Source: an uncultured delta proteobacterium (GTDB lineage: Bacteria; Desulfobacterota; Binatia; DP-6). Taken from it: a stretch of DNA of 64,000 nt. The translations under genes and the position numbers were made by a program. Below are positions 1 to 64,000 of this stretch, piece after piece. The notes beneath the pieces are model-generated. The model saw only the letters and a program-made list of their open reading frames with translations. It was not told where the DNA came from and made no database searches. Where the stretch lies: the NCBI GenBank assembly GCA_963815115.1, contig CAWFFN010000005.1:768001-832000 (forward strand), in the 5' to 3' direction. Every line of letters begins with the position of its first letter. The first letter of the stretch is position 1.

Positions 1-890
1 TTCGGGCCGTCGGGACAGAGGAGCGCCGCGAGCGCCTGGAGCTGCCGGCGACCCACGCCGACCTCGAACATGCCGCCGAGGTAGACCGCGATCCCGCGGG
101 ACCGGCAGGCCGCCGCCGCCGCCAGCATCTCGAATATCCCGCCCATGCGCGCCGGCTTGAGGTTCGCGGCCACCGGCCGCACGGGCAGCCGGTGGACGTC
201 GTCGGCAGTGGAGAGGGGAGAGTCCGCGGCGAGCCGGCGCTGCAGATCGCCCGACCACGGCGCCAGGTCCCAGCACGGGTCCTCGACCAGCGCGTCCGGG
301 AGGATGCGGTGCGCACGCTCGTGGTCGGCGCGCGTGCCGGCGTTCTTCCAGTCGAGTACGGCGATCCGGCCCGACGCGGCGAGGGCGGCGAGGGTGGCAT
401 CGTCCCACGCCGGGTCGGCGTCGACCTTGAGCTCCACGTTGCCGTGACGGCGCGCCTCGGCGGCGGGGTCGGCGACGCGCCCGAAGGACACGACGTAGCG
501 CACCGGCCGGGGCGCATGACCGGCGATCTCGAACAGGCTCACGCCGTGCTGGCGCAGCGCCAGATCGATGGCCGCCGCCTCGAGCGCTGCCCGGTCGTAG
601 GGTTCTGCGATCGAGTCCGCGATGGCGGCGCTCCACGCGTCCAGCCGCCACGTGCCGCGCGGCACGCGGGGCGCGGTCCGGTCACGGAAGGCGCCGTGCT
701 CGGCCTCGGTCCAGCCGACGTGCTCGCTCCGTCCCGCAGCCCCGTTGCCTCGCAGCGTCAGCCGCGAGCTCGGACGTGGACCGTCGGGATAGGACGGCAC
801 GTCCACGGCGCCGACCTCGACGCTCACCTGCTCGATGGTCACCGCGAGCGCGCGGAGCGCGGTGCGCAGCGCCTCAGGCGTCGCGAGCAC
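1..890 (-). CDS. Enolase-superfamily (MLE/OSBS-like TIM barrel) protein; 3' end runs off the window
   Basis: Not in the ORF track because it has no stop in the window. Translated by hand from GTG 890: MLATPEALRTALRALAVTIE...ALEAAAIDLALRQ...ELKVD...VLDWK...VEDP...AADSP...NLKPARMGG...YLGGMFEVGVGRRQLQALA. Shows the enolase-type acidic metal ligands and catalytic Lys; overlaps the stop of the upstream fusion gene. Confidence 0.75.
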   Translation of the reverse strand, partial: MLATPEALRTALRALAVTIEQVSVEVGAVDVPSYPDGPRPSSRLTLRGNGAAGRSEHVGWTEAEHGAFRDRTAPRVPRGTWRLDAWSAAIADSIAEPYDRAALEAAAIDLALRQHGVSLFEIAGHAPRPVRYVVSFGRVADPAAEARRHGNVELKVDADPAWDDATLAALAASGRIAVLDWKNAGTRADHERAHRILPDALVEDPCWDLAPWSGDLQRRLAADSPLSTADDVHRLPVRPVAANLKPARMGGIFEMLAAAAACRSRGIAVYLGGMFEVGVGRRQLQALAALLCPDGP

Positions 891-3156
891 AGCGGAAGCC
901 GGCGAAGAGCTGGCGGCGCTGCGGCAGGTCCCAGTTGCGGAAGGTATTGCGGGCGACCAGGGGCTGCGTCGCCCACGATCCGCCACGCAGCACCTTGTAA
1001 CCCTTGCCGAAGTGGACCTCGGAGTACTCGGCATAGGGGAAGGCGACGAAGCCCGGATAGGCCGCCAGGTCGCTCGCCGTCCACTCCCACACGTCGCCGA
1101 GGAGCTGGTGGCAGCCGAAGTAGCTCGCGCCCTGCGGGTAGGCGCCGACGGCGGCGGGCGAGAACGTGCGCTGGTCGAGGTTCGCAAGCTCGGGCGTCGG
1201 TGGCGAATCGCCCCAAGGGTAGCGTCTCGGCGTGCCACGTTCCAGGTCCCAGGCCGCCGCCTTCTCCCACTCCGCCTCGCTGGGCAGCCGCTTGCCGATC
1301 CAGCGCGCGTACGCGTCGGCCTCGTACCAGCAGACATGGATCACCGGCTGGTCGAGCGCGAGCGGCACGAGCCGGCCGAAGGCACGCTCGTGCCAGGTTC
1401 CGTCGCTCGCCTGCCACCACTGCGCCGGATGTCTGACGCCCGCGTCGAGCAGCCAGCGCCAGCCGGCCTCCGTCCACAGCTCCCGCCGCCGGTAGCCGCC
1501 GTCCTCCATGAAACGCAGGAAGTCGCCGTTGACGGTGGGGCAGCGGTCGATCCGGAAGCGCGGCACGAAGACCTCGTGCGCCGGCCGCTCGTTGTCGTAG
1601 GCGAAGCGGCGATCGTCGGTTCCCATCAGGAATGCCCCGGCCGGAACGACGACCTCGGCGGCGGCGAGAGGACCGAACGATTCGGGAGGGTCGCAGCGGC
1701 GCGGCAGCTCGTAGACGAGGTCGTCGATGAGCTGGATCGTCTGCAGGATGGTCTCGGTGTGCTGCGCTTCGTGCTGCGCCAGCATCGCGTGCACGAAGCC
1801 ACCGGCGAGCAGCGGGGCGGTGGCGGGGAAGGTCGCGCGCGCCAGCACGGCGAACGTCCGCCGCCGCGTCTCGTCGAAGTATCGTACGCAGTAGGCGCGC
1901 TGCAGCAACGGCAGGCGGGCACGGGTGGCGCGCGGATGGGCGACGGCGTCGTACAGGTGATCGCGCCGCCGGTCCTCGTCGTCGCGGCGGCCCTCGGGAT
2001 CGTGGGCGCGCCGGATCCACTGCTCCTCGAAGTTCGCGATGTGGCCGAGGTCCCAGACGATCGGGCTCATGAGGGTGCTGTGCTGCCGGGTGAGCTGCTC
2101 CTCGGTGAGCGGGGCGACCAGCTCGAGCGTGCGGGCACGCGCTCGCCCGAGCAGGCGCTCGGCCACGAGGCGCGTCGAGGGCGGGGGAGGGGCGGGGCGC
2201 CGGCGCAGCAGGAGCAGCGCGAACGCCTGCGCGGGATCGGTGATGGTCTCGACCGCTTCGAAGCCGTGGCGCGCGGCCGCGGCGGTCATCTCCGGAATCC
2301 GGAACTTGCGGCTCACCTCGGTGAGCACCATCTCGCCGGCCGCGAGGCGGAACGAGCGGTCGAGCTCGGGAAGCTCGATGACCGCCGGGCGGGTGAAGCG
2401 GGCGAAGATGTCGATGCGCTCGCGGCTCTCGTTCCAGTAGGCGACGTGCTCGATGGCGTCGAGATCGAGGCGCGTGCCGAGGTCGCGATTCATGCGGGCG
2501 AAGAGGTTGCGGGTGAAGGCCGCGCTCACCCCGGCCGCGTCGTTGTAGGCCGCTTCGAGGACGGCCGGATCCTTCACCAGGTCGAGGCCGAGGAGCAGGT
2601 GATCGCCGGCCGACAGGCCGTCGGTGACGCGCTCGAGGAACGCGGCGGTCTCGGTGCGGTCGAAGTTGCCGAGGCTGCTGCCGAGGAAGAGCAGCACCAG
2701 GGGCGAGAACTCGCGCAGCCGGGCGAAGGCCTGCTCGTAGGTGCCGGCGAGGGCGCGTACCCGCAGGCTGGGGAAGTCGCCTTCCAGCGTCCGGCACGAG
2801 GCGTCCAGCATGTCGCGGCTGATGTCGACCGGAACGTAGCGCGCTCGCTGGCCGCCGGCGGTCCAGGCGCGCAGCAGGTGGCGCGTCTTGGTCGAGCTGC
2901 CGGAGCCCAGCTCGACGAGGGTCGGCGCTCCCGCGCGCGCGCGCAGCCGGGAAGCGTGCGCGGCGAGCAGCGCATCCTCGGTCCGGGTGAGATAGTATTC
3001 CGGCTGGCGGGTGATGTCCTCGAACAGCCCGCTGCCCTCGGCATCGTACAGGTAGCGGCAGGAGAGCCAGCGCGGCGAGTCGCCCAGACCGCGCGCGATC
3101 GACTGCGCGAACGCCGCGCGGGCCAGCGCGCGGGTACCCAGCTCGTCGCGTGTCAT
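874..3156 (-). CDS. egtD-egtB: EgtD-EgtB fusion: histidine N-alpha-methyltransferase plus non-heme iron sulfoxide synthase (DinB + FGE-like domains)
   Basis: N-half: YLYDAEGSGLFEDITRQPEYYLTRTE, VELGSGSSTKT, FLGSSLGNF, AAYNDAAG, TEVSRKF. C-half: WDLGHIANFEEQW, QHEAQHTE (HxxxHxE), RLPSEAEWEKAA, GDVWEWT, VLRGGSW, RNTFRNWDLPQRRQLFAGFRCA. ATG 3156 overlaps the HIT stop (ATGA). Confidence 0.92.
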   Translation of the reverse strand: MTRDELGTRALARAAFAQSIARGLGDSPRWLSCRYLYDAEGSGLFEDITRQPEYYLTRTEDALLAAHASRLRARAGAPTLVELGSGSSTKTRHLLRAWTAGGQRARYVPVDISRDMLDASCRTLEGDFPSLRVRALAGTYEQAFARLREFSPLVLLFLGSSLGNFDRTETAAFLERVTDGLSAGDHLLLGLDLVKDPAVLEAAYNDAAGVSAAFTRNLFARMNRDLGTRLDLDAIEHVAYWNESRERIDIFARFTRPAVIELPELDRSFRLAAGEMVLTEVSRKFRIPEMTAAAARHGFEAVETITDPAQAFALLLLRRRPAPPPPSTRLVAERLLGRARARTLELVAPLTEEQLTRQHSTLMSPIVWDLGHIANFEEQWIRRAHDPEGRRDDEDRRRDHLYDAVAHPRATRARLPLLQRAYCVRYFDETRRRTFAVLARATFPATAPLLAGGFVHAMLAQHEAQHTETILQTIQLIDDLVYELPRRCDPPESFGPLAAAEVVVPAGAFLMGTDDRRFAYDNERPAHEVFVPRFRIDRCPTVNGDFLRFMEDGGYRRRELWTEAGWRWLLDAGVRHPAQWWQASDGTWHERAFGRLVPLALDQPVIHVCWYEADAYARWIGKRLPSEAEWEKAAAWDLERGTPRRYPWGDSPPTPELANLDQRTFSPAAVGAYPQGASYFGCHQLLGDVWEWTASDLAAYPGFVAFPYAEYSEVHFGKGYKVLRGGSWATQPLVARNTFRNWDLPQRRQLFAGFRCARDA

Positions 3157-3569
3157 GCCGTGGTCGCCTTCCGGATCGCCGCGCCCACGTCCGCCAGCGT
3201 GCGCGACGTGCGTCGAGGGAAGATCGTGTGGATGGTTCCGGCGCCGTCGCCCGGCCATCGCGGCACGATGTGAACGTGAACGTGGGGGACCGTCTGGCCG
3301 GTGGCCTCGCCGTTGTTGATGCCGATCGTGGTGCCGGCCGCGCCCACCGCGAGGCGCACGGGATCGGCGAGCCGGCGCACGAGGCGGAAGAGACCGTCGG
3401 CCGCCGCCGGCTCCAGCGCCTCGATGGTGGGCACATGCGCCGTCGGCACCACGAGCGTGTGGCCATCGGCGAGAGGCTCGAGGTCGAGAAAGGCGACGCC
3501 GTCGGGTGCGCGGGCCACCACCTCGGCGGGTATCTCACCGGCGACGATGCGACAGAAGACGCACGTCAT
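3153..3569 (-). CDS. HIT family nucleotide hydrolase
   Basis: CVFCRIVAGEIP...GHTLVVP...GQTVPHVHVHIVPR (HxHxH triad); SD-like GGGAG upstream of ATG 3569. Confidence 0.92.
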   Translation of the reverse strand: MTCVFCRIVAGEIPAEVVARAPDGVAFLDLEPLADGHTLVVPTAHVPTIEALEPAAADGLFRLVRRLADPVRLAVGAAGTTIGINNGEATGQTVPHVHVHIVPRWPGDGAGTIHTIFPRRTSRTLADVGAAIRKATTA

Positions 3570-3687
3570 CTCCCGGCCTCCTCGTGGCGCGGGTACGCCC
3601 GGCCGCCCCTCGGGGCCAACGCGGCTCGCCTCACCGCGCCGCATCCTGCCAGGTATGGCAAACAAGGGAAGCCCCCTCGGAAGCTGG

Positions 3688-4299
3688 TCAGAGGACTGCG
3701 TCGAGCAACGTTCGCGTGGCCGCGCCAGGGTTTCCGGCCGAGAGAATGGCGCGGATCACGGCGATGCCCCACGCGCCCGCCGCCCGCAGCTCGGGGACGC
3801 TGGCGGCCGTGACTCCGCCGATGGCGAGGACGGGAATGCGCGCTGCCGCCACCGCGCCGCGCAGGCGCGCGGCGCCCTGCGGCGGGCCGAAGGACGTCTT
3901 CGACGGCGTGGCATGGACGGGGCCGAAGAACGCGAAGTCGGCCGTGGCGGCGGCGACCTCCGCCGCCGCGTGCGTCGAGATGCCGATCAGTGCGCCGGCC
4001 GGCAGCAGGCTGCGGACCACGTCCACCGGCATCGACCCGCCGCCGAGGTGCACGCCGTCGGCGCCGGCGGCGAGGGCGACGTCGACGCGGTCGTTCACCA
4101 GCAGCAGCGCGCCCGTACCGGCCGTCAGGGCGCGCAGCCGCTCGGCGAGTACGAGGAGAGGCCGCCCGGGCAGATCCCTTTCCCGAAGCTGCACGGCGGG
4201 CAGCCCGGCGTCGAGCGCCGCCGCGACGACGTCGCACAGGTCGCGCCCGCCGGTGGCATGGCGGTCGGTGACCAGCACGAGCTTCGGTGGCGCCGCCAT
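3688..4299 (-). CDS. thiE: Thiamine-phosphate synthase (ThiE/TenI family)
   Basis: LVLVTDR, VQLRERD, LLVNDRVDVALA, GVHLG, GISTH, FGPVHATPSK, VLAIGG. Confidence 0.85.
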   Translation of the reverse strand: MAAPPKLVLVTDRHATGGRDLCDVVAAALDAGLPAVQLRERDLPGRPLLVLAERLRALTAGTGALLLVNDRVDVALAAGADGVHLGGGSMPVDVVRSLLPAGALIGISTHAAAEVAAATADFAFFGPVHATPSKTSFGPPQGAARLRGAVAAARIPVLAIGGVTAASVPELRAAGAWGIAVIRAILSAGNPGAATRTLLDAVL

Positions 4300-4309
4300 C
4301 GCACGCACT

Positions 4310-5830
4310 CTAGCGCAGCCCATGGGGCGGGTCAGTTGCCGGGCGGCGCGTGCTCCCGTCCGCGATCGCGGCGCGGAACGGCTCGAGCTGGGGGTCGCCG
4401 GTCCGCTCCATGTGCGCCAGCAGCAGCCCTGCGAGGTGCTCGACGTCATGGCGATAGGCAGGCGCGTCGATCACGTTGTGACGCTCGTCCGGGTCGCGTT
4501 CCAGGTCGTAGAGGGCGAGGACGGTGCCGAAGACGTACTGCCGGACGCGCGCGGCGACCGCGGCGTCGTGGCGCGCCGCCGCGGCGAGTGCAGGGAACGT
4601 CAGCCCGTTCATCGCCTCCACCCGGAACCGCCTCCGGCCGTCCGCCCACGGCTCGAAGATCAGCGAGCGCGTGTTCGTGCGCACGCAGCGCTGCGGAAAG
4701 GCCGCGCCGCTGCGCACCGTGTTCACGTGGGTGACGACGTGGTCGCGTCCGTCCTGCGTTTCCCCGCGCAGCAGCGGGCCCCAGGAGCGGCCGTCCATGC
4801 CCGCCGGTGGGGCGACCTCGAGCAGCCCCAGGAGCGTCGGCATCAGGTCCACGCTGCTCACCATCGCCTCGTGCGACGCCGCCGGCGGCATGGCGGGATA
4901 GCGCAGGACCACCGGCGACCAGGTGCCGTCGCGATAGACGGTGGCCTTGGCGAACGGGACCGACATGCCGTTGTCGGAGAGGAACACGACCACCGTGTCG
5001 CCGACGTGCCCCGCGGCATCGAGCGCGTCGAGCACCGCGCCGAGGCTCCGGTCCATGCGGGCGACGTTCGCATAGTAGCGCGTGAGCTCCCGGCGGACGG
5101 GCGGCAGGTCTTCCAGGACGCCGGGCACGAGGCCGGGGCCGGCCCGCAGCGCCCAGGCGTGGACCGCGGCCCGCTCGAAACGTCCGCCGACGCCCGACGG
5201 CCATCGGTCCAGATCGCTGCCGAGGAAGGGGCGATGCGGGTCGGTGATGTTGGCGTCGACGAAGAAGGGACGGCCGGCGCGACGCGCTTCGTCGAGGCAG
5301 CGCGTGACGGCCGCGCCGATCCGGGACGGTCGGCGTCCGGAGCCGCGCAGGGCGAGGTCCCACGGGAACTTCGCAGGGGGGCGCATGTGCGACAGCTTGT
5401 TGATCGCGGCCGTGAAGTAGCCCCGTGCCTGCAGGACCTCGACCAGGGTCGGAACGTCGCGGGCGACGGGGCCGAACCCGAGCGCGCCGTTGCGGTGCGG
5501 CACGCGCCCGGTCAGCAGCGCCGCGCGCGACGGCGCGCAGATGGACGCGGTGAGGTGGGCGTTGACGAAGCGATGCGAGGAGCGGGCCAGCGCATCGAGG
5601 CGCGGCGTCGCCGGCATGAGGCTTCCCATCCACCCCGCCGAGTCGGCGTTGAGGTCGTCGGCGGTGATCAGGAGGAGGTTCGGGCGCCGTGGCAGCGGCT
5701 GCTGGGCGGCGGCGGCCGGAGCGCCGCGCGCCGGGCCGGCGCCCGCGACGCTCCACGCGAGCAGCACGGAGAGTCGCGTCGCCCGCAGCAGACCGCCGCA
5801 CGCTGCGCCGCGGGCCGTCCTCGCCACCAT
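4310..5830 (-). CDS. Secreted formylglycine-dependent sulfatase (sulfamidase-like)
   Basis: RPNLLLITADDL, CAPSRAALLTGR (CxPxR), FLSDNG, LYDLERDPDE; N-terminal signal-like segment. Confidence 0.9.
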   Translation of the reverse strand: MVARTARGAACGGLLRATRLSVLLAWSVAGAGPARGAPAAAAQQPLPRRPNLLLITADDLNADSAGWMGSLMPATPRLDALARSSHRFVNAHLTASICAPSRAALLTGRVPHRNGALGFGPVARDVPTLVEVLQARGYFTAAINKLSHMRPPAKFPWDLALRGSGRRPSRIGAAVTRCLDEARRAGRPFFVDANITDPHRPFLGSDLDRWPSGVGGRFERAAVHAWALRAGPGLVPGVLEDLPPVRRELTRYYANVARMDRSLGAVLDALDAAGHVGDTVVVFLSDNGMSVPFAKATVYRDGTWSPVVLRYPAMPPAASHEAMVSSVDLMPTLLGLLEVAPPAGMDGRSWGPLLRGETQDGRDHVVTHVNTVRSGAAFPQRCVRTNTRSLIFEPWADGRRRFRVEAMNGLTFPALAAAARHDAAVAARVRQYVFGTVLALYDLERDPDERHNVIDAPAYRHDVEHLAGLLLAHMERTGDPQLEPFRAAIADGSTRRPATDPPHGLR

Positions 5831-6017
5831 CGCCGCGAGCCCAGCAAGCGGGATGCCCCCGCGGAGATGCAGCTCGATTCGATGCTTGGATCAGCCCCCC
5901 CGGGGTCGGTGTGAAGCGCGATGCACGCCGGCAGCCGGGCGACGAGAACGCGTGGCGTGCATCGAGTACGGCGCTTCACGGTTCGCCGCGCCGACCTGTG
6001 CGAAGAGCGGCCGCGGA

Positions 6018-6758
6018 TCAGCGCAGGTGGCGGCCGCCGTCGGCCCGGATGGTCTCACCGGTGATGAAGTCGTTCTCGATGAGAGCCAGCACGGCGTGGG
6101 CGATCGCTTCCTCGCCGCCCCACCGCCCGAGCGGTGTCTCGCGCTCGACCGCGCGCCGCTCCTCGGTGCCGAGCTCGGGGGGAGCGAGGATCGGCCCGGG
6201 GGCGACGGCATTCACCAGGATCTGGTCGCCCGCCAGCTCGAGCGCGAGCGCTTCCGTCAGACCCACCACGGCCGCCTTGGCGACGTAGTACGGCAGGTAG
6301 CCCGGATAGCGAGGCCGGCCGCTGCGCGACAGCCAGTCGGCGAAGAGCACGATGCGCCCTCCGCCTGCGGCCCGCATGTGGGGAGCAGCCGCCCGCGCGC
6401 ACAGGAACGCCGCCCGCGCGTCGACCGCCAGGCTGTCGTCCCAGTCGCGCTCGGTGAGCGCGTCGAACGGGGTCTTGGCGTAGCGCGACGCCATGTGGAC
6501 CAGGACGTCGAGGCGCCCGAGCGTCTCGACGACGTGGGCCACGAGTGCGTCGCACTCGGCTGCCTTGGTCAGATCGGCCGCGAACGCCGTCGCCCGCCGT
6601 CCGAGCGCCCGCACCGCGTCGGCCGCGCGCTCGACGTCCTCGCGCGAGCGATTGTAGGAGAAGGCGAGGTCGGCACCGCGGGTCGCGAGCGCCAGCGCGA
6701 CGCCGCCGCCCACGCGCTTCGCGCCGGTGATGAGGACGGTCTTGCCGGTGAGGTCCAT
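6018..6758 (-). CDS. SDR oxidoreductase (pteridine reductase/FolM-like)
   Basis: VLITGAKRVG Rossmann variant, YYVAK (YxxxK), VNAVAPG, ITGETIRADGG. Confidence 0.85.
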   Translation of the reverse strand: MDLTGKTVLITGAKRVGGGVALALATRGADLAFSYNRSREDVERAADAVRALGRRATAFAADLTKAAECDALVAHVVETLGRLDVLVHMASRYAKTPFDALTERDWDDSLAVDARAAFLCARAAAPHMRAAGGGRIVLFADWLSRSGRPRYPGYLPYYVAKAAVVGLTEALALELAGDQILVNAVAPGPILAPPELGTEERRAVERETPLGRWGGEEAIAHAVLALIENDFITGETIRADGGRHLR

Positions 6759-6948
6759 GGTTGAGAACGCGTCGAGTCCGAGCCGTAGGCATTGTCGCAT
6801 GCCGGCGCTCGCGCGACCACCGGGTCGTGCCGTGCCGCGAGCGCGGGTGATTTCCGTTCCGATCTGCACAGCGTCGACCGCCAGCTCTTCGCCTGATCTC
6901 CGCGGCGGGCGCGGCGCTGCGGGGGAGATGGCTCCCCGGAAAGGTACC

Positions 6949-6988
6949 GGATTGGCCCCCTGGAGCCACTTCCAGGGTCAATTGGACT
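6949..6988. promoter_or_regulatory. Putative MocR operator region
   Basis: Two ATTGG direct repeats (near 6950 and 6981) flank an inverted repeat CCCTGGA-N6-TCCAGGG (6958-6977), between the divergent SDR and MocR genes. Confidence 0.4.
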
Positions 6989-7004
6989 CCACTACCCTTG
7001 TGCC

Positions 7005-8570
7005 GTGCTCGAGATCGCCTTCCGGCCGGATCGCGCCAGCGAGGTGCCCATGGCGCGGCAGCTGGCCGACCACGTGGCGACGCTGGTCACGAGCGGACGC
7101 CTGCTCGGGGGCTCCAGGCTGCCGGCGTCGCGCGAAGCCGCGATCGCGCTCGGCGTCTCGCGCAAGACCGTGAGCGCGGCGTACCAGCAGCTCGCCGCTC
7201 GCGGGCTGACCGCTGCGCATGTGGGGCAGGGCACGTTCGTGCTGCTCGGCACCCCGCCGCCTGCCGCCGCACCGCGCGCAGCCGCCGCTCGCACGCCCCG
7301 CGAGTTCGCGTGGGACGGCCTCCTGGCGCGGGTGCCGCCGGTGCCGCTCAGCCTCCGCCGGGCCGAGCGCGGCGGCCCCTCTCCCTACGACTTCCGCGGC
7401 GGCCGGATCGAGGCCTCGGCGCTGCCGCTGGCCGACCTGCGCTGGGCCATGGGGCACGCGTTCCGATCCCGGGCGGGGCTCCAGGCGCTCGCGTCACACC
7501 ACGATCCCGCCGGCTGGCCGCCGTTGCGGCGCGAGATCGCGCGCCTCCTCGTCCGGCGCGGCATCTCGTGCGACGCTCGCGAGGTCGCGGTGGTGAACGG
7601 CCTCCAGCACGCCATCGACCTCGCGGCCCGGGTGCTGGTCGAGCCCGGCGACGCCGTGGTCATGGAGCAACCCGGGTACTTCGGAGCCGCCCTGGCCTTC
7701 GCGGCCCGGGGAGCCGACGTGCTCGGCGTCGACGTCGATGGCGAGGGCCTGCGCACCGACCGTCTCGCGCGCGTCCTGCGGCTCCGGCGCGTCAAGCTGG
7801 TGTACGTCACGCCGGCGACCCAGAGCCCGACCGGCGCGATGATGAGCCCGGCGCGTCGCGAGGCCCTCCTCGCCCTGGCCGACGAGCATCAGGTGCCGAT
7901 CCTCGAGGACGACTACGACAACGAGCTGCGCTACGCGGGTCCGGTCCAGCCGGCGCTCAAGGCGACCGATCCCGCCGGTCAGATCGTCCACGCCGGCACC
8001 TTCTCCAAGGTGCTGTTCCCGGGGCTGCGCGTGGGCTACGTCGTGGCGCCGCGCGTGCTGCTCGAGCGCCTGGTCGCGGCGCGTGCGGCGAGTGACTTCG
8101 GCAGCGGCGTCGTGCAGCAGGCGGCGCTGGCCAGCCTGCTCGCTACCGGCGCTCTCGACCGCCACCTGCAGCGCGCGCGGCGGCTCTATGGCCGGCGGAT
8201 GGCTGCCCTGCTCGCCGCCCTGGGTCGCGAGATGCCGGCGGGCGCGCGCTGGACCGAGCCGCGCAGCGGACATCTGGTCTGGCTCACGCTCCCGTCCGGT
8301 GTCGATGGGGATCGCGTGCATCAGGCGGCCCTCGCGCTCGGTGTCGCCTACACGCGCGGCGAGGTCTTCTTCGCCGACGGCCGTGGCGGCGAGCACATCG
8401 CCCTGGCCTGCGCCGCGGTCGACGAGGCGACCATCGCCAAGGGCGTCGCGCGGCTGGCGCGCGCGATCCGCGAGGTGGCGTCGAGCGGTCACCCGGCTGG
8501 TGTTCGGCGGCCGGCCGCGGGCGAGCGGCTGGCGAGAAGGAGGAGCGATGGCACGCAGCGAGCGGGGTGA
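7005..8570 (+). CDS. MocR/GabR family PLP-dependent transcriptional regulator
   Basis: N-terminal GntR wHTH (RLPASREAAIALGVSRKTV...GQGTFV) plus class I aminotransferase domain (ILEDDYD, GTFSKVLFPGLRVGY). Confidence 0.93.
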   Translation: MLEIAFRPDRASEVPMARQLADHVATLVTSGRLLGGSRLPASREAAIALGVSRKTVSAAYQQLAARGLTAAHVGQGTFVLLGTPPPAAAPRAAAARTPREFAWDGLLARVPPVPLSLRRAERGGPSPYDFRGGRIEASALPLADLRWAMGHAFRSRAGLQALASHHDPAGWPPLRREIARLLVRRGISCDAREVAVVNGLQHAIDLAARVLVEPGDAVVMEQPGYFGAALAFAARGADVLGVDVDGEGLRTDRLARVLRLRRVKLVYVTPATQSPTGAMMSPARREALLALADEHQVPILEDDYDNELRYAGPVQPALKATDPAGQIVHAGTFSKVLFPGLRVGYVVAPRVLLERLVAARAASDFGSGVVQQAALASLLATGALDRHLQRARRLYGRRMAALLAALGREMPAGARWTEPRSGHLVWLTLPSGVDGDRVHQAALALGVAYTRGEVFFADGRGGEHIALACAAVDEATIAKGVARLARAIREVASSGHPAGVRRPAAGERLARRRSDGTQRAG

Positions 8571-8967
8571 TTTCTGGTTCTGGGCGCTCGGCGTCTTCGG
8601 CCTGGCCAACCTCGCCAATGCAGCCTGGATGCTGGCCGATCCCGCGCACTGGTATGCCACCCTCCCGGCCGCCGTCCCGGACACCGGTCCGCTCAACCTG
8701 CACTTCGTCCGCGACATCGGGAGCGCGTTCGCGGTGATGGGGGGCGCCCTGCTCGCCGCGGCGGTGTGGCCGGCATTCCGGGTCCCCGCGCTCGCCGCCA
8801 CTGCCGGGTTCTACGTCCTGCACGCTCTCGTCCACGTCACCGACACCGTCGGGGGACGGCTGCCGCCATCACACTGGCTGATCGACTTTCCCGGCGTGTA
8901 CGGGCCCGCGGTGCTGCTGGTCGTGCTCACCGTGGCGGCTGCACGCTCGAGCGGGGCCGCGCGATGA
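8548..8967 (+). CDS. Small integral membrane protein (about 4 TM)
   Basis: AGGAGG SD before ATG 8548; hydrophobic helices; DTGPLNLHFVRDIG motif. Confidence 0.75.
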   Translation: MARSERGDFWFWALGVFGLANLANAAWMLADPAHWYATLPAAVPDTGPLNLHFVRDIGSAFAVMGGALLAAAVWPAFRVPALAATAGFYVLHALVHVTDTVGGRLPPSHWLIDFPGVYGPAVLLVVLTVAAARSSGAAR

Positions 8968-9113
8968 CGGCCGCGGCTCGCATCGCGCTCGGCATCATCC
9001 TCGGGCTGCTCCTCGCGACCTTGCCCTTTGTTCACTACCGGCTCGGTGGCGCGCACGCCCGCGCCGACCCGGCCGTCGATACGGGAGGTTCACATGCGCA
9101 TCGCACCGATTGA
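8964..9113 (+). CDS. 49-aa single-TM His-containing small protein
   Basis: ATGA overlap with the upstream gene; MTAAARIALGIILGLLLATLPFVHY...; overlaps the next gene start. Confidence 0.5.
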   Translation: MTAAARIALGIILGLLLATLPFVHYRLGGAHARADPAVDTGGSHAHRTD

Positions 9114-9690
9114 GAAATCCGGTCCCCTGATGCGGCTCGCCGGCTGGATGATGCGGCGTCAGTTCGGGAAGAGCCTGACGCCCTGGCAGGTGATCTTCAC
9201 CCGGCTGCCGCGTGCGGTTCCCACCCAGCTCGCGGTGTACTGGGGGCTCGAGAAGGGCCTATCCCTCGCGCCCGACCTCCAGCTCCTGATCCAGAGCCAC
9301 GTCGCTTCGCTCAACGGCTGCACCTTCTGCGTCGACATCGGACGCGCCATCGCAACCTACCGGGGCCTCACGCTGGAGAAGCTGGACGCGGTGGCGAGCT
9401 GGCGCACGAGCCCGCTCTTCGACGCCGCCGAGCGCGCCGCCCTGGGGTACGTGGAGGAGGCGACCCGCACCAAGCGCGCCTCCGACGCCACCTTCGCCGA
9501 GCTGCGGGCGCACTTCGACGACCGCCAGATCGTCGCCATCACCTGGCTCAACGCCGTCGAGAACTACTTCAACCTGCTGAATGGCCCGCTGGGAATCGAA
9601 TCCGACGGCCTGTGCGCCATCGCCGAGCGCCGGACCGGTCGAGTCGTGCCCGCGTCGCCCGCGCCGGCCGCGCGCGCCGCGACCCGGTGA
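9094..9690 (+). CDS. Carboxymuconolactone decarboxylase/AhpD-like protein
   Basis: GGAGG SD; VASLNGCTFCVDIG (CxxC), FDAAERAALGYVEEAT, HFDDRQIV. Confidence 0.85.
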   Translation: MRIAPIEKSGPLMRLAGWMMRRQFGKSLTPWQVIFTRLPRAVPTQLAVYWGLEKGLSLAPDLQLLIQSHVASLNGCTFCVDIGRAIATYRGLTLEKLDAVASWRTSPLFDAAERAALGYVEEATRTKRASDATFAELRAHFDDRQIVAITWLNAVENYFNLLNGPLGIESDGLCAIAERRTGRVVPASPAPAARAATR

Positions 9691-9771
9691 GCGCGAGACC
9701 CCCGGCGCCCGCCTGGCCGCGCGTGAGGGCGATCCACCGGATGCTGTGACGCCACCGGAGCGGTCGCGATG

Positions 9772-10176
9772 CTACCGCCCCAGAACGGTCCACCCGAGCG
9801 AGCGCGCGGCCTGAGCCTGGCGGACGTCGTAGGTGAGAAACGGCAAGCCACCTGCACCTGCCCGTTCGGCCGCAGCCAGGTGGAGCGCATCGAGCGTGCG
9901 GACCTGCAGCGTCTCGGCAAGGACGCCGGCGCGTTCACAGGTGGTCTCGTCGAGCTCCACGACCAGCATCCGCGACCAGTCCGCACGAAAGACCGTGCGC
10001 ACGCGGGCACGTTCGGGCCCGCGCAGGAGCCGGCCCAGGTTGCGGAGCACCTCGACCCAGGTATGGCGCGCCGTGACCCACGACGGATCTGCTACCAGCA
10101 AGCGCTCGCACGCCGTGCTGTCGTCCTCGTCGACGTAGCGCTTGAGCAGCGCGCTGGTGTCGACGTACAGGCTCAC
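9772..10176 (-). CDS. vapC: Type II TA toxin, VapC/PIN domain
   Basis: LYVDTSALLKRY, RTLDALHLAAA, FLTYD; GTGA overlap with the antitoxin stop. Confidence 0.9.
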   Translation of the reverse strand: MSLYVDTSALLKRYVDEDDSTACERLLVADPSWVTARHTWVEVLRNLGRLLRGPERARVRTVFRADWSRMLVVELDETTCERAGVLAETLQVRTLDALHLAAAERAGAGGLPFLTYDVRQAQAARSLGWTVLGR

Positions 10177-10436
10177 TCGCCACGGTCCTCCGCGAGCGCT
10201 TCGTCGATGCGCACGACGCCGCGCGCGCGGCGGACTTTGGCAGGCGGCGGAACCCGACCTGCTGGCGCCGAGATCCAACCCTGGCTGACACCTTCCTCCA
10301 GGCGGGGTGCGGCCGGCAAGGGCGCGAGGATGGCCTTGGGCACCCCACGATCCGTCACCCGGATCGTTTCTCCCCGGGCGACACGCTCGAGGTATCGAGA
10401 CAGCCGTTGCTTCAGCTCGCGGACGCCGACGTCCAT
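10173..10436 (-). CDS. Type II TA antitoxin, Phd/YefM family
   Basis: VGVRELKQRLSRYLERVARGETIRVTDRGVPKAIL. Confidence 0.9.
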   Translation of the reverse strand: MDVGVRELKQRLSRYLERVARGETIRVTDRGVPKAILAPLPAAPRLEEGVSQGWISAPAGRVPPPAKVRRARGVVRIDEALAEDRGE

Positions 10437-10439
10437 GGG

Positions 10440-10469
10440 GCCACATTACACGGGCGATGTGGCTACATC
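10440..10469. promoter_or_regulatory. TA operon -10 element and operator palindromes
   Basis: TAATGT (minus strand, 10448-10443) lies 6 nt before the antitoxin ATG; palindrome GATGT-GGCT-ACATC (10456-10469) and inverted repeat GCCACAT/ATGTGGC. Confidence 0.55.
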
Positions 10470-10631
10470 AAAGCCTTTCGCCCGACGCCCCCGCCGTCGC
10501 GCAGATTCACCTCGATGCGACCGAGCTCAGCGCGCCTCGTGACCTCGCAAGGCACTGCTCCTTGAACTTGGCGCGAACTTGGCCGCGGGGATCGTCTTCG
10601 CCATGAGCGCGGTCTACCACTGTTCAGAAAA

Positions 10632-11265
10632 GTGTCCGTCTCGGCGGACGCGGCCCCGCGCCGGCGCTTCCCGTCTACCCGCCCGAGTCCCAGCGAGGAA
10701 GGGGTCTTCCGCCATGAGGGCGACTACTGGACCAGTACCTACGGCGAGCGCACGGTGCGGGTCCGCGATGGCCGCGGCCTCGGGTATCTGGCGCAGCTGC
10801 TGCGCCACCCCGGTCGGAAGATGCCCGCGACCTTCCTGGCGGGCGGCCAGAACGCCAACGGCCGACATGCGGATCGCGATGACGAGACCGTCGTGGCCAG
10901 CGACCTGGGCGATGCCGGTCCGCTCCTCGACGCGCGGGCGGCCGCAGAGTACCGCCGACGGGCCGTGGAGCTGCACGCCGAGCTGGCCGAGGCCGAGGCG
11001 CGCAACGACCTGGGACAGCTCGCGCGAATCCGCGGGGAGATCGAGCTGCTGCGGACGCACCTGGCGGCGCTGCACGGCGGCCGGCGGACGGCGTCCCATG
11101 CCGAGCGCGCCCCGGCTGACCGTCACCAAGGGGATCAAGGCGGCACTGGCACGGCTGGGAGCGGCGCATCCGGCGCTGGGTGAGCATCTCACGGCGACGG
11201 TGAGACGAGGCTACCTCTGCGTCTACCGCCCCGACCCCCGGCGGCCGATCCGCTGGCGCGAGTGA
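10632..11265 (+). pseudogene. Frameshifted stand-alone C-terminal domain of the type found on large ATPase transcriptional regulators
   Basis: VFRHEGDYWT...RDGRGLGYLAQLLRHPG...DLGDAGPLLDARA...AERA continues in another frame as RLTVTKGIKAAL...HPALGEHL...GYLCVYRPDP. An extra C in a CCCC run near 11110 explains the shift. Confidence 0.7.
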
Positions 11266-11437
11266 AGGCAACCGCTGCAACAGCGTCCCGCCGAGGCGCA
11301 CCGGGTACTCCGCCGCTCGCCGGCACAGCGGTTCGGCCGCGGCGTCGCGGAGATTGAGCCCGGCGTTCCGGACGGCGGCTTTCCGCAGCGCCTGGCATGC
11401 CGCACCCGGGCGGCCCGGGGCCTGACTGGCTCCAAAC

Positions 11438-12211
11438 CTACCGGATGCGGCCGTCGAGCGGGCTCGACGCCGCGGCGTGCAGCTTCGCCTCGATGCGCCC
11501 GGCGAGAAAGGCCTTGCGGCCGGCGTCGACGCCGAGCCGCATCGCCTCCGCCATCAGGATCGGATCGCGCGCGCCGGCGATGGCCGTGTTCATGAGGACG
11601 GCGTCGCAGCCGAGCTCGAGAGCCTCTGCCGCGTGCGAAGCCGTGCCGACCCCGGCGTCGACGATCACCGGGACGCGGCTCTGCTCGACGATGATGCGCA
11701 GGTTGAACGGGTTGCGGATGCCGAGCCCCGACCCGATGGGTGCGGCCAGCGGCATGACGGCGACGCAGCCGAGGTCCTCGAGCCGCTTGCAGGCCACCGG
11801 GTCGTCGGTGACGTAGGGCAACACCCGGAACCCTTCGGCGACGAGCTGCCGCGCCGCCTCGATCGTCGCGGGCACGTCCGGGAACAGCGTCCGCTCGTCG
11901 CCGATCACCTCGAGCTTCACCAGGGTGCCGACGCCCGCCTCGCGCGCCAGCCGCACGGTGCGCACGGCGTCCTCGGCCGTGTAGCAGCCCGCGGTGTTGG
12001 GCAGGATCGTGAAGCGGTCGAGCGGGAGGTGGTCGAGCAGGTTCTCCTTGCCCGGATCGGTGATGTTCACGCGCCGGACCGCGACCGTGACGATCTCCGC
12101 TCCGGACGCGTCCACCGCGCGGCGGGTCTCCTCGAACGAGCGGTATTTCCCGGTGCCGACGATGAGGCGCGAGTGGTACTCGCGACCGGCGAGGACGAAG
12201 GGATCCGTCAT
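11438..12211 (-). CDS. thiG: Thiazole synthase
   Basis: [45 protein letters not shown]. Confidence 0.97.
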
Positions 12212-12216
12212 TGCGT

Positions 12217-12417
12217 TCAGCCGCCCCCGACGAAGTGGATGACCTCGATGGCGTCGCCCTCGCGCAGCGTCGTGCTGGGGTACGCGGCGCGCGGGACGAC
12301 CGCGCGGTTCACCTCGACGGCGATGCGCCGCGCACCGAGGCCGAGGATGGCCACCAGATCCGCCACGGTCGCGCCGTCGGGCAGCGCGCGCTGTTCGTCG
12401 TTCACCACCACCGTCAC
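12217..12417 (-). CDS. thiS: Sulfur carrier protein
   Basis: 66 aa, [13 protein letters not shown]-terminal [10 protein letters not shown]; directly upstream of thiG. Confidence 0.93.
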
Positions 12418-12470
12418 CGTACGCCCGACGATATCGTCCCGCCGGGAGCCTGACAACAACTCCCGCCGTC

Positions 12471-13511
12471 TCACGCCGGTGCGGGGGGCTCCAGCGGATA
12501 GCCCGCCTCCCGCCACGCGCGCACGCCGCCGTCGAGCGCGACGGCGCGCGTGTACCCGAGCGTGCGAAGCATCGCCGCCGCCAGGGTCGAGATCTTGCCG
12601 AACTCGCAGTACAGGAGAATGCGCGCCGTCGGATCCGGGAGCTCCTTGTCCACGCGGAGCTCGAGCTGGCCGCGCGGGATGTGGCGCGCTCGCGGGATGT
12701 GGCCCGCCTCGTAGGCGTCGCGTTCGCGCACGTCGAGGACGACGAGTTCCGGGTCGGACTCGGTGACCCGCGCGCGCACCTCCTCCATCGACATGAACGC
12801 GATCCGGCGCGCCGCCTCGTCGAGCATCTGCGCGACCGTCTTCCCGCCCGTCCGGTTGGCGCGCAGCGCCTCGGTGAGGTGGTCGGGCAGATCGATCTTG
12901 AGCGCCCGCATCTGGGCGACGAAGTCGGCTGGCTCGCGGTGCTGGAGCCGGGGATTCTCGGCCTTCTCCCGGCCGAGCGTGGTGACCGGGGTACCCTTGT
13001 AGTTGTGGCCCGGGAAGACCTGCAGGGCGTCGTCGAGGCGAAGGAGCTTCCCGAAGAGGCTCTCGTACAACGCCTCGGGGTTCCCCGTCGGCAGGTCCGT
13101 TCGCCCGGTCCCGAGGCGGAGCAGGGTGTCGCCGGTGAGCACGCGATCGGCGAGCACGAGCGAGATCGAGTCGTCGGTGTGGCCCGGAGTGTACAGGACG
13201 CGCAGCCGGAGACGCCCGGCGATGATCGTCTCGCCGTCGTCCACGCGCACGTCGACGTAGGGCGCGGGGCTGGCGCGGTGCATGACGATCGGCACGCCGA
13301 GGCGCCGGCCCAGCTCGCGCGTCGCCGAGAAGTGGTCCGCGTGCGTGTGCGTGTCGACGAGGTACTGGAGCCGCACGCCGGTCTTCGCGGTCAGCGCGAG
13401 GTAGCGGTCGATCTGGCTCAGTTCGGGGTCGACGAGGATCGCGGAGCAGGTGTCGGGACAGCCGATCAGGTACGACAGGCAGCCACCGGTGCGCACCTCC
13501 TCGAAGATCAT
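12471..13511 (-). CDS. MBL-fold persulfide dioxygenase-like + rhodanese fusion
   Basis: [24 protein letters not shown]...GRTD, PGHNY; C-terminal rhodanese LDVRE...GHIPRA...LYCEFG...LDGGVRAW. Confidence 0.85.
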
Positions 13512-13543
13512 CCCGCGATTGTCCGCCTCGCCCGGGCGCGCCG

Positions 13544-14065
13544 TCAACGCCCGGGCGCTTCGCACGGCTCGCCCGGCTGCGCGACCAGATCGAGCACCTC
13601 CCCGGCGAGCCGGATGACGCAGTCGCGCAGCTCGTCGTCGAGATCGAGCACCAGCTCGCGGGCGGACGCCATCCACTGCTCGTGCACGCCTTCCTGGAAG
13701 AAGAGCGGCAGCAGCCGGACGAAGGTCTCGATGCCGAAACGGATCACGTCGATGTCGCGCCGCAAGGGCTCGGACGGCATCCCCGTGGCATTGCGGAAGA
13801 CGTGCACGTAGAGGCTGGCGTGCGGGTTGGGGAGCACCGTGACGCCGGTCTCGGAGGCGGTCTGCTCCGCGATCCGGCACCACGTCGCATCGCGTTCCAG
13901 AATCTTGAGGATCGGCTCGCGGTCCGACTGGGGGAGCTTCGCGAACACGCGCAGCACGCGCTCGGTGAGCGGGTCGGCCGTGAGCTTCTCGGCCAGCTCG
14001 TGCGCGGTGACCAGGATCGCCTGGAGCGCATCGAGCCGCGTCGCCGGAACATCGGCGGCAGTCAT
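13544..14065 (-). CDS. Hypothetical protein
   Basis: Clean ORF with protein-like composition ([10 protein letters not shown]-type segment), co-oriented with the MBL-rhodanese gene. Confidence 0.6.
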
Positions 14066-14180
14066 GCCAGCAGAGTGCGGGATCCGAGCCGAGCGGATCA
14101 AGGGATATTTCGGCGCGCGGCGTCTCGCGAAGATGACAACCTGCGGCCTGCTTGGTATGGGACGTGGTCGTCGGAGCCGC

Positions 14181-15320
14181 ATGCAGGACATGGAGGGCAG
14201 GACCCAGGGCAGACCCACGATCGCCGAGGTGAGCCTCAATGCCCTGCGCGACAACTGCCGTCAGGCGGTGGCGCTGGTGCCCGCCGGGGTGTCGGTGCTC
14301 GCGGTGGTGAAGGCCGATGGCTACGGCCACGGGGCGGCGCCCGCGGCGCGCGCGTTCCTCGACGGCGGTGCGACCGGGCTCGGCGTCTCCATGGTCAGCG
14401 AGGGGAGCGAGCTCCGCCGCGCGGGCATCGAGGCGCCGGTGGTGGTCCTCGGTGGCGCCTTCCCCGGTGAGGAGGCGGCGGCGGTGGCGCACGATCTGGC
14501 CGTCGCCGTGTGGACCCTCGAGGGCGGCCGCGCCCTGGCCGCCGCTGCACGTGCCGCGGGCCGCACGGCTGCCATCCACCTCAAGGTGAACACGGGAATG
14601 ACGCGGCTCGGATGCGAGGTGGAAGACGTGCGCGCGCTGGGGGAGTCGTTGGCCGGCGAGCTGCATCTCCGGCTCGAAGGCGTGTTCTCCCATTTCGCCT
14701 CCGCCGAAGCCGTCGAGACGGAGTCGGCGCGGGCCCAGCTGGCACGTTTCGCCGCGGCCGTGGAGGAGCTGGCCGCGGCCGGGATTCGCCCGCCCCAGGT
14801 CCATCTCGCCAACAGCGCCGCCGTCCTCGCCGAGCCGTCGGCGCACTTCACCATGGTGCGGCCGGGCCTGATGCTCTACGGCTACGCGCCGGCACCGCAC
14901 CTGGCGGCGCGCGCGCGGCTGCGGCCCGCGATGCGGCTTCGCACGCGCATCGCCCAGGTCCGCCGCGTGCCCGCCGGGACACCCGTGGGCTACGGCGGCA
15001 CGTGGACCGCCGCGCGCGTGTCGTGTCTGGCCACGCTGCCCCTCGGCTACGCCGACGGCTACCGTCGTGCGGCGTCGAACCGCGGCCACATGCTGGTCGG
15101 CGCCCGGCGCGTGCCGGTGGCCGGCCGGGTGTGCATGGATCACGTCATGCTGGACGTCACCGACGCCCCGGAGCCGCGTGCGGGCGACCCGGTGACCGTC
15201 TTCGGCCCGAGTCTCGGGGCGGACGAGGTGGCGGGCTGGAGCGACACCATCGCGTACGAGGTGCTCACGTCCGTCGGCAAGCGCGTCCCGCGCGTCTACG
15301 TGGAGGAGTTCGATGCCTAG
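14181..15320 (+). CDS. alr: Alanine racemase
   Basis: AVVKADGYGHG, HLKVNTGMTRLG, SHFASA, HLANSAA, VRPGLMLYG, GYADGY, GRVCMD. Confidence 0.96.
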   Translation: MQDMEGRTQGRPTIAEVSLNALRDNCRQAVALVPAGVSVLAVVKADGYGHGAAPAARAFLDGGATGLGVSMVSEGSELRRAGIEAPVVVLGGAFPGEEAAAVAHDLAVAVWTLEGGRALAAAARAAGRTAAIHLKVNTGMTRLGCEVEDVRALGESLAGELHLRLEGVFSHFASAEAVETESARAQLARFAAAVEELAAAGIRPPQVHLANSAAVLAEPSAHFTMVRPGLMLYGYAPAPHLAARARLRPAMRLRTRIAQVRRVPAGTPVGYGGTWTAARVSCLATLPLGYADGYRRAASNRGHMLVGARRVPVAGRVCMDHVMLDVTDAPEPRAGDPVTVFGPSLGADEVAGWSDTIAYEVLTSVGKRVPRVYVEEFDA

Positions 15321-16857
15321 GGTGAAGCGGGCGCTGCTCAGCGTCTCCGACAAGCGCGGATTGCTCGAGCTGGCGCGCGGACTGCGCGAGCTCGGAGTCG
15401 AGATGCTGTCGACCGGCGGGACGGCGAAGCTGCTCGCCGACGCCGGGCTCCCGGTGACGCAGGTGAGCGACTACACCGGCTTCCCCGAGATGCTCGACGG
15501 CCGCGTGAAGACCCTGCACCCGAAGATCCACGGCGGCCTGCTCGGACGGCGCGACCTGCCGGCCCATCTGGCTGCCATGCGGGAGCACGGCATCGAGCCG
15601 ATCGATCTCGTGGTGGTGAACCTGTATCCCTTCCGGGAGACCATCGCGAAGCCGGGCACCACGCTCGAGGAGGCCATCGAGCAGATCGACATCGGCGGCC
15701 CGTCGATGCTGCGGTCGGCGGCCAAGAACCACGCCGCGGTGACCGTCCTCGTCGACCCCGACGACTACGCGTCGGTGCTGGGCGAGCTGCGCGCGTCCGG
15801 GGGCGAGGTGTCGGCGGCGACCAACCGCCGCCTCGCCCAGAAGGTCTTCCACGTGACGGCCTCGTACGACGGCGCGATCGCCGACTATCTCGGAGCGCGC
15901 GCCGAGACCGCATTCGGCGAGACCTTCCACTGGAGCGGTGCCAAGGCTCTCGACATGCGCTACGGCGAGAACCCGCACCAGCGTGCCGCGCTCTACGGCG
16001 GCTTCCTGTGCGTCGCCGAGCCGCTGCACGGCAAGGAGCTCTCCTACAACAACGTCGTCGACATCGACGCGGCCCTGGCGCTGGCCAGCGAGTTCCTCGC
16101 CGGGCCCGGGACGGCCGTGGCCATCCTGAAACACAACACGCCGTGCGGCGTCGGCGTGGGGCGGGACGCCCGCGAGGCCTGGCAGCGAGCGTACGCGACC
16201 GATCCCGAATCGCCCTTCGGGGGCATCGTGGTCTCGACCACGCCGTTCACGGAAGCCCTGGCGCAGGCGGTCGACGAGATCTTCACCGAGGTGCTGATCG
16301 CGCCCGCGTTCGAGCCCGCGGCCTGGGAGCTGCTCACCCGGAAGAAGGCGCGCCGCCTGGTGCGCTGGAATCCGGCTGCGGCGCCGGTCGACCGGCCCGT
16401 CATGCGCGGCGTCGTCGCGGGTCTGCTGGTGCAGGACGCGGACCGTTCCATCGAAGATGCCCGCACGGCGAAGGTCGTGACCCGGCGCGCCCCCAGCGAC
16501 GAGGAGCTCCGGGCCCTCGACTTCGCCTGGCGCGTGGTCAAGCACGTCAAGTCGAACGCCATCGTGTTCGCGGCCGCCGACCGCACGCTCGCCCTCGGTG
16601 GCGGGCAGACCTCGCGGGTCGAGCCGGTGCGGGCCGCGCGGGCGCGTGCCGAGCGCCTGCACATCTCGCTCGCCGGCTCGGTGCTCGCGAGCGACGCGTT
16701 CTTTCCCTTCGCGGACGGCCTCGAGGAGGCGATCGCCGCGGGCGCCACCGCCGTCATCCAGCCCGGCGGCAGCACGCGCGACGAGGAGGTGATCCGTGCG
16801 GCCGACGCGCGCGGCGTCGCCATGGTCTTCACCGGCATCCGGCACTTCCGGCACTGA
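15313..16857 (+). CDS. purH: Bifunctional AICAR formyltransferase/IMP cyclohydrolase
   Basis: RALLSVSDK, STGGT, GRVKTLHP, IDIGGPSM, RYGENPHQ, ASDAFFPF, TGIRHFRH. Confidence 0.98.
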   Translation: MPRVKRALLSVSDKRGLLELARGLRELGVEMLSTGGTAKLLADAGLPVTQVSDYTGFPEMLDGRVKTLHPKIHGGLLGRRDLPAHLAAMREHGIEPIDLVVVNLYPFRETIAKPGTTLEEAIEQIDIGGPSMLRSAAKNHAAVTVLVDPDDYASVLGELRASGGEVSAATNRRLAQKVFHVTASYDGAIADYLGARAETAFGETFHWSGAKALDMRYGENPHQRAALYGGFLCVAEPLHGKELSYNNVVDIDAALALASEFLAGPGTAVAILKHNTPCGVGVGRDAREAWQRAYATDPESPFGGIVVSTTPFTEALAQAVDEIFTEVLIAPAFEPAAWELLTRKKARRLVRWNPAAAPVDRPVMRGVVAGLLVQDADRSIEDARTAKVVTRRAPSDEELRALDFAWRVVKHVKSNAIVFAAADRTLALGGGQTSRVEPVRAARARAERLHISLAGSVLASDAFFPFADGLEEAIAAGATAVIQPGGSTRDEEVIRAADARGVAMVFTGIRHFRH

Positions 16858-18153
16858 GTGATGCGCGTTCTCGTCGTCGGCGGGGGAGGCCGCGAGCACG
16901 CGCTCGCCTGGAAGCTCGCCCGCAGCCCCCGCGTGGAGGCGGTGTGGTGCGCCCCCGGCAATGCGGGCATCGCGGAGGTGGCGACCTGCGTCCCCATCGC
17001 GGTCGACGACGTGAAAGGCCTCGCGCGCTTCGCCCACGAGCACGGGATCGATCTCACCGTGGTCGGCCCCGAGCTGCCGCTCACGCTCGGCCTGGTCGAT
17101 CGCTTCGCGCAGGACGGCCTCCGTGCCTTCGGCCCCACGGCCGCGGCGGCGCGGCTGGAGGGATCCAAGGTCTTCGCCAAGGAGCTGCTGCGCCAGCTCC
17201 GGTTGCCCACGGCGTTCTTCGGTGCGTTCGCCGATCCGGACGAGGCGGCGCGGTTCGTCGACGAGGTCGGCGCCCCGGTCGTCGTGAAGGCCGACGGCCT
17301 CGCCGCCGGCAAGGGCGTCTTCATCTGCCCGACGGTGCGCGAGGCACGGGAAGCGGTGGATCAGATCATGCGCCAGCGGCTGTTCGGTGACGCCGGCTCC
17401 CGGGTCGTGGTCGAGGAGTTCCTGGAGGGCGAGGAGCTGTCGTTCATGGCGATCAGCGATGGCGACACCGTGCTGCCGCTCGAGCCGTCGCAGGACCACA
17501 AGCGCGCGCTCGACGGCGACCGCGGTCCGAATACCGGCGGCATGGGAGCCTACTCGCCCGTTCCCCTGATGACGGAGGGGCTCCGCGACCACGTGATGCG
17601 CGACATCATGGAGCCGCTGGTGATCGGGCTGGCGCGGCAGGGCGTGCGCTACACGGGCGTTCTCTACGCCGGGCTCATGGTGCGCGAGGGCCGTGCCAAG
17701 GTCCTCGAGTTCAACGTGCGCTTCGGCGACCCCGAGGCCCAGGTCCTGATGCTGCGGCTGACGTCCGACCTGGCGGCGCTGATGGAAGCGGCCTGCGAGG
17801 GCTCCCTGGCCGACGAGACGGTGACCTGGGATCCGCGGGCGGCGGCCTGCGTCGTGCTGGCCGCCGAGGGGTACCCCGGCACGGTCGAGCGCGGCCGACC
17901 CATCCACGGGCTCGACGCGCTCGATGGCTGGACCGGCGGGGTCGTCTTTCATTCCGCGACGCGACGCGAGAACGGCCGGGTGGTCACCGACGGCGGCCGC
18001 GTCCTCGGCGTCACCGCTCGCGGCGGCACCGTCGCGGACGCGGTCGCCGAGGCCTACGCCGCGGTCGCCCGCATCGCATGGCCCGGCATGCACTACCGGC
18101 AGGACATCGGACACCGGGCGGTCGGGCGTCCGCCGGAGGAGCAGCGTTCCTGA
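16858..18153 (+). CDS. purD: Phosphoribosylamine-glycine ligase
   Basis: VGGGGREHALAW, VVGPE, KADGLAAGKGV, QDHKRA..GD.GPNTGGMG, EFNVRFGDPE. Confidence 0.98.
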   Translation: MMRVLVVGGGGREHALAWKLARSPRVEAVWCAPGNAGIAEVATCVPIAVDDVKGLARFAHEHGIDLTVVGPELPLTLGLVDRFAQDGLRAFGPTAAAARLEGSKVFAKELLRQLRLPTAFFGAFADPDEAARFVDEVGAPVVVKADGLAAGKGVFICPTVREAREAVDQIMRQRLFGDAGSRVVVEEFLEGEELSFMAISDGDTVLPLEPSQDHKRALDGDRGPNTGGMGAYSPVPLMTEGLRDHVMRDIMEPLVIGLARQGVRYTGVLYAGLMVREGRAKVLEFNVRFGDPEAQVLMLRLTSDLAALMEAACEGSLADETVTWDPRAAACVVLAAEGYPGTVERGRPIHGLDALDGWTGGVVFHSATRRENGRVVTDGGRVLGVTARGGTVADAVAEAYAAVARIAWPGMHYRQDIGHRAVGRPPEEQRS

Positions 18154-18773
18154 GCACGCCGGAGGCCGGAGCCGTTGCCGCTGCCGTCGAAGCGCTCGCC
18201 GCCGGCGGGCTGGTCGTCTTCCCCACCGAGACCGTCTACGGGCTCGGTGCGAAGGCGCGATCGCCGGAAGCCGTGGAACGCCTGGTGGCGGTGCGCGGGC
18301 GCGAGGCGGACAAGCCCATTCTCGTCCTCGTCGCCGATCTCTCCATGGCGGCATCGGTGAGCCGCGAGCCATCGCGGGAGGCGCGGCGCCTGGCCGACCG
18401 CTTCTGGCCGGGCGCACTGACCCTCGTGCTGCCCGCGCGCGACGGTCTGCCGGCGCCCCTCACGGCGGGTACCGGCACGATCGGCGTGCGCGTTCCGGCG
18501 CATCCGACGGCGCGCGCGCTGGTCGCCGGCCTGGGCGGACCCGTGACGGCGCCGAGCGCGAACCCCCCCGGAGCGGAGCCGCCCCGCACGCTGGCGGCGG
18601 CGCGCGCCTACTTCGGCGACGCGGTCGCGGTGTACGTCGACGGCGGCGCGTTGCCGGGCGGCGGGTCGACGGTGGCGTCGGTGGACGGAGGGGAGCTGCG
18701 CGTGCTGCGCGCCGGACCGGTTCCCGAGTCGGCGCTGCGAGCGGCGCTGGACGAGGTGCCATGGCCGTCGTGA
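18150..18773 (+). CDS. tsaC: L-threonylcarbamoyladenylate synthase (Sua5/YrdC)
   Basis: FPTETVYGL, FWPGALTL, IGVRVP, APSAN. Start uncertain: CTG 18150 with GGAGGA SD, or ATG 18078 inside purD. Confidence 0.9.
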   Translation: MSTPEAGAVAAAVEALAAGGLVVFPTETVYGLGAKARSPEAVERLVAVRGREADKPILVLVADLSMAASVSREPSREARRLADRFWPGALTLVLPARDGLPAPLTAGTGTIGVRVPAHPTARALVAGLGGPVTAPSANPPGAEPPRTLAAARAYFGDAVAVYVDGGALPGGGSTVASVDGGELRVLRAGPVPESALRAALDEVPWPS

Positions 18774-19978
18774 GCCCGTTTCGCGCGCTGCGCTACGACG
18801 CGGCGCGCGTCGGCGATCTCGGTGCGGTGGTGGCGCCGCCCTACGACGTCATCTCGGGCGCACAGCAGGACGCCCTCTACGCTCGCAGCCCGTGGAACGT
18901 CGTGCGTCTGATCCTGCCGCGCGAGCCCGAGCGCGCGAGGGCCGCGGCGGCGACGCTGCGCGCGTGGATCGAGTCGGGCGTGCTCGCGCTCGATCCCGAG
19001 CCGGCGCTCTACTTCTACTCCCAGGAGTTCTCGCTGAGCGACGGCTCGCGGCACCGCCGCGACGGCGTGCTCTGCCGCCTCGGGCTCGAGGAGTTCGCGA
19101 GCGGCGTCGTGCGTCCCCACGAGCGCACCTTCCCCGGCCCCAAGGCGGACCAGCTCGCGCTGCTGCGCGCGACCGGCGCGTACCTGAGCCCCATCTTCGG
19201 CCTCTACGCGCGCCCAGGAGAGCGGCTCCGGGACGTGGCCGGCATCGACGGAGCGCCGCTCGTCGAGCTCACCGAGGAGCACGGCGAGACCCATCGCCTG
19301 TGGCGCGTCACCGACCCGCACGCCGTGGCGCAGGTCGCGGCGGCGCTGGCGGGGGAGACCATCTTCATCGCCGACGGCCACCACCGCTACGAGACGGCGC
19401 TCGCCTATCGTGCCGAGCGCGGCGCGGCGGGACCGCCGTCGATTCTGGCCTTCATCTCGAACATGGAGGAGCCGGGGCTGGTGGTGCTGCCGACGCACCG
19501 GCTGCTCCGCGTACCGTTGCGCCTCGCGCCCGGCGATCTCGAGGCCAGCCTGCGGCAGTCCTTCGCGGTGGCACCGCTGCCGCCGCAGGGACCGCGCCCG
19601 GCGGGCGCGCTCGACGTGGTGCTGCCCGACCGCCGACTGCGGCTGCACCCGCGGGCCGCGGCGCTGGTCCGCGTTGCCGGGCTGCCGCCCACCATCCGCG
19701 GCCTCGACGTCGCGGTGCTGCACGGCGCGATCCTGGATCCGATCCTCGGGGTCGGGTCCGGGGACCTCGAGTTCACGCACGAGGACAGCGAGGCCTTCGA
19801 GGCCGTGTCGTCCCGCCGTGCCACGGCGGCCTTCCTCCTGAACCCGCCGAGCGTCGCCGCCGTGCGCGCGGTCTGCCTCGCCGGCGAGCTGATGCCCGAG
19901 AAGTCGACCTACTTCTACCCGAAGCTCGCCTCGGGTCTGGTGTTCGATGTGGTCGCGCGCCCCCCGTCTGCCGGGTGA
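18761..19978 (+). CDS. DUF1015 family protein
   Basis: PFRALRY, APPYDVIS, PHERT, IADGHHRYETAL, LPTHR, MPEKSTYFYPK. Confidence 0.9.
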   Translation: MAVVSPFRALRYDAARVGDLGAVVAPPYDVISGAQQDALYARSPWNVVRLILPREPERARAAAATLRAWIESGVLALDPEPALYFYSQEFSLSDGSRHRRDGVLCRLGLEEFASGVVRPHERTFPGPKADQLALLRATGAYLSPIFGLYARPGERLRDVAGIDGAPLVELTEEHGETHRLWRVTDPHAVAQVAAALAGETIFIADGHHRYETALAYRAERGAAGPPSILAFISNMEEPGLVVLPTHRLLRVPLRLAPGDLEASLRQSFAVAPLPPQGPRPAGALDVVLPDRRLRLHPRAAALVRVAGLPPTIRGLDVAVLHGAILDPILGVGSGDLEFTHEDSEAFEAVSSRRATAAFLLNPPSVAAVRAVCLAGELMPEKSTYFYPKLASGLVFDVVARPPSAG

Positions 19979-20008
19979 AACGGGGGCCCCGTTCCCGGGG
20001 CCCCCGTT
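19979..20008. terminator. Perfect hairpin between convergent genes (probable bidirectional terminator)
   Basis: AACGGGGGCCCCG-TTCC-CGGGGCCCCCGTT. Confidence 0.75.
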
Positions 20009-20016
20009 GGTTCGCG

Positions 20017-22926
20017 CTAGAACTCGCGGCAGCTCACGCCCGAGCTCGTCGCCCGGCAGTCCGAGATGTCGTCCGTCCGGTCGATGCCGGTGTCGTGCGA
20101 GACGGTCGCCCGCACCGGGCCCGCGAACGGGCCGACGATCGGCCGCCGCTTCAACTTGATCACGAACTTCCACTGGTTGGGGACGCCGAGCTGCTTGAAC
20201 GTCGCCTGCGAGGCGTGATGGGAATCGGTGCTCTTGCAGCCGATCTTCTTCCCCTTGGCGATGCACGTGGTCCACACGAAGCTCTGGCTGGTGCCGAGGT
20301 TGTCGTTCACCTGGATGCCGATCGGCGCCGAGGTGTTCAGGGCGTCACCCGGCCCGCTGGTGAGGAAGTCGCCCTTCAGGGTGATCGAGCCGTTGGCGCC
20401 GGTCGCGCTGGTGTTCCTCTTGAACTTGGCCTGCGTCAGGTTGATCGCCGCGTCGTTGCCGTCGCAGACGTTGCCCGCGCCGTCGTTGTCGAGGTCCTCC
20501 TGGCCTGGGTTCGCGACCGTGGGGCAGTTGTCGTTGGCACTGCAGATCAGGTCGCCGTCGGGATCGCCACCGCCGCCGTCGACGCAGGTGCCGGCCTGGC
20601 AGGTATCGGAGAGGGTGCAGCTGTCGGGAGCGCCGGCGCAGGCGGTTCCGTTCGGCTTTGGCGTCGTCACGCAGGTCCCGGTCGGCTCGCTGCAGGCCGA
20701 GTTGTTGCACTGGTTCCCGAGGCACGCGACCGGCGTGCCGGTCTGACAGCTGCCGGCGCTGCACGTCTCGCTCCCGTTGCAGGCGAGCCCGTCGCTGCAG
20801 TCGGCAGGCGTGCTGCAGCTGACACACGCCGGGACGGCCGTCGCCACCGGCGCGACCGTGACCGCTCCGGAGATCGTGTCGCAGCCGGCATTGTTCGGTC
20901 CGGCGACGCATCCCCACCAGTTCCCCGTGAACGTCTGGGGGGCAGCCGGGGCCGTGTTCACGAAGCCCGCCGCGTTGCCCTTGATCGAGTTGGAGTTCCC
21001 GCCGACGAGCGGGACGACGCCATCGCCCGTGTCGTCGTCGATCACCTCGATGCCCGCCACGCTCGCCGCCGTGATGTGGTTGCAGGTGAGGGTACCCGCG
21101 GAGTTGCCCGTGTTCCCGCTGAACGACAGCGCGGCCACGCCGAGATTGCCCCCCTGGATGGTGTTGAGGGAGACGGTCGCATTGCCATCGTCGAGCACCA
21201 GGCCCTCGAAGCGGTTGCCGGTGAGCTGGTTCCCGCTGATGCTGGAGGTGCCCGTGTTGTAGACGCCGATGTCGTTCGCGCCGATCGTGTTGCCGGACAC
21301 CGTCGTGCCCGCGCCCGCGGGCAGCAGCAGGATGCCGGCCGATTGCGTGTCGTTGATCGGGTCCGGCCCGCACGTCGTCGGGACGTTGCACTCGTTGCCC
21401 GAGATGTCGTTGTGCACGATGGTCGCCTTGGCGTCGATCACGACCACGCCGTTGGACGCGATCGCCGGCGTCGGGCCGGGGCCGGTGATCGTGTTGTCGT
21501 GTGCGTTCAGGGTGCTCGCGGGATCGCGCACGTCGATGCCGTTCTTCTGGTAGTTCAGGATGCTGCTGCTGCGCACGATGGCCGTTGCGGGCGAGCCCGG
21601 ATCGCCGACCCGGATGGCACGGCCGAACTGGCAGCCGCTGAGCGGCTGGTCGCGGATGTCCGTCACCGACAGGTCGTGGAGATCGGCCGACGCGCCGTTC
21701 ATCACGTGGATGCCGGCATTGATGCTCCCGCAGCCCGAGGGACCCGGGCCCGCAACGGTGAGCGCGCTCATGTCGACCGCGACCGGGCTGCCGACGATCT
21801 GGACGATGTCACCCGCCGCCGGCAGGGTCGGCGGGGCCTGGATGATCGTGGAACCGGCCCCCGCGCCGACGACGGTCAGGTTCTTCGGGATGCTCACCTG
21901 CTCCGGGAACGTCCCGCCCGCGACCTGCACGACGTCGCCGGCGCAGGCGACGTCGACCGCGTGCTGCACGGTCTTGCAGGGTTCCGCGACCACGCGGCAG
22001 TCGTTGAACGTGTCGTCGCCGGTCGTGGCCACGTATCGCGTGGCGGCCATGCACACGGTGCTCGCGTAGCTCACGTCGTCGAAGTAGAAGCCCTGGCCGG
22101 CGATGCCCTCGGCGTCGCCGCCGACGCGGAACAGCAGCGAGTCGACGGTCGGCGGGTTGCTCGGGAAGTCGACGGGCTGGTTGTTCGGGAAGAAGTCCTC
22201 CCACGACGTGATGCGCTGCACCGGTCCGTTGTCGACGCTCACGCGCACGACGTCGTTCGCCTTCCCGTCGTAGAACTCCATCTCCAGGTCGACCCGGTGC
22301 CAGTCCGTGCGGCTGAGATTGGTGGGGCTGAGCACGTGGAAGACGAAGCACTTGCCCTCGCTGTCGGGAGGGTTGTTGATGAGGTCGGTGCACCCGCCGG
22401 GCGGCACGCGGTAGTCGTTGAGGCTCACCGAGAGGCCGACCCGGCCGTCGCCGGGGTCGGTCACGTTGTCGCTCACCTGAATCCAGCTCATGCGCGCGCC
22501 GTCGCCCCGGTCGGCGCTGACCACGACGTGCGAGTCCTGCGCGGAGCCGGTGACGGAGTGGAACCAGAAGGTGGCGGTGAAGCGGGGCCGGAGAACCCCG
22601 CCCGAGAAGCCCCCGGCGATCGCGCCGGGCTCGCCCGCCTCGTCGGTGAGCGACGGCGAGAAGATCTGGTCGCCGAAGGAGCCGCTGGTGAACGAGCTCG
22701 ACTCGCGGAAGCTCCGCGAGCCCGCATGTGCCAGCGCGCCGGTCACTCCCTGGTCGATGGACGAGTTGACGGGGATGCCCGGCGGGGTCTGCCCGCCCCA
22801 GCCGTCCTGCCCGTCGATGGAGCCGACGTTGTAAGCCGGTGATTCGAAGTCCACGGAGATGGAATCCGCTCTGGCCGACCCGATGCCGGCCAGGAGCGCA
22901 GCGCCTACGATCAACGCGGTTCGCAT
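20017..22926 (-). CDS. Large secreted protein: beta-sandwich N-domain, parallel beta-helix, Cys-rich repeats, thrombospondin-3-like Ca-binding repeats
   Basis: GGAGG SD; signal peptide MRTALIVGAALLAGIGSARA; PCKTVQHAVD...GTFPEQV and N/I/G-rich beta-helix repeats; CSDGLACNGSETC; DNCPTVANPGQEDLDNDGAGNVCD. Confidence 0.8.
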   Translation of the reverse strand: MRTALIVGAALLAGIGSARADSISVDFESPAYNVGSIDGQDGWGGQTPPGIPVNSSIDQGVTGALAHAGSRSFRESSSFTSGSFGDQIFSPSLTDEAGEPGAIAGGFSGGVLRPRFTATFWFHSVTGSAQDSHVVVSADRGDGARMSWIQVSDNVTDPGDGRVGLSVSLNDYRVPPGGCTDLINNPPDSEGKCFVFHVLSPTNLSRTDWHRVDLEMEFYDGKANDVVRVSVDNGPVQRITSWEDFFPNNQPVDFPSNPPTVDSLLFRVGGDAEGIAGQGFYFDDVSYASTVCMAATRYVATTGDDTFNDCRVVAEPCKTVQHAVDVACAGDVVQVAGGTFPEQVSIPKNLTVVGAGAGSTIIQAPPTLPAAGDIVQIVGSPVAVDMSALTVAGPGPSGCGSINAGIHVMNGASADLHDLSVTDIRDQPLSGCQFGRAIRVGDPGSPATAIVRSSSILNYQKNGIDVRDPASTLNAHDNTITGPGPTPAIASNGVVVIDAKATIVHNDISGNECNVPTTCGPDPINDTQSAGILLLPAGAGTTVSGNTIGANDIGVYNTGTSSISGNQLTGNRFEGLVLDDGNATVSLNTIQGGNLGVAALSFSGNTGNSAGTLTCNHITAASVAGIEVIDDDTGDGVVPLVGGNSNSIKGNAAGFVNTAPAAPQTFTGNWWGCVAGPNNAGCDTISGAVTVAPVATAVPACVSCSTPADCSDGLACNGSETCSAGSCQTGTPVACLGNQCNNSACSEPTGTCVTTPKPNGTACAGAPDSCTLSDTCQAGTCVDGGGGDPDGDLICSANDNCPTVANPGQEDLDNDGAGNVCDGNDAAINLTQAKFKRNTSATGANGSITLKGDFLTSGPGDALNTSAPIGIQVNDNLGTSQSFVWTTCIAKGKKIGCKSTDSHHASQATFKQLGVPNQWKFVIKLKRRPIVGPFAGPVRATVSHDTGIDRTDDISDCRATSSGVSCREF

Positions 22927-23089
22927 GAGCCCTCCTGCGAGACTAGATAGGGAACGTGAGCGGTGAGGGACTAACTGAAGCTCTGCGTACAAGTCAAGGG
23001 AATCGAGGAGGTGGCATGACCGCTCGTTGCGATGAGCCGATCGGAGCCGTGGAACCCAGCTGCGGCCGTCGCCGGAGGGACGGCGGCCA

Positions 23090-23745
23090 CTCGGCTGCGA
23101 ATCCACGGCCGCGCGGGCTGCCCAGGGCCTTCGCCTGCGTCGCGCGAGGCGATGCGGTGGAGGCGCCCTGCGGGCTGAGCGACATGGCCGCGGATACCGC
23201 CGGGTTGCTCGCCGTGCTCGACATCGATGCGGTGCACATCGTGGGCGCGCCGCTGGACGGCACGATCGCGCAGACGCTCGCCAGCGAGATCCCGCGCGCG
23301 TGCCCGGCCTCACCTCGATCATGTCGACGACCGGGGAGCGGGGTCTGCCCGGCGCCACGCCCGGGGCGGCGGCGCTGCTCATACCGGTGCCGTCCGATCG
23401 CGAGGGGAAACATCGCGCGCGGCGTCCAGGTGTTCCGAGCGAATGGGCGGCCCGGGCTTTCCGTTCGACGAGCGCGGGTACGTGATCGCGCCGCCCGGGC
23501 CTGGAACCGCTGCTTCCATCCCGCCGGCACCGCTCGCCAGATCATGGCGATCCTCGCTGCGCCCAGCCGGCGCGAGGCGCTGCGTCGCGTGCGCGTGCCG
23601 TCGCTCGTGATTCACGGCGTCGACGATCCCCTGGTGCCGCTCGCGTGCGGGGTCGACACGGCCGACGCCATCCCGGGGGCGGAGCGGCTGGTCATCGAGG
23701 GCATGAGGCACGACCTGTCGCGGGCAACGCGGCCGCTCGCTTGCC
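23090..23745 (+). pseudogene. Degraded alpha/beta hydrolase (multiple frameshifts)
   Basis: Fragments in three frames: LSDMAADTAGLL..LDIDAVHIVG; LTSIMSTTG; PGFPFDE; GTARQIMAI...PSLVIHGVDDPLVP...IPGAERLVIEGMRHDL. The nucleophile motif has decayed. Confidence 0.75.
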
Positions 23746-23776
23746 GCTCCGCCTGCAACCTGCAATCAGGCTGCTC

Positions 23777-24721
23777 ATGCGCACGACGCCCGAACAGGAC
23801 GCCGAGATCTCCGCCGCCCGCACGGCGTGCACCGAGACCCGCCGTCCCACCGTCCCGGCGCTGGAGGAGCTGCTCTACCAGGTGTTGCCGGTGCTCGATC
23901 ACGGCTTCGTGCGCGTCGTCGACTACATGGGCGACGACGCGGCGATCGTGCAGGCTGCGCGCGTGTCGTACGGCAGGGGGACCAGGCGGGTCAACGAGGA
24001 CCGCGGCCTGATCCGCTACCTCATGCGCCACCAGCACACCACGCCATTCGAGATGTGCGAGCTGAAGCTGCACTGCAAGCTGCCGATCTTCGTCGCGCGC
24101 CAGTGGATCCGGCACCGGACGGCGAACGTGAACGAATACTCGGGGCGCTATTCGATCCTCGACCGGGAGTTCTACCTGCCGCCGGCCGACGCGCTGTGCG
24201 TGCAGTCGACCGGCAACCGCCAGGGGCGCGGCGAGAGCCTCGAGGCCGAGCGGGCAGCGGCCGTCCTCCAGCTCCTCAGGGACGACGCCATCCGGTGCTA
24301 CGACCACTATCAGGAGATGCTGAACGAGGACGACGCCGGCCGGCCCCTGCGGCCGGGAGCGCCTTCGCTGGCGCGCGAGCTGGCCCGGATCAACCTGACG
24401 CTCGGCTTCTACACGCAGTGGTACTGGAAGACCGACCTGCACAACCTGCTCCACTTCCTCCTGCTGCGTGGCGACGCCCACGCCCAGGAGGAGATCCGGG
24501 CGTACGCGCGGTCGATCGGCGACGTCGCGCGCCGCTGGGTGCCGCTGGCCTGGGAGGCGTTCGTCGACTACCGCCTCGAGGCCATGACGCTGTCACGCGC
24601 CGAGCGCGAGGCGGTCCGGGGTCTGCTCGCCGGCGAGCGGCCCGATCTCGCCGCGCTCGGGCTTTCCAAGCGTGAGCAGGACGAGTTGCACGCCAAGCTC
24701 GGTCCCCATGGTCTGCGGTGA
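23777..24721 (+). CDS. thyX: FAD-dependent thymidylate synthase
   Basis: VLDHGFVRVVDYMG, AARVSYG, HTTPFE, FVARQWIRHRTANVNEYSGRYS, ELARINL, HAQEEIR. Confidence 0.97.
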   Translation: MRTTPEQDAEISAARTACTETRRPTVPALEELLYQVLPVLDHGFVRVVDYMGDDAAIVQAARVSYGRGTRRVNEDRGLIRYLMRHQHTTPFEMCELKLHCKLPIFVARQWIRHRTANVNEYSGRYSILDREFYLPPADALCVQSTGNRQGRGESLEAERAAAVLQLLRDDAIRCYDHYQEMLNEDDAGRPLRPGAPSLARELARINLTLGFYTQWYWKTDLHNLLHFLLLRGDAHAQEEIRAYARSIGDVARRWVPLAWEAFVDYRLEAMTLSRAEREAVRGLLAGERPDLAALGLSKREQDELHAKLGPHGLR

Positions 24722-25089
24722 CCGCGCTGGATGTCCCGAAGGTCGTGCAGCGGGGCGTCCGGCTGTTCAATCGGGGTCGCTACCTCGATGCGCAGGCGTT
24801 GTGGGAGGACGCCTGGCGCGCGGCACCGACCGAGGCGCGCGGGTTCCTCGAGGCGCTGGTTCAGCTCGCCGGCGGCCTCCACCTCCGCACGCGACGGGGC
24901 GGCATGCGCGGCGCCGAGCATCTGATGTCGCAGGCCCTGGTCACGCTCGAGGACTACCGGCCGGCGGCGCACGGCCTCGACGTCGACGCCCTGCTGACGG
25001 AGTTCGGCGCCTACGTCGACTGGATCCGCTCCATACGCCGGCCGCATCGCTTGACGGACGCGCTGCGCGTCCCGAGGCTCCGGAGCTGA
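24718..25089 (+). CDS. DUF309-like protein
   Basis: GVRLFNRGRYLDAQALWEDAW...FLEALVQLA; GTGA overlap with thyX. Confidence 0.75.
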   Translation: MTALDVPKVVQRGVRLFNRGRYLDAQALWEDAWRAAPTEARGFLEALVQLAGGLHLRTRRGGMRGAEHLMSQALVTLEDYRPAAHGLDVDALLTEFGAYVDWIRSIRRPHRLTDALRVPRLRS

Positions 25090-25093
25090 GGCG

Positions 25094-25978
25094 ATGGCCG
25101 AGCACACCCTCGAGCAGGTGCGTGCGGGCCTGCGCCAGGCGCGTTACATCACCACGCCGCGGGTCGAGACCGCGCTCTTCCTCTCCCTCACGCTCGAGAA
25201 GCCGCTGCTCGCCGAGGGCCCCGCGGGCGCCGGCAAGACCGAGCTGGGCAAGGTGCTCGCCGGCATGCTCGGCACCGACCTGCTGCGGCTCCAGTGCTAC
25301 GAGGGTCTGGACGAATCGCGCGCGCTCTTCGAGTGGAACTACCAGAAGCAGCTGCTGCGCATCCAGGCCGATCACGGCGAGGGCCGGCACTGGGAGGACG
25401 TCGCGCACGACGTCTTCTCGCACGACTTCCTGCTCGAGCGTCCGCTGCTGCGCGCCATCACCTCGCCGCGCAAGGTCGTGCTGCTGATCGACGAGATCGA
25501 CAAGGCCGATCCCGAGTTCGAGGCCTTCCTGCTCGAGGTGCTGAGCGACTTCCAGGTCTCGGTGCCGGAGCTGGGCACGCTCACGGCGCGCCACCGTCCC
25601 GTCGTGGTGCTGACCTCGAACCGGACGCGCGACCTCTCGGAGGCATTGCTGCGCCGCTGCCTGCACCTCTTCGTCGACTTCCCCGGCCCCGAGAAGGAGG
25701 CCGAGATCATCGGCCTGAAGGTGCCCGACCTCGACGCGCGCCTCGGCGCCCAGATCGCGCGCTTCGTTGCCGGGCTCCGGCGCCTCGAGCTGCGCAAGGC
25801 GCCGAGCATCGCCGAGACGCTGGACTGGGCGCGCGGGCTGTGCGCGCTCGGGGTGCGGGAGCTGGACGCCGCGACGGTCCGCCAGACGCTGTCCCTGGTG
25901 CTGAAGCACGAGGACGACCTGCGCAAGGCGGAGGCCAAGGTGGGCTCGCTGATCTCGGCGGGCGCCGGCCGCGGCTGA
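25094..25978 (+). CDS. MoxR family AAA+ ATPase (CoxD-like)
   Basis: EGPAGAGKT, RLQCYEGLDE, EWNYQKQLL, LLIDEIDKAD, LTSNRTR. Confidence 0.92.
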   Translation: MAEHTLEQVRAGLRQARYITTPRVETALFLSLTLEKPLLAEGPAGAGKTELGKVLAGMLGTDLLRLQCYEGLDESRALFEWNYQKQLLRIQADHGEGRHWEDVAHDVFSHDFLLERPLLRAITSPRKVVLLIDEIDKADPEFEAFLLEVLSDFQVSVPELGTLTARHRPVVVLTSNRTRDLSEALLRRCLHLFVDFPGPEKEAEIIGLKVPDLDARLGAQIARFVAGLRRLELRKAPSIAETLDWARGLCALGVRELDAATVRQTLSLVLKHEDDLRKAEAKVGSLISAGAGRG

Positions 25979-25980
25979 CC

Positions 25981-27123
25981 ATGCGCGCCCGGCTGCTCGC
26001 CTTCGCGCAGGCGCTGCGCGCACACGAAATCGAGGTGTCGGTCGCCGAGACGATGGACGCCGTGGCCGCGGTCGCGGCCGCCGGAGTGGAGCGCGAGACA
26101 CTGCGCGAGGCGCTCGCCGCCACGCTGGTGAAGGACGAGCGCGACCGGCCGCTGTTCGACCGCCTCTTCGAGGCGGCCTTTCCCCTGGCGGGCGACGGAG
26201 AGAAAGGCCGCACCCGGCGGCGCGCAGCCGGTGGCCTCGGCGTGCCCGGCGCGGGTCGCAGCACCGGGTCGCAGCCGGGTGGATCGGGTGGCCGGCCGCG
26301 TGGGATGCCCGACGAGAAGCGTGAGTCCGGCCGGGCGGCCGGCGCGCTCGTCCCGCGAGAGGAGATGCCCGGCGCGGCGGAAGGACGCGACGACCGCGGT
26401 CGCACTGCCAGGCGGCGAGCCTTGCTCGAGCAGCCGCTCGAGCTGCTGACTGCCCGCGACGTCGCGGAGGCTCGTGACCTGGTGCGCGAGCTCGGCGCCC
26501 GGCTGCGAGGCCGGCTCGCCCGGCGCGAGCGTGCGCTGCGCCGGGGCCGCCTCGACCTGCGCCGGACCCTGCGCGCCGCCGTCGGGAGCGGGGGCGTGCC
26601 GCTGCGGCTGCGCCGCCGGGCGCGCCGGCCGGGCCGCCCCGACCTGGTGGCGCTGTGCGATCTCTCGGGGTCGGTGGCCGCCGCCAGCGAGCTGCTCCTC
26701 GGGCTGGTCGCGCCGGCGGCGCGCTACTTCCGCCGCGTGCACCTCTTCGGGTACGTCGACCGGCTGTGCGCCGTGTCGATCGAGCAGGGGCACGTCGCGC
26801 CGGCCGGCCCGCTCGATCTCCATGCGCGCTCGGACTTCGGTCGCGTCCTCGCCGACCTCTGGCAGCGCGAGCGCGCCGTGCTCGGCCGCGGCACCCTCGT
26901 GCTCGTCCTGGGCGACGCGCGCAACAATCGCCTGCCGCCCCGTGCCGACCTCTTGCGTGCGGTGCGCGAGCGCGTGCAGCGCCTCCTCTGGCTCAACCCC
27001 GAGCCGCGCGTGCGCTGGGACACCGGCGACAGCGTGCTCCGCCTCTACGCCACGAGCTGCGACGCGGTGCTCGAGTGCCTCACACTCGGCGCCCTCGTCG
27101 CGGCCGTGCGCCGGGCGATCTGA
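25981..27123 (+). CDS. VWA domain protein (CoxE-like)
   Basis: GRLDLRRTLR, LCDLSGS (MIDAS), SDFGRVL, LGDARNN, WLNPEP..W.TGDS. Confidence 0.9.
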   Translation: MRARLLAFAQALRAHEIEVSVAETMDAVAAVAAAGVERETLREALAATLVKDERDRPLFDRLFEAAFPLAGDGEKGRTRRRAAGGLGVPGAGRSTGSQPGGSGGRPRGMPDEKRESGRAAGALVPREEMPGAAEGRDDRGRTARRRALLEQPLELLTARDVAEARDLVRELGARLRGRLARRERALRRGRLDLRRTLRAAVGSGGVPLRLRRRARRPGRPDLVALCDLSGSVAAASELLLGLVAPAARYFRRVHLFGYVDRLCAVSIEQGHVAPAGPLDLHARSDFGRVLADLWQRERAVLGRGTLVLVLGDARNNRLPPRADLLRAVRERVQRLLWLNPEPRVRWDTGDSVLRLYATSCDAVLECLTLGALVAAVRRAI

Positions 27124-27146
27124 TCGCGTAGGATCGGCGTCGCATG
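27023..27146 (+). repeat. Direct repeat, left copy (VWA 3' end, -10 element and ATG)
   Basis: CCGGCGACAGCGTGCTCCGCCTC...GCGATCTGATCGCGTAGGATCGGCGTCGCATG aligns with 36629-36754; the first ~52 nt differ at only 2 positions. Confidence 0.9.
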
Positions 27147-27240
27147 CGCAGAGAGATGACGGGCTGAGCGGCACCATTCTGCAGCCGACCTCTACACAGT
27201 CCCTGCGGTTTCAACGGGCCTTTTCGGCCCGGGCGAGCCC

Positions 27241-27378
27241 TGGGGGACGGATGCGACGTGCTTCTGGGCGGCGCGCGCCGGCTGGTGCGGGTTCTTCGGC
27301 GCGATCGAGCACGGCACGGACGAAGTCGTGGGGTGGAAGGCGACGAAGGTCCGGGCGAAGATGCGCGCGGCAGCGTGA
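27241..27378 (+). pseudogene. IS3-like transposase (rve core) remnant
   Basis: Hand translation WGTDATCFWAARAGWCGFFGAIEHGTDEVVGWKATKV matches the W-x-T-D...W..F..ID....VVGW pattern at the start of DDE integrase cores. Confidence 0.65.
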
Positions 27379-28574
27379 CTAGGACGGGACAATGTCCAGA
27401 GAACCCGGACCGGTACAGGTCATTCCTGGCCGGATTCTCCCGGGTCACGTCGGGGCGCGACGTCATCCCGGAGATCGACGGCCTGCGGTTCATCGCCATT
27501 GCGGGCGTGATCGCGCACCACGTCGTCCTATACGCATCTGAGAGCTACGTGGGGGTGCCCGGATCGGCAGAGGTGACGCGATGGGCCCACGCCGGCGCGT
27601 TCGGCGTTCAGCTCTTCTTCGTGATCAGCGGCATGGTGCTCGGCCTGCCGTTCGCGCGCCAGTACATCCAGAGGGGGCCCCCGGTCCGGGTCGGCGCATA
27701 CTTCAAGCGGCGTCTCACTCGCCTCGAGCCTCCGTATCTCGTCAGCCTCGTCACGATCTACCTCGTGAAGGTCGGCGGAAACCTGTCAAGGGCTCGGGCC
27801 CTCGCTCCGAACCTCGTGGCCAGCATGGGATACGTACACGACTTTGTCTACAACCACGACAGCTACATCAGCGGCGTTGCGTGGTCGCTCGAGGTCGAGT
27901 TTCAATTCTACCTGCTCGCGCCGCTCCTTGCGCTCGTCTACCGCCTTCCATCCGTCTCGTCGCGGCGCCTCACACTCATCGCGATGGCGGTCGGTCTCGT
28001 CGCGTTCGTGAGCTGGAATCCCGGCGGTTTCGTTGACAGGTTCCATCTGGGACGATCGATTCTGGTGAACGGCCAGTACTTCTTCGCCGGGATGCTTCTC
28101 GCTGACTGGTACATCGCGTGGCGGGATCCCGGCCCGGAGCACGGCCACCGCGGCTTCGACATCGTGTGCCTGCTCGCGTTTCTCGTGATCTTCGTCAGCA
28201 TCGACCAGTGGCCACGGGAGTATGCGGTCGCAGAGGTGCTGCGCGCCGGCCTGATCGTCCTGTGCTATTGGGCCGTCTTCCACGCGCGCGCGACCCGCTC
28301 GTTCTTTCGAATCCCGACGATCGTCGTCATCGGCGGCATGTGCTACTCCATTTACCTGACGCATAACGCCGTCATCTACCTTGTTGCTCATGTCCTCGTA
28401 GGAATGCCGCATCCCACACTCCAGTGGATAGGACTTGCGGTGCTCGGTCCGCTTGCTTCACTGGTCGTTGGCGCCGGCTTCTTCCGCATGGTCGAGCGAC
28501 CGACGATGCAACGCGACTGGCCGCAGCGGTTGCGCCGGCTCCTGTTCGCCCCGCGCAAGCTAGCGGGAGCGTGA
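27375..28574 (+). CDS. Acyltransferase family 3 (OafA/YrhL-like O-acetyltransferase)
   Basis: IDGLRFIAI, GVQLFFVISG, YFKRRLTRLEPPY, WSLEVEFQFY, IGGMCYSIYLTH, VERP; about 10 TM helices; start approximate. Confidence 0.9.
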   Translation: MTRTGQCPENPDRYRSFLAGFSRVTSGRDVIPEIDGLRFIAIAGVIAHHVVLYASESYVGVPGSAEVTRWAHAGAFGVQLFFVISGMVLGLPFARQYIQRGPPVRVGAYFKRRLTRLEPPYLVSLVTIYLVKVGGNLSRARALAPNLVASMGYVHDFVYNHDSYISGVAWSLEVEFQFYLLAPLLALVYRLPSVSSRRLTLIAMAVGLVAFVSWNPGGFVDRFHLGRSILVNGQYFFAGMLLADWYIAWRDPGPEHGHRGFDIVCLLAFLVIFVSIDQWPREYAVAEVLRAGLIVLCYWAVFHARATRSFFRIPTIVVIGGMCYSIYLTHNAVIYLVAHVLVGMPHPTLQWIGLAVLGPLASLVVGAGFFRMVERPTMQRDWPQRLRRLLFAPRKLAGA

Positions 28575-28824
28575 CTGGCCAGCCGCGGCTGCCGGCGGCC
28601 TCACAGAGGACAGGGGAACTTCACGCGCGCAGCGCTGCCAGGGGCTCCGCTCCGCGTCGTCCCGCGGTCGTGAGCAGGCGCGGAACTCCGGATGGCGTGC
28701 GAGACGCAAGGGCCGGCCACGATCTCGGCCGGATCGTCGATCTGAAAGACGCGTCGGCGTCGTGGAGCATCTTGCGGAATGCTCAGTCCCGTCGTGGGAT
28801 CGGTGGTGCGTGCCGCGGGATGGC

Positions 28825-30135
28825 TCACACCATCGTTGCGAGCCGGCGCCGGAGCTGAGAGGCGCCTCCGCGCATGCGGCTGGTGATGAACTCCAGATTC
28901 CGCTGCGACAGGAAGTAGCGGAGCCGTAGGAAGACTTCGGCGTTGTTGAGGCTGAACAGGATACGATGGCGCTTCCAGTTCCCTTCGTTCGCCAGGAGGG
29001 TGCAGCGGGCCGAAACGCCCAAAGTCTGCACGCCAAAAGGAAACTTGAAGGCAAAGTGCAGCGGCTGCGAGTTGACAACCAAGTGGGGTGGGATCTCCGG
29101 GCCGAGTTGGCGCCAACTGCGCTTAGCGACGGAGAACTCGAACCGTGCATTGATGTCCGGGCAGTGGACCACGACGGGCTGAAGCAGGCGGAGGACTGGG
29201 CCCGCATAGCGATGGTGTAGCTGTGCCGCGAGCTCTTCGAATGCCGCCTTGAGTTCCTCCGCCGGCACGTGGCTCGGCGGATCGTATGGCAGATCCGGCG
29301 CCTTCGCATGGTCCTTATCGAACCGTGCTAGCGCCGGCGCGGAGTCGTAGGGGACGTCGAGGTCAAACACGTCGCCAGGGTAAAGGACAGCCACGTCAAC
29401 GGTCTTCGCGCGGCAGAAGTCAACCACATCGCGGACACCGTTCGCATAGTCGTTCATGTATCGATTGTCCTGCGTCGAGAAGTACACGAAACTGGCGAAC
29501 GGAATGGTAGTACGGGCGCCGAGATCGAGGTGGTTCCGCGCCACCTTCTCCAAGACGCTGTGCGCCAGAACGGTGAGACGTCGTTCGCGCTCCGGCATAC
29601 CCGAGTAGCCCGCGAGCGAGAATTGGTTGAGTACTACATCTGCGGTACCAATGTCCCGGCGGATGAGCTTGCAGTCCGGCGTGCGGATCTCCGCGTCATT
29701 GACGTTCACGAGCACGCGCCCCTCGCTGCGCACCGCGAGACACGAGTTCATCAAACCTTCCTGGTAGCAGTAGACATCGCAGGACGGGGTGAGCTGGACC
29801 GTCTTGCGATGGGGCAGAGCTCGAAACTCGCGAAAGCCCAGACGGCGGAACGCGTCGAACATCTTGTCCGAGTTGTTCCTTTGAAAGAGCACGGTGACGC
29901 GCTCCTTGAACGCCGATGGGAGGGCTCGTAGCGTAGGGATGTGAAAGTGGTCCGGGTGCTCGTGCGAAATCCACAGGTAGGCGATCTCGTCAAGCCATTT
30001 CGGGTCCCAGCATGCTGGCGGGTACAACGACCAAGACTCGTTGAATGCTTTTCCCGCTAGCCACGGATCGGTCCATATTCGGACGTCCCCTGCCTGCACA
30101 ATGACGGACGCGTGGGAGACTAGTTGGATCTGCAT
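28825..30135 (-). CDS. MBL-fold protein of the NamH/CMP-Neu5Ac hydroxylase-like (UlaG-related) group, with no Rieske domain
   Basis: HASVIV...TDPWL...AF..SW, ISHEHPDHFHIPTL, NVNDA, QFSLA, IPFASFVYF. Confidence 0.7.
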   Translation of the reverse strand: MQIQLVSHASVIVQAGDVRIWTDPWLAGKAFNESWSLYPPACWDPKWLDEIAYLWISHEHPDHFHIPTLRALPSAFKERVTVLFQRNNSDKMFDAFRRLGFREFRALPHRKTVQLTPSCDVYCYQEGLMNSCLAVRSEGRVLVNVNDAEIRTPDCKLIRRDIGTADVVLNQFSLAGYSGMPERERRLTVLAHSVLEKVARNHLDLGARTTIPFASFVYFSTQDNRYMNDYANGVRDVVDFCRAKTVDVAVLYPGDVFDLDVPYDSAPALARFDKDHAKAPDLPYDPPSHVPAEELKAAFEELAAQLHHRYAGPVLRLLQPVVVHCPDINARFEFSVAKRSWRQLGPEIPPHLVVNSQPLHFAFKFPFGVQTLGVSARCTLLANEGNWKRHRILFSLNNAEVFLRLRYFLSQRNLEFITSRMRGGASQLRRRLATMV

Positions 30136-30783
30136 CGGGCGTCCCTACCCTGGACCGTGGAGGCCACCGTCATCTTTGTGGCTCGCTTCGCCTCAAACGT
30201 TTACCGCGTCGTGCGCCTGCCCGCCAGAGGGATGGACCACGTCAACCGAGCTCATGAGGCACGGCCATCGTCATCTTCACTCCTTCCCTCCCGTGTGTAC
30301 GCGCAAGCCGCCCATAGTTGGCGGAGAATCAGCCGGGTCGAGATGATGGCCGCGAACAGGCAGGACGGCTCCTGTGTGGCCGAGGGTTCGACGTGGCTCT
30401 TGAGGAGCCTCACGCCCCCCTCTTGGACGGCGTTCAATCGTCACCGTCTGGCCGAAGAGCGCATGCCCCGACGGCGTCGCGGGGGATTGCCGGAGAGCGG
30501 GCTCAGTAACGTCGACGTCGGGGCGGCGCGCGACGGCATCCTGGGGACGTGCCCATCGCGCACGGCGCGAAGAACTTCGTCTTGGTCACCACCGACAGGG
30601 CCGTGCAGATGCCACGGGCACTACCAAGTGGGACGACGCCAAGGCTGGTGCATGGTGGTCCAGGGCTCCAGAGCCAGGCGCGGTCGCTTCGTTGCGGTGC
30701 GGTAGCCGACGCAGCACCGCCGGCCAATTGCATCGCCACGACGGCATCCGCAGCGCCCGACCCGACCACGCCTCTCTCCACCT

Positions 30784-32334
30784 CTACTCGTTCGCGTGAT
30801 CGCGCGGTGCGGTGACCATCGGGAAGTGATCCGTGCGGAAGGGCGAGGCGGGCAGCCCAGCTTTGTTCCACAGGTTGACCATCGGATAGTTCTCCCAACC
30901 AAAGCGCACGGCGACAGGCTGTGCGACTTGCGGACTGGACACGATGATCTTCTCGCCTTCAATGTCGGCTACGGCAGACACGAACTTCCGATCTGCACCC
31001 GCCACGGCAAAACCAGCCAACTTCCCGCCCTTTGCGACCAAGCCGCCGCCGACATGGGTGAAGCTCAAAACAGCGCGATTGCCCTCGATCTTCAGGCCAG
31101 AATACACCGGCCCCGAATACTCGATCTCTTCGCCATAAGCGATAGCGCGCGCGGCCAGCGCCAGCCGTTCGCCCACCTGGCGTTTCTCTTTTGGATGAAT
31201 GTCGCGTTCTTCACCGACATCTGTGATGACGGCCATCCCGGTCTTCGGCAATTCCAGGGTCAGCGATTGCGCTTCGCGCAGTTCCGGCCACGTGCCTGCC
31301 GCTGGTGGTGCGTACGGCGCAAGCTGTACAAACACGAACGGCAGGTCATTTCCCCTATCCCGTCCGAATGTTTTGCGCCAATCCTGAATCATCGCAGGAA
31401 AGGTCCCTCGGTATTCGTAGGCACGAGTCGCATTCGCTTCACCCTGATACCAGATCACGCCGCGCATCGCGTATGGAACCAACGGCGCGATCATCCCGTT
31501 GTACAGGCCCGCGGGACGATTCTGATGTTCCGGCCCCATCGGTTTGGCGGGCGCTGCCGGTGCGGGCGTCCCTGCCTCCTTGGCATCGGCGGCATCCCGT
31601 TTGTATGTGTCCATCGCGGCGTCCCACGTGGCTTTGTGTTGAGGCCAGGCGGCAACAGACGTGGCGTAACGAGCGCGAACTCCGGCAAAAGCTGGATCAC
31701 TCGCCACGACGCGACCGCTCGTCCACGATTCGACTGGCGTACCGGCGTATGAAGCATTGATCAAACCAACGGGCACACCGTGCCGCGCCAGTTGCAACGC
31801 GCGACCGAAGAAATACCCGACAGCAGAAAAGTTCGCGGCCGAAGTTGGCGTGCATTCCCACCAGTTACCTCTGACATCGGCGACAGGCGCATCCTGCGGA
31901 TTGCGGGGCACGGTGAAGAACCGAAGCGTCGGATGGTTCGCTGCCGCAATATCGGCATGTGCGTTGGTGGTGTGCGACAGGGGAAATGCCATATTCGATT
32001 GGCCGCTGCACAGCCAGACCTCGCCCACCAGTACGTTTTGTATTGTCACGGTATCGGTGCCGGTAATCGTCATTTCGAACGGCCCGCCGGCTGTCAGGCT
32101 GTGCAGCGTGACCATCCATTTGCCATCTGCAGCGACGGCGGAAGCCCTTTGTCCTTGAAAGTCGACCGTTACCTTCTCACCGTTCGCCGCCCAGCCCCAC
32201 ACCGGCGCCGGCATGTGCTGTTGCAGGACACAGCCGTCCGAAAACAGGGCCGCCGGTTTGACGGCAGGACGCGCCGGTGCGCTGACGGCGAAACAGAAGA
32301 GCAGAGGGATGACAGAGCTGGCAATTGAACGCAT
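30784..32334 (-). CDS. Sialate O-acetylesterase (SASA/SGNH), secreted
   Basis: LFSDGCVLQQ, VGEVWLCSGQSNM, FSAVGYFFG, GLYNGMIAPL...GVIWYQGEAN, DIHP, LPASPFRTD. Confidence 0.92.
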   Translation of the reverse strand: MRSIASSVIPLLFCFAVSAPARPAVKPAALFSDGCVLQQHMPAPVWGWAANGEKVTVDFQGQRASAVAADGKWMVTLHSLTAGGPFEMTITGTDTVTIQNVLVGEVWLCSGQSNMAFPLSHTTNAHADIAAANHPTLRFFTVPRNPQDAPVADVRGNWWECTPTSAANFSAVGYFFGRALQLARHGVPVGLINASYAGTPVESWTSGRVVASDPAFAGVRARYATSVAAWPQHKATWDAAMDTYKRDAADAKEAGTPAPAAPAKPMGPEHQNRPAGLYNGMIAPLVPYAMRGVIWYQGEANATRAYEYRGTFPAMIQDWRKTFGRDRGNDLPFVFVQLAPYAPPAAGTWPELREAQSLTLELPKTGMAVITDVGEERDIHPKEKRQVGERLALAARAIAYGEEIEYSGPVYSGLKIEGNRAVLSFTHVGGGLVAKGGKLAGFAVAGADRKFVSAVADIEGEKIIVSSPQVAQPVAVRFGWENYPMVNLWNKAGLPASPFRTDHFPMVTAPRDHANE

Positions 32335-32700
32335 GCGGAATTTCAGTGGGTTGGACGTTGATGACGGGAGTTCAGCTCCGTCAGGGAGCCAGGATGACCC
32401 GGCCACTCTCCAAAACGCGCAGGCCAACCGCCAGTAGCGTCACGGGTCTTCTCGCGGACCCCGAAGCCGTTGGTCAATCTCGGCGTCACTACGGAGCTCC
32501 GCAAAAACACCAACGTCGGGGAATTTCAAATAGACCTGGCCAGACGGCTGGGGACGTCGGAACGGTCTGGTGACAAGCTGGTCGACTTCGATCCCATCTG
32601 GCGAGATCCTGTCGACGATCGATCGCCACGCGCCGCTGGTCGGTCGGCTGTGCGGGTGACGCGCCGGGACGCTCGAACCCGTCGGGCGCCCGCGCCGCGG

Positions 32701-33996
32701 CTAGGAAGACGTCGGCAGGGCGCGAATCGCCGCGCGCAGGGCCGTGAGCGGGGCACCGAGCGCCCCGCGCGTTTCGTCTGACAGCTCGTGTCGGGATCTC
32801 TTCGAGCCGAGGAGCTTGCCGTATGCGGCGAGGTTCCTCTGCGCCGTCCGGAGCGCGGCTCGCGACGCGTGGCCGTGGCGCTGTCCGAGGACCTGCTCCG
32901 CATGGGCGACCGCGGCGCTCGCGTGCTGGATTCGTAGCGTCAGCTTGGACGCCAGGGCTCCCGCGTTGCTCGCGGCGATCGCGGTGACGAGCTGATCGAG
33001 CCGACAGCGCGTGGACTCGTACGCCGGAAGTCCGTCGCATGCGTCCCCGGGCAACGTCGACGTCGTGGTCGCGCCGTCGATCGACCGGACGGTTGTCGTC
33101 GTGGTCGTGCTCGCTGGAAGTGTCGTCAGGGTAGAGGTGGTCGTCGAGCCGCTGCCCGGTAGGGTCGTGCTCGTGGTCGTCGAGGGCGGCGGAGTCTTGG
33201 GGAACGTGAACACCGGCATCCCCTGCGCATCGGTGATCGAGTACTGCAGTCCGGGGATGATCTGCCCGTGGTCGTCCAGCGGCTCGATGGCGAGGAGCTT
33301 GAGCGTGTCGCCGAAGTCGGCGACCGCCTCGGCGTCCCAGCCGGTGATGCCCTGCTGGTTGGCGAAGGCCGTGTCCGCACGCAGCTCGAGGGTCGTACAG
33401 CCTGCCGGGTCCCAGTGCGCGACCTCCACGGGTCCGCAGCTGTCGCCCGTGCACTGGATCAGCTGGCCGTTGAGCCTCGCGGTGCCGAAGGCCTGCGTGA
33501 GGATACGGTCGTCCGAACCGGCGTGCGACGCCGTGCCCGTGAGCCCGATGTGAAACTTGACGACGCTGGCGGGTGTCTGGAGAGAGCCCGATAGACCGCA
33601 CATCATCACCGACGCGTCCCCGTGGGCGAGGTACGAGACGCCCAGCTTCTGGGCGTCGTGTCGGGATTCCCTCGCGGACGCCCTCAGGGTCACGCCGTCA
33701 ATGGTGAGCGTCGCTTCCGCGAAGACGTTGGCGCAGAAGAAATCCGAGGTCCCGGGCGCCGGGCACAGCGCGCCGCCGAACGAGAAGTCGCCACTGGACG
33801 CCTGCTGCGGCGGTGTCGACCCCTGGTGCGGGATGCTCCTGTCGGAACCCGGGATGAGCCAGCCCGCCTCGGCGGAGTAGGTGATCGACGCCATCGCGCG
33901 CCGCACGCCGCCCAGCGAGGCGACGGCGACGATCAGCGCGGCGAGGCGACGGGCGAGACGAGCTCGTCGGCAGCCACGGGTCTCCCGAGCATTCAC
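32701..33996 (-). CDS. Secreted hypothetical protein with Thr-rich linker and C-terminal helical domain
   Basis: Signal-like LAALIVAVASLGG; PPPSTTTSTTLP...TTTTT linker; start approximate. Confidence 0.65.
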   Translation of the reverse strand: MNARETRGCRRARLARRLAALIVAVASLGGVRRAMASITYSAEAGWLIPGSDRSIPHQGSTPPQQASSGDFSFGGALCPAPGTSDFFCANVFAEATLTIDGVTLRASARESRHDAQKLGVSYLAHGDASVMMCGLSGSLQTPASVVKFHIGLTGTASHAGSDDRILTQAFGTARLNGQLIQCTGDSCGPVEVAHWDPAGCTTLELRADTAFANQQGITGWDAEAVADFGDTLKLLAIEPLDDHGQIIPGLQYSITDAQGMPVFTFPKTPPPSTTTSTTLPGSGSTTTSTLTTLPASTTTTTTVRSIDGATTTSTLPGDACDGLPAYESTRCRLDQLVTAIAASNAGALASKLTLRIQHASAAVAHAEQVLGQRHGHASRAALRTAQRNLAAYGKLLGSKRSRHELSDETRGALGAPLTALRAAIRALPTSS

Positions 33997-34430
33997 GCTC
34001 CCCGCGATAGCACGCGAGGCAACGCGACGTCCATGGAAACGAGCGCTCGCCGCGACCCCGGACCGCGATCCGCCAGCTCCGCGGTCCACCCCGCAGCTGC
34101 TGCGCCACGACGTCCTTGTGCAAACGTCCAGTCCGAGCAGCCGCGCGGAGCTCGCTCTCGTGCGGGCGGCAATCGCGCCTCGCATGGCTCGCCGGTGGGA
34201 ACGCGCGGTGTCGCGCAATCGACGAGGGGCTCACCTCGTACGGGTGTTCCGCAGATTCTCACGCCGCGGGTGGAGAGGCGGGTTCATGGCCCGACGATTC
34301 TTTCAGCAGGCAACCGGATCACCCGCGACGCCCCTGGGGTTGGCGGGCGGCAGCTGCGGCGGTGCCCAACCCGACCAGCGAGTGGTGTCGACCCGGGAGT
34401 CGTGTATCGGTGAGCGGGAGGAGTCGAGCC

Positions 34431-35336
34431 ATGCAGAACCTCGATGGAAAGGTCGCCGTGGTCACCGGCGCCGCGAGCGGGATCGGGCGCGGCATGTGCG
34501 AGGCGTTCGTCGGCGCCGGCATGCGCGTGGTGCTGGCCGACGTCGAGGAGCAGGCGCTCGAGCGCAGCACCCGGGCGCTGCGGGAAGCCGGTGCGGACGC
34601 GCACGCGGTGGTGACGGACGTCTCGAAACCGGAGCAGGTCGAGGCGCTCGCGGCCGAGACGCTGCGTCGCTACGGCGCCGTGCATGTCGTCTGCAACAAC
34701 GCCGGCGTCGCCACCGAAACCATACCGGGCTGGAGCGGGACGCTGGACGATTGGGGCTGGGTCCTGGGCGTGAACCTGATGGGTGTCATCCATGGCGTGC
34801 GCACCTTCCTGCCGATCCTGATCAACCAGGGGGCCGGCGGGCACATCGTCAACACCGCATCGCTGGCGGGGCTGGTGACCGGCGGGAACATCCCCTACGC
34901 CGTGACGAAGTTCGGCGTGGTGGCGCTATCCGAAGGGGTGTACCTCGAGCTGAAGCAGCGCGGCTACCGCCCCAGCATCTCGGTGCTCTGTCCCGGGTTC
35001 GTGAACACGAACATTCTCGACTGTGCCCGCAATCGACCCCCGGAGCTGGCCGCGACGGGGACGCCGATGACCGGGCCCGTCGCAGACGCCTTCCGGGAGT
35101 GGTTCGCGGAGCAGTTGCAGCAGGGCCTCGATCCACGCCGGGTCGGCGATCAGGTGCTGGCGGCCATCCGTGACGATCGCTTCTACATCCTGACCCACCC
35201 GGAGTGGAACCCGATCATCGAGCACCGGATGCGGGCGATCCTCGCCGGTGACAACCCGAGCCAGCTCCCGCCACCCGGATTCGAGTCGCTGATGCAGAAG
35301 CTTGCGGCGCTCGCCGAAGGCCAGGGTTCGAGCTAG
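34431..35336 (+). CDS. SDR family oxidoreductase
   Basis: GGAGG SD; VVTGAASGIG, CNNAGV, VNTAS, YAVTK, VLCPGFVNT. Confidence 0.92.
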   Translation: MQNLDGKVAVVTGAASGIGRGMCEAFVGAGMRVVLADVEEQALERSTRALREAGADAHAVVTDVSKPEQVEALAAETLRRYGAVHVVCNNAGVATETIPGWSGTLDDWGWVLGVNLMGVIHGVRTFLPILINQGAGGHIVNTASLAGLVTGGNIPYAVTKFGVVALSEGVYLELKQRGYRPSISVLCPGFVNTNILDCARNRPPELAATGTPMTGPVADAFREWFAEQLQQGLDPRRVGDQVLAAIRDDRFYILTHPEWNPIIEHRMRAILAGDNPSQLPPPGFESLMQKLAALAEGQGSS

Positions 35337-35380
35337 CGCCGCGCACGGAGCGAGTTGCTTGGTAGGCGCCGTATGAGTGG

Positions 35381-35690
35381 CTACCACCCGTAGCCCGCAG
35401 CGTACGTGAGGGCGGCGAGGCTCGCCTGTCCTGTGACGTTCGGATGGATGTAGTCGGCGGTCGAGATCTCGCTCGGCACCCATTGGTGATCGAAGGTCGC
35501 GTCGTTGTCGAACTTGCAATTTCTGAACGAGGCACACACCGTCGCGAGTGCGCTGTTGAAATCGATGATTCGCTGCCGAACGCGAGCGCCGGTCGATATC
35601 TGCCTGTGCGGTGGACGTCGGGTTCGCGAGGAGCGAATTGCAGATCGGGAACGATGCCCAGGCCGCGACCGCACTCGGGCGGGCCGTCGA
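35381..35690 (-). pseudogene. C-terminal fragment of a GDSL/SGNH hydrolase (frameshifted, 5'-truncated)
   Basis: ICNSLLANPTSTAQADIDRR in one frame continues as RVRQRIIDFNSALATVC...DYIHPNVTGQASLA (DxxHP block V) in another. Confidence 0.65.
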
Positions 35691-35853
35691 GCGGTCGCTG
35701 GACGCACGGCCCCCGCCGCCGGCTTGGATCCTGCGGGCATTTCGAGAGCGCGCCAGGGCGCGCGCTGTGCAAGTTCTACAGCTTCCCTGAAAAAAGGAGC
35801 GTCCTTCATCGGAAGATGGCGGCTCTCCACGGGGCGCTGGCGGTGCAATGCCC

Positions 35854-35869
35854 TGGCACGCCAATTGTT
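35854..35869 (+). promoter_or_regulatory. Sigma54-like -24/-12 promoter
   Basis: TGGCAC-GCCAA-TTGTT (one mismatch to TGGCAC-N5-TTGC), about 30 nt upstream of ATG 35900. Confidence 0.45.
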
Positions 35870-35899
35870 CTTCGAGGGTCCGGCGAAAGGAGGCTCAGC

Positions 35900-36394
35900 A
35901 TGAAACGAAAGGGCTCATTCGGATCACTCGCGGTGCTCGGGGGCTTGCTTCTCGGGTTCGGCGTGCAACACGCCGCAGCATCTGACGATTGCACCTACCA
36001 GGGGACGAAGTTCTCCGAGGGCGCGGCATCGTGCCAGGCGGGCATGCAGTTCCGGTGCGACGACGGCAGCTGGAAGGCTGCCGGCATCGCCTGCAGCGAC
36101 AACCCGGCCACGAGTCCGGTCGCGTCACGCGCCTGCCAGTTCGCCGGCGTCACGTATCCGAACGGCACGGCGAGCTGTCAGGGAGGCAATCAGTTCCGCT
36201 GCGACGACGGCGCCTGGGCGAGCCTCAGTACGGCATGTCCGGTAGGCGACTCGCCGGTGCGGGTCGTGCCCCAGGGGCGCGGCTGCCTCTTCAACGATGC
36301 GCCGGTCGCCCACAACCATGCGATCTGCAAGCAGGGCACGACGTATCTGTGCAGCGACGGCGACTGGGTTATCCTCGGCACGAAGTGCCGCTAG
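35900..36394 (+). CDS. Secreted Cys-rich protein with three tandem 4-Cys repeats (DUF1496/VWC-like)
   Basis: AAGGAGG SD; signal peptide; repeats C-x13-C-x7-C-x2-G-x-W-x6-C. Confidence 0.8.
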   Translation: MKRKGSFGSLAVLGGLLLGFGVQHAAASDDCTYQGTKFSEGAASCQAGMQFRCDDGSWKAAGIACSDNPATSPVASRACQFAGVTYPNGTASCQGGNQFRCDDGAWASLSTACPVGDSPVRVVPQGRGCLFNDAPVAHNHAICKQGTTYLCSDGDWVILGTKCR

Positions 36395-36473
36395 TCGCGC
36401 GCATCGGACGCGGGACCAGCGGCCAGGAAGCCGCCGACGGGATCGCCTTCGATCTCGCCCGTCGTCGGTGCGG

Positions 36474-36512
36474 ACTCCGCGCCCCGCCCGTCAGCGGCGG
36501 GACGCGGAGTTT
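36474..36512 (+). terminator. Probable intrinsic terminator hairpin
   Basis: ACTCCGCGCCCCGCC...GGCGGGACGCGGAGT followed by TT, downstream of the Cys-rich gene. Confidence 0.5.
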
Positions 36513-36628
36513 CCCGTCCCGGGCCTGGCTCCGCCGCCGCGACCGATGACGCGTCGTCGAGCCGGTGCCACAATGCTGCGATGCGACGGCAAGTGGCGTC
36601 ATGCGCCGGCCGAGGTCGCCCGCGACTT

Positions 36629-36754
36629 CCGGCGACAGCGTGCTCCGCCTCAACGCCGCGAGCTGCGACGCGGTGCTCGATGGTGCCGCACCGTCGCCGC
36701 GCGCGTCGCGGCAGTGCGCGGGACGATCCGATCGCGTAGGATCGGGCTCGCATG
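36629..36754 (+). repeat. Direct repeat, right copy (decayed VWA 3' end, ending at the Rieske ATG)
   Basis: CCGGCGACAGCGTGCTCCGCCTCAACGCCGCGAGCTGCGACGCGGTGCTCGA...CGATCCGATCGCGTAGGATCGGGCTCGCATG. Confidence 0.9.
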
Positions 36755-37102
36755 ACCGTCCCGATCGCCCGCACCGACGAGCTGTCGCCTGGCCGGAGCA
36801 AAAAGTTCCTGCTCACGGTCGAGGGGACGGAGGTCGAAGGGTTCCTGCTCAACGTGGGCGGCGCGTTCCACGCCTACGTGAACCGCTGCCGGCACGTTCC
36901 CATGGGACTCGACTGGGTCGAGAACCAGTTCTTCACCGAGGACGGGCAGTACGTGCAGTGCGCCACCCACGGCGCCTACTACGTGCCGGAGACCGGCGAG
37001 TGCATCGCCGGACCGCCGTGCGGCAAGTCGCTGACCCGCGTCCCGCTGCGGATCGAGCACGGGACGATCTTCGCCGACGATCCCGGGCCGCTGCCCGACT
37101 AA
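36752..37102 (+). CDS. Rieske [2Fe-2S] ferredoxin
   Basis: NRCRH...QCATHGA (CxH...CxxH), GECIAGP. Confidence 0.92.
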   Translation: MTVPIARTDELSPGRSKKFLLTVEGTEVEGFLLNVGGAFHAYVNRCRHVPMGLDWVENQFFTEDGQYVQCATHGAYYVPETGECIAGPPCGKSLTRVPLRIEHGTIFADDPGPLPD

Positions 37103-37455
37103 GCCCGCTGCCGGAACCGCGCGAGCCCGAACCAGGTCTGCATCTGACGCTGGGCTCGCGCCCGGTGCTCCGGCTTGATGTGCATCGCCACGCAGGCCGT
37201 GGCGGCGACGAACGTGCCGAGATCGTCCGCGAAGCCCACGACCGGGGTGAAGTCGGGGATGAGGTCGGTCGGGAGGATGAAGTAGCCGAGCGCTCCGGCG
37301 ATGATCGCGCGCGCCCAGCGCGGCGTGTCGGGGTCGCGCAGGCAGTGGTAGAGCGTGATCGCTTCCTCGATCACCTCGCCGCCGGCGCGCCGGGCGAAGC
37401 GGCGCACCGTGTCCCAGAAGCGGGAATCACTGAAGTGGCTGGCATGGTCGGACAT
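37099..37455 (-). CDS. YkvA/DUF1232 family protein
   Basis: DPDTPRWARAIIAGALGYFILPTDLIPDFTPVVGFADDL. Confidence 0.88.
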   Translation of the reverse strand: MSDHASHFSDSRFWDTVRRFARRAGGEVIEEAITLYHCLRDPDTPRWARAIIAGALGYFILPTDLIPDFTPVVGFADDLGTFVAATACVAMHIKPEHRARAQRQMQTWFGLARFRQRA

Positions 37456-37485
37456 GCGGGCTCCTCATAGCACGAATGGATGCGC

Positions 37486-37875
37486 TCAGCGCGGGGGACA
37501 GAGGTCGAGGGTCAGGATGAACAGATCGCTCGAGCCGGGACGATGCTCTGCCAGGATGGTCACGGTCTGATCGGGACGCGCGGCGGCGTAGCGTACCAGG
37601 AGATCGCGCGATCCCTGCAGGACGAAGCGGGTGCCCGGCTGCGGGTCGGTCGGCGGGACGTCGGCGAAGCCGAAGGTCCGAACGTCCGAGGCCGCGAAGG
37701 CGTGCTCGGTCCCGAGCGCGACGAGGACGAGCGGCGTGGCGGTTGCCGGCGGCGTCACCGTGCCGGGATGTCCCTGGAGACGCAGCAGCGCGCGGGGATT
37801 CGTGCGCGGCGGCGGATGCGCCGCCGCGACGCCGAACAGGAGGACGCTGCACGCGATGGCCAGTCCGGTACGCAT
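37486..37875 (-). CDS. Small secreted hypothetical protein
   Basis: Signal peptide; TGATG overlap with the upstream HEAT gene. Confidence 0.6.
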   Translation of the reverse strand: MRTGLAIACSVLLFGVAAAHPPPRTNPRALLRLQGHPGTVTPPATATPLVLVALGTEHAFAASDVRTFGFADVPPTDPQPGTRFVLQGSRDLLVRYAAARPDQTVTILAEHRPGSSDLFILTLDLCPPR

Positions 37876-39122
37876 CAGTGCAACAACTTCGGCGCTCCCT
37901 CGGTGACCAGCCGGCGAATGTCGGGGTCGGGATGCGACGCGCGGATCCGCTGCATCAGGGGATCGTCGCGCGAGATGCCGGTGACGAGCAGGAGGGTGAC
38001 GGCGTAGCGCTGCACTTCCGGATCGGGATCGAAGGCAAGGCGCGTCAGGCTCTCCTGCGCCGTCCGCCCGCCGACGCGGTTGATCGCGCGCCCCGCGGCC
38101 TGGCGTGTCGGCCAGTCGCTGCGGCGGAAGATCTCCTCGACGGACGGCAGGACGTCGGGGCGCTGCGTGGCGCCCAGGGCCTCGGTCGCCGCGGTCCGGA
38201 CGTCGCTGCTCCGATCATCGAGCGCGAGGCGCGTGACGCGCGACACGGCGTCCGGCTCGGCGGTCGCGAGCAACGCCCGGGCGGCGGCGGCGCGCACCGC
38301 CGGATCGCTGCTGGCGAGCGACGGGGCGACGTCCGCCGCGGTCGGCGGTGATCCCAGGCGCCGGAGCGCCGCCCACGACGCCTCCAGGACCGCAGCGTCG
38401 GGACCGGGGAGCGTGTGCAGCGCCGGCGCGAGGCCCGTGAGGCTCGCCGCACCGATCGACTCGACCAGCTGCACCCGCACCCAGGACGGCAGGTCGGTGC
38501 GCGCGAGCGCGGCCTCGAGCCGGCGGCGCTCGGCGTCGGTCAGCGTCGCGGCGAGATCGGGAACGCCGGGCAGGGCGGCTGCCCCGTCGGCGACCAGGCG
38601 TGGGTGGCGGCCGGCCAGCGTGTCGAAGACCAGCGCGCGACGCTGCGCCGCGCGCTGGACGCGGTCGGGCTCGGGCGCCGCGCTCGCCGCGACGAGGCGT
38701 GCCACGATGGCGGCAGCCTCGTCGGCTTCCGTCGCGGATCCGGCGATCACCCCGTGACGGCCGCCGGCCGGCTCGAAGTACTTCCCCGTCGGCAGCGCCC
38801 GGGCGAGCGATGAGCTGGGGGCGGCCGGCACGAGGAACAGCACGACGTGATCGCCGTCGCGCAGCAGGTCGGGTACCGACGGCAGGTCGTGATGCTCCAC
38901 CACGTTCACGTCGCCGACCGCGGTGCCCTTCAGCGCGCGCTCGGCACGCACGCGCGCGACCGTCAGCTGCCCGTCATCGTAGGAGGAGACCTGCGTCACC
39001 GCCCCGGCGATGACCAGGCGGGCGCGTGCCAGCTGCTGCGCGAGCGCAGGCGTCCGGTCCGTCGCGGCGTGCGCGACGGAGCCGGCTGCCACGAGCAGCG
39101 CGATGAGCCAGCGCAGCGTCAG
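37875..39122 (-). CDS. Secreted HEAT-repeat protein
   Basis: Signal-like LRWLIALLVAAGSVAHA; repeats SDPAVRAAAARAL, DRSSDVRTAATEALG, DPDPEVQRYAV. Start approximate (CTG 39122 or 39116). Confidence 0.7.
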   Translation of the reverse strand: MTLRWLIALLVAAGSVAHAATDRTPALAQQLARARLVIAGAVTQVSSYDDGQLTVARVRAERALKGTAVGDVNVVEHHDLPSVPDLLRDGDHVVLFLVPAAPSSSLARALPTGKYFEPAGGRHGVIAGSATEADEAAAIVARLVAASAAPEPDRVQRAAQRRALVFDTLAGRHPRLVADGAAALPGVPDLAATLTDAERRRLEAALARTDLPSWVRVQLVESIGAASLTGLAPALHTLPGPDAAVLEASWAALRRLGSPPTAADVAPSLASSDPAVRAAAARALLATAEPDAVSRVTRLALDDRSSDVRTAATEALGATQRPDVLPSVEEIFRRSDWPTRQAAGRAINRVGGRTAQESLTRLAFDPDPEVQRYAVTLLLVTGISRDDPLMQRIRASHPDPDIRRLVTEGAPKLLH

Positions 39123-42100
39123 GGGACGATCTGGAGCCCCGGCGGCGTCCACCCGCCCCCGTCCACGTCGACGAAGAGCGGGTTGGTGAAGGCGAGCGCC
39201 GTCATGCCGTCCTCGCCGAGATTGCCGTCGGTCAGATCGGCGAGGGTCGGGTTGGTGGAGCTCTTCAGGCTGTCCGGGATCACCGGGAAGAGCGGCCTGG
39301 AGACGCCGTCGGTGCCCTTCACCATCACCACCACCCAGACGTCCTCGGCGAGGCCGGTCAGGCTGAGGGTGGTGGAGGCTTCCAGGCGCTGCGCGCCCGG
39401 GATGCCGCCGTTCACCGTCACGACGCTCGGGGTCACCGTCTGCACCTGGTCGGGCGTGATGGCGTACCGCTTCACCGACACGGGCCCGCCTCCCGACTGC
39501 TTGGTGCTCGACGACCGCGTCGTGGTGCTGTTGATGTAGTACTCGACGCGATCGAACTCCGCCCAGATCGGGCTCTGGATGTCGACGTGGATGTCGACGG
39601 CGCCGTCGGTGGTGGCGATGGTCGTCGGCAGGCCGAGTGCGTGCCCGCCGGTCTGGCCGGTGGAGGCCGCGGTGGTCGTCACGCGCACGATGGGTGCGTT
39701 GGTGCCGAAGGCGCGCCCGGCGTTCACGTTGTCGGACAGCGAGTCGGCGATGCCGGCGAGCGCGGCCGGGTCGTCGGTCGGTGACGCGACCATGGTGCGC
39801 GGGATCCCGGCCTGGCCGACGATCTTCACGTGGGTGTCGGAGTCGGCGACGCCGCTGCGCACGATGCCCTGGTTGATCAGGTTGAACCAGTCGCCCACGT
39901 TCTGTCCGAGGAAGTTGGTGTACACCTGGCCGCGATCGTCGCCGATCCACACCTCGAGCGCGCTGAAGCCCGGGTCGAAGTAGTTGGTGATCGCGGGGTT
40001 GAGCCGGCGCGCAGAGCCGGGCACGGCCGACTGCGGCGGGACCACGCCGGTGTCGATGGCCAGGCCGGAGTTGCCGTCCATGCCGAAGTGGCTGTGGATG
40101 TGGTTGATCTGGACGGTCCCGACCGCGGGATCGGCGAACGCGGCGGCAATGATCTGCCCGGGGGTCAAGCTGTAGTTCCCGAACGAGGGGAAGTCCTGCC
40201 CGGCTGGCGCCGCCCCGCCGTGGTCGACGCTGCCGCCGTTCACCAGGGACGGGTCGATGGTCACCGGCCAGGCGTTGAAATGGCCGTAGTCGAAGCTGGT
40301 GATCTCCGCACCCGGGACCGTCGAGATGAGGCTGCTCGCGCCCACCGCCGCGACGTCGGGGGTGTAGTCCGTCCGGAAGTCGTGGTCGGACGGCGTGAAG
40401 AAGTCGACCCCCTCGGCCAGCAGGGTGAGGACGCGGTCGTGGCGCGAGACCTCGCTGTCGGGGCTCTCGATGGAGTGGATGTGGAAATCGCTCGCCACGA
40501 AGCCGGTCGAGTCGACGACGCGTGCGATCTGGGCGTTCACCGTGGCGGTGCCGCCCGGCGTCAGCGTCACGTCCTGCGTGGCGATCGAGTACTCGGGCCC
40601 GCGCGACACCACGACCCGGTAGCTCCCGGGCTCGAGCGGCACGGGGCCGGTGGTGCCGTTCTCGTCGAAGAAGAGCGCCCGCGTGATGCCGAACGGCGTG
40701 TCCTCGGGCCCGAAGTCGTTGAAGATCCCGAGGTTCAGGCTGATCAGGTTGAGCACGTTCTGTGTGTTGCGCGGATCGGGGCTGGGATCGAAGCCGACGA
40801 TCGAGGCCTTGCCCGGGATCGGCGCGTTGGATTCGTCGACCAGATTGACGACGAGGGTGGCGGTGGCGGGCAGCGCGATGTCCTGCGTCGCCGTCGCGTA
40901 GGCTGCCACGGCGACCGTGTGCTCGGTCGGAGCGGAGGTTCCTCCTTCGTACGGCGATCCCTCCAGGTTGGCGGCGACCGAGTAGCTGCCGGGCGGAAGG
41001 GTGAGCGCGTAGTGACCGCTGGCGTCCGTGATCGCCTGCGAGACGACGTTGCGCGAGAGACCCGTGGGCGCACCGGAGGCCGGGCCGAGGACCGCGAGCT
41101 GGATGCCGGCCGCCGGGCTGCCGCCCGCCGTGACGGTGCCCTCGATCCGACCCGTCGCCATCAGGAGCGCCTGGTTGCGCGCGTCGAGCACCGACGACAC
41201 CGAGCCGTCGCCGACGATGAAGTAGCGCGTGAAGGTGACGGCGTCGCCGGGGCTGCCGTTCGCCTGCATCGTCCACGGCGGCGTTGCCGCACCGATCACG
41301 GCGAGGAGCACCTCGGTGTTGATGAAGGGGACGGCAACGCCCGAGGTGGAGAACGCGGACGACTGCGGGACCTCGTTCGTGTAGCCGTAGGACACGCCGG
41401 CGGCGTCGTGGACGCCGGCGTAGACGACGACGTTGCACGGATTTGCCGCTCCGACCGGGCACGTCAGCGTGACGGTCGGCCCGCCGAAGCCGTACGCACT
41501 CTGGAACTGCTGCACCTGACCCGATCCGTTCAGGAACTCCCCGAAGAAGATGCTGAGCGGGGCCGCGCCCGTGTTGTGCACCGTGGTCTCGACCCGCACC
41601 CAGTTGCGGCCGGGCTCGAGGATGTAGTCCGTCAGCACGTCGACCGGCAGATCGGTGTCGTTGGCGCCGGCGGGGAACGCCGTCGGCGGGAGGCCGAAGG
41701 CCGCCACCACCGTGCTGGGATTGAGGAAGTCGAGCAGGTCGTCGACGCCCGCGACGCGAATGACGGCGGCCTGCCCGTCGCTGCCGTCGTTGAGGACCTG
41801 GATCGAGGTGTAGTGGGCGGTGTTCTCGACGTTGATCGCGGTCGACCACTCCTCGAAGTTGTCGCGCTCGGGGTCGGGCGGTGTGCGCACGAGATCGGCG
41901 TCGATGATCTGACCGCCGAACTGCCCGATGCCGAAGAGGTTGCGCTGCAGGTCCTGGACGACGACGCGGATACGGTCGTTGGCCAGCAGGTAGTCGTTGG
42001 CCCGGCAGCGGCTGAGGGGGCCCTTCACGCAGTCGGCCGTGTTCGTGATCTGCTTGGCCTGCGCCGTCTTGCCTCCCGGCGCCGCGCCGTACTCGATGGT

Positions 42101-42892
42101 GATCAGCCGGTCGTCGCGGTCGGCGTGCTGCCCGAGCAGGCAGGCGCCGAGGCTCGTGCCGGTGGCAACGCCGGCGCACGGCGCTCCGAAGACGAGCGCT
42201 GCGACCGTGGCGTCGCTGCACTTGGAGGCGATCTTGAGCGCGCCCTTGCTGGTGGCGGTCGCGATGCTCGCGGCGGTCTGCGCGCTGCAGTCGGTCCCGG
42301 CCGGCAGCTTGCCGGCGCCGACCTTGTCCTTGCAGCCGGCGATCAGCTTGTGACGCTTGCCGGCGAGCTTCTGCCCCTCCTTGGATGCCGCCGACTGGCA
42401 CTTCTGCTGGAGGGCGGGAATCGTTCCGCTCGTCCCGTAGGCGACGTCTGCCAGCGCCAGCGCCTGCTCCTCGTGGGTGTCGATCAGGCAGGTCGCCAGG
42501 TCGGCGGCCGTGGCGCTCCCGTAGCAGGCCCCGCCGAAGACCAGCTGCGCGACCACACCGCCGGGGCAGGCGGCCTGGACCTTGGTGGTGAGCTTGGTCT
42601 CGGCCTTTCCGATCTTGGCGGCCGCGCCCGGCTCGATGGTGCAGTCGGTCATCGCCGGCAGGGTGCCCTTGCTCACGGCGTCGAGGCACTTCGAGAGCGC
42701 CTTCTGCACGTTCTTCAGGAGCACGCGGCCCTGCGTCCCGACGGCCTGGCGGCATTTCGCCTCGGCAGGGCTCAGGGCGGCACGGGACGTTGCCGCGCCT
42801 CCGGCGACGGCGAGCGCGGCGATGAGGGCACACGGGATCCCAAGGGCACGACCTGGCGTCCGCATGACATGAACGATTCCCAGACCCGTCAC
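39119..42892 (-). CDS. Large secreted PHP-type metallohydrolase (CehA/McbA-like) with N-terminal Cys-rich tandem repeats and carboxypeptidase-regulatory-like domain
   Basis: DYLLANDRIR, VSRGPEY, SDFHIHS..SPDS, TPSDHD, GAEIT...GHFNAWP, QINH, DSDTH, AFTNPLFVDVDG. Confidence 0.8.
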   Translation of the reverse strand: MTGLGIVHVMRTPGRALGIPCALIAALAVAGGAATSRAALSPAEAKCRQAVGTQGRVLLKNVQKALSKCLDAVSKGTLPAMTDCTIEPGAAAKIGKAETKLTTKVQAACPGGVVAQLVFGGACYGSATAADLATCLIDTHEEQALALADVAYGTSGTIPALQQKCQSAASKEGQKLAGKRHKLIAGCKDKVGAGKLPAGTDCSAQTAASIATATSKGALKIASKCSDATVAALVFGAPCAGVATGTSLGACLLGQHADRDDRLITIEYGAAPGGKTAQAKQITNTADCVKGPLSRCRANDYLLANDRIRVVVQDLQRNLFGIGQFGGQIIDADLVRTPPDPERDNFEEWSTAINVENTAHYTSIQVLNDGSDGQAAVIRVAGVDDLLDFLNPSTVVAAFGLPPTAFPAGANDTDLPVDVLTDYILEPGRNWVRVETTVHNTGAAPLSIFFGEFLNGSGQVQQFQSAYGFGGPTVTLTCPVGAANPCNVVVYAGVHDAAGVSYGYTNEVPQSSAFSTSGVAVPFINTEVLLAVIGAATPPWTMQANGSPGDAVTFTRYFIVGDGSVSSVLDARNQALLMATGRIEGTVTAGGSPAAGIQLAVLGPASGAPTGLSRNVVSQAITDASGHYALTLPPGSYSVAANLEGSPYEGGTSAPTEHTVAVAAYATATQDIALPATATLVVNLVDESNAPIPGKASIVGFDPSPDPRNTQNVLNLISLNLGIFNDFGPEDTPFGITRALFFDENGTTGPVPLEPGSYRVVVSRGPEYSIATQDVTLTPGGTATVNAQIARVVDSTGFVASDFHIHSIESPDSEVSRHDRVLTLLAEGVDFFTPSDHDFRTDYTPDVAAVGASSLISTVPGAEITSFDYGHFNAWPVTIDPSLVNGGSVDHGGAAPAGQDFPSFGNYSLTPGQIIAAAFADPAVGTVQINHIHSHFGMDGNSGLAIDTGVVPPQSAVPGSARRLNPAITNYFDPGFSALEVWIGDDRGQVYTNFLGQNVGDWFNLINQGIVRSGVADSDTHVKIVGQAGIPRTMVASPTDDPAALAGIADSLSDNVNAGRAFGTNAPIVRVTTTAASTGQTGGHALGLPTTIATTDGAVDIHVDIQSPIWAEFDRVEYYINSTTTRSSSTKQSGGGPVSVKRYAITPDQVQTVTPSVVTVNGGIPGAQRLEASTTLSLTGLAEDVWVVVMVKGTDGVSRPLFPVIPDSLKSSTNPTLADLTDGNLGEDGMTALAFTNPLFVDVDGGGWTPPGLQIVP

Positions 42893-42980
42893 ACGGTTGT
42901 CAAGGAAGACCTGGCCCGCGGGGGCCGGGACTGCACCTGCTCAGGCATCGGAGCCGTGCGAAGGGGAGGGGCTGGCCGAC

Positions 42981-43229
42981 TCACTCCGGCTCGTCGCCGA
43001 AGTGGGCCCGGGTGATGCGCTCCTTCAGGTACTCGAGCGTGCCGAGGTCGTCGATGATGTCGCCGCCCGTGTCGTAGAAGAAGATCTCGCCGTTCTTGTT
43101 GCGGCCGACGGCGACCAGCCACTCGAGGTCATCCCGGTCCTCGAGCAGGTAGTTGATGGTCTGCGCGACGCCGCGCCCGGGGATGATGGTGACCTTGGGC
43201 CGTGCGGGGCGCTCCGTCTGCTTCGGCAT
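42981..43229 (-). CDS. Hypothetical 82-aa protein
   Basis: GAGGT SD; normal protein-like composition. Confidence 0.6.
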   Translation of the reverse strand: MPKQTERPARPKVTIIPGRGVAQTINYLLEDRDDLEWLVAVGRNKNGEIFFYDTGGDIIDDLGTLEYLKERITRAHFGDEPE

Positions 43230-43236
43230 GCCGACC

Positions 43237-44509
43237 TCACTTCAATACGAATTCCGCCACCGTTTCAATGTGATACGTGTGCGGAAAGACGTCGACCGGC
43301 TGTACCCGGCCGAGCCGGTATCCGCCCCCGGAGAGGGAGCGGGCGTCGCGCGCGAGGGTGGCGGGATCGCAGGACACGTAGACCACCCGGCGAGGCCGTC
43401 GCGCCACCAGCAAGGAGACGACGTCCGCAGCGCCCGTCCGGGGGGGGTCCAGGACCACCACGTCGAGCCCCTGAGCCGGCAGGCGCTCGAGCTCGGATCG
43501 CCGCCTTCCCGCAGAGGAAGCGAGCCCCGACGATGCCGAGCCGCGCCGCATTGGCGCGTCCCGCGGCGACGGCGACGTCGCTGCGCTCGATGCCGAGGAC
43601 GTCGGCCCCGCGGCGGGCGAGCGGCAGCGTGAAATTGCCGGCCCCGCAGTAGAGGTCGAGCACCCGCCAGCCCGGCCCGACGTCGCCGAGCTCCAGGACC
43701 GTGGCGACCAGCAGGGGGTTCGCGGACGGATTCACCTGGGTGAAGGCGTCGGCCGGGACCTCGAGCTGGAGGTCCGGTTCGAGCGGCACGAGGACATGGG
43801 GGTCGCCGACGACGACGCGAGCCCCGGCCCCCGCCAGCACGGCGCCGCGCACGCTGGCGTGGCGGGCCAGCAGGTCCTCCGTGGCCTCCACGTCTGCCGC
43901 ACCGGGGGAGCGTCGCGTCTCGGTCACCAGCACCACGCCCTCGGGGGCGCGGGCGATCGTGAGGCGGACCGGCACCGCGTGCAGGCTCGCCACCCACGCG
44001 CGGACGATGCCGAGGTGGGTCACCAGGGCGGGATCGGCGATGGCGCAGTCGTCGATCTCGACCAGCGCGTGCGAGCGAGCGCGCCGGAACCCGAGCCGGC
44101 GTCCCTCGACGAGCAGCGTGATCCGCGTCCTGTAGCCCCACGGATCGTCGGCCGAGAGGGGCGGACGAACGTCCACGTCGCGCAGGCCGCCGAGTCGGGC
44201 GAGCTGCTCTGCCACGAGGGCCGCCTTGGCGGTGCGCTGCGCCGAGAAGGTGAGATGTTGCCACTGGCAGCCGCCGCACTGCCCGAACACGGGGCAGCGC
44301 GGCGTTGTCCGGTCGGGACCCGCGCTGACGACCTCGCACAGGTCGGCGCGCAGGAATCCGGCGCGGTGCTCCACGATCCGGGCGTGCACGCGATCACCCG
44401 GCGCGACGTAGGGCACGAAGACGACCTGCCCCTCGTGGTGCGCGAGGCCGTCGGCGCCGTACGCCAGACGTTCCACCACGAGCTCGAGCGGCGCGTCGGC
44501 ATCCTGCAC
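43237..44509 (-). pseudogene. rlmD: 23S rRNA m5U methyltransferase (RlmD/TrmA family) with one apparent frameshift near 43497
   Basis: TRAM domain, [29 protein letters not shown] in one frame; LDPPRTG...[12 protein letters not shown]...[10 protein letters not shown] in another. May be a sequencing indel. Confidence 0.8.
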
Positions 44510-44596
44510 CCGCGAACAGTGCGCACGCGTGGTGCCGCGGGGCAAGCGCGATGGAGCGCGAACCCGGGTCGGAAATGTGCTACAGGGCCGGCGGTC

Positions 44597-45043
44597 ATGT
44601 CGGCACGGCTTCCCGGAACCGACGTCCGGCTGCGGCGCGGCCGGCGCCGTGACCTCGACGGCGTGCACGCGTTGCTGGCCGCCGCCGACGGGCCACGGCG
44701 CGAGCGCTTCGACCGTCGCACGCTGTCCGACATGGCACAGGACGTGTACGTGGCCGAGGCACCCGGCGGCGAGGTCGTCGGCGTGGTGGCGGTCGCGTAC
44801 CTGCGCTCGTTGCGCGCTGGCCGCTTCGCCGCCGTGCTGGACACCGCCCGCGCGCACGCGGGTCCGCGCGAGCCGCTTCTCGATCGTCTCATCGCATTCG
44901 CCGAGGAGCGCGCGCGCCGGCGCGGATGCCGTCAGGTGAGGGCCTGGGTCGATCCCGGTGACGGTGTGCTGCGAGCCGCTCTCCTCTCGCGTGGCTGGCA
45001 GCTGGGGGACGCGCTCGAGGCTGCTCTGGAGATCGACCGCTGA
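44597..45043 (+). CDS. GNAT family N-acetyltransferase-like protein
   Basis: VRLRRGRRRDL, VYVAE...VVGVV, LIAFAEERARRRGCRQV. Confidence 0.65.
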   Translation: MSARLPGTDVRLRRGRRRDLDGVHALLAAADGPRRERFDRRTLSDMAQDVYVAEAPGGEVVGVVAVAYLRSLRAGRFAAVLDTARAHAGPREPLLDRLIAFAEERARRRGCRQVRAWVDPGDGVLRAALLSRGWQLGDALEAALEIDR

Positions 45044-45068
45044 CGCGCGCCAAGGGAGGGGAGGGACC

Positions 45069-45392
45069 ATGGTCGTGATCCGTTTTCTGTTCGCACTGCT
45101 GCTCGGGTTCGTCATCGGCGCCGGCACCACGCTGTGGCTGGTCCACTCGGAGGCCGGCGATCTCGTGATTCGCCGGACCGAGGTCGTGCAGGATCTCGAG
45201 CGGCGCCTGCGCGAGGTCGAGGACCAGCGTGACAAGCTCGGCCGCCAGGCGGACGACTTCGCGAGGCGCTTCGAGCGGATGGAGGGCGCGTTCAACGACC
45301 TCGAGAAGCGTTACCGGACGCAGGCCGAGGAAGAGCAGCCCGCTCGCGGAGGGCAGCACGACGCCGGCGAGAAGCCCGCCGCTCAGCCCTGA
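45069..45392 (+). CDS. Membrane-anchored coiled-coil protein
   Basis: GGAGG SD; N-terminal TM segment followed by a heptad-rich charged segment. Confidence 0.7.
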   Translation: MVVIRFLFALLLGFVIGAGTTLWLVHSEAGDLVIRRTEVVQDLERRLREVEDQRDKLGRQADDFARRFERMEGAFNDLEKRYRTQAEEEQPARGGQHDAGEKPAAQP

Positions 45393-45542
45393 CGCGCGTC
45401 ACGAACGCCTCTGGTCAAAGAGTGTAGAGTCGCGTAAATCGAAGACGGCATGGCCCTTGAGGCACGGCAGGGCACGAGCGATCGACGCGCCGGCCGGGCC
45501 GCGCCCGGGACGAGGTCGCGCTCCGATCTGGCACAACGCGTC

Positions 45543-46277
45543 ATGCGCGTCACGGTGCTCGGCTCCGGCGACGCGTTCGGCGCCGGTGGGCGGCTGCACA
45601 GCGCATACCTCATCGAGGCTCCGGGCGCGTCGTTCCTGCTCGACTGCGGACCGAGCATCCTGCAGGCGGCCAAGCGCGTACACTGGGATCTCGCGCGCCT
45701 GGACGCCGTGCTGCTCACCCACCTTCACGGCGATCACTTCGGCGGCGTGCCGTTCCTGTTCATGGAGTACCGCTACGAGACGCCCCGCACGCGGCCGCTC
45801 ATCATCTACGGACCGGTCGGCACCGAGAAGCGCATCAAGGCGCTGTTCCAGGTGCTCTACGAACGTACCGCCGCCGACCCGCATCCGTTCCCGGTCGAGT
45901 ACCACGAGCTGTCGCCGGGCGACGTCGCGAAGGTCGGCGGCGCGCGCGTCACCGCGATCGGCGTGCACCACGTGCCGGAGCTCGTGGCCTTCGCGTACCG
46001 GGTGGAGGCGGAGGGCCGCTCGCTGCTCTACTCCGGTGACACCGCCTGGACGGACGAGCTGGCGGAGCACGCCCGCGGGGTCGATCTGTTCGTCTGCGAG
46101 TGCTCGACCTTCGAGACCAAGCTCGACATTCACATCTCGTATCCGGAGATCGCGGAGCGGGCGCGCAGCCTCGGCTGCCGCCGCCTCGTGCTCTCCCACC
46201 TCGGCAGCGAGCTGCTGCGGCGGTCGGAGGAGCTCAAGCTCGAGTGCGCCCGGGACGGGATGAGCGTGGATCTGTGA
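45543..46277 (+). CDS. MBL-fold hydrolase (RNase Z/AtsA-like)
   Basis: VLGSGDAFGAGGR, LLDCG, THLHGDHFGG, YSGDT, CECS, LSHL. Confidence 0.88.
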   Translation: MRVTVLGSGDAFGAGGRLHSAYLIEAPGASFLLDCGPSILQAAKRVHWDLARLDAVLLTHLHGDHFGGVPFLFMEYRYETPRTRPLIIYGPVGTEKRIKALFQVLYERTAADPHPFPVEYHELSPGDVAKVGGARVTAIGVHHVPELVAFAYRVEAEGRSLLYSGDTAWTDELAEHARGVDLFVCECSTFETKLDIHISYPEIAERARSLGCRRLVLSHLGSELLRRSEELKLECARDGMSVDL

Positions 46278-47412
46278 CCGCCTCGGCCGGCGTGAGCACC
46301 AGGGATCCGCGTCGTTCCTCCTGACGTCGCGACTCGTCCGACGCGAGGATCGTCCCCAGGGTCTGCTGCACGAGGGCACGCAGCAACGGCACGTCGCCCG
46401 GACTGACCCCCGCGCCGAGTGCCTGCGCTGCCGCGAGCGCCTGGCGGGCAGCCGCGCCGCGGGCAGTCTCGGCGAGAACGTACGCCGTACCCTCGAGGCG
46501 GCGCGCGACCACCTCGGGAGGGAAGAGCGCGGCGGCGGCACGTGCCAGCACGGCCGCGACTCGCTCCTCCTGCTGCATGCGTCCGAGGACGAGCGGGCTG
46601 TCGCGCACGGCGGTGAGCTCCTCGACGAACGGGGCGGCGGCCTCCGGCCGCGGCCACCACGTTCGCAGCTCGGGAAGGGCGAGCAGGTTGCTGGGATCGG
46701 CCAGCAACGCGGGTTGCTCGTCGTCGGTGGGCGGGTGCGCCAGGGCCGAGCGCAGCTCGCTCGGCGCTGCCGGAGGCGTGCTGACGAGCCGGGAACGAAG
46801 TCGCAGATAGTCGCGCTGCCGGTCCGGTGCGCCGGCGCGCTCGTGTGCCTCGACGACGAGGGCGTCCAGCACGCGCCAGTCCGCCGCCACCAGCCGGAGG
46901 CCGGTGTCCTTCTGGAGGCGTTCGCGCGCGGCGCGCAGGTCCTTGCGGCTCACCTCCACGAGGCGGACGTCCCGCAGGCCTTCCGGCTCGTTCACCTCCG
47001 CGATGAGGAGCAGCAGGCCGCCGGCGGAATGCGGACGCACGAGCCAGATGAGCCGATCGCCCTGGCCGTCGAACGCCGAGACGAAGCCCTCCAGTTCCGG
47101 GCCCGCGACGGGGGTCGGCTGCTGGGGTGCCTCGAGGACCGGCACGGGAATGCCGCGCTGGCCGAGGCGGAAGAGCGCCCGGCGCAACACCTTGCGGAGG
47201 GCGCGGTCGCTGGTCGCCGCCGCCCGCTCCGCGAGCAGGCGCGCCGTGGCCCCTCCACCCAGCTCGCCGAGCGCATCGGCCAACGATGCGGCGTCCGATC
47301 CGTCGAGCAGCGGCCCGACTCGGTCGTCCGGCGGGTCGTCGCCGCTCACGCCCGCGGCATCGAGACCGAGCCGCCGCAGCGTGGACAGGGCGGCGTCCCG
47401 CCGCCGGCTCAC
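46234..47412 (-). CDS. Hypothetical protein
   Basis: GTGA overlap with the M23 gene; RALRKVLRRALFRLGQRGI, SAFDGQGDRLIW. Confidence 0.65.
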   Translation of the reverse strand: MSRRRDAALSTLRRLGLDAAGVSGDDPPDDRVGPLLDGSDAASLADALGELGGGATARLLAERAAATSDRALRKVLRRALFRLGQRGIPVPVLEAPQQPTPVAGPELEGFVSAFDGQGDRLIWLVRPHSAGGLLLLIAEVNEPEGLRDVRLVEVSRKDLRAARERLQKDTGLRLVAADWRVLDALVVEAHERAGAPDRQRDYLRLRSRLVSTPPAAPSELRSALAHPPTDDEQPALLADPSNLLALPELRTWWPRPEAAAPFVEELTAVRDSPLVLGRMQQEERVAAVLARAAAALFPPEVVARRLEGTAYVLAETARGAAARQALAAAQALGAGVSPGDVPLLRALVQQTLGTILASDESRRQEERRGSLVLTPAEAVTDPRSSRPGRTRA

Positions 47413-48803
47413 GGCGATGGCTCCGCCGGTGGCGCCGCCGGTGGCGCGGGTGCTGGCGCTGGCGGTGGCGCCGCCTTCGGGTGGTCGGCGAGGCGCGCCA
47501 GGACGTGATCGCCGACCCAGTGCTGGTCCCACCACTCGACCGGATCCACGTGCACGCCATGGATCATCATGCTGAAGTGGAGATGGTCGCCGGCTGCCAG
47601 ACCGGTGTCGCCCGTCTTGCCGATCGGATCGCCGCGTTTGACCTCCGCTCCCTGGGTGACCCCGATCTCGCTGAGATGGCCGTAGAGCGAGAACAGCCCG
47701 AGCCCGTGATCGAGGATCACCGCGTTGCCGTAGATGCCGAGCGGGCCGACGAACACCGCTCGGCCGGCGTTGGCCGCCGGGACGGGCATGTTCTTGAGCG
47801 AGGCCAGGTCGTAGCCGAGATGCGTCTGGTGGTCGATGACCTGGCCGTCGTGGGTGTAGGTGCGGCGATCGGCGAAGCCCGAGAGCGGCGCCGCCGGCAT
47901 GCGGAGGAACGATTCGGTCCACAGCGGCGCCGGCGCGCTGTCGCGGCACAGCTCCCGGATGCGCGCCTCGGTGGCCTGGCGAAGGTCTCGATTGATGCGC
48001 AGGTAGCCGTCGACGAGGTTGCCAGTGTCCTGGAGGCCGTTCGCGGCGAGCAGCTCCGGCACCTTGCGGGAGAGGAAGGCGTCGGTGATCGCCAGGGTCT
48101 TCTGCGCGAACTTGCGCGGTTCGACGTGGACGTCGAGCGCCACCTCCGCCCGGTTGCCGGCGCCGTCGGTCGCGACCGCGACCGGCACCGCACCCGGCGT
48201 GCTCTCCGGGACCGCGAAGAGAACGGCCCGCAGCTGCGGGTCCTTGAAGATCCCCGCGGTCGCCGGGAAGAACGCGTCGGCGACCTGCACGCCGCTGTCG
48301 GTCGCATCCGCGCCGACCTTCAGGACGGCCAGCTCGCTGCCCCCGACGCGCGGTGCATGCCGCTTGCTGAGCACGCCGAGCGCCGGCGGCGTGACGTCGA
48401 CGGTGACGTCGCGCGTGTAGCGTGGCGAGCGTCGCAGCGCCGAGAGCAACGAGTGGTCGGTGGCCCAGACCTCGAGCTTCGCGTGGCCCTCGGGAACCGG
48501 CACGTTGGCCCCGAGCGTCGGCGCCAGCGTGGCCTCGTACACCCCGCTCCCGAGCCAGCCGGTGCGCGGGAACTCCTGCCGCGCCAGGACGAGCGCGCCG
48601 CTTCCATCGCCGGGAACCAAGCGGACCTCGACGTGCGCGAGCCCGCTCCCGCGATCCTTCGCGGTCACCCGCATCTGCGTGCCGCGACCGACCGTGTCCG
48701 GAATTCCCTCCACCGTGACCGTGGGGGCGAGCGGCTCCGCACGGGTGGCGACCAGCGTGGCGAGCGCGAAGACCACGAAGAGGGCGACGAGCGCGCGCAT
48801 CAC
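47409..48803 (-). CDS. M23 family metallopeptidase
   Basis: HLGYDLA, YGNAVILDHG..SLYGHLS, IGKTGDTGLAAGDHLHF. Confidence 0.93.
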   Translation of the reverse strand: MMRALVALFVVFALATLVATRAEPLAPTVTVEGIPDTVGRGTQMRVTAKDRGSGLAHVEVRLVPGDGSGALVLARQEFPRTGWLGSGVYEATLAPTLGANVPVPEGHAKLEVWATDHSLLSALRRSPRYTRDVTVDVTPPALGVLSKRHAPRVGGSELAVLKVGADATDSGVQVADAFFPATAGIFKDPQLRAVLFAVPESTPGAVPVAVATDGAGNRAEVALDVHVEPRKFAQKTLAITDAFLSRKVPELLAANGLQDTGNLVDGYLRINRDLRQATEARIRELCRDSAPAPLWTESFLRMPAAPLSGFADRRTYTHDGQVIDHQTHLGYDLASLKNMPVPAANAGRAVFVGPLGIYGNAVILDHGLGLFSLYGHLSEIGVTQGAEVKRGDPIGKTGDTGLAAGDHLHFSMMIHGVHVDPVEWWDQHWVGDHVLARLADHPKAAPPPAPAPAPPAAPPAEPSP

Positions 48804-48819
48804 CTCATCTCATCTCGAC

Positions 48820-49455
48820 TCATCTCACGAGGGCCAGCACGTCGAGCAGGTTGCACGTGATCCGATGGGTCGCGCCCCAGATGACCTGCCCGGCGACCGG
48901 AAAGAGCCTGATGGGAATCCGGTGCCCCTCGAAGTCCCACAGCTCCTCGCGCTCCGCCCCGGGAGCGAGCAGCTCGGAGACCGGGACCGTGAAGATGGTG
49001 TCGACCTCGTGAGGCGATGGCTTCCAGGGGTAGCGATCGGGGACCACGCCGACGACCGGTGTGATGACGAAGCGAGAGGCGACCGTCTCGAGGTCGTCGA
49101 GACGTCCGAGCAGGCGAACGTCGGCCGGCCGCAGCCCGATCTCCTCTTCGGCCTCCCGCAGCGCAGTGGCTTCGGAATCGACGTCACTCTCGTCGCGCGT
49201 GCCGCCGGGGAAGGCGACCTGGCCCTGATGGTGCGGCAGCGAGGCTGCGCGCCGCGTGAACAGCACGTGCAGGTCGCCGTCGACGGGAAGCAACGGGACC
49301 AGCACGGCGGCGGCCGTCTTGTCGGAGGGCGCGAGCGCGATGCGGCGGCGCGCCGCGAGCTCGCGCGACAGTGCGGCGGCGAGGGGGTCGAATGCGATGC
49401 GATCCAGCGGAGTGATCCCAGTATCCCGAGTCGGGCAAGCGGTGCACGGGGGCAT
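48820..49455 (-). CDS. Nudix hydrolase, CoA pyrophosphatase (NudL-like)
   Basis: AAVLVPL, LFTRR...HHQGQVAFPGG, ALREAEEEIGL, IWGAT; start uncertain. Confidence 0.88.
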   Translation of the reverse strand: MPPCTACPTRDTGITPLDRIAFDPLAAALSRELAARRRIALAPSDKTAAAVLVPLLPVDGDLHVLFTRRAASLPHHQGQVAFPGGTRDESDVDSEATALREAEEEIGLRPADVRLLGRLDDLETVASRFVITPVVGVVPDRYPWKPSPHEVDTIFTVPVSELLAPGAEREELWDFEGHRIPIRLFPVAGQVIWGATHRITCNLLDVLALVR

Positions 49456-49529
49456 GCGAGATGGTGCGACGCATGCCCCACTCGCGACATTAGCATCGCG
49501 GAGGGGACGCGGAAAGGCGCGCGCTGCGT

Positions 49530-49820
49530 TCACGCGCCGCCGGCGAGCACGAGAAAGAGGTCGCGCACCGCGGCGCGGCCGAGACGCGCGTTGAGCCGTG
49601 TCCGCAGGTCCTGCTTCAGGTACTGCAGCTCGTGCATCCACTCCGCTCCATCCACCTCGACCAGCAGCACGCCGCGGCGCAGCCGGCGCGGGCGCGCGTG
49701 ACGCGCGATGGTGGCGCCGACGACGTCGCTCCACTCGGTCCAGATCGGGAAGCTCGCCAGCTCGGAGCCCGCCGGAAAGCGCGCGAACGCGGCTCGCAGC
49801 GCGTCGCCGAGCGTCGTCAC
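49530..49820 (-). CDS. DUF721/DciA family protein
   Basis: WSDVVGATIARHARP..LRRGVLLVEVDGAEWMHELQYLK; GGGAG SD before GTG 49820. Confidence 0.8.
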   Translation of the reverse strand: MTTLGDALRAAFARFPAGSELASFPIWTEWSDVVGATIARHARPRRLRRGVLLVEVDGAEWMHELQYLKQDLRTRLNARLGRAAVRDLFLVLAGGA

Positions 49821-49895
49821 CTCCCGGGCCACCGACGCGTCTGTGACCGAAGCGGCGGTCGATTGCAAGCAGGCGACAGACGCGTGACAGTCCGG

Positions 49896-49923
49896 TTGAC
49901 AGCACAAGATATAGTGCTATACC
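49896..49923 (+). promoter_or_regulatory. Sigma70 promoter of nrdJ with NrdR box 1 in the spacer
   Basis: TTGACA (49896-49901), TGc-TATACC (49918-49923); spacer GCACAAGATATAGTGC fits the NrdR box consensus acaCwAtATaTwGtgt. Confidence 0.8.
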
Positions 49924-49943
49924 CGGTCCCCTGCCTCAGAGAA

Positions 49944-49959
49944 GCGCAATATCTGGGAG
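49944..49959 (+). promoter_or_regulatory. NrdR box 2
   Basis: GCGCAATATCTGGGAG, starting 42 bp after box 1 (whole-helical-turn spacing typical of NrdR box pairs). Confidence 0.65.
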
Positions 49960-49971
49960 CCCGGGAGGGGG

Positions 49972-52839
<2,868 letters not shown>

Positions 52840-52944
52840 TCTGACGGCATCTGACGGCTGACACACGTGGTGGCGCGGGAGGCGCTGACGAGGGTGGTGG
52901 TGGCGTGGGTACCTCCCGGTGGTGGTGGGGTCCGCGGGTGCGGA

Positions 52945-52972
52945 CGCGGGGCGCTCTTCGGGGCGCCCCGCG
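52945..52972 (+). terminator. Stable cUUCGg hairpin downstream of nrdJ (no U-tract)
   Basis: CGCGGGGCGCTC-TTCG-GGGCGCCCCGCG. Confidence 0.5.
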
Positions 52973-53079
52973 GGTGGTGGCGGTGGGGGGGACGGCCTTG
53001 ACAGGCCCGTCGCGCGCTGATTATCGACGCGCTGTCAGCTCCATGATGCTCCCCGTCTCTGCCAGCCAGGAAAACCGCC

Positions 53080-53466
53080 GTGGCTGATACCCTGAAGTTC
53101 ACCGAGGATCACCTCTGGGTGCGCGTTGAAGGAACCCGGGCCAAGCTCGGCATCTCCGACTACGGGCAGAACGAGTTTGGCGAGGTGATCGCCGTCGAGA
53201 TCCCGGACGTCGGGGACGAGATCGAGAAGGGCGAGCCGTTCGGCGAGGTCGAGACGGTACGCACCGTGTGCGAGCTGATTTCGCCCCTCAGCGGCTCGGT
53301 TACCGCGGTCAACACCGAGCTGGAGGATCATCCCCGGATCGTGAACGAGGATCCCCTCCACGAAGGTTGGATGATCGAGATCGAGATCGGAGACGAAGCC
53401 GAGCTCGAGGACCTGATGGATCTCGACGAGTACGAGGAGTTCGCGGCCGGCGAGGAGGAGGGCTGA
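53080..53466 (+). CDS. gcvH: Glycine cleavage H protein homolog lacking the lipoyl lysine
   Basis: LKFTEDHLWV, GISDYGQ..FGEV, GEVETVRTVCELISPLSG.V..VN..L...P..VNEDP...GW. Confidence 0.85.
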   Translation: MADTLKFTEDHLWVRVEGTRAKLGISDYGQNEFGEVIAVEIPDVGDEIEKGEPFGEVETVRTVCELISPLSGSVTAVNTELEDHPRIVNEDPLHEGWMIEIEIGDEAELEDLMDLDEYEEFAAGEEEG

Positions 53467-53475
53467 GCCGTCGGG

Positions 53476-53775
53476 CTACGGCTCGTCGGGCGCCCTGAAG
53501 CGGTAGACGAACTCGTCGGAGCGCACCAGCCCCAGCTGCTTGCGAGCCAGAGCCTCGAGGTATCTCGGATCGGTTCGAAGGCGCGCGATCTCCGCGCGCA
53601 GCGCGGCGTTCTCCTGCATGCGCCGCACCGCCGCGGCGCCCAGCTCCTGGCGCTCCGCCCGCAGGGCCAGGTACCGCGTGACGCCGTCCGACCCGATCAC
53701 CAGCGAGGCTGCGACGGCGGCGATGGCGACCATCACCGCGATGGTCAGCGCCGCGTCCGCACTCCTCCACCGCAC
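53476..53775 (-). CDS. ftsB: Septum formation initiator (FtsB/DivIC family)
   Basis: TM segment plus coiled coil ENAALRAEIARLRTDPRYLEALARKQLGLVRSDEFVY; start approximate. Confidence 0.8.
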   Translation of the reverse strand: MRWRSADAALTIAVMVAIAAVAASLVIGSDGVTRYLALRAERQELGAAAVRRMQENAALRAEIARLRTDPRYLEALARKQLGLVRSDEFVYRFRAPDEP

Positions 53776-53907
53776 GCCGCAGACAGGTAGCGGAAACCTG
53801 GTGAACTGGCAATGCTCCCAGCGGTAAAACGACCTGCTACTGTGGCTCACATGAGATGGCGAACGGCATTCTATGGGCTGGATCACAGCGGAAACGCAGG
53901 GGGCACT

Positions 53908-53977
53908 TTTAAAAAAAAATTTCCAAAACGGCGGTCGTCTCTTGACTCGTGCACCCATGCACCTCTATACTCCGCCG
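53908..53977 (+). promoter_or_regulatory. Strong sigma70 promoter with upstream A-tract (UP-like) and GC-rich discriminator
   Basis: TTTTAAAAAAAAATTT tract; TTGACT (53942-53947), 18-nt spacer, TATACT (53966-53971), then CCGCCG. Confidence 0.75.
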
Positions 53978-54074
53978 CCGTGGGGTTGCGGAGGACGTGG
54001 CTGGGGGTTCTCGCCTGGGAGGCAGTTCACACACACGCATTGGCTTCCTGAGGGAGGCCACAGAGGAGGCACTC

Positions 54075-54155
54075 ATGGCTGCAAAGAGGAAGGCAACGAG
54101 CAAGGCGAAGAAGAAGGCTCCTGCAAAGAAGAAGGCTGCCAAGAAGAAGAAGTAG
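54075..54155 (+). CDS. 26-aa Lys/Ala-rich basic micropeptide (histone H1-tail-like)
   Basis: GAGGAGG SD followed by MAAKRKATSKAKKKAPAKKKAAKKKK*, flanked by its own promoter and terminator. Confidence 0.7.
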   Translation: MAAKRKATSKAKKKAPAKKKAAKKKK

Positions 54156-54258
54156 TGTCCGATCGTTCGCTTCTCGGTTTTCAACGCTAGGCACGTAGGT
54201 TTTTGAGAGGCTGAGTCCAGTCTCAGGCGAGAGCGGGCCCTTCGGGGTCCCGAAAGAG

Positions 54259-54294
54259 GCCCTCGGGCGACTCGAAAGCGCCGAGGGCTTTTTT
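54259..54294 (+). terminator. Rho-independent terminator
   Basis: GCCCTCGG...CCGAGGGC stem followed by TTTTTT. Confidence 0.8.
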
Positions 54295-54308
54295 CGTTGT
54301 GGGAGACC

Positions 54309-55076
54309 ATGCTGGCCGCGACCCCGATCCGCGCCGAGAGCCCGCGCTACGGGACGTCGCTGCTCTTTCTTCCCGAGCTCTGGGCTGCCGCCCGGCTCTG
54401 GCTCCCGATCGCATCATTCCTGGGCCACCGCGGCTGGGAGGGGCAGATGCTCGAGCTTCGGGGAACCGGCGATCTGCGCGAGCGCGTCGCGGCGGTCGTC
54501 GGGCATGCCCGTGCGCTTCCCGCTCGCCCGGTGCTGATCGGGCACGGCGCCGGCGCGATCGTGGCGCTGGAGGCCGCACGTGCCGGCGCCGGCGCGGCGG
54601 CCGTGCTGCTGGCCCCCTTGCTGGCGGGCAGTGCGCCGCTCCGTGCGTTGACGCGGCGGCGGGACGCGATCGCGGCCGTACTGCTCGGCCGGCCGATGCC
54701 GCCCCCTCGCGGAGCAGTCTTCGGGGACCTTCCCGCGACCGCCGCATCGGACCTCGCCGCCGACACGACGCGCGCCGTGCTCGACGTCGTCCGGGGACGG
54801 CCTCCGGCGTCAGGCGCGATCGGGGTGCCCGTCCTGGTCGCGGGTGGGGATCGCGACCCGCTGCTGCCGCAACACGCCGCCGCGGCGCTCGCCGCCAGGC
54901 TCGGGGGGGAGCATCTGGTGATCCCCGGCGCCGCACACTGGCCGCTCGTGGAATCCCGCTGGCAGCACACCGTGGACCTGGTGCACCGCTGGCTCGTGCG
55001 TCAGCTGGGAGAGGCGCTGCTCGAGCTACACGGCGAGGCCATGGCCGAACGCGACGCCGACCCGGACGAGAGCTGA
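54309..55076 (+). CDS. Alpha/beta hydrolase fold protein (GHGAG at the nucleophile elbow)
   Basis: PVLIGHGAGA, PVLVAGGDRDPL, PGAAHWP. Confidence 0.75.
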   Translation: MLAATPIRAESPRYGTSLLFLPELWAAARLWLPIASFLGHRGWEGQMLELRGTGDLRERVAAVVGHARALPARPVLIGHGAGAIVALEAARAGAGAAAVLLAPLLAGSAPLRALTRRRDAIAAVLLGRPMPPPRGAVFGDLPATAASDLAADTTRAVLDVVRGRPPASGAIGVPVLVAGGDRDPLLPQHAAAALAARLGGEHLVIPGAAHWPLVESRWQHTVDLVHRWLVRQLGEALLELHGEAMAERDADPDES

Positions 55077-55085
55077 GCGGGCGCC

Positions 55086-56438
55086 TCAGGCGACGTGCAG
55101 GTTTCGCTTCGGGACGTCGCGCAGGAGCACGTCGTCGGGCGCTTCGGTCTTGTCGCTGGTGAGCAGCCGCTCGAGGCCCTCGCGGACCTCCTTGCGCGTC
55201 ATCTGCACGCCGTAGCTCTGCAGGATCTGGCGGATCAGATCGTAGTGCGACTCGACCGTCTCGGTCACCGAGAGGTAGCCGTGCGCGCCGGCGCTGCGGC
55301 CGGCCCAGAGGTTCAGTGGCGCCATGTTGAAGAACATCTGATCCGTCTCGGCGGGCTCGAGGAGGATGATGTCCCCCTGGAAGTTCGGGTCGTCCTGGTA
55401 CTGGCGGACTCCGAGCTGCAGCCGCGAATGGAGGAGGGTGCGGAAGACCTGATTGAGCACGGTGAGCATGCCCTGGTCGGCGAGCGGGCGGCCCTCGATC
55501 TCGTAGGTGTTCTGCTCCGGAACGAAGCGCCGCGTCACCCGGTTCGAGAACGGGCGGAACGGGTTGTAGCAGATCACCAGATCGGCCCCGTGCTCGATGG
55601 CGACGTCGAGGTTGGCGGTCCGCCGCACGCCGCCGTCCACATAGTCGACGCCCTTGATGCGCGCCGGCTTGTAGAAGCCGGGGAGCGCCGTCGATGCCTG
55701 CACGGCCTCGGAGATGGTGACCGACGGATCCTCGTCGTGCCCGAAGACGACGCGCTCCGCCGTGTCGAGGTTCATCGCCACGATGTAGAGCTCGATTCCG
55801 CGCACGCGATGGAGGACGCGGAAGTCGTTGGTCATCCCGCGGCGTTCGATGTTGTGGCGCAGGTATCGCTCCAGGCTGGCGTTGTCGAACAGACCGGAGG
55901 GCAGATACGCCAGCGGGAAAGGGAACTCGCGGGCCGCGCCGACGGCGTCGACGAGCGGCCGTGCGCAGTCGAGCAGATTGCCGAGACTCGGCGCCCGGCG
56001 CGCGCGAACCAGCGGCTCCTCGAGCGCCTGCAGCAACTTCGGCGTCTGGACCAGGAAGTCGTACACCACGCCGGGGACGTAGGTGAGGAGATCGACCAGG
56101 AACTCGACCGGCTTGCGCGCGAACTCGCCGACGTTCAGGCGATAGAAGTCGACGGCCTTCAATGCGGTGAAGTCCTCGGAGACTCCCTCGAGCGAGCGCA
56201 GCATCTCGGGCGGCGTGACGCCGCCGGCCAGCGGTGCGGCGAGGAAGGCGCCCGCGGAGAGGCCGACGTAGATGTCGAAGTCGGTCGTCTTCCGATTGAC
56301 CAGGAAGTCGTCGAGGGCCTTCAGGCCGCCGAGCTTGTACGCTCCGCCCGTGACGGCCCCGCCTGCGAGCACGAGTGCGATGCGGGGGTTGCGCTTGCGG
56401 GTTGCGAGGTCGCTCTTGTGGACGATCGTGAGGCCCAT
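55086..56438 (-). CDS. Patatin-like phospholipase
   Basis: LVLAGGAVTGG, GLSAG (GxSxG), ASTALPGFY, YVDGG. Confidence 0.92.
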   Translation of the reverse strand: MGLTIVHKSDLATRKRNPRIALVLAGGAVTGGAYKLGGLKALDDFLVNRKTTDFDIYVGLSAGAFLAAPLAGGVTPPEMLRSLEGVSEDFTALKAVDFYRLNVGEFARKPVEFLVDLLTYVPGVVYDFLVQTPKLLQALEEPLVRARRAPSLGNLLDCARPLVDAVGAAREFPFPLAYLPSGLFDNASLERYLRHNIERRGMTNDFRVLHRVRGIELYIVAMNLDTAERVVFGHDEDPSVTISEAVQASTALPGFYKPARIKGVDYVDGGVRRTANLDVAIEHGADLVICYNPFRPFSNRVTRRFVPEQNTYEIEGRPLADQGMLTVLNQVFRTLLHSRLQLGVRQYQDDPNFQGDIILLEPAETDQMFFNMAPLNLWAGRSAGAHGYLSVTETVESHYDLIRQILQSYGVQMTRKEVREGLERLLTSDKTEAPDDVLLRDVPKRNLHVA

Positions 56439-56513
56439 GGAATGTTGACGCTGGCTGAGGACTTACAGGGTCACCCGAGGGTGGAGCGTTGCGTCATCCT
56501 CCGGGAGATGCCG

Positions 56514-56529
56514 AGCAATGCCCGTGCCA
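56514..56529 (-). promoter_or_regulatory. Sigma54 (-24/-12) promoter of the patatin gene
   Basis: Minus strand TGGCAC-GGGCA-TTGCT is an exact match to TGGCAC-N5-TTGCW, about 75 nt upstream of ATG 56438. Confidence 0.75.
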
Positions 56530-56676
56530 TGACCCTCCTTCCTGGGCGTCAAGACTCCAGTGCAGCCGCTACACGTCGGTTACTACGTGCGAAATCCTTG
56601 AGTCAACTGAATGCCCACGTCTCCAACCGGCCCGTGCTTCGGCTGGCCCCCGCGCGCGCCCTTGCGCCCATGCAAG

Positions 56677-57411
56677 TCAAAAGGAGAAAGGATCCCGGGC
56701 CAGAGCCCGGTTGGCAGCCGTCAGCGACTCGGGCGTATCGATGGTCACCCAGCGCGCCTCGGTGACGAAACCGTACACCGGCTGGTGGCCCCGCAGCAGG
56801 CGGGGATAGGTCTCGCGGATGAGGCCGAAGGTCCGACCGGGGTCCATCCACCCGAAGACCCCGGGCTCGAAGACGTGAAGGCCCGGGAACATGAATCCTC
56901 GAAGCGGCTCCGCCCGGTCTGGTCCCTCCGGAACCCCCACGACCCGCCTGACGCGGTCGTCCGCGTCGAGCTCGATCAACCCCCAGCTCGACGCGTCGGG
57001 AGCCGGCCGGACGACCATGGTCGCGATTCCGCCGCGCGCGCGGTGAAACTCGATCAGCGTGCGCAGCGGAAGCTCGAGCAGGCTGTCGCCGTTGGCGACC
57101 ACGAACGGCTCGCCGGTGAGCAGGGGCTCGGCCTGCTTGACGCCGCCGCCCGTGTCACGGATCTCCGTCTCCCGGGAATACCGCACCGTCAGCCCGAAAC
57201 GGCCGCCGTCGCCGATCTCCTCCTCGATGAGATGGCCGAGGTGATGCAGGTTGATCACCACCTCGTCGATCCCGCCCGCGCGCAGGAAGTCCAGGATGTG
57301 CGCCAGCATCGGCCGCCCGGCGACCGGCATCAGCGGCTTCGGTAAGCGGTCGGTCGCGGGGGCGAGGCGCGTGCCGCGTCCGGCCGCCAGGACCATCGCG
57401 CGATGGATCAT
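56677..57411 (-). CDS. murU: Nucleotidyltransferase, MurU-like (MurNAc-1-P uridylyltransferase)
   Basis: MVLAAGRGTRLAPATDRLPKPLMPV, VINLHHL, DTGGG, NGD; ATGA-coupled to the amgK-like gene. Confidence 0.75.
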   Translation of the reverse strand: MIHRAMVLAAGRGTRLAPATDRLPKPLMPVAGRPMLAHILDFLRAGGIDEVVINLHHLGHLIEEEIGDGGRFGLTVRYSRETEIRDTGGGVKQAEPLLTGEPFVVANGDSLLELPLRTLIEFHRARGGIATMVVRPAPDASSWGLIELDADDRVRRVVGVPEGPDRAEPLRGFMFPGLHVFEPGVFGWMDPGRTFGLIRETYPRLLRGHQPVYGFVTEARWVTIDTPESLTAANRALARDPFSF

Positions 57412-58484
57412 GCGGGGCCGGACGCGAGCTCCGGCACGTGGCGCGCGACCAGCGCCTGCGCCGCTGCCAGCTCGGGCAGTGCCGCGAACGTCCGCCGTGT
57501 GACGGCATAGACCGCCGGCAGGTAGGCCAGATAGCCCGGACGCCCACGCACCCGCTCGAGGAAATAGAAGCGCCCGATGACCTTCAGCGCGTGCTGCAGC
57601 ACGCAGCGGTGGTAGCGCTCCTCGAAGCCAGGCGCGAGAGGAAGGCCGGCGGCGTCCATCGCGCCGCGGAAGCGGCCGACGAGCTCGACGGCGAGCGCCG
57701 CATCGACGCGATCGACGGTGGTGCGGTCGGTGAGCAGCTGCGCGAGATCGAACGCGTCGGGGGCGAGGAGGGCGTCCTGGAAGTCGATCATCCGGAGCTG
57801 GCCATACTGCACGTGCAGATTCCACGCCATGTAGTCGCGGTGCGAGAGGACGAGCGGTCCCTCGACGAAGGGCGTCTCGCACGGGGCCAGGGCGTCGAGC
57901 AGCGCGCGCCGTTCGCCGTCGGGCAACGCGCGCCCGTGTCGCGTCTCGATGCCGTGCTCCACGAAGTGCTCGAGCTCCGCGCGCGCGAGGGCGCCGTCGA
58001 AGCGCCGTCCGAAGGCGACGCACGCCGGATCAGGGTGACGCGTCCCGGCGATCTGGAGACGGGCCAGCAGATCGACGGCGTCGGCAAACAGCGGCCGCGC
58101 CCGCGCTGCGTCCGCCTCGACCGCCGCCCACAAGGTCACGTCGCCGATGTCCTCGAGGAGCAGGAAGCCCTCCTCGCGCGAGCGATCCGCGATCACCCTC
58201 GGCACCGGGAAGCCGTGCGCCGCCAGCCAGCGGCCGACGTTCACGAAGGGAAGCTCGCCGCCGGCGCCGCCGCCGCCCAGCTCGTCAGAGGCGGGAGCGA
58301 AGCGGCCCTCGCCGAGGAGCATCGCGACGACCGTGGGCACGCGAGCGCCGGCGAGCCGCAGGCGGAGGTAGCGGCGTGTCGACGCGTCCCCGTGCAAGGG
58401 CTCGACCGCGGTGATGCGTGCGGCGTCACCGAGGGCGATCGTCGCGGCGCGCTTCAGCGCTTCGTGCGGGATCGCCGACGACAT
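57408..58484 (-). CDS. amgK: Aminoglycoside-phosphotransferase-fold kinase, AmgK-like
   Basis: GDASTRRYLR, LLLEDIGD, HRDYMAWNL, IDFQDALL, QHALKVIGRF. Confidence 0.8.
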   Translation of the reverse strand: MSSAIPHEALKRAATIALGDAARITAVEPLHGDASTRRYLRLRLAGARVPTVVAMLLGEGRFAPASDELGGGGAGGELPFVNVGRWLAAHGFPVPRVIADRSREEGFLLLEDIGDVTLWAAVEADAARARPLFADAVDLLARLQIAGTRHPDPACVAFGRRFDGALARAELEHFVEHGIETRHGRALPDGERRALLDALAPCETPFVEGPLVLSHRDYMAWNLHVQYGQLRMIDFQDALLAPDAFDLAQLLTDRTTVDRVDAALAVELVGRFRGAMDAAGLPLAPGFEERYHRCVLQHALKVIGRFYFLERVRGRPGYLAYLPAVYAVTRRTFAALPELAAAQALVARHVPELASGPA

Positions 58485-58565
58485 CGCTCGCCGTCGGCGC
58501 TACCAAAGCGTCGTCGCGGAGTCAAAAACGACCGCCCGACGCAACGTCGCGACGTGCGGCTGCTG

Positions 58566-58594
58566 TTGACAGGCCTGGACCGATTGCCTATCGA
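58566..58594 (+). promoter_or_regulatory. Putative sigma70 promoter of the nuo operon
   Basis: TTGACA-N17-TATCGA, 13 nt before nuoA ATG 58608. Confidence 0.5.
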
Positions 58595-58607
58595 GCCAGC
58601 GGATCCG

Positions 58608-58964
58608 ATGAAGTTCGAGTACATCCCGGTGCTCGCCATGCTCGTGCTGTCCGCGCTCGTGCCGGGCCTCTTCCTCGCCGTGTCCGCGCTGTTCGGACCG
58701 CGCCGGCCGTCGGCGGTGAAGGGAGAGCCGTTCGAGTGTGGCAACCTCTCCAGCGGCCCGGCGTGGGGACGATTCTCGGTCAAGTTCTACCTCACCGCCA
58801 TCCTCTTCATCGTGTTCGACGTCGAGGTGGTGTTCCTCTATCCGTGGGCGCTGCTCTTCAGACGGCTCGGCGTGTTCGGCTTCGTCGAGATGCTGATCTT
58901 CATCGTGGTGCTCGCGCTCGGTCTGGTCTACGTCTGGCGCAAGGGCGCGCTCGAGTGGGACTGA
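58608..58964 (+). CDS. nuoA: NADH-quinone oxidoreductase subunit A
   Basis: EPFECG, RFSVKFYLTAILFIVFDVEVVFLYPW, WRKGALEWD. Confidence 0.96.
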   Translation: MKFEYIPVLAMLVLSALVPGLFLAVSALFGPRRPSAVKGEPFECGNLSSGPAWGRFSVKFYLTAILFIVFDVEVVFLYPWALLFRRLGVFGFVEMLIFIVVLALGLVYVWRKGALEWD

Positions 58965-58980
58965 GAGCGGCGACGACCGC

Positions 58981-59505
58981 ATGACGCCGGAGGAGGTCAT
59001 GGCGCGCGTCGCGACGCTGCTGCCCGCCGCCGTGCCGGCGCCCGCGGACCAGGTGCGCGGGGCGGCCGTCGTCATCGTCGCGCGCGACGGGGTGCTCGAT
59101 GCGCTGCGCGCGCTGCGCGACGATGCCGAGCTCGCTCTCGACGCGCTGTCCGACCTGACCGCGGTCGACTACCTCGGACGCGAGCCGCGCTTCGAGGTCG
59201 TCTACCAGCTGAACTCGCTCACCCATCATCATCGGCTCCGGGTCAAGGCGCCGGTTCCCGGCGACGATCCCACCATCACCAGCGCCACACCGCTCTGGAA
59301 CGCGGCCCTGTGGGCCGAGCGCGAGGTGTGGGATCTCTTCGGCATCCGCTTCGCCGGACATCCCGATCTGCGCCGCATCCTCATGTATCCCGAGTTCGAG
59401 GGCCACCCGCTGCGCAAGGACTACCCGGTGAATCGCCGCCAGCCGCTCGTGCCGGAGCGCGATCCCGTACGCGAGCCGTGGTATCCGCGCGTGGAGGGCC
59501 GCTAG
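58981..59505 (+). CDS. nuoC: NADH-quinone oxidoreductase subunit C
   Basis: DLTAVDY, RFEVVYQL, EREVWDLFGIRFAGHPDLRRILM..FEGHPLRKDYP. Confidence 0.95.
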   Translation: MTPEEVMARVATLLPAAVPAPADQVRGAAVVIVARDGVLDALRALRDDAELALDALSDLTAVDYLGREPRFEVVYQLNSLTHHHRLRVKAPVPGDDPTITSATPLWNAALWAEREVWDLFGIRFAGHPDLRRILMYPEFEGHPLRKDYPVNRRQPLVPERDPVREPWYPRVEGR

Positions 59506-59507
59506 CC

Positions 59508-60731
59508 ATGCCGCACACGCCGGGCTCGCTCATGCCCGATCGCTTCGAGGAGACCGATCGGGGCGCGAGCGACGTGATGGAGATCCAGATGGGACCGTCG
59601 CATCCGGCGTCCCACGGCACCATCAAGTTCAATCTCCGGCTCGACGGCGAGACCATCCTCGATATCGACGTGGAGATCGGCTACCTGCACCGCGGCTTCG
59701 AGAAGATGTGCGAGCAGGGCACCTGGAATCACTGCGTGCCCTACGCGGACCGGCTGAACTACGCCTCGCCCATCCTGAACAACGTCGGCTTCGCGCTCGC
59801 GCTCGAGAAGCTGGCCGGCATCACCGCGCCCGAGCGCGCCCAGTACATCCGGGTGATCGGCGGCGAGATCTCCCGCATCACCGATCACCTCACCTGCCTC
59901 GGCATGGCCGTGCAGGAGGTGGGGGCGACCTCGGCCGGGTTCTACCTCATCGAGGCGCGCGAGTTCCTGTACGATCTGGTGGAGGCGCTGACGGGCGCCC
60001 GGCTGACCGTCACCTACTGCCGCCTCGGCGGCGTCATGAACGATCTCCCGGCGGACGTGGGGGACCGCATCCGCGCGGCCTTCCGGAACCTGCGCGGAGT
60101 GCTCACGGACTGCGACAAGCTCCTGTCGCGCAGTCGCATCTTCGTCGATCGCATGCGGGGCGTCGGCGCCATCGGTGCGAAGGAAGCCGTGTCGTGGGGG
60201 CTCACCGGACCGCTCCTGCGCGCGACGGGCGTGTCGTACGACGTCCGCAAGGCCGAGCCCTATCTCGTCTACGACCGCTTCGAGTTCGACGTCCCGACCG
60301 GGACCCGCGGCGACAACTACGACCGCTTCCTGGTGCGCTTCGCCGAGATGCAGCAGAGCATGCACATCATCGAGCAGGCGCTGGCCCAGATCCCGGATGG
60401 TCCGATCATGGCCGACCACCCGCGCTACGTGCTGCCGCCCAAGCACGCGGTCTACACCTCCATCGAGGGCCTCATGGACCACTTCATGCTCGTCATCGAG
60501 GGCAGCAAGATTCCGCCGGGCGAGGTGTATGTCGCGACCGAGGGCGGCAACGGCGAGCTCGGCTTCTATCTGGTGAGCGACGGCAGCGGGCGCCCGTACC
60601 GCGTCCGCGTTCGCCCGCCGTGCTTCTACGCGATGTCGGCGCTCGGCGACATGCTGCGCGGAGCCATGATAGCCGACATCATCACGACCTTCGGCCAGAT
60701 CAACATGATCGGGGGCGAGTGTGACCGCTGA
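59508..60731 (+). CDS. nuoD: NADH-quinone oxidoreductase subunit D
   Basis: MGPSHPASHG, IGYLHRGFEK, DRLNY, GELGFY, IGGECDR. Confidence 0.96.
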   Translation: MPHTPGSLMPDRFEETDRGASDVMEIQMGPSHPASHGTIKFNLRLDGETILDIDVEIGYLHRGFEKMCEQGTWNHCVPYADRLNYASPILNNVGFALALEKLAGITAPERAQYIRVIGGEISRITDHLTCLGMAVQEVGATSAGFYLIEAREFLYDLVEALTGARLTVTYCRLGGVMNDLPADVGDRIRAAFRNLRGVLTDCDKLLSRSRIFVDRMRGVGAIGAKEAVSWGLTGPLLRATGVSYDVRKAEPYLVYDRFEFDVPTGTRGDNYDRFLVRFAEMQQSMHIIEQALAQIPDGPIMADHPRYVLPPKHAVYTSIEGLMDHFMLVIEGSKIPPGEVYVATEGGNGELGFYLVSDGSGRPYRVRVRPPCFYAMSALGDMLRGAMIADIITTFGQINMIGGECDR

Positions 60732-61218
60732 CGGCGAGCGGCCGCGGTTCTCCGACGCCGCGCTGGCCGAGCATCGCGAGATCCTGTCGCGCTATCCCGA
60801 GCGCCGGGCGGCCCTCATGCCGACGCTGTGGCTCGCGCAGCGCGAGTTCGGCTGGCTGTCGCTTCCGGTGCAGGAGTACGTCGCGGAGCTCATGGAGATG
60901 CCGCTCCCCTGGGTCACGTCGGTGGTCTCCTTCTACACGATGTACTGGCAGGAACCGAAGGGCCGCTGGCATCTCCAGGTGTGCGTCAACCTGTCGTGCG
61001 CGCTGCGTGGCGCGGGCGCGCTGTGCGACGTGATCACGCGTCGCCTCGGCATCGAGCCCGGGCAGCGCACGGAGGACGGCCGCTTCTCGTTCGAGGAGGT
61101 CGAGTGCCTGGCGAGCTGTGGCACCGCTCCCGTGATGCAGGTGAGCAACGCCGAGTATCACGAGCGTCTCGACCCCGCGGCGCTCGAGGCGCTCCTCGAT
61201 CGCTTCGCCGCCGCGTGA
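60721..61218 (+). CDS. nuoE: NADH-quinone oxidoreductase subunit E
   Basis: SFYTMY, VCVNLSCALRG, VECLASCGTAP ([2Fe-2S] Cys pattern). Confidence 0.93.
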   Translation: MTADGERPRFSDAALAEHREILSRYPERRAALMPTLWLAQREFGWLSLPVQEYVAELMEMPLPWVTSVVSFYTMYWQEPKGRWHLQVCVNLSCALRGAGALCDVITRRLGIEPGQRTEDGRFSFEEVECLASCGTAPVMQVSNAEYHERLDPAALEALLDRFAAA

Positions 61219-61221
61219 CGC

Positions 61222-62319
61222 ATGGGCCTCGACGTCGCCATCGCCTGCGCCAAGGCGGTCGTCATCCTGCTCATCGCCCTCCAGGTCATGGGGATGGGCG
61301 TCTTCTTCGAGCGCAAGGTGAGCGCCATCATCCAGGACCGGATCGGAGCCAACCGCGCCGCCATCCTGGGCTTCGCCGGGCACGGCCTGATCAACACGCT
61401 GGTCGCGGACCCGCTCAAGTTCCTCTTGAAGGAGGACGTCCGCCCGGCCGGCGCGGACCGCTTCCTGCACACGCTCGCCCCGCTGGCCGCGGTCATCCCG
61501 GCGCTCGCCGCCTTCGCCGTGGTGCCGTTCGGCGACGTGCTCGAGATCGGCGGTCGCACCATCAACCTCCAGGCGGCGTCGCTCGACGTCGGCATCCTCT
61601 ACATCCTCGCCTTGGCCTCCCTCGGGGTGTACGGCGTCGTACTCGCCGGCTGGGCGTCCAACAACCGCTGGTCGCTGCTGGGCGGCATCCGCGGTTCGGC
61701 GCAGATGATCTCCTACGAGATCGCGATGGGCCTCGCGCTCATCGGCGTCGTCCTCACCTACGACACCCTCGATCTGCAGGAGATGGCCCGGCGGCAGGGA
61801 GAGCTCCTCTGGGGCTGGCTCCCCGCCTGGGGCATCCTGTACCAGCCCCTGGGCTTCCTGATCCTCTTCGTCGCCGGCATCGCGGAGTCGAAGCGTATCC
61901 CCTTCGACCTGCCCGAGAGCGAGTCCGAGCTGGTGAGCGGCTTCTTCACCGAGTACTCGGGGGCGAAGCATCTGATGTTCATGATGTCCGACTTCGTCGA
62001 GGTGGTGCTGGTGGCGGCGCTCGTCACCACGCTCTTCTTCGGCGGCTGGCAGATCCCGTACCTCGGCCGCGAGGGCTTCCATTTCCCGTGGGGAACGACC
62101 ATCGCGCTGCCGTCGCTCGTCGTCGCGATCCTCCAGATCCTCTCGTTCTCGGTGAAGCTCGTCTTCTTCACGTGGCTGCAGATCGTCATCCGCTGGACGC
62201 TGCCGCGCTTCCGCTACGACCAGCTCATGCGCCTCGGCTGGAAGGGACTGCTGCCGCTGTCGCTCCTGAACGTCGTCGTGTCCGCGGCCCTGGTGCTCCT
62301 GCGCGAGGGCCGGACGTGA
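61222..62319 (+). CDS. nuoH: NADH-quinone oxidoreductase subunit H
   Basis: [56 protein letters not shown]. Confidence 0.96.
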
Positions 62320-62807
62320 GCATCCCGCTGTTCCTGATCTTCGCGGCGCTCACGGTCGCGTCGGCCCTGGTGGTCGTCCTCCACCGCAATCCCGTCTACT
62401 GCGCCCTCGGGCTGGTCTCCACCCTCTTCCTGCTGGCGCTCCTCTTCATCGGGCTCGAGGCCCACATGGTGGCCGTCCTCCAGATCATCGTCTACGCGGG
62501 CGCGATCGTCGTCCTCTTCCTGTTCGTCATCATGCTGCTCAATCTCCAGGTGGAGGAGCGTGCGACGGTCCCTCGACCGCTGTTCGCGGTGGCCACCGCG
62601 GGCGGACTTCTCCTCGGCGCCCTCGTGCTGGTCGGCATCGCCCGGACGCCGCTCGCCGCGCCGATGCCGGTGCACGCGGACTACGGCGGCACCGAGCCGC
62701 TCGCGGAACGGCTCTTCACGACGTACCTGCTGCCCTTCGAGCTCACCTCCCTCCTTCTCCTCGTGGCCATCGTCGGCGCCGTGGTCGTCGGGAAGCGGAG
62801 AGCCTGA
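62316..62807 (+). CDS. nuoJ: NADH-quinone oxidoreductase subunit J
   Basis: [46 protein letters not shown]. Confidence 0.95.
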
Positions 62808-62809
62808 GC

Positions 62810-63111
62810 GTGGGCGAGACGCCGATCTCCTGGTATCTCGTGCTGAGCGCCGCGCTGTTCGCCATCGGCACGGTCGGCGTGCTCACCCGGCGCAACCTGA
62901 TCGTCGTCTTCATGGCGATCGAGCTGCTGCTCAACGCCGTCAACCTGAGCTTCGTGGCCTTCGCCCGCGGCCTCGGGTCCATGGACGGGCAGGTGATCGT
63001 GTTCTTCGTCATGGCGGTCGCGGCGGCCGAGGCGGCGGTCGGGCTGGCCATCATGCTCCAGCTCTACCGCCTGCGGGAGACCCTCAACGCGGACGAGGTG
63101 ACGACGCTGCG

Positions 63112-63118
<7 letters not shown>
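62810..63118 (+). CDS. nuoK: NADH-quinone oxidoreductase subunit K
   Basis: [29 protein letters not shown]. Confidence 0.96.

Positions 63119-64000
<882 letters not shown>

Follow-up and report, generated by a model that had tools for sequence, protein, structure and literature searches.

The window analysed here is a stretch of 64,000 nucleotides from the genome of an uncultured bacterium, and the first genes in it belong to a six-gene operon on the minus strand. In the order of transcription these are a HIT-family gene, an EgtD-EgtB fusion gene, a gene of the enolase superfamily (ENL, placed by its homologues in the Pfam class DUF8230), and genes for the ATPase, permease and binding protein of an ABC transporter. 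The host is a soil-type organism. The HIT-family gene (3153..3569, 138 amino acids) scores 83.5 bits against the Pfam HIT model (cut-off 21.5) and its translation reads H-V-H-V-H-I-V at the histidine triad; it reaches no NCBIfam subfamily cut-off. The fusion gene (874..3156, 760 amino acids) is recognised by TIGR03438 and TIGR03440, both above their cut-offs. ENL occupies 1..890 of the window, whose edge cuts the gene after codon 296 of 326; the gene ends at G000:C5:767910.

The genes of the operon are tightly packed. The stop codon of HIT and the ATG of the fusion overlap as ATGA at 3156-3153, the GTG of ENL at 890 lies inside the fusion (a 17-nt overlap, with the fusion's TGA at 876-874), and ENL and the ATPase gene overlap as ATGA. 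Judged from these overlaps, each of the three gene pairs is predicted to be translationally coupled. The GTG at 890 is supported as the ENL start because aligned homologues begin at the same residue; an in-frame GTG at 842 is the alternative. A terminator-like hairpin on the minus strand (3670..3685), between an upstream ThiE-like gene and HIT, may be the upstream boundary of the operon, but it is weak evidence because the consensus scan gave 3 sites in a 7-kb stretch where 0.9 were expected. An earlier note on this DNA had described three overlapping genes, and the trio and its overlaps are where that note placed them; its three-gene operon is too short, since three more genes, those of a betaine-type ABC transporter, follow beyond position 1. 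The sequence past that edge, which the note had proposed to inspect, holds the end of ENL and then the transporter genes, and no egtC or egtE was found there or elsewhere in the genome.

The N-terminal half of the fusion is an EgtD domain, a SAM-dependent histidine N-alpha-methyltransferase (residues 16-318, 2203..3111 on the minus strand; Pfam Methyltransf_33, 332.1 bits). It scores 318.5 bits against TIGR03438 (cut-off 290.9), with residues 16-316 spanning model positions 2-300 of 301, and matches solved EgtD chains at E 2e-67. By family assignment, this domain is predicted to trimethylate histidine to hercynine. The EgtB domain (883..2151, minus strand) combines a DinB_2 region (residues 336-470, 62.1 bits) with an FGE-sulfatase-like region (residues 499-758, 211.2 bits) and scores 393.8 bits against TIGR03440 (cut-off 360), an assignment that predicts a non-haem-iron sulfoxide synthase. 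In each of 23 related loci the two domains are encoded by a single open frame. The closest solved chain to the EgtB domain is that of Mycobacterium thermoresistibile EgtB (4x8b, 358.8 bits), with type II EgtB at about 185 bits. His372, His462, His466 and Tyr708 of the fusion align to the iron-site histidines and catalytic tyrosine of the 4x8b type, which we take to be His51, His134, His138 and Tyr377, and these four residues are, like Asp743 and Arg747, invariant in 20 fusions. Identity with the selenoneine synthase SenA was considered and rejected (NF041186, 353.7 bits against a cut-off of 420); the fusion has Asp at the position of Phe397 in SenA.

The thiol donor of the EgtB domain determines what a downstream enzyme would have to process. 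Residues Ser364, Asp369, Arg409, Arg412, Asp743 and Arg747 of the fusion correspond to Ser43, Asp48, Arg87, Arg90, Asp416 and Arg420 of M. thermoresistibile EgtB, of which Arg87 is presumably a gamma-Glu-Cys contact. According to PMC11237966, Asp416 binds the glutamyl part of gamma-Glu-Cys, Arg90, Asp48 and Ser43 bind the cysteinyl part, and Arg420 is a conserved neighbour with a different side-chain position in SenA. Across the 20 fusions all six of these type I contacts show little or no variation, and 27 of 28 ENL-linked EgtB sequences have the equivalents of Asp416 and Arg420, so the mycobacterial-type tail that the earlier note had ascribed to this EgtB is correct. The genome's GshA (474.9 bits, cut-off 463) predicts that gamma-Glu-Cys is made. 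Nevertheless, EgtB linked to EgtC in the same class has Tyr and Val at the Asp416 and Arg420 positions, so that this pair is not required for gamma-Glu-Cys use and is a weak predictor of the donor. This observation leaves room for a different division of labour, in which the fused EgtB uses free cysteine like fungal Egt1, EgtC is unneeded, and ENL is a C-S lyase replacing EgtE only. The EgtD-then-EgtB order, which is that of Egt1, and the roughly 100 EgtB genomes of the class with neither EgtC nor ENL also agree with such a route. We consider it unlikely in view of the conserved gamma-Glu-Cys contacts, the much higher score of the EgtB domain to type I than to type II enzymes, and the substrates of ENL's nearest relatives, which are N-acylated amino acids or dipeptides and not free amino acids.

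The remaining genes of the mycobacterial pathway were sought in the host genome, which is 100% complete. The best matches to EgtA (152.1 bits, cut-off 370.8), EgtC (25.9 bits, TIGR03442 cut-off 218.65) and EgtE (71.6 bits, TIGR04343 cut-off 400) all fall below the cut-off, and the absence of the three genes that had been noted for the window thus holds for the whole genome. Of 301 genomes in the class, 50 have EgtC above its cut-off, and it adjoins EgtB where this was checked (in G118, and by coordinates in G078, G110 and G216). It reaches the cut-off in none of the 39 ENL genomes of the class and in none of five more distant ENL genomes. The expectation that genomes with ENL lack both egtC and egtE is therefore supported for EgtC. 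For EgtE it is uninformative: at E 1e-40 the model, which lacks a positive control, had no match in the 301 genomes or the controls, and as EgtE is also missing from EgtC-carrying relatives, its absence says nothing specific about the ENL system. The mutual exclusion of ENL and EgtC is partly a matter of descent, because the two occur in different families of the class, and EgtC-like matches below the cut-off are found in three of the 39 ENL genomes (G054, 199.6 bits; G192, 189.9 bits, at a distance of some 8 kb to ENL; G120, 126.2 bits). The host also encodes a gamma-glutamyltranspeptidase (439.1 bits, cut-off 357.85) and several proteins of the class-V aminotransferase fold that, from their family membership, could do the EgtC and EgtE steps.

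ENL is closely associated with EgtB. EgtB is the gene immediately before ENL, in the same orientation, in 27 of 29 related loci, with a spacing of -129 to +129 nt; the MAGs that contain these loci carry the labels Binatia, delta proteobacterium, Myxococcales, Haliangiales, Gemmatimonadota and Thermodesulfobacteriota. Across the 301 genomes of the class, ENL and EgtB occur together in 39 and EgtB without ENL in 153, ENL never occurs without EgtB, and both are absent from 109. Within families f1 and f7, gain or loss of one gene goes with that of the other in every genome. Over 253 pairs from 23 loci, the pairwise identities of the fusion are correlated with those of ENL (r = 0.87). The co-occurrence of this enolase-like family with egtB, proposed earlier as a check, is thus borne out, and we found no published link between an ENL-type enolase and EgtB. 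Inherited synteny without shared function, or an ENL that is an inactive relic, would account for gene order shared among kin, for an ENL in two pieces (L047) and for the single stop inside the ENL-holding open frame in G088, G128, G093, G192 and G174. This explanation is very improbable given a linkage that extends across MAGs labelled as several phyla at 39-74% identity, with catalytic residues invariant and gene overlaps kept.

The family to which ENL belongs is not evident from Pfam MR_MLE_C alone (26.5 against a threshold of 29.4). A profile of 20 ENL homologues, however, matches N-acylamino-acid racemase, N-succinylamino-acid racemase (NSAR) and OSBS chains at E 8e-17 to 1e-13, and the AlphaFold (AF2) model of ENL (pLDDT 96.0) superposes on structures of the MLE subgroup at Z 29-30 (rmsd 2.5-3.0 over about 305 residues). 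The model has the capping domain and TIM-like barrel of the enolase superfamily (Foldseek probability 1.00), confirming the superfamily assignment of the earlier note, and these comparisons place ENL closest to NSAR/OSBS among predicted relatives. Identity with the NSAR/OSBS equivalog was rejected (TIGR01928, 44.2 bits against a cut-off of 200.65). Both DUF8230_N and DUF8230_C (PF26684/PF26685; Pfam 38.1) are present in all 120 homologues among the matches listed in precomputed annotation, and the nearest Atlas clusters are DUF8230 (scores 0.96-0.98). True NSAR/OSBS genes, such as that of Agromyces, form an outgroup to ENL and do not adjoin egt genes.

Alignment of the active site to the Amycolatopsis NSAR/OSBS chain 1sja pairs the metal ligands Asp180, Glu203 and Asp223 of ENL with Asp189, Glu214 and Asp239 (strands 3, 4 and 5), Lys245 on strand 6 with Lys263, Arg248 with Arg266 and Lys155 with Lys161, and at least 105 of 108 family representatives have the ENL residues so aligned. 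Strand 2 reads Lys155-x-Asp157 in place of the Lys-x-Lys by which the MLE subgroup is defined, with Asp157 at the position of Lys163 in 1sja; the residue is Asp in 105 of the 108. From these residues ENL would have one catalytic base and not two, which fits an eliminase better than a racemase. In OSBS, however, elimination relies on the strand-2 lysine as its base, and the loss of this lysine counts against an eliminase. A sister DUF8230 subfamily, which adjoins EgtB or EgtD in none of 80 loci, also has the Lys-x-Asp signature, indicating that the signature did not evolve for an Egt substrate alone. The closest solved relatives of ENL are racemases and epimerases, and chains 4h2h and 2pmq, which we take to be the hydroxyproline-betaine epimerase of the enolase superfamily, match it at Z 27.3-27.4. 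ENL might thus be a tailoring enzyme, for example an alpha-carbon epimerase acting on hercynine, ergothioneine or the adduct, with a modified thiohistidine betaine as the product. That bacteria build further on thiohistidines is described in a 2026 paper (PMC13674229). Such a role is improbable, as the second lysine needed for two-base racemisation is replaced by aspartate and tailoring would not account for the exclusion of EgtC.

The genes that flank this core are less constant. HIT, which had been counted as an operon member, is upstream of the fusion in 10 of 23 related loci and is not a constant partner; it is a lineage-specific neighbour. Transporter genes come after ENL, in the same orientation, at 17 of the 29 loci. 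Its binding protein belongs to the OpuAC family (185.5 bits), with 142-174 bits to OpuBC/OpuCC/ProX and about 120 bits to EgtU binding domains. For the transporter, the score to the proV subfamily is 260.6 against 326.6. The ABC system is probably an importer of a quaternary-ammonium compound, such as hercynine or ergothioneine. Genes for NHISS (EgtB-type sulfoxide/selenoxide synthase) are co-encoded with OpuBA-type ATPases in 13.6% of cases in Table 1 of PMC13674229, and the ergothioneine-specific determinants of the EgtU-type binding domain are named in PMC9732360. In a further alternative, ENL would serve the transporter, for example by converting an imported betaine or a by-product, and the last steps of the pathway would fall to general enzymes, namely the gamma-glutamyltranspeptidase and a PLP lyase. 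There is a precedent in the betaine epimerases found next to betaine ABC transporters, and two yeast studies (PMC9502471, PMC7437059) reportedly found one or two Egt genes to suffice. The candidate enzymes in the genome, the ATGA shared by ENL and the ATPase gene, the frequent position of the transporter after ENL, and locus L038, in which ENL and the transporter are present and EgtDB is absent, are all in keeping with a transporter-side role. It is quite unlikely, since ten loci have EgtDB and ENL with no transporter nearby and L038 is the one case of the reverse, and since none of the 39 ENL genomes lacks EgtB.

The reading that we favour, with somewhat less than even confidence, is that of a compact ergothioneine-type operon in which ENL is a putative PLP-independent beta-eliminase acting on the gamma-Glu-Cys sulfoxide adduct. 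The EgtB domain would couple hercynine to gamma-glutamylcysteine in the manner of the mycobacterial type I enzyme. ENL, as a Mg2+-dependent relative of NSAR/OSBS and the dipeptide epimerases, would bind the carboxylate of the N-acylated cysteinyl residue through its metal, and Lys245, its one remaining catalytic lysine, would take the alpha-proton. Beta-elimination would expel a sulfenate, yielding ergothioneine sulfenic acid and gamma-glutamyl-dehydroalanine, and cellular thiols would reduce the sulfenic acid to ergothioneine. ENL would in this way cover the work of both EgtC and EgtE without PLP. A wider and more tentative proposal is that the Egt-linked DUF8230 proteins are a new kind of C-S lyase, namely metal-dependent, PLP-free eliminases that convert the adduct directly to ergothioneine sulfenic acid.

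Ergothioneine is a widely studied antioxidant and fermentation product. To our knowledge, the aerobic routes to it end with a PLP lyase, and the mycobacterial route has an extra amidohydrolase. ENL may finish the pathway in a new way; as a conserved, unstudied enzyme that stands in the place of EgtC and EgtE and excludes EgtC, it is a testable candidate for a shorter route. If so, two polypeptides, the fusion and ENL, would make ergothioneine from histidine, SAM, O2 and gamma-Glu-Cys, a precursor of glutathione. Such an activity would be new to the enolase superfamily, would provide the first function assigned to this DUF-class Pfam domain, and would help to explain how the numerous bacteria with egtB and egtD only complete the pathway.

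Among known systems, the mycobacterial EgtA-E pathway with type I EgtB (4x8b/4x8d) has the same EgtD and EgtB chemistry and the closest EgtB, with the same iron-binding histidines and catalytic tyrosine and the full set of gamma-Glu-Cys contacts. Unlike in that pathway, EgtD and EgtB are here one polypeptide, EgtA, EgtC and EgtE are missing, and the position downstream is occupied by an enolase-superfamily gene. Fungal Egt1, which uses cysteine, and the PLP lyase Egt2 have the same fusion domain order and a similarly short gene set, but the EgtB half of the present fusion is bacterial type I by sequence, with no fungal chain among the matches, and its partner is not a PLP enzyme. NSAR/OSBS (Amycolatopsis 1sja and the Thermus and Deinococcus N-acylamino-acid racemases) and the dipeptide epimerases have the fold of ENL, and NSAR/OSBS agree with it at all three metal ligands, at the lysine of strand 6, at the equivalent of Arg266 and in the GGM-x-E strand; ENL differs from NSAR/OSBS in its strand-2 motif, its low TIGR01928 score and its probable Pfam class. 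The substrates of NSAR/OSBS and the dipeptide epimerases are N-acylated amino acids or dipeptides that give up the alpha-proton of their C-terminal residue, and by analogy the gamma-Glu-Cys adduct would be a substrate of this type. EgtE and Egt2 catalyse the net reaction proposed for ENL, a beta-elimination that frees 2-sulfenylated hercynine, and a study of EgtE (PMC4493562) reportedly names a sulfenic acid intermediate; ENL has an unrelated fold and no PLP, and its proposed substrate is still gamma-glutamylated. Finally, the binding protein is kin to EgtUV and OpuB/OpuC at the level of the OpuAC family, and differs in that the ATPase, permease and binding protein are encoded by three separate genes.

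The EgtD-EgtB fusion gene and the enolase-superfamily gene that follows it (ENL) belong to a compact operon on the minus strand of a 6.89 Mb genome (12 contigs, completeness 100%, contamination 2.98%), in a region of about 70-76% G+C over the window's first 12 kb. The HIT-family gene (3153-3569, minus strand, 138 aa; Pfam HIT, 83.5 bits) meets the fusion gene (874-3156, minus strand, 760 aa) at an ATGA junction (3156-3153). The minus-strand ENL gene (326 aa) starts at a GTG at position 890, 17 nt within the fusion gene, whose TGA stop occupies 876-874, and ends outside the window at G000:C5:767910, on the source contig. Coordinates, overlaps and family searches all agree with the three overlapping genes described in the earlier note. 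The 15-kb stretch preceding position 1 (L004) shows a larger unit than was visible in the window. The start of an ABC ATPase gene (C5:767173-767913; ABC_tran, 119.7 bits) overlaps the ENL stop codon as ATGA, a permease gene (C5:766559-767167; BPD_transp_1, 75.1 bits) follows 5 nt after it, and a gene for an OpuAC-family binding protein (C5:765717-766562; OpuAC, 185.5 bits) overlaps the permease stop codon. The operon thus comprises six genes.

The importer (G000:C5:765717-767913; L004 12717-14913), which lies just before window position 1 and is translationally coupled to ENL, is of the betaine type. Its score against the proV subfamily model is 260.6, under the cut-off of 326.6; the chains closest to its binding protein are those of OpuBC/OpuCC/ProX (142-174 bits), and EgtU binding domains score about 120 bits. 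On the other side of the operon, a weak terminator-like hairpin (window 3685-3670) separates the HIT gene from a ThiE-like gene (window 3688-4449, minus strand; TMP-TENI, 182.2 bits). Further upstream are a sulfatase-family gene (window 4310-5830, minus strand), a short-chain dehydrogenase gene (window 6018-6869, minus strand) and a gene for a GntR regulator fused to an aminotransferase domain (window 7005-8570, plus strand), all ordinary neighbours with no link to the operon seen. Directly after the binding-protein gene is an open frame of 78 codons (L004 12484-12720, minus strand), hydrophobic in places, that has no match among related loci. Two genes past the operon were considered as partners and rejected, as neither is conserved among related loci: a gene 2 kb away (G000:C5:762356-763699; L004 9356-10699, minus strand), whose 447-aa product has two stretches of the RidA/L-PSP type and is a candidate enamine deaminase, and a NosD-like gene downstream.

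The fusion protein contains Methyltransf_33 (332.1 bits), DinB_2 (62.1 bits) and FGE-sulfatase (211.2 bits) domains, and exceeds the NCBIfam cut-offs for both EgtD (318.5 vs 290.9) and EgtB (393.8 vs 360), while falling under that for SenA (353.7 vs 420). Its EgtB half is nearest to Mycobacterium thermoresistibile EgtB (358.8 bits), with type II EgtB at about 185 bits. For EgtB, the glutamyl part of gamma-Glu-Cys is described as bound by Asp416 and the cysteinyl part by Arg90, Asp48 and Ser43, and Arg420 as a conserved neighbour whose side chain is placed differently in SenA (PMC11237966). Six contact positions are kept in the fusion (Ser364, Asp369, Arg409, Arg412, Asp743 and Arg747) and are invariant or nearly so across 20 fusions. 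Among the corresponding residues of the M. thermoresistibile enzyme is Arg87, which we take to be a gamma-Glu-Cys contact. Asp743 and Arg747 were found in 27 of 28 ENL-linked EgtB sequences, the lone exception having a frameshifted tail. At these two positions the EgtC-linked EgtB of family f8 of the class has Tyr and Val, and stand-alone EgtBs have Phe and either Ser or Ala; the pair is thus a suggestive, not decisive, pointer to use of gamma-Glu-Cys as thiol donor.

ENL scores 26.5 against Pfam MR_MLE_C, under the threshold of 29.4, and 44.2 against the OSBS model, far under its cut-off of 200.65. A profile of 20 homologues (alignment A1) matches N-acylamino-acid racemase, NSAR/OSBS and dipeptide-epimerase chains, the best being 2zc8 (8.4e-17) and 1sja (2.4e-16), the latter an Amycolatopsis NSAR/OSBS. 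The AlphaFold model has high confidence (pLDDT 96.0, pTM 0.93) and matches MLE-subgroup structures at a Foldseek probability of 1.00 and Z of 29-30, a score at which many families tie. Residue counting along the profile alignment pairs ENL Lys155, Asp157, Asp180, Glu203, Asp223, Lys245 and Arg248 with 1sja Lys161, Lys163, Asp189, Glu214, Asp239, Lys263 and Arg266. On this mapping, and in comparison with 1sja, ENL therefore retains both the metal-binding site and the lysine of strand 6, whereas the second strand-2 lysine is replaced by aspartate, leaving a one-lysine active site. This catalytic signature is present in at least 105 of 108 full-length representatives.

With E cut-offs of 0.001 and 1e-30, a full-library search returned 939 and 85 relatives of ENL, respectively, and homologues bear the domains PF26684 and PF26685, whose Atlas names are DUF8230_N and DUF8230_C. 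In a quick tree with an Agromyces NSAR/OSBS as outgroup, a branch (aLRT 86) separates the full set of 23 Egt-linked ENLs, along with 20 representatives of unknown genomic context, from a sister DUF8230 group on the opposite side (aLRT 92). The sister subfamily, with Asp57, Tyr190 and Gln274 by ENL numbering, shares the catalytic signature of ENL, yet EgtB or EgtD was found near it in none of 80 loci on metagenome contigs (L106-L185), which counts against reading ENL as the lyase of the pathway. Its variable neighbours, among them an exonuclease VII large subunit upstream in four of 12 loci examined, offered no hint of function.

Linkage of ENL to EgtD-EgtB is tight. A locus scan with one genome per species yielded 80 loci, of which the 29 closest (L022-L050; 39-74% identity to ENL) were analyzed; they come from metagenome-assembled genomes labelled Binatia, delta proteobacterium, Myxococcales, Haliangiales, Gemmatimonadota, Thermodesulfobacteriota or plain bacterium. 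By tblastn, 27 of the 29 have EgtB immediately upstream of ENL in the same orientation. In L044 the upstream sequence is 186 nt, too short for EgtB to be assessed, and L038 is a real exception, with DUF748 and BON genes in place of EgtB, that also weighs against the lyase reading. In all 23 loci holding EgtD, EgtB and ENL, the first two form one open frame, with its stop no more than 129 nt from the start of the ENL alignment. Pairwise identities of fusion and ENL correlate (r = 0.87, 253 pairs), though the loci are kin. In 17 of the 29 loci the transporter lies 3′ of ENL in the same orientation, and in one it is on the other strand; it is absent from ten, and one contig is too short to tell. 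The HIT gene, which the earlier note had counted as part of the operon, is not a constant part of it, occurring upstream in 10 of the 23 loci. Its ThiE-HIT synteny recurs in eight related loci (L023-L026, L029, L030, L032 and L047), which suggests a neighbour that goes with the lineage and not a member of the pathway.

Some ENL genes are interrupted: the match is in two pieces in L047 and in G120, where the second piece is in a stop-bearing frame, and five genomes (G088, G128, G093, G192 and G174) have one stop inside the ENL-bearing frame; decay and assembly error are both possible. Two public gene calls, P0174 (1068 aa) and P0172 (627 aa), join the C-terminal part of EgtB to ENL and may be true fusions or read-through of overlapping genes; they were left out of the fusion counts.

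The expectation that ENL and egtB co-occur held across 301 genomes of the window's class (the unpublished G183, G087, G207 and G212 enter denominators only). EgtB was detected at E 1e-60 or better in 192 genomes and ENL in 39 (20 of 24 in family f1, 14 of 20 in f7, 4 of 13 in f4, and the source genome); EgtB adjoins ENL in all 39, and ENL never occurs without EgtB among the 301. Families f1 and f7 include no discordant genome: each has both genes or neither. EgtB frames are mostly 740-1150 aa in ENL genomes (539 aa in G186, cut by a contig end) and mostly about 410-650 aa in genomes without ENL. Beyond the class, the phylum that includes the Gemmatimonadota-labelled genome rarely has ENL (3 of 201 genomes).

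EgtC and ENL exclude one another. EgtC scored above cut-off in 50 of the 301 genomes (45 in f8, two in f18, and one each in f20, f13 and f6), adjoining EgtB in those checked, and in none of the 39 ENL genomes; nor did it in five more distant ENL genomes, whose completeness is not established. Sub-cut-off matches occur in three ENL genomes: G054 at 199.6 bits, G192 at 189.9 bits (some 8 kb away from ENL) and G120 at 126.2 bits, interrupted by a stop. The absence of egtC and egtE predicted for ENL genomes is thus borne out for egtC, while the egtE survey cannot separate ENL genomes from others, because EgtE had no match anywhere in the 301 genomes or the controls. In another family of the class, L102 (G118:C1:2617000-2635000) holds a cluster that codes for an unknown protein of 428 aa, for EgtC, EgtB and EgtD, and for an asparaginase-like protein and an MFS transporter; in this EgtB, Tyr and Val stand at the positions of mycobacterial Asp416 and Arg420.

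A search of the complete source genome found a single EgtB and, for the other pathway enzymes, best matches under cut-off: EgtC at 25.9 bits (218.65), EgtE at 71.6 bits (400) and EgtA at 152.1 bits (370.8). The EgtA-like match is a plant-type glutamate-cysteine ligase (474.9 vs 463.15), so gamma-Glu-Cys is available, and GshB is present (371 vs 299). Plant-type GshA does not discriminate ENL genomes from others, being found in 290 of 301 class genomes and 36 of 39 ENL genomes (it is missing from G018, which is 100% complete, G072 and G214). A gamma-glutamyltranspeptidase (439.1 vs 357.85) means that a general enzyme able to remove the glutamate exists; that general enzymes able to perform the missing steps occur in the genome speaks against assigning those steps to ENL.

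Neighbours of EgtB-type sulfoxide/selenoxide synthases in a 2026 survey include EgtD (69.9%), EgtC (15.2%), OpuBA-type ATPases (13.6%) and EgtE (6.2%); no enolase-like family appears in its section 7 or Table 1, and its supplements may list rarer families (PMC13674229). A literature search that included o-succinylbenzoate synthase found no paper that connects enolase-type enzymes or DUF8230 with either ergothioneine or EgtB.

A lyase role for ENL, proposed in the earlier note as a PLP-independent replacement of EgtC and EgtE, remains a well-motivated hypothesis. We tentatively suggest, at somewhat less than even odds, that ENL removes the cysteinyl alpha-proton of the gamma-Glu-Cys sulfoxide adduct and expels the sulfenate. 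The adduct, as an N-acylated amino acid whose C-terminal carboxylate is free, would be held on Mg2+ by that carboxylate, Lys245 would take the cysteinyl alpha-proton, and the sulfenate would then be expelled. In NSAR and Ala-Glu epimerase, L-configured substrates are deprotonated by the strand-6 lysine; a racemase that lost the opposite base would then become an eliminase. The putative substrate of ENL would have the same form, N-acylated with a free C-terminal carboxylate, as the substrates of NSAR and the dipeptide epimerases.
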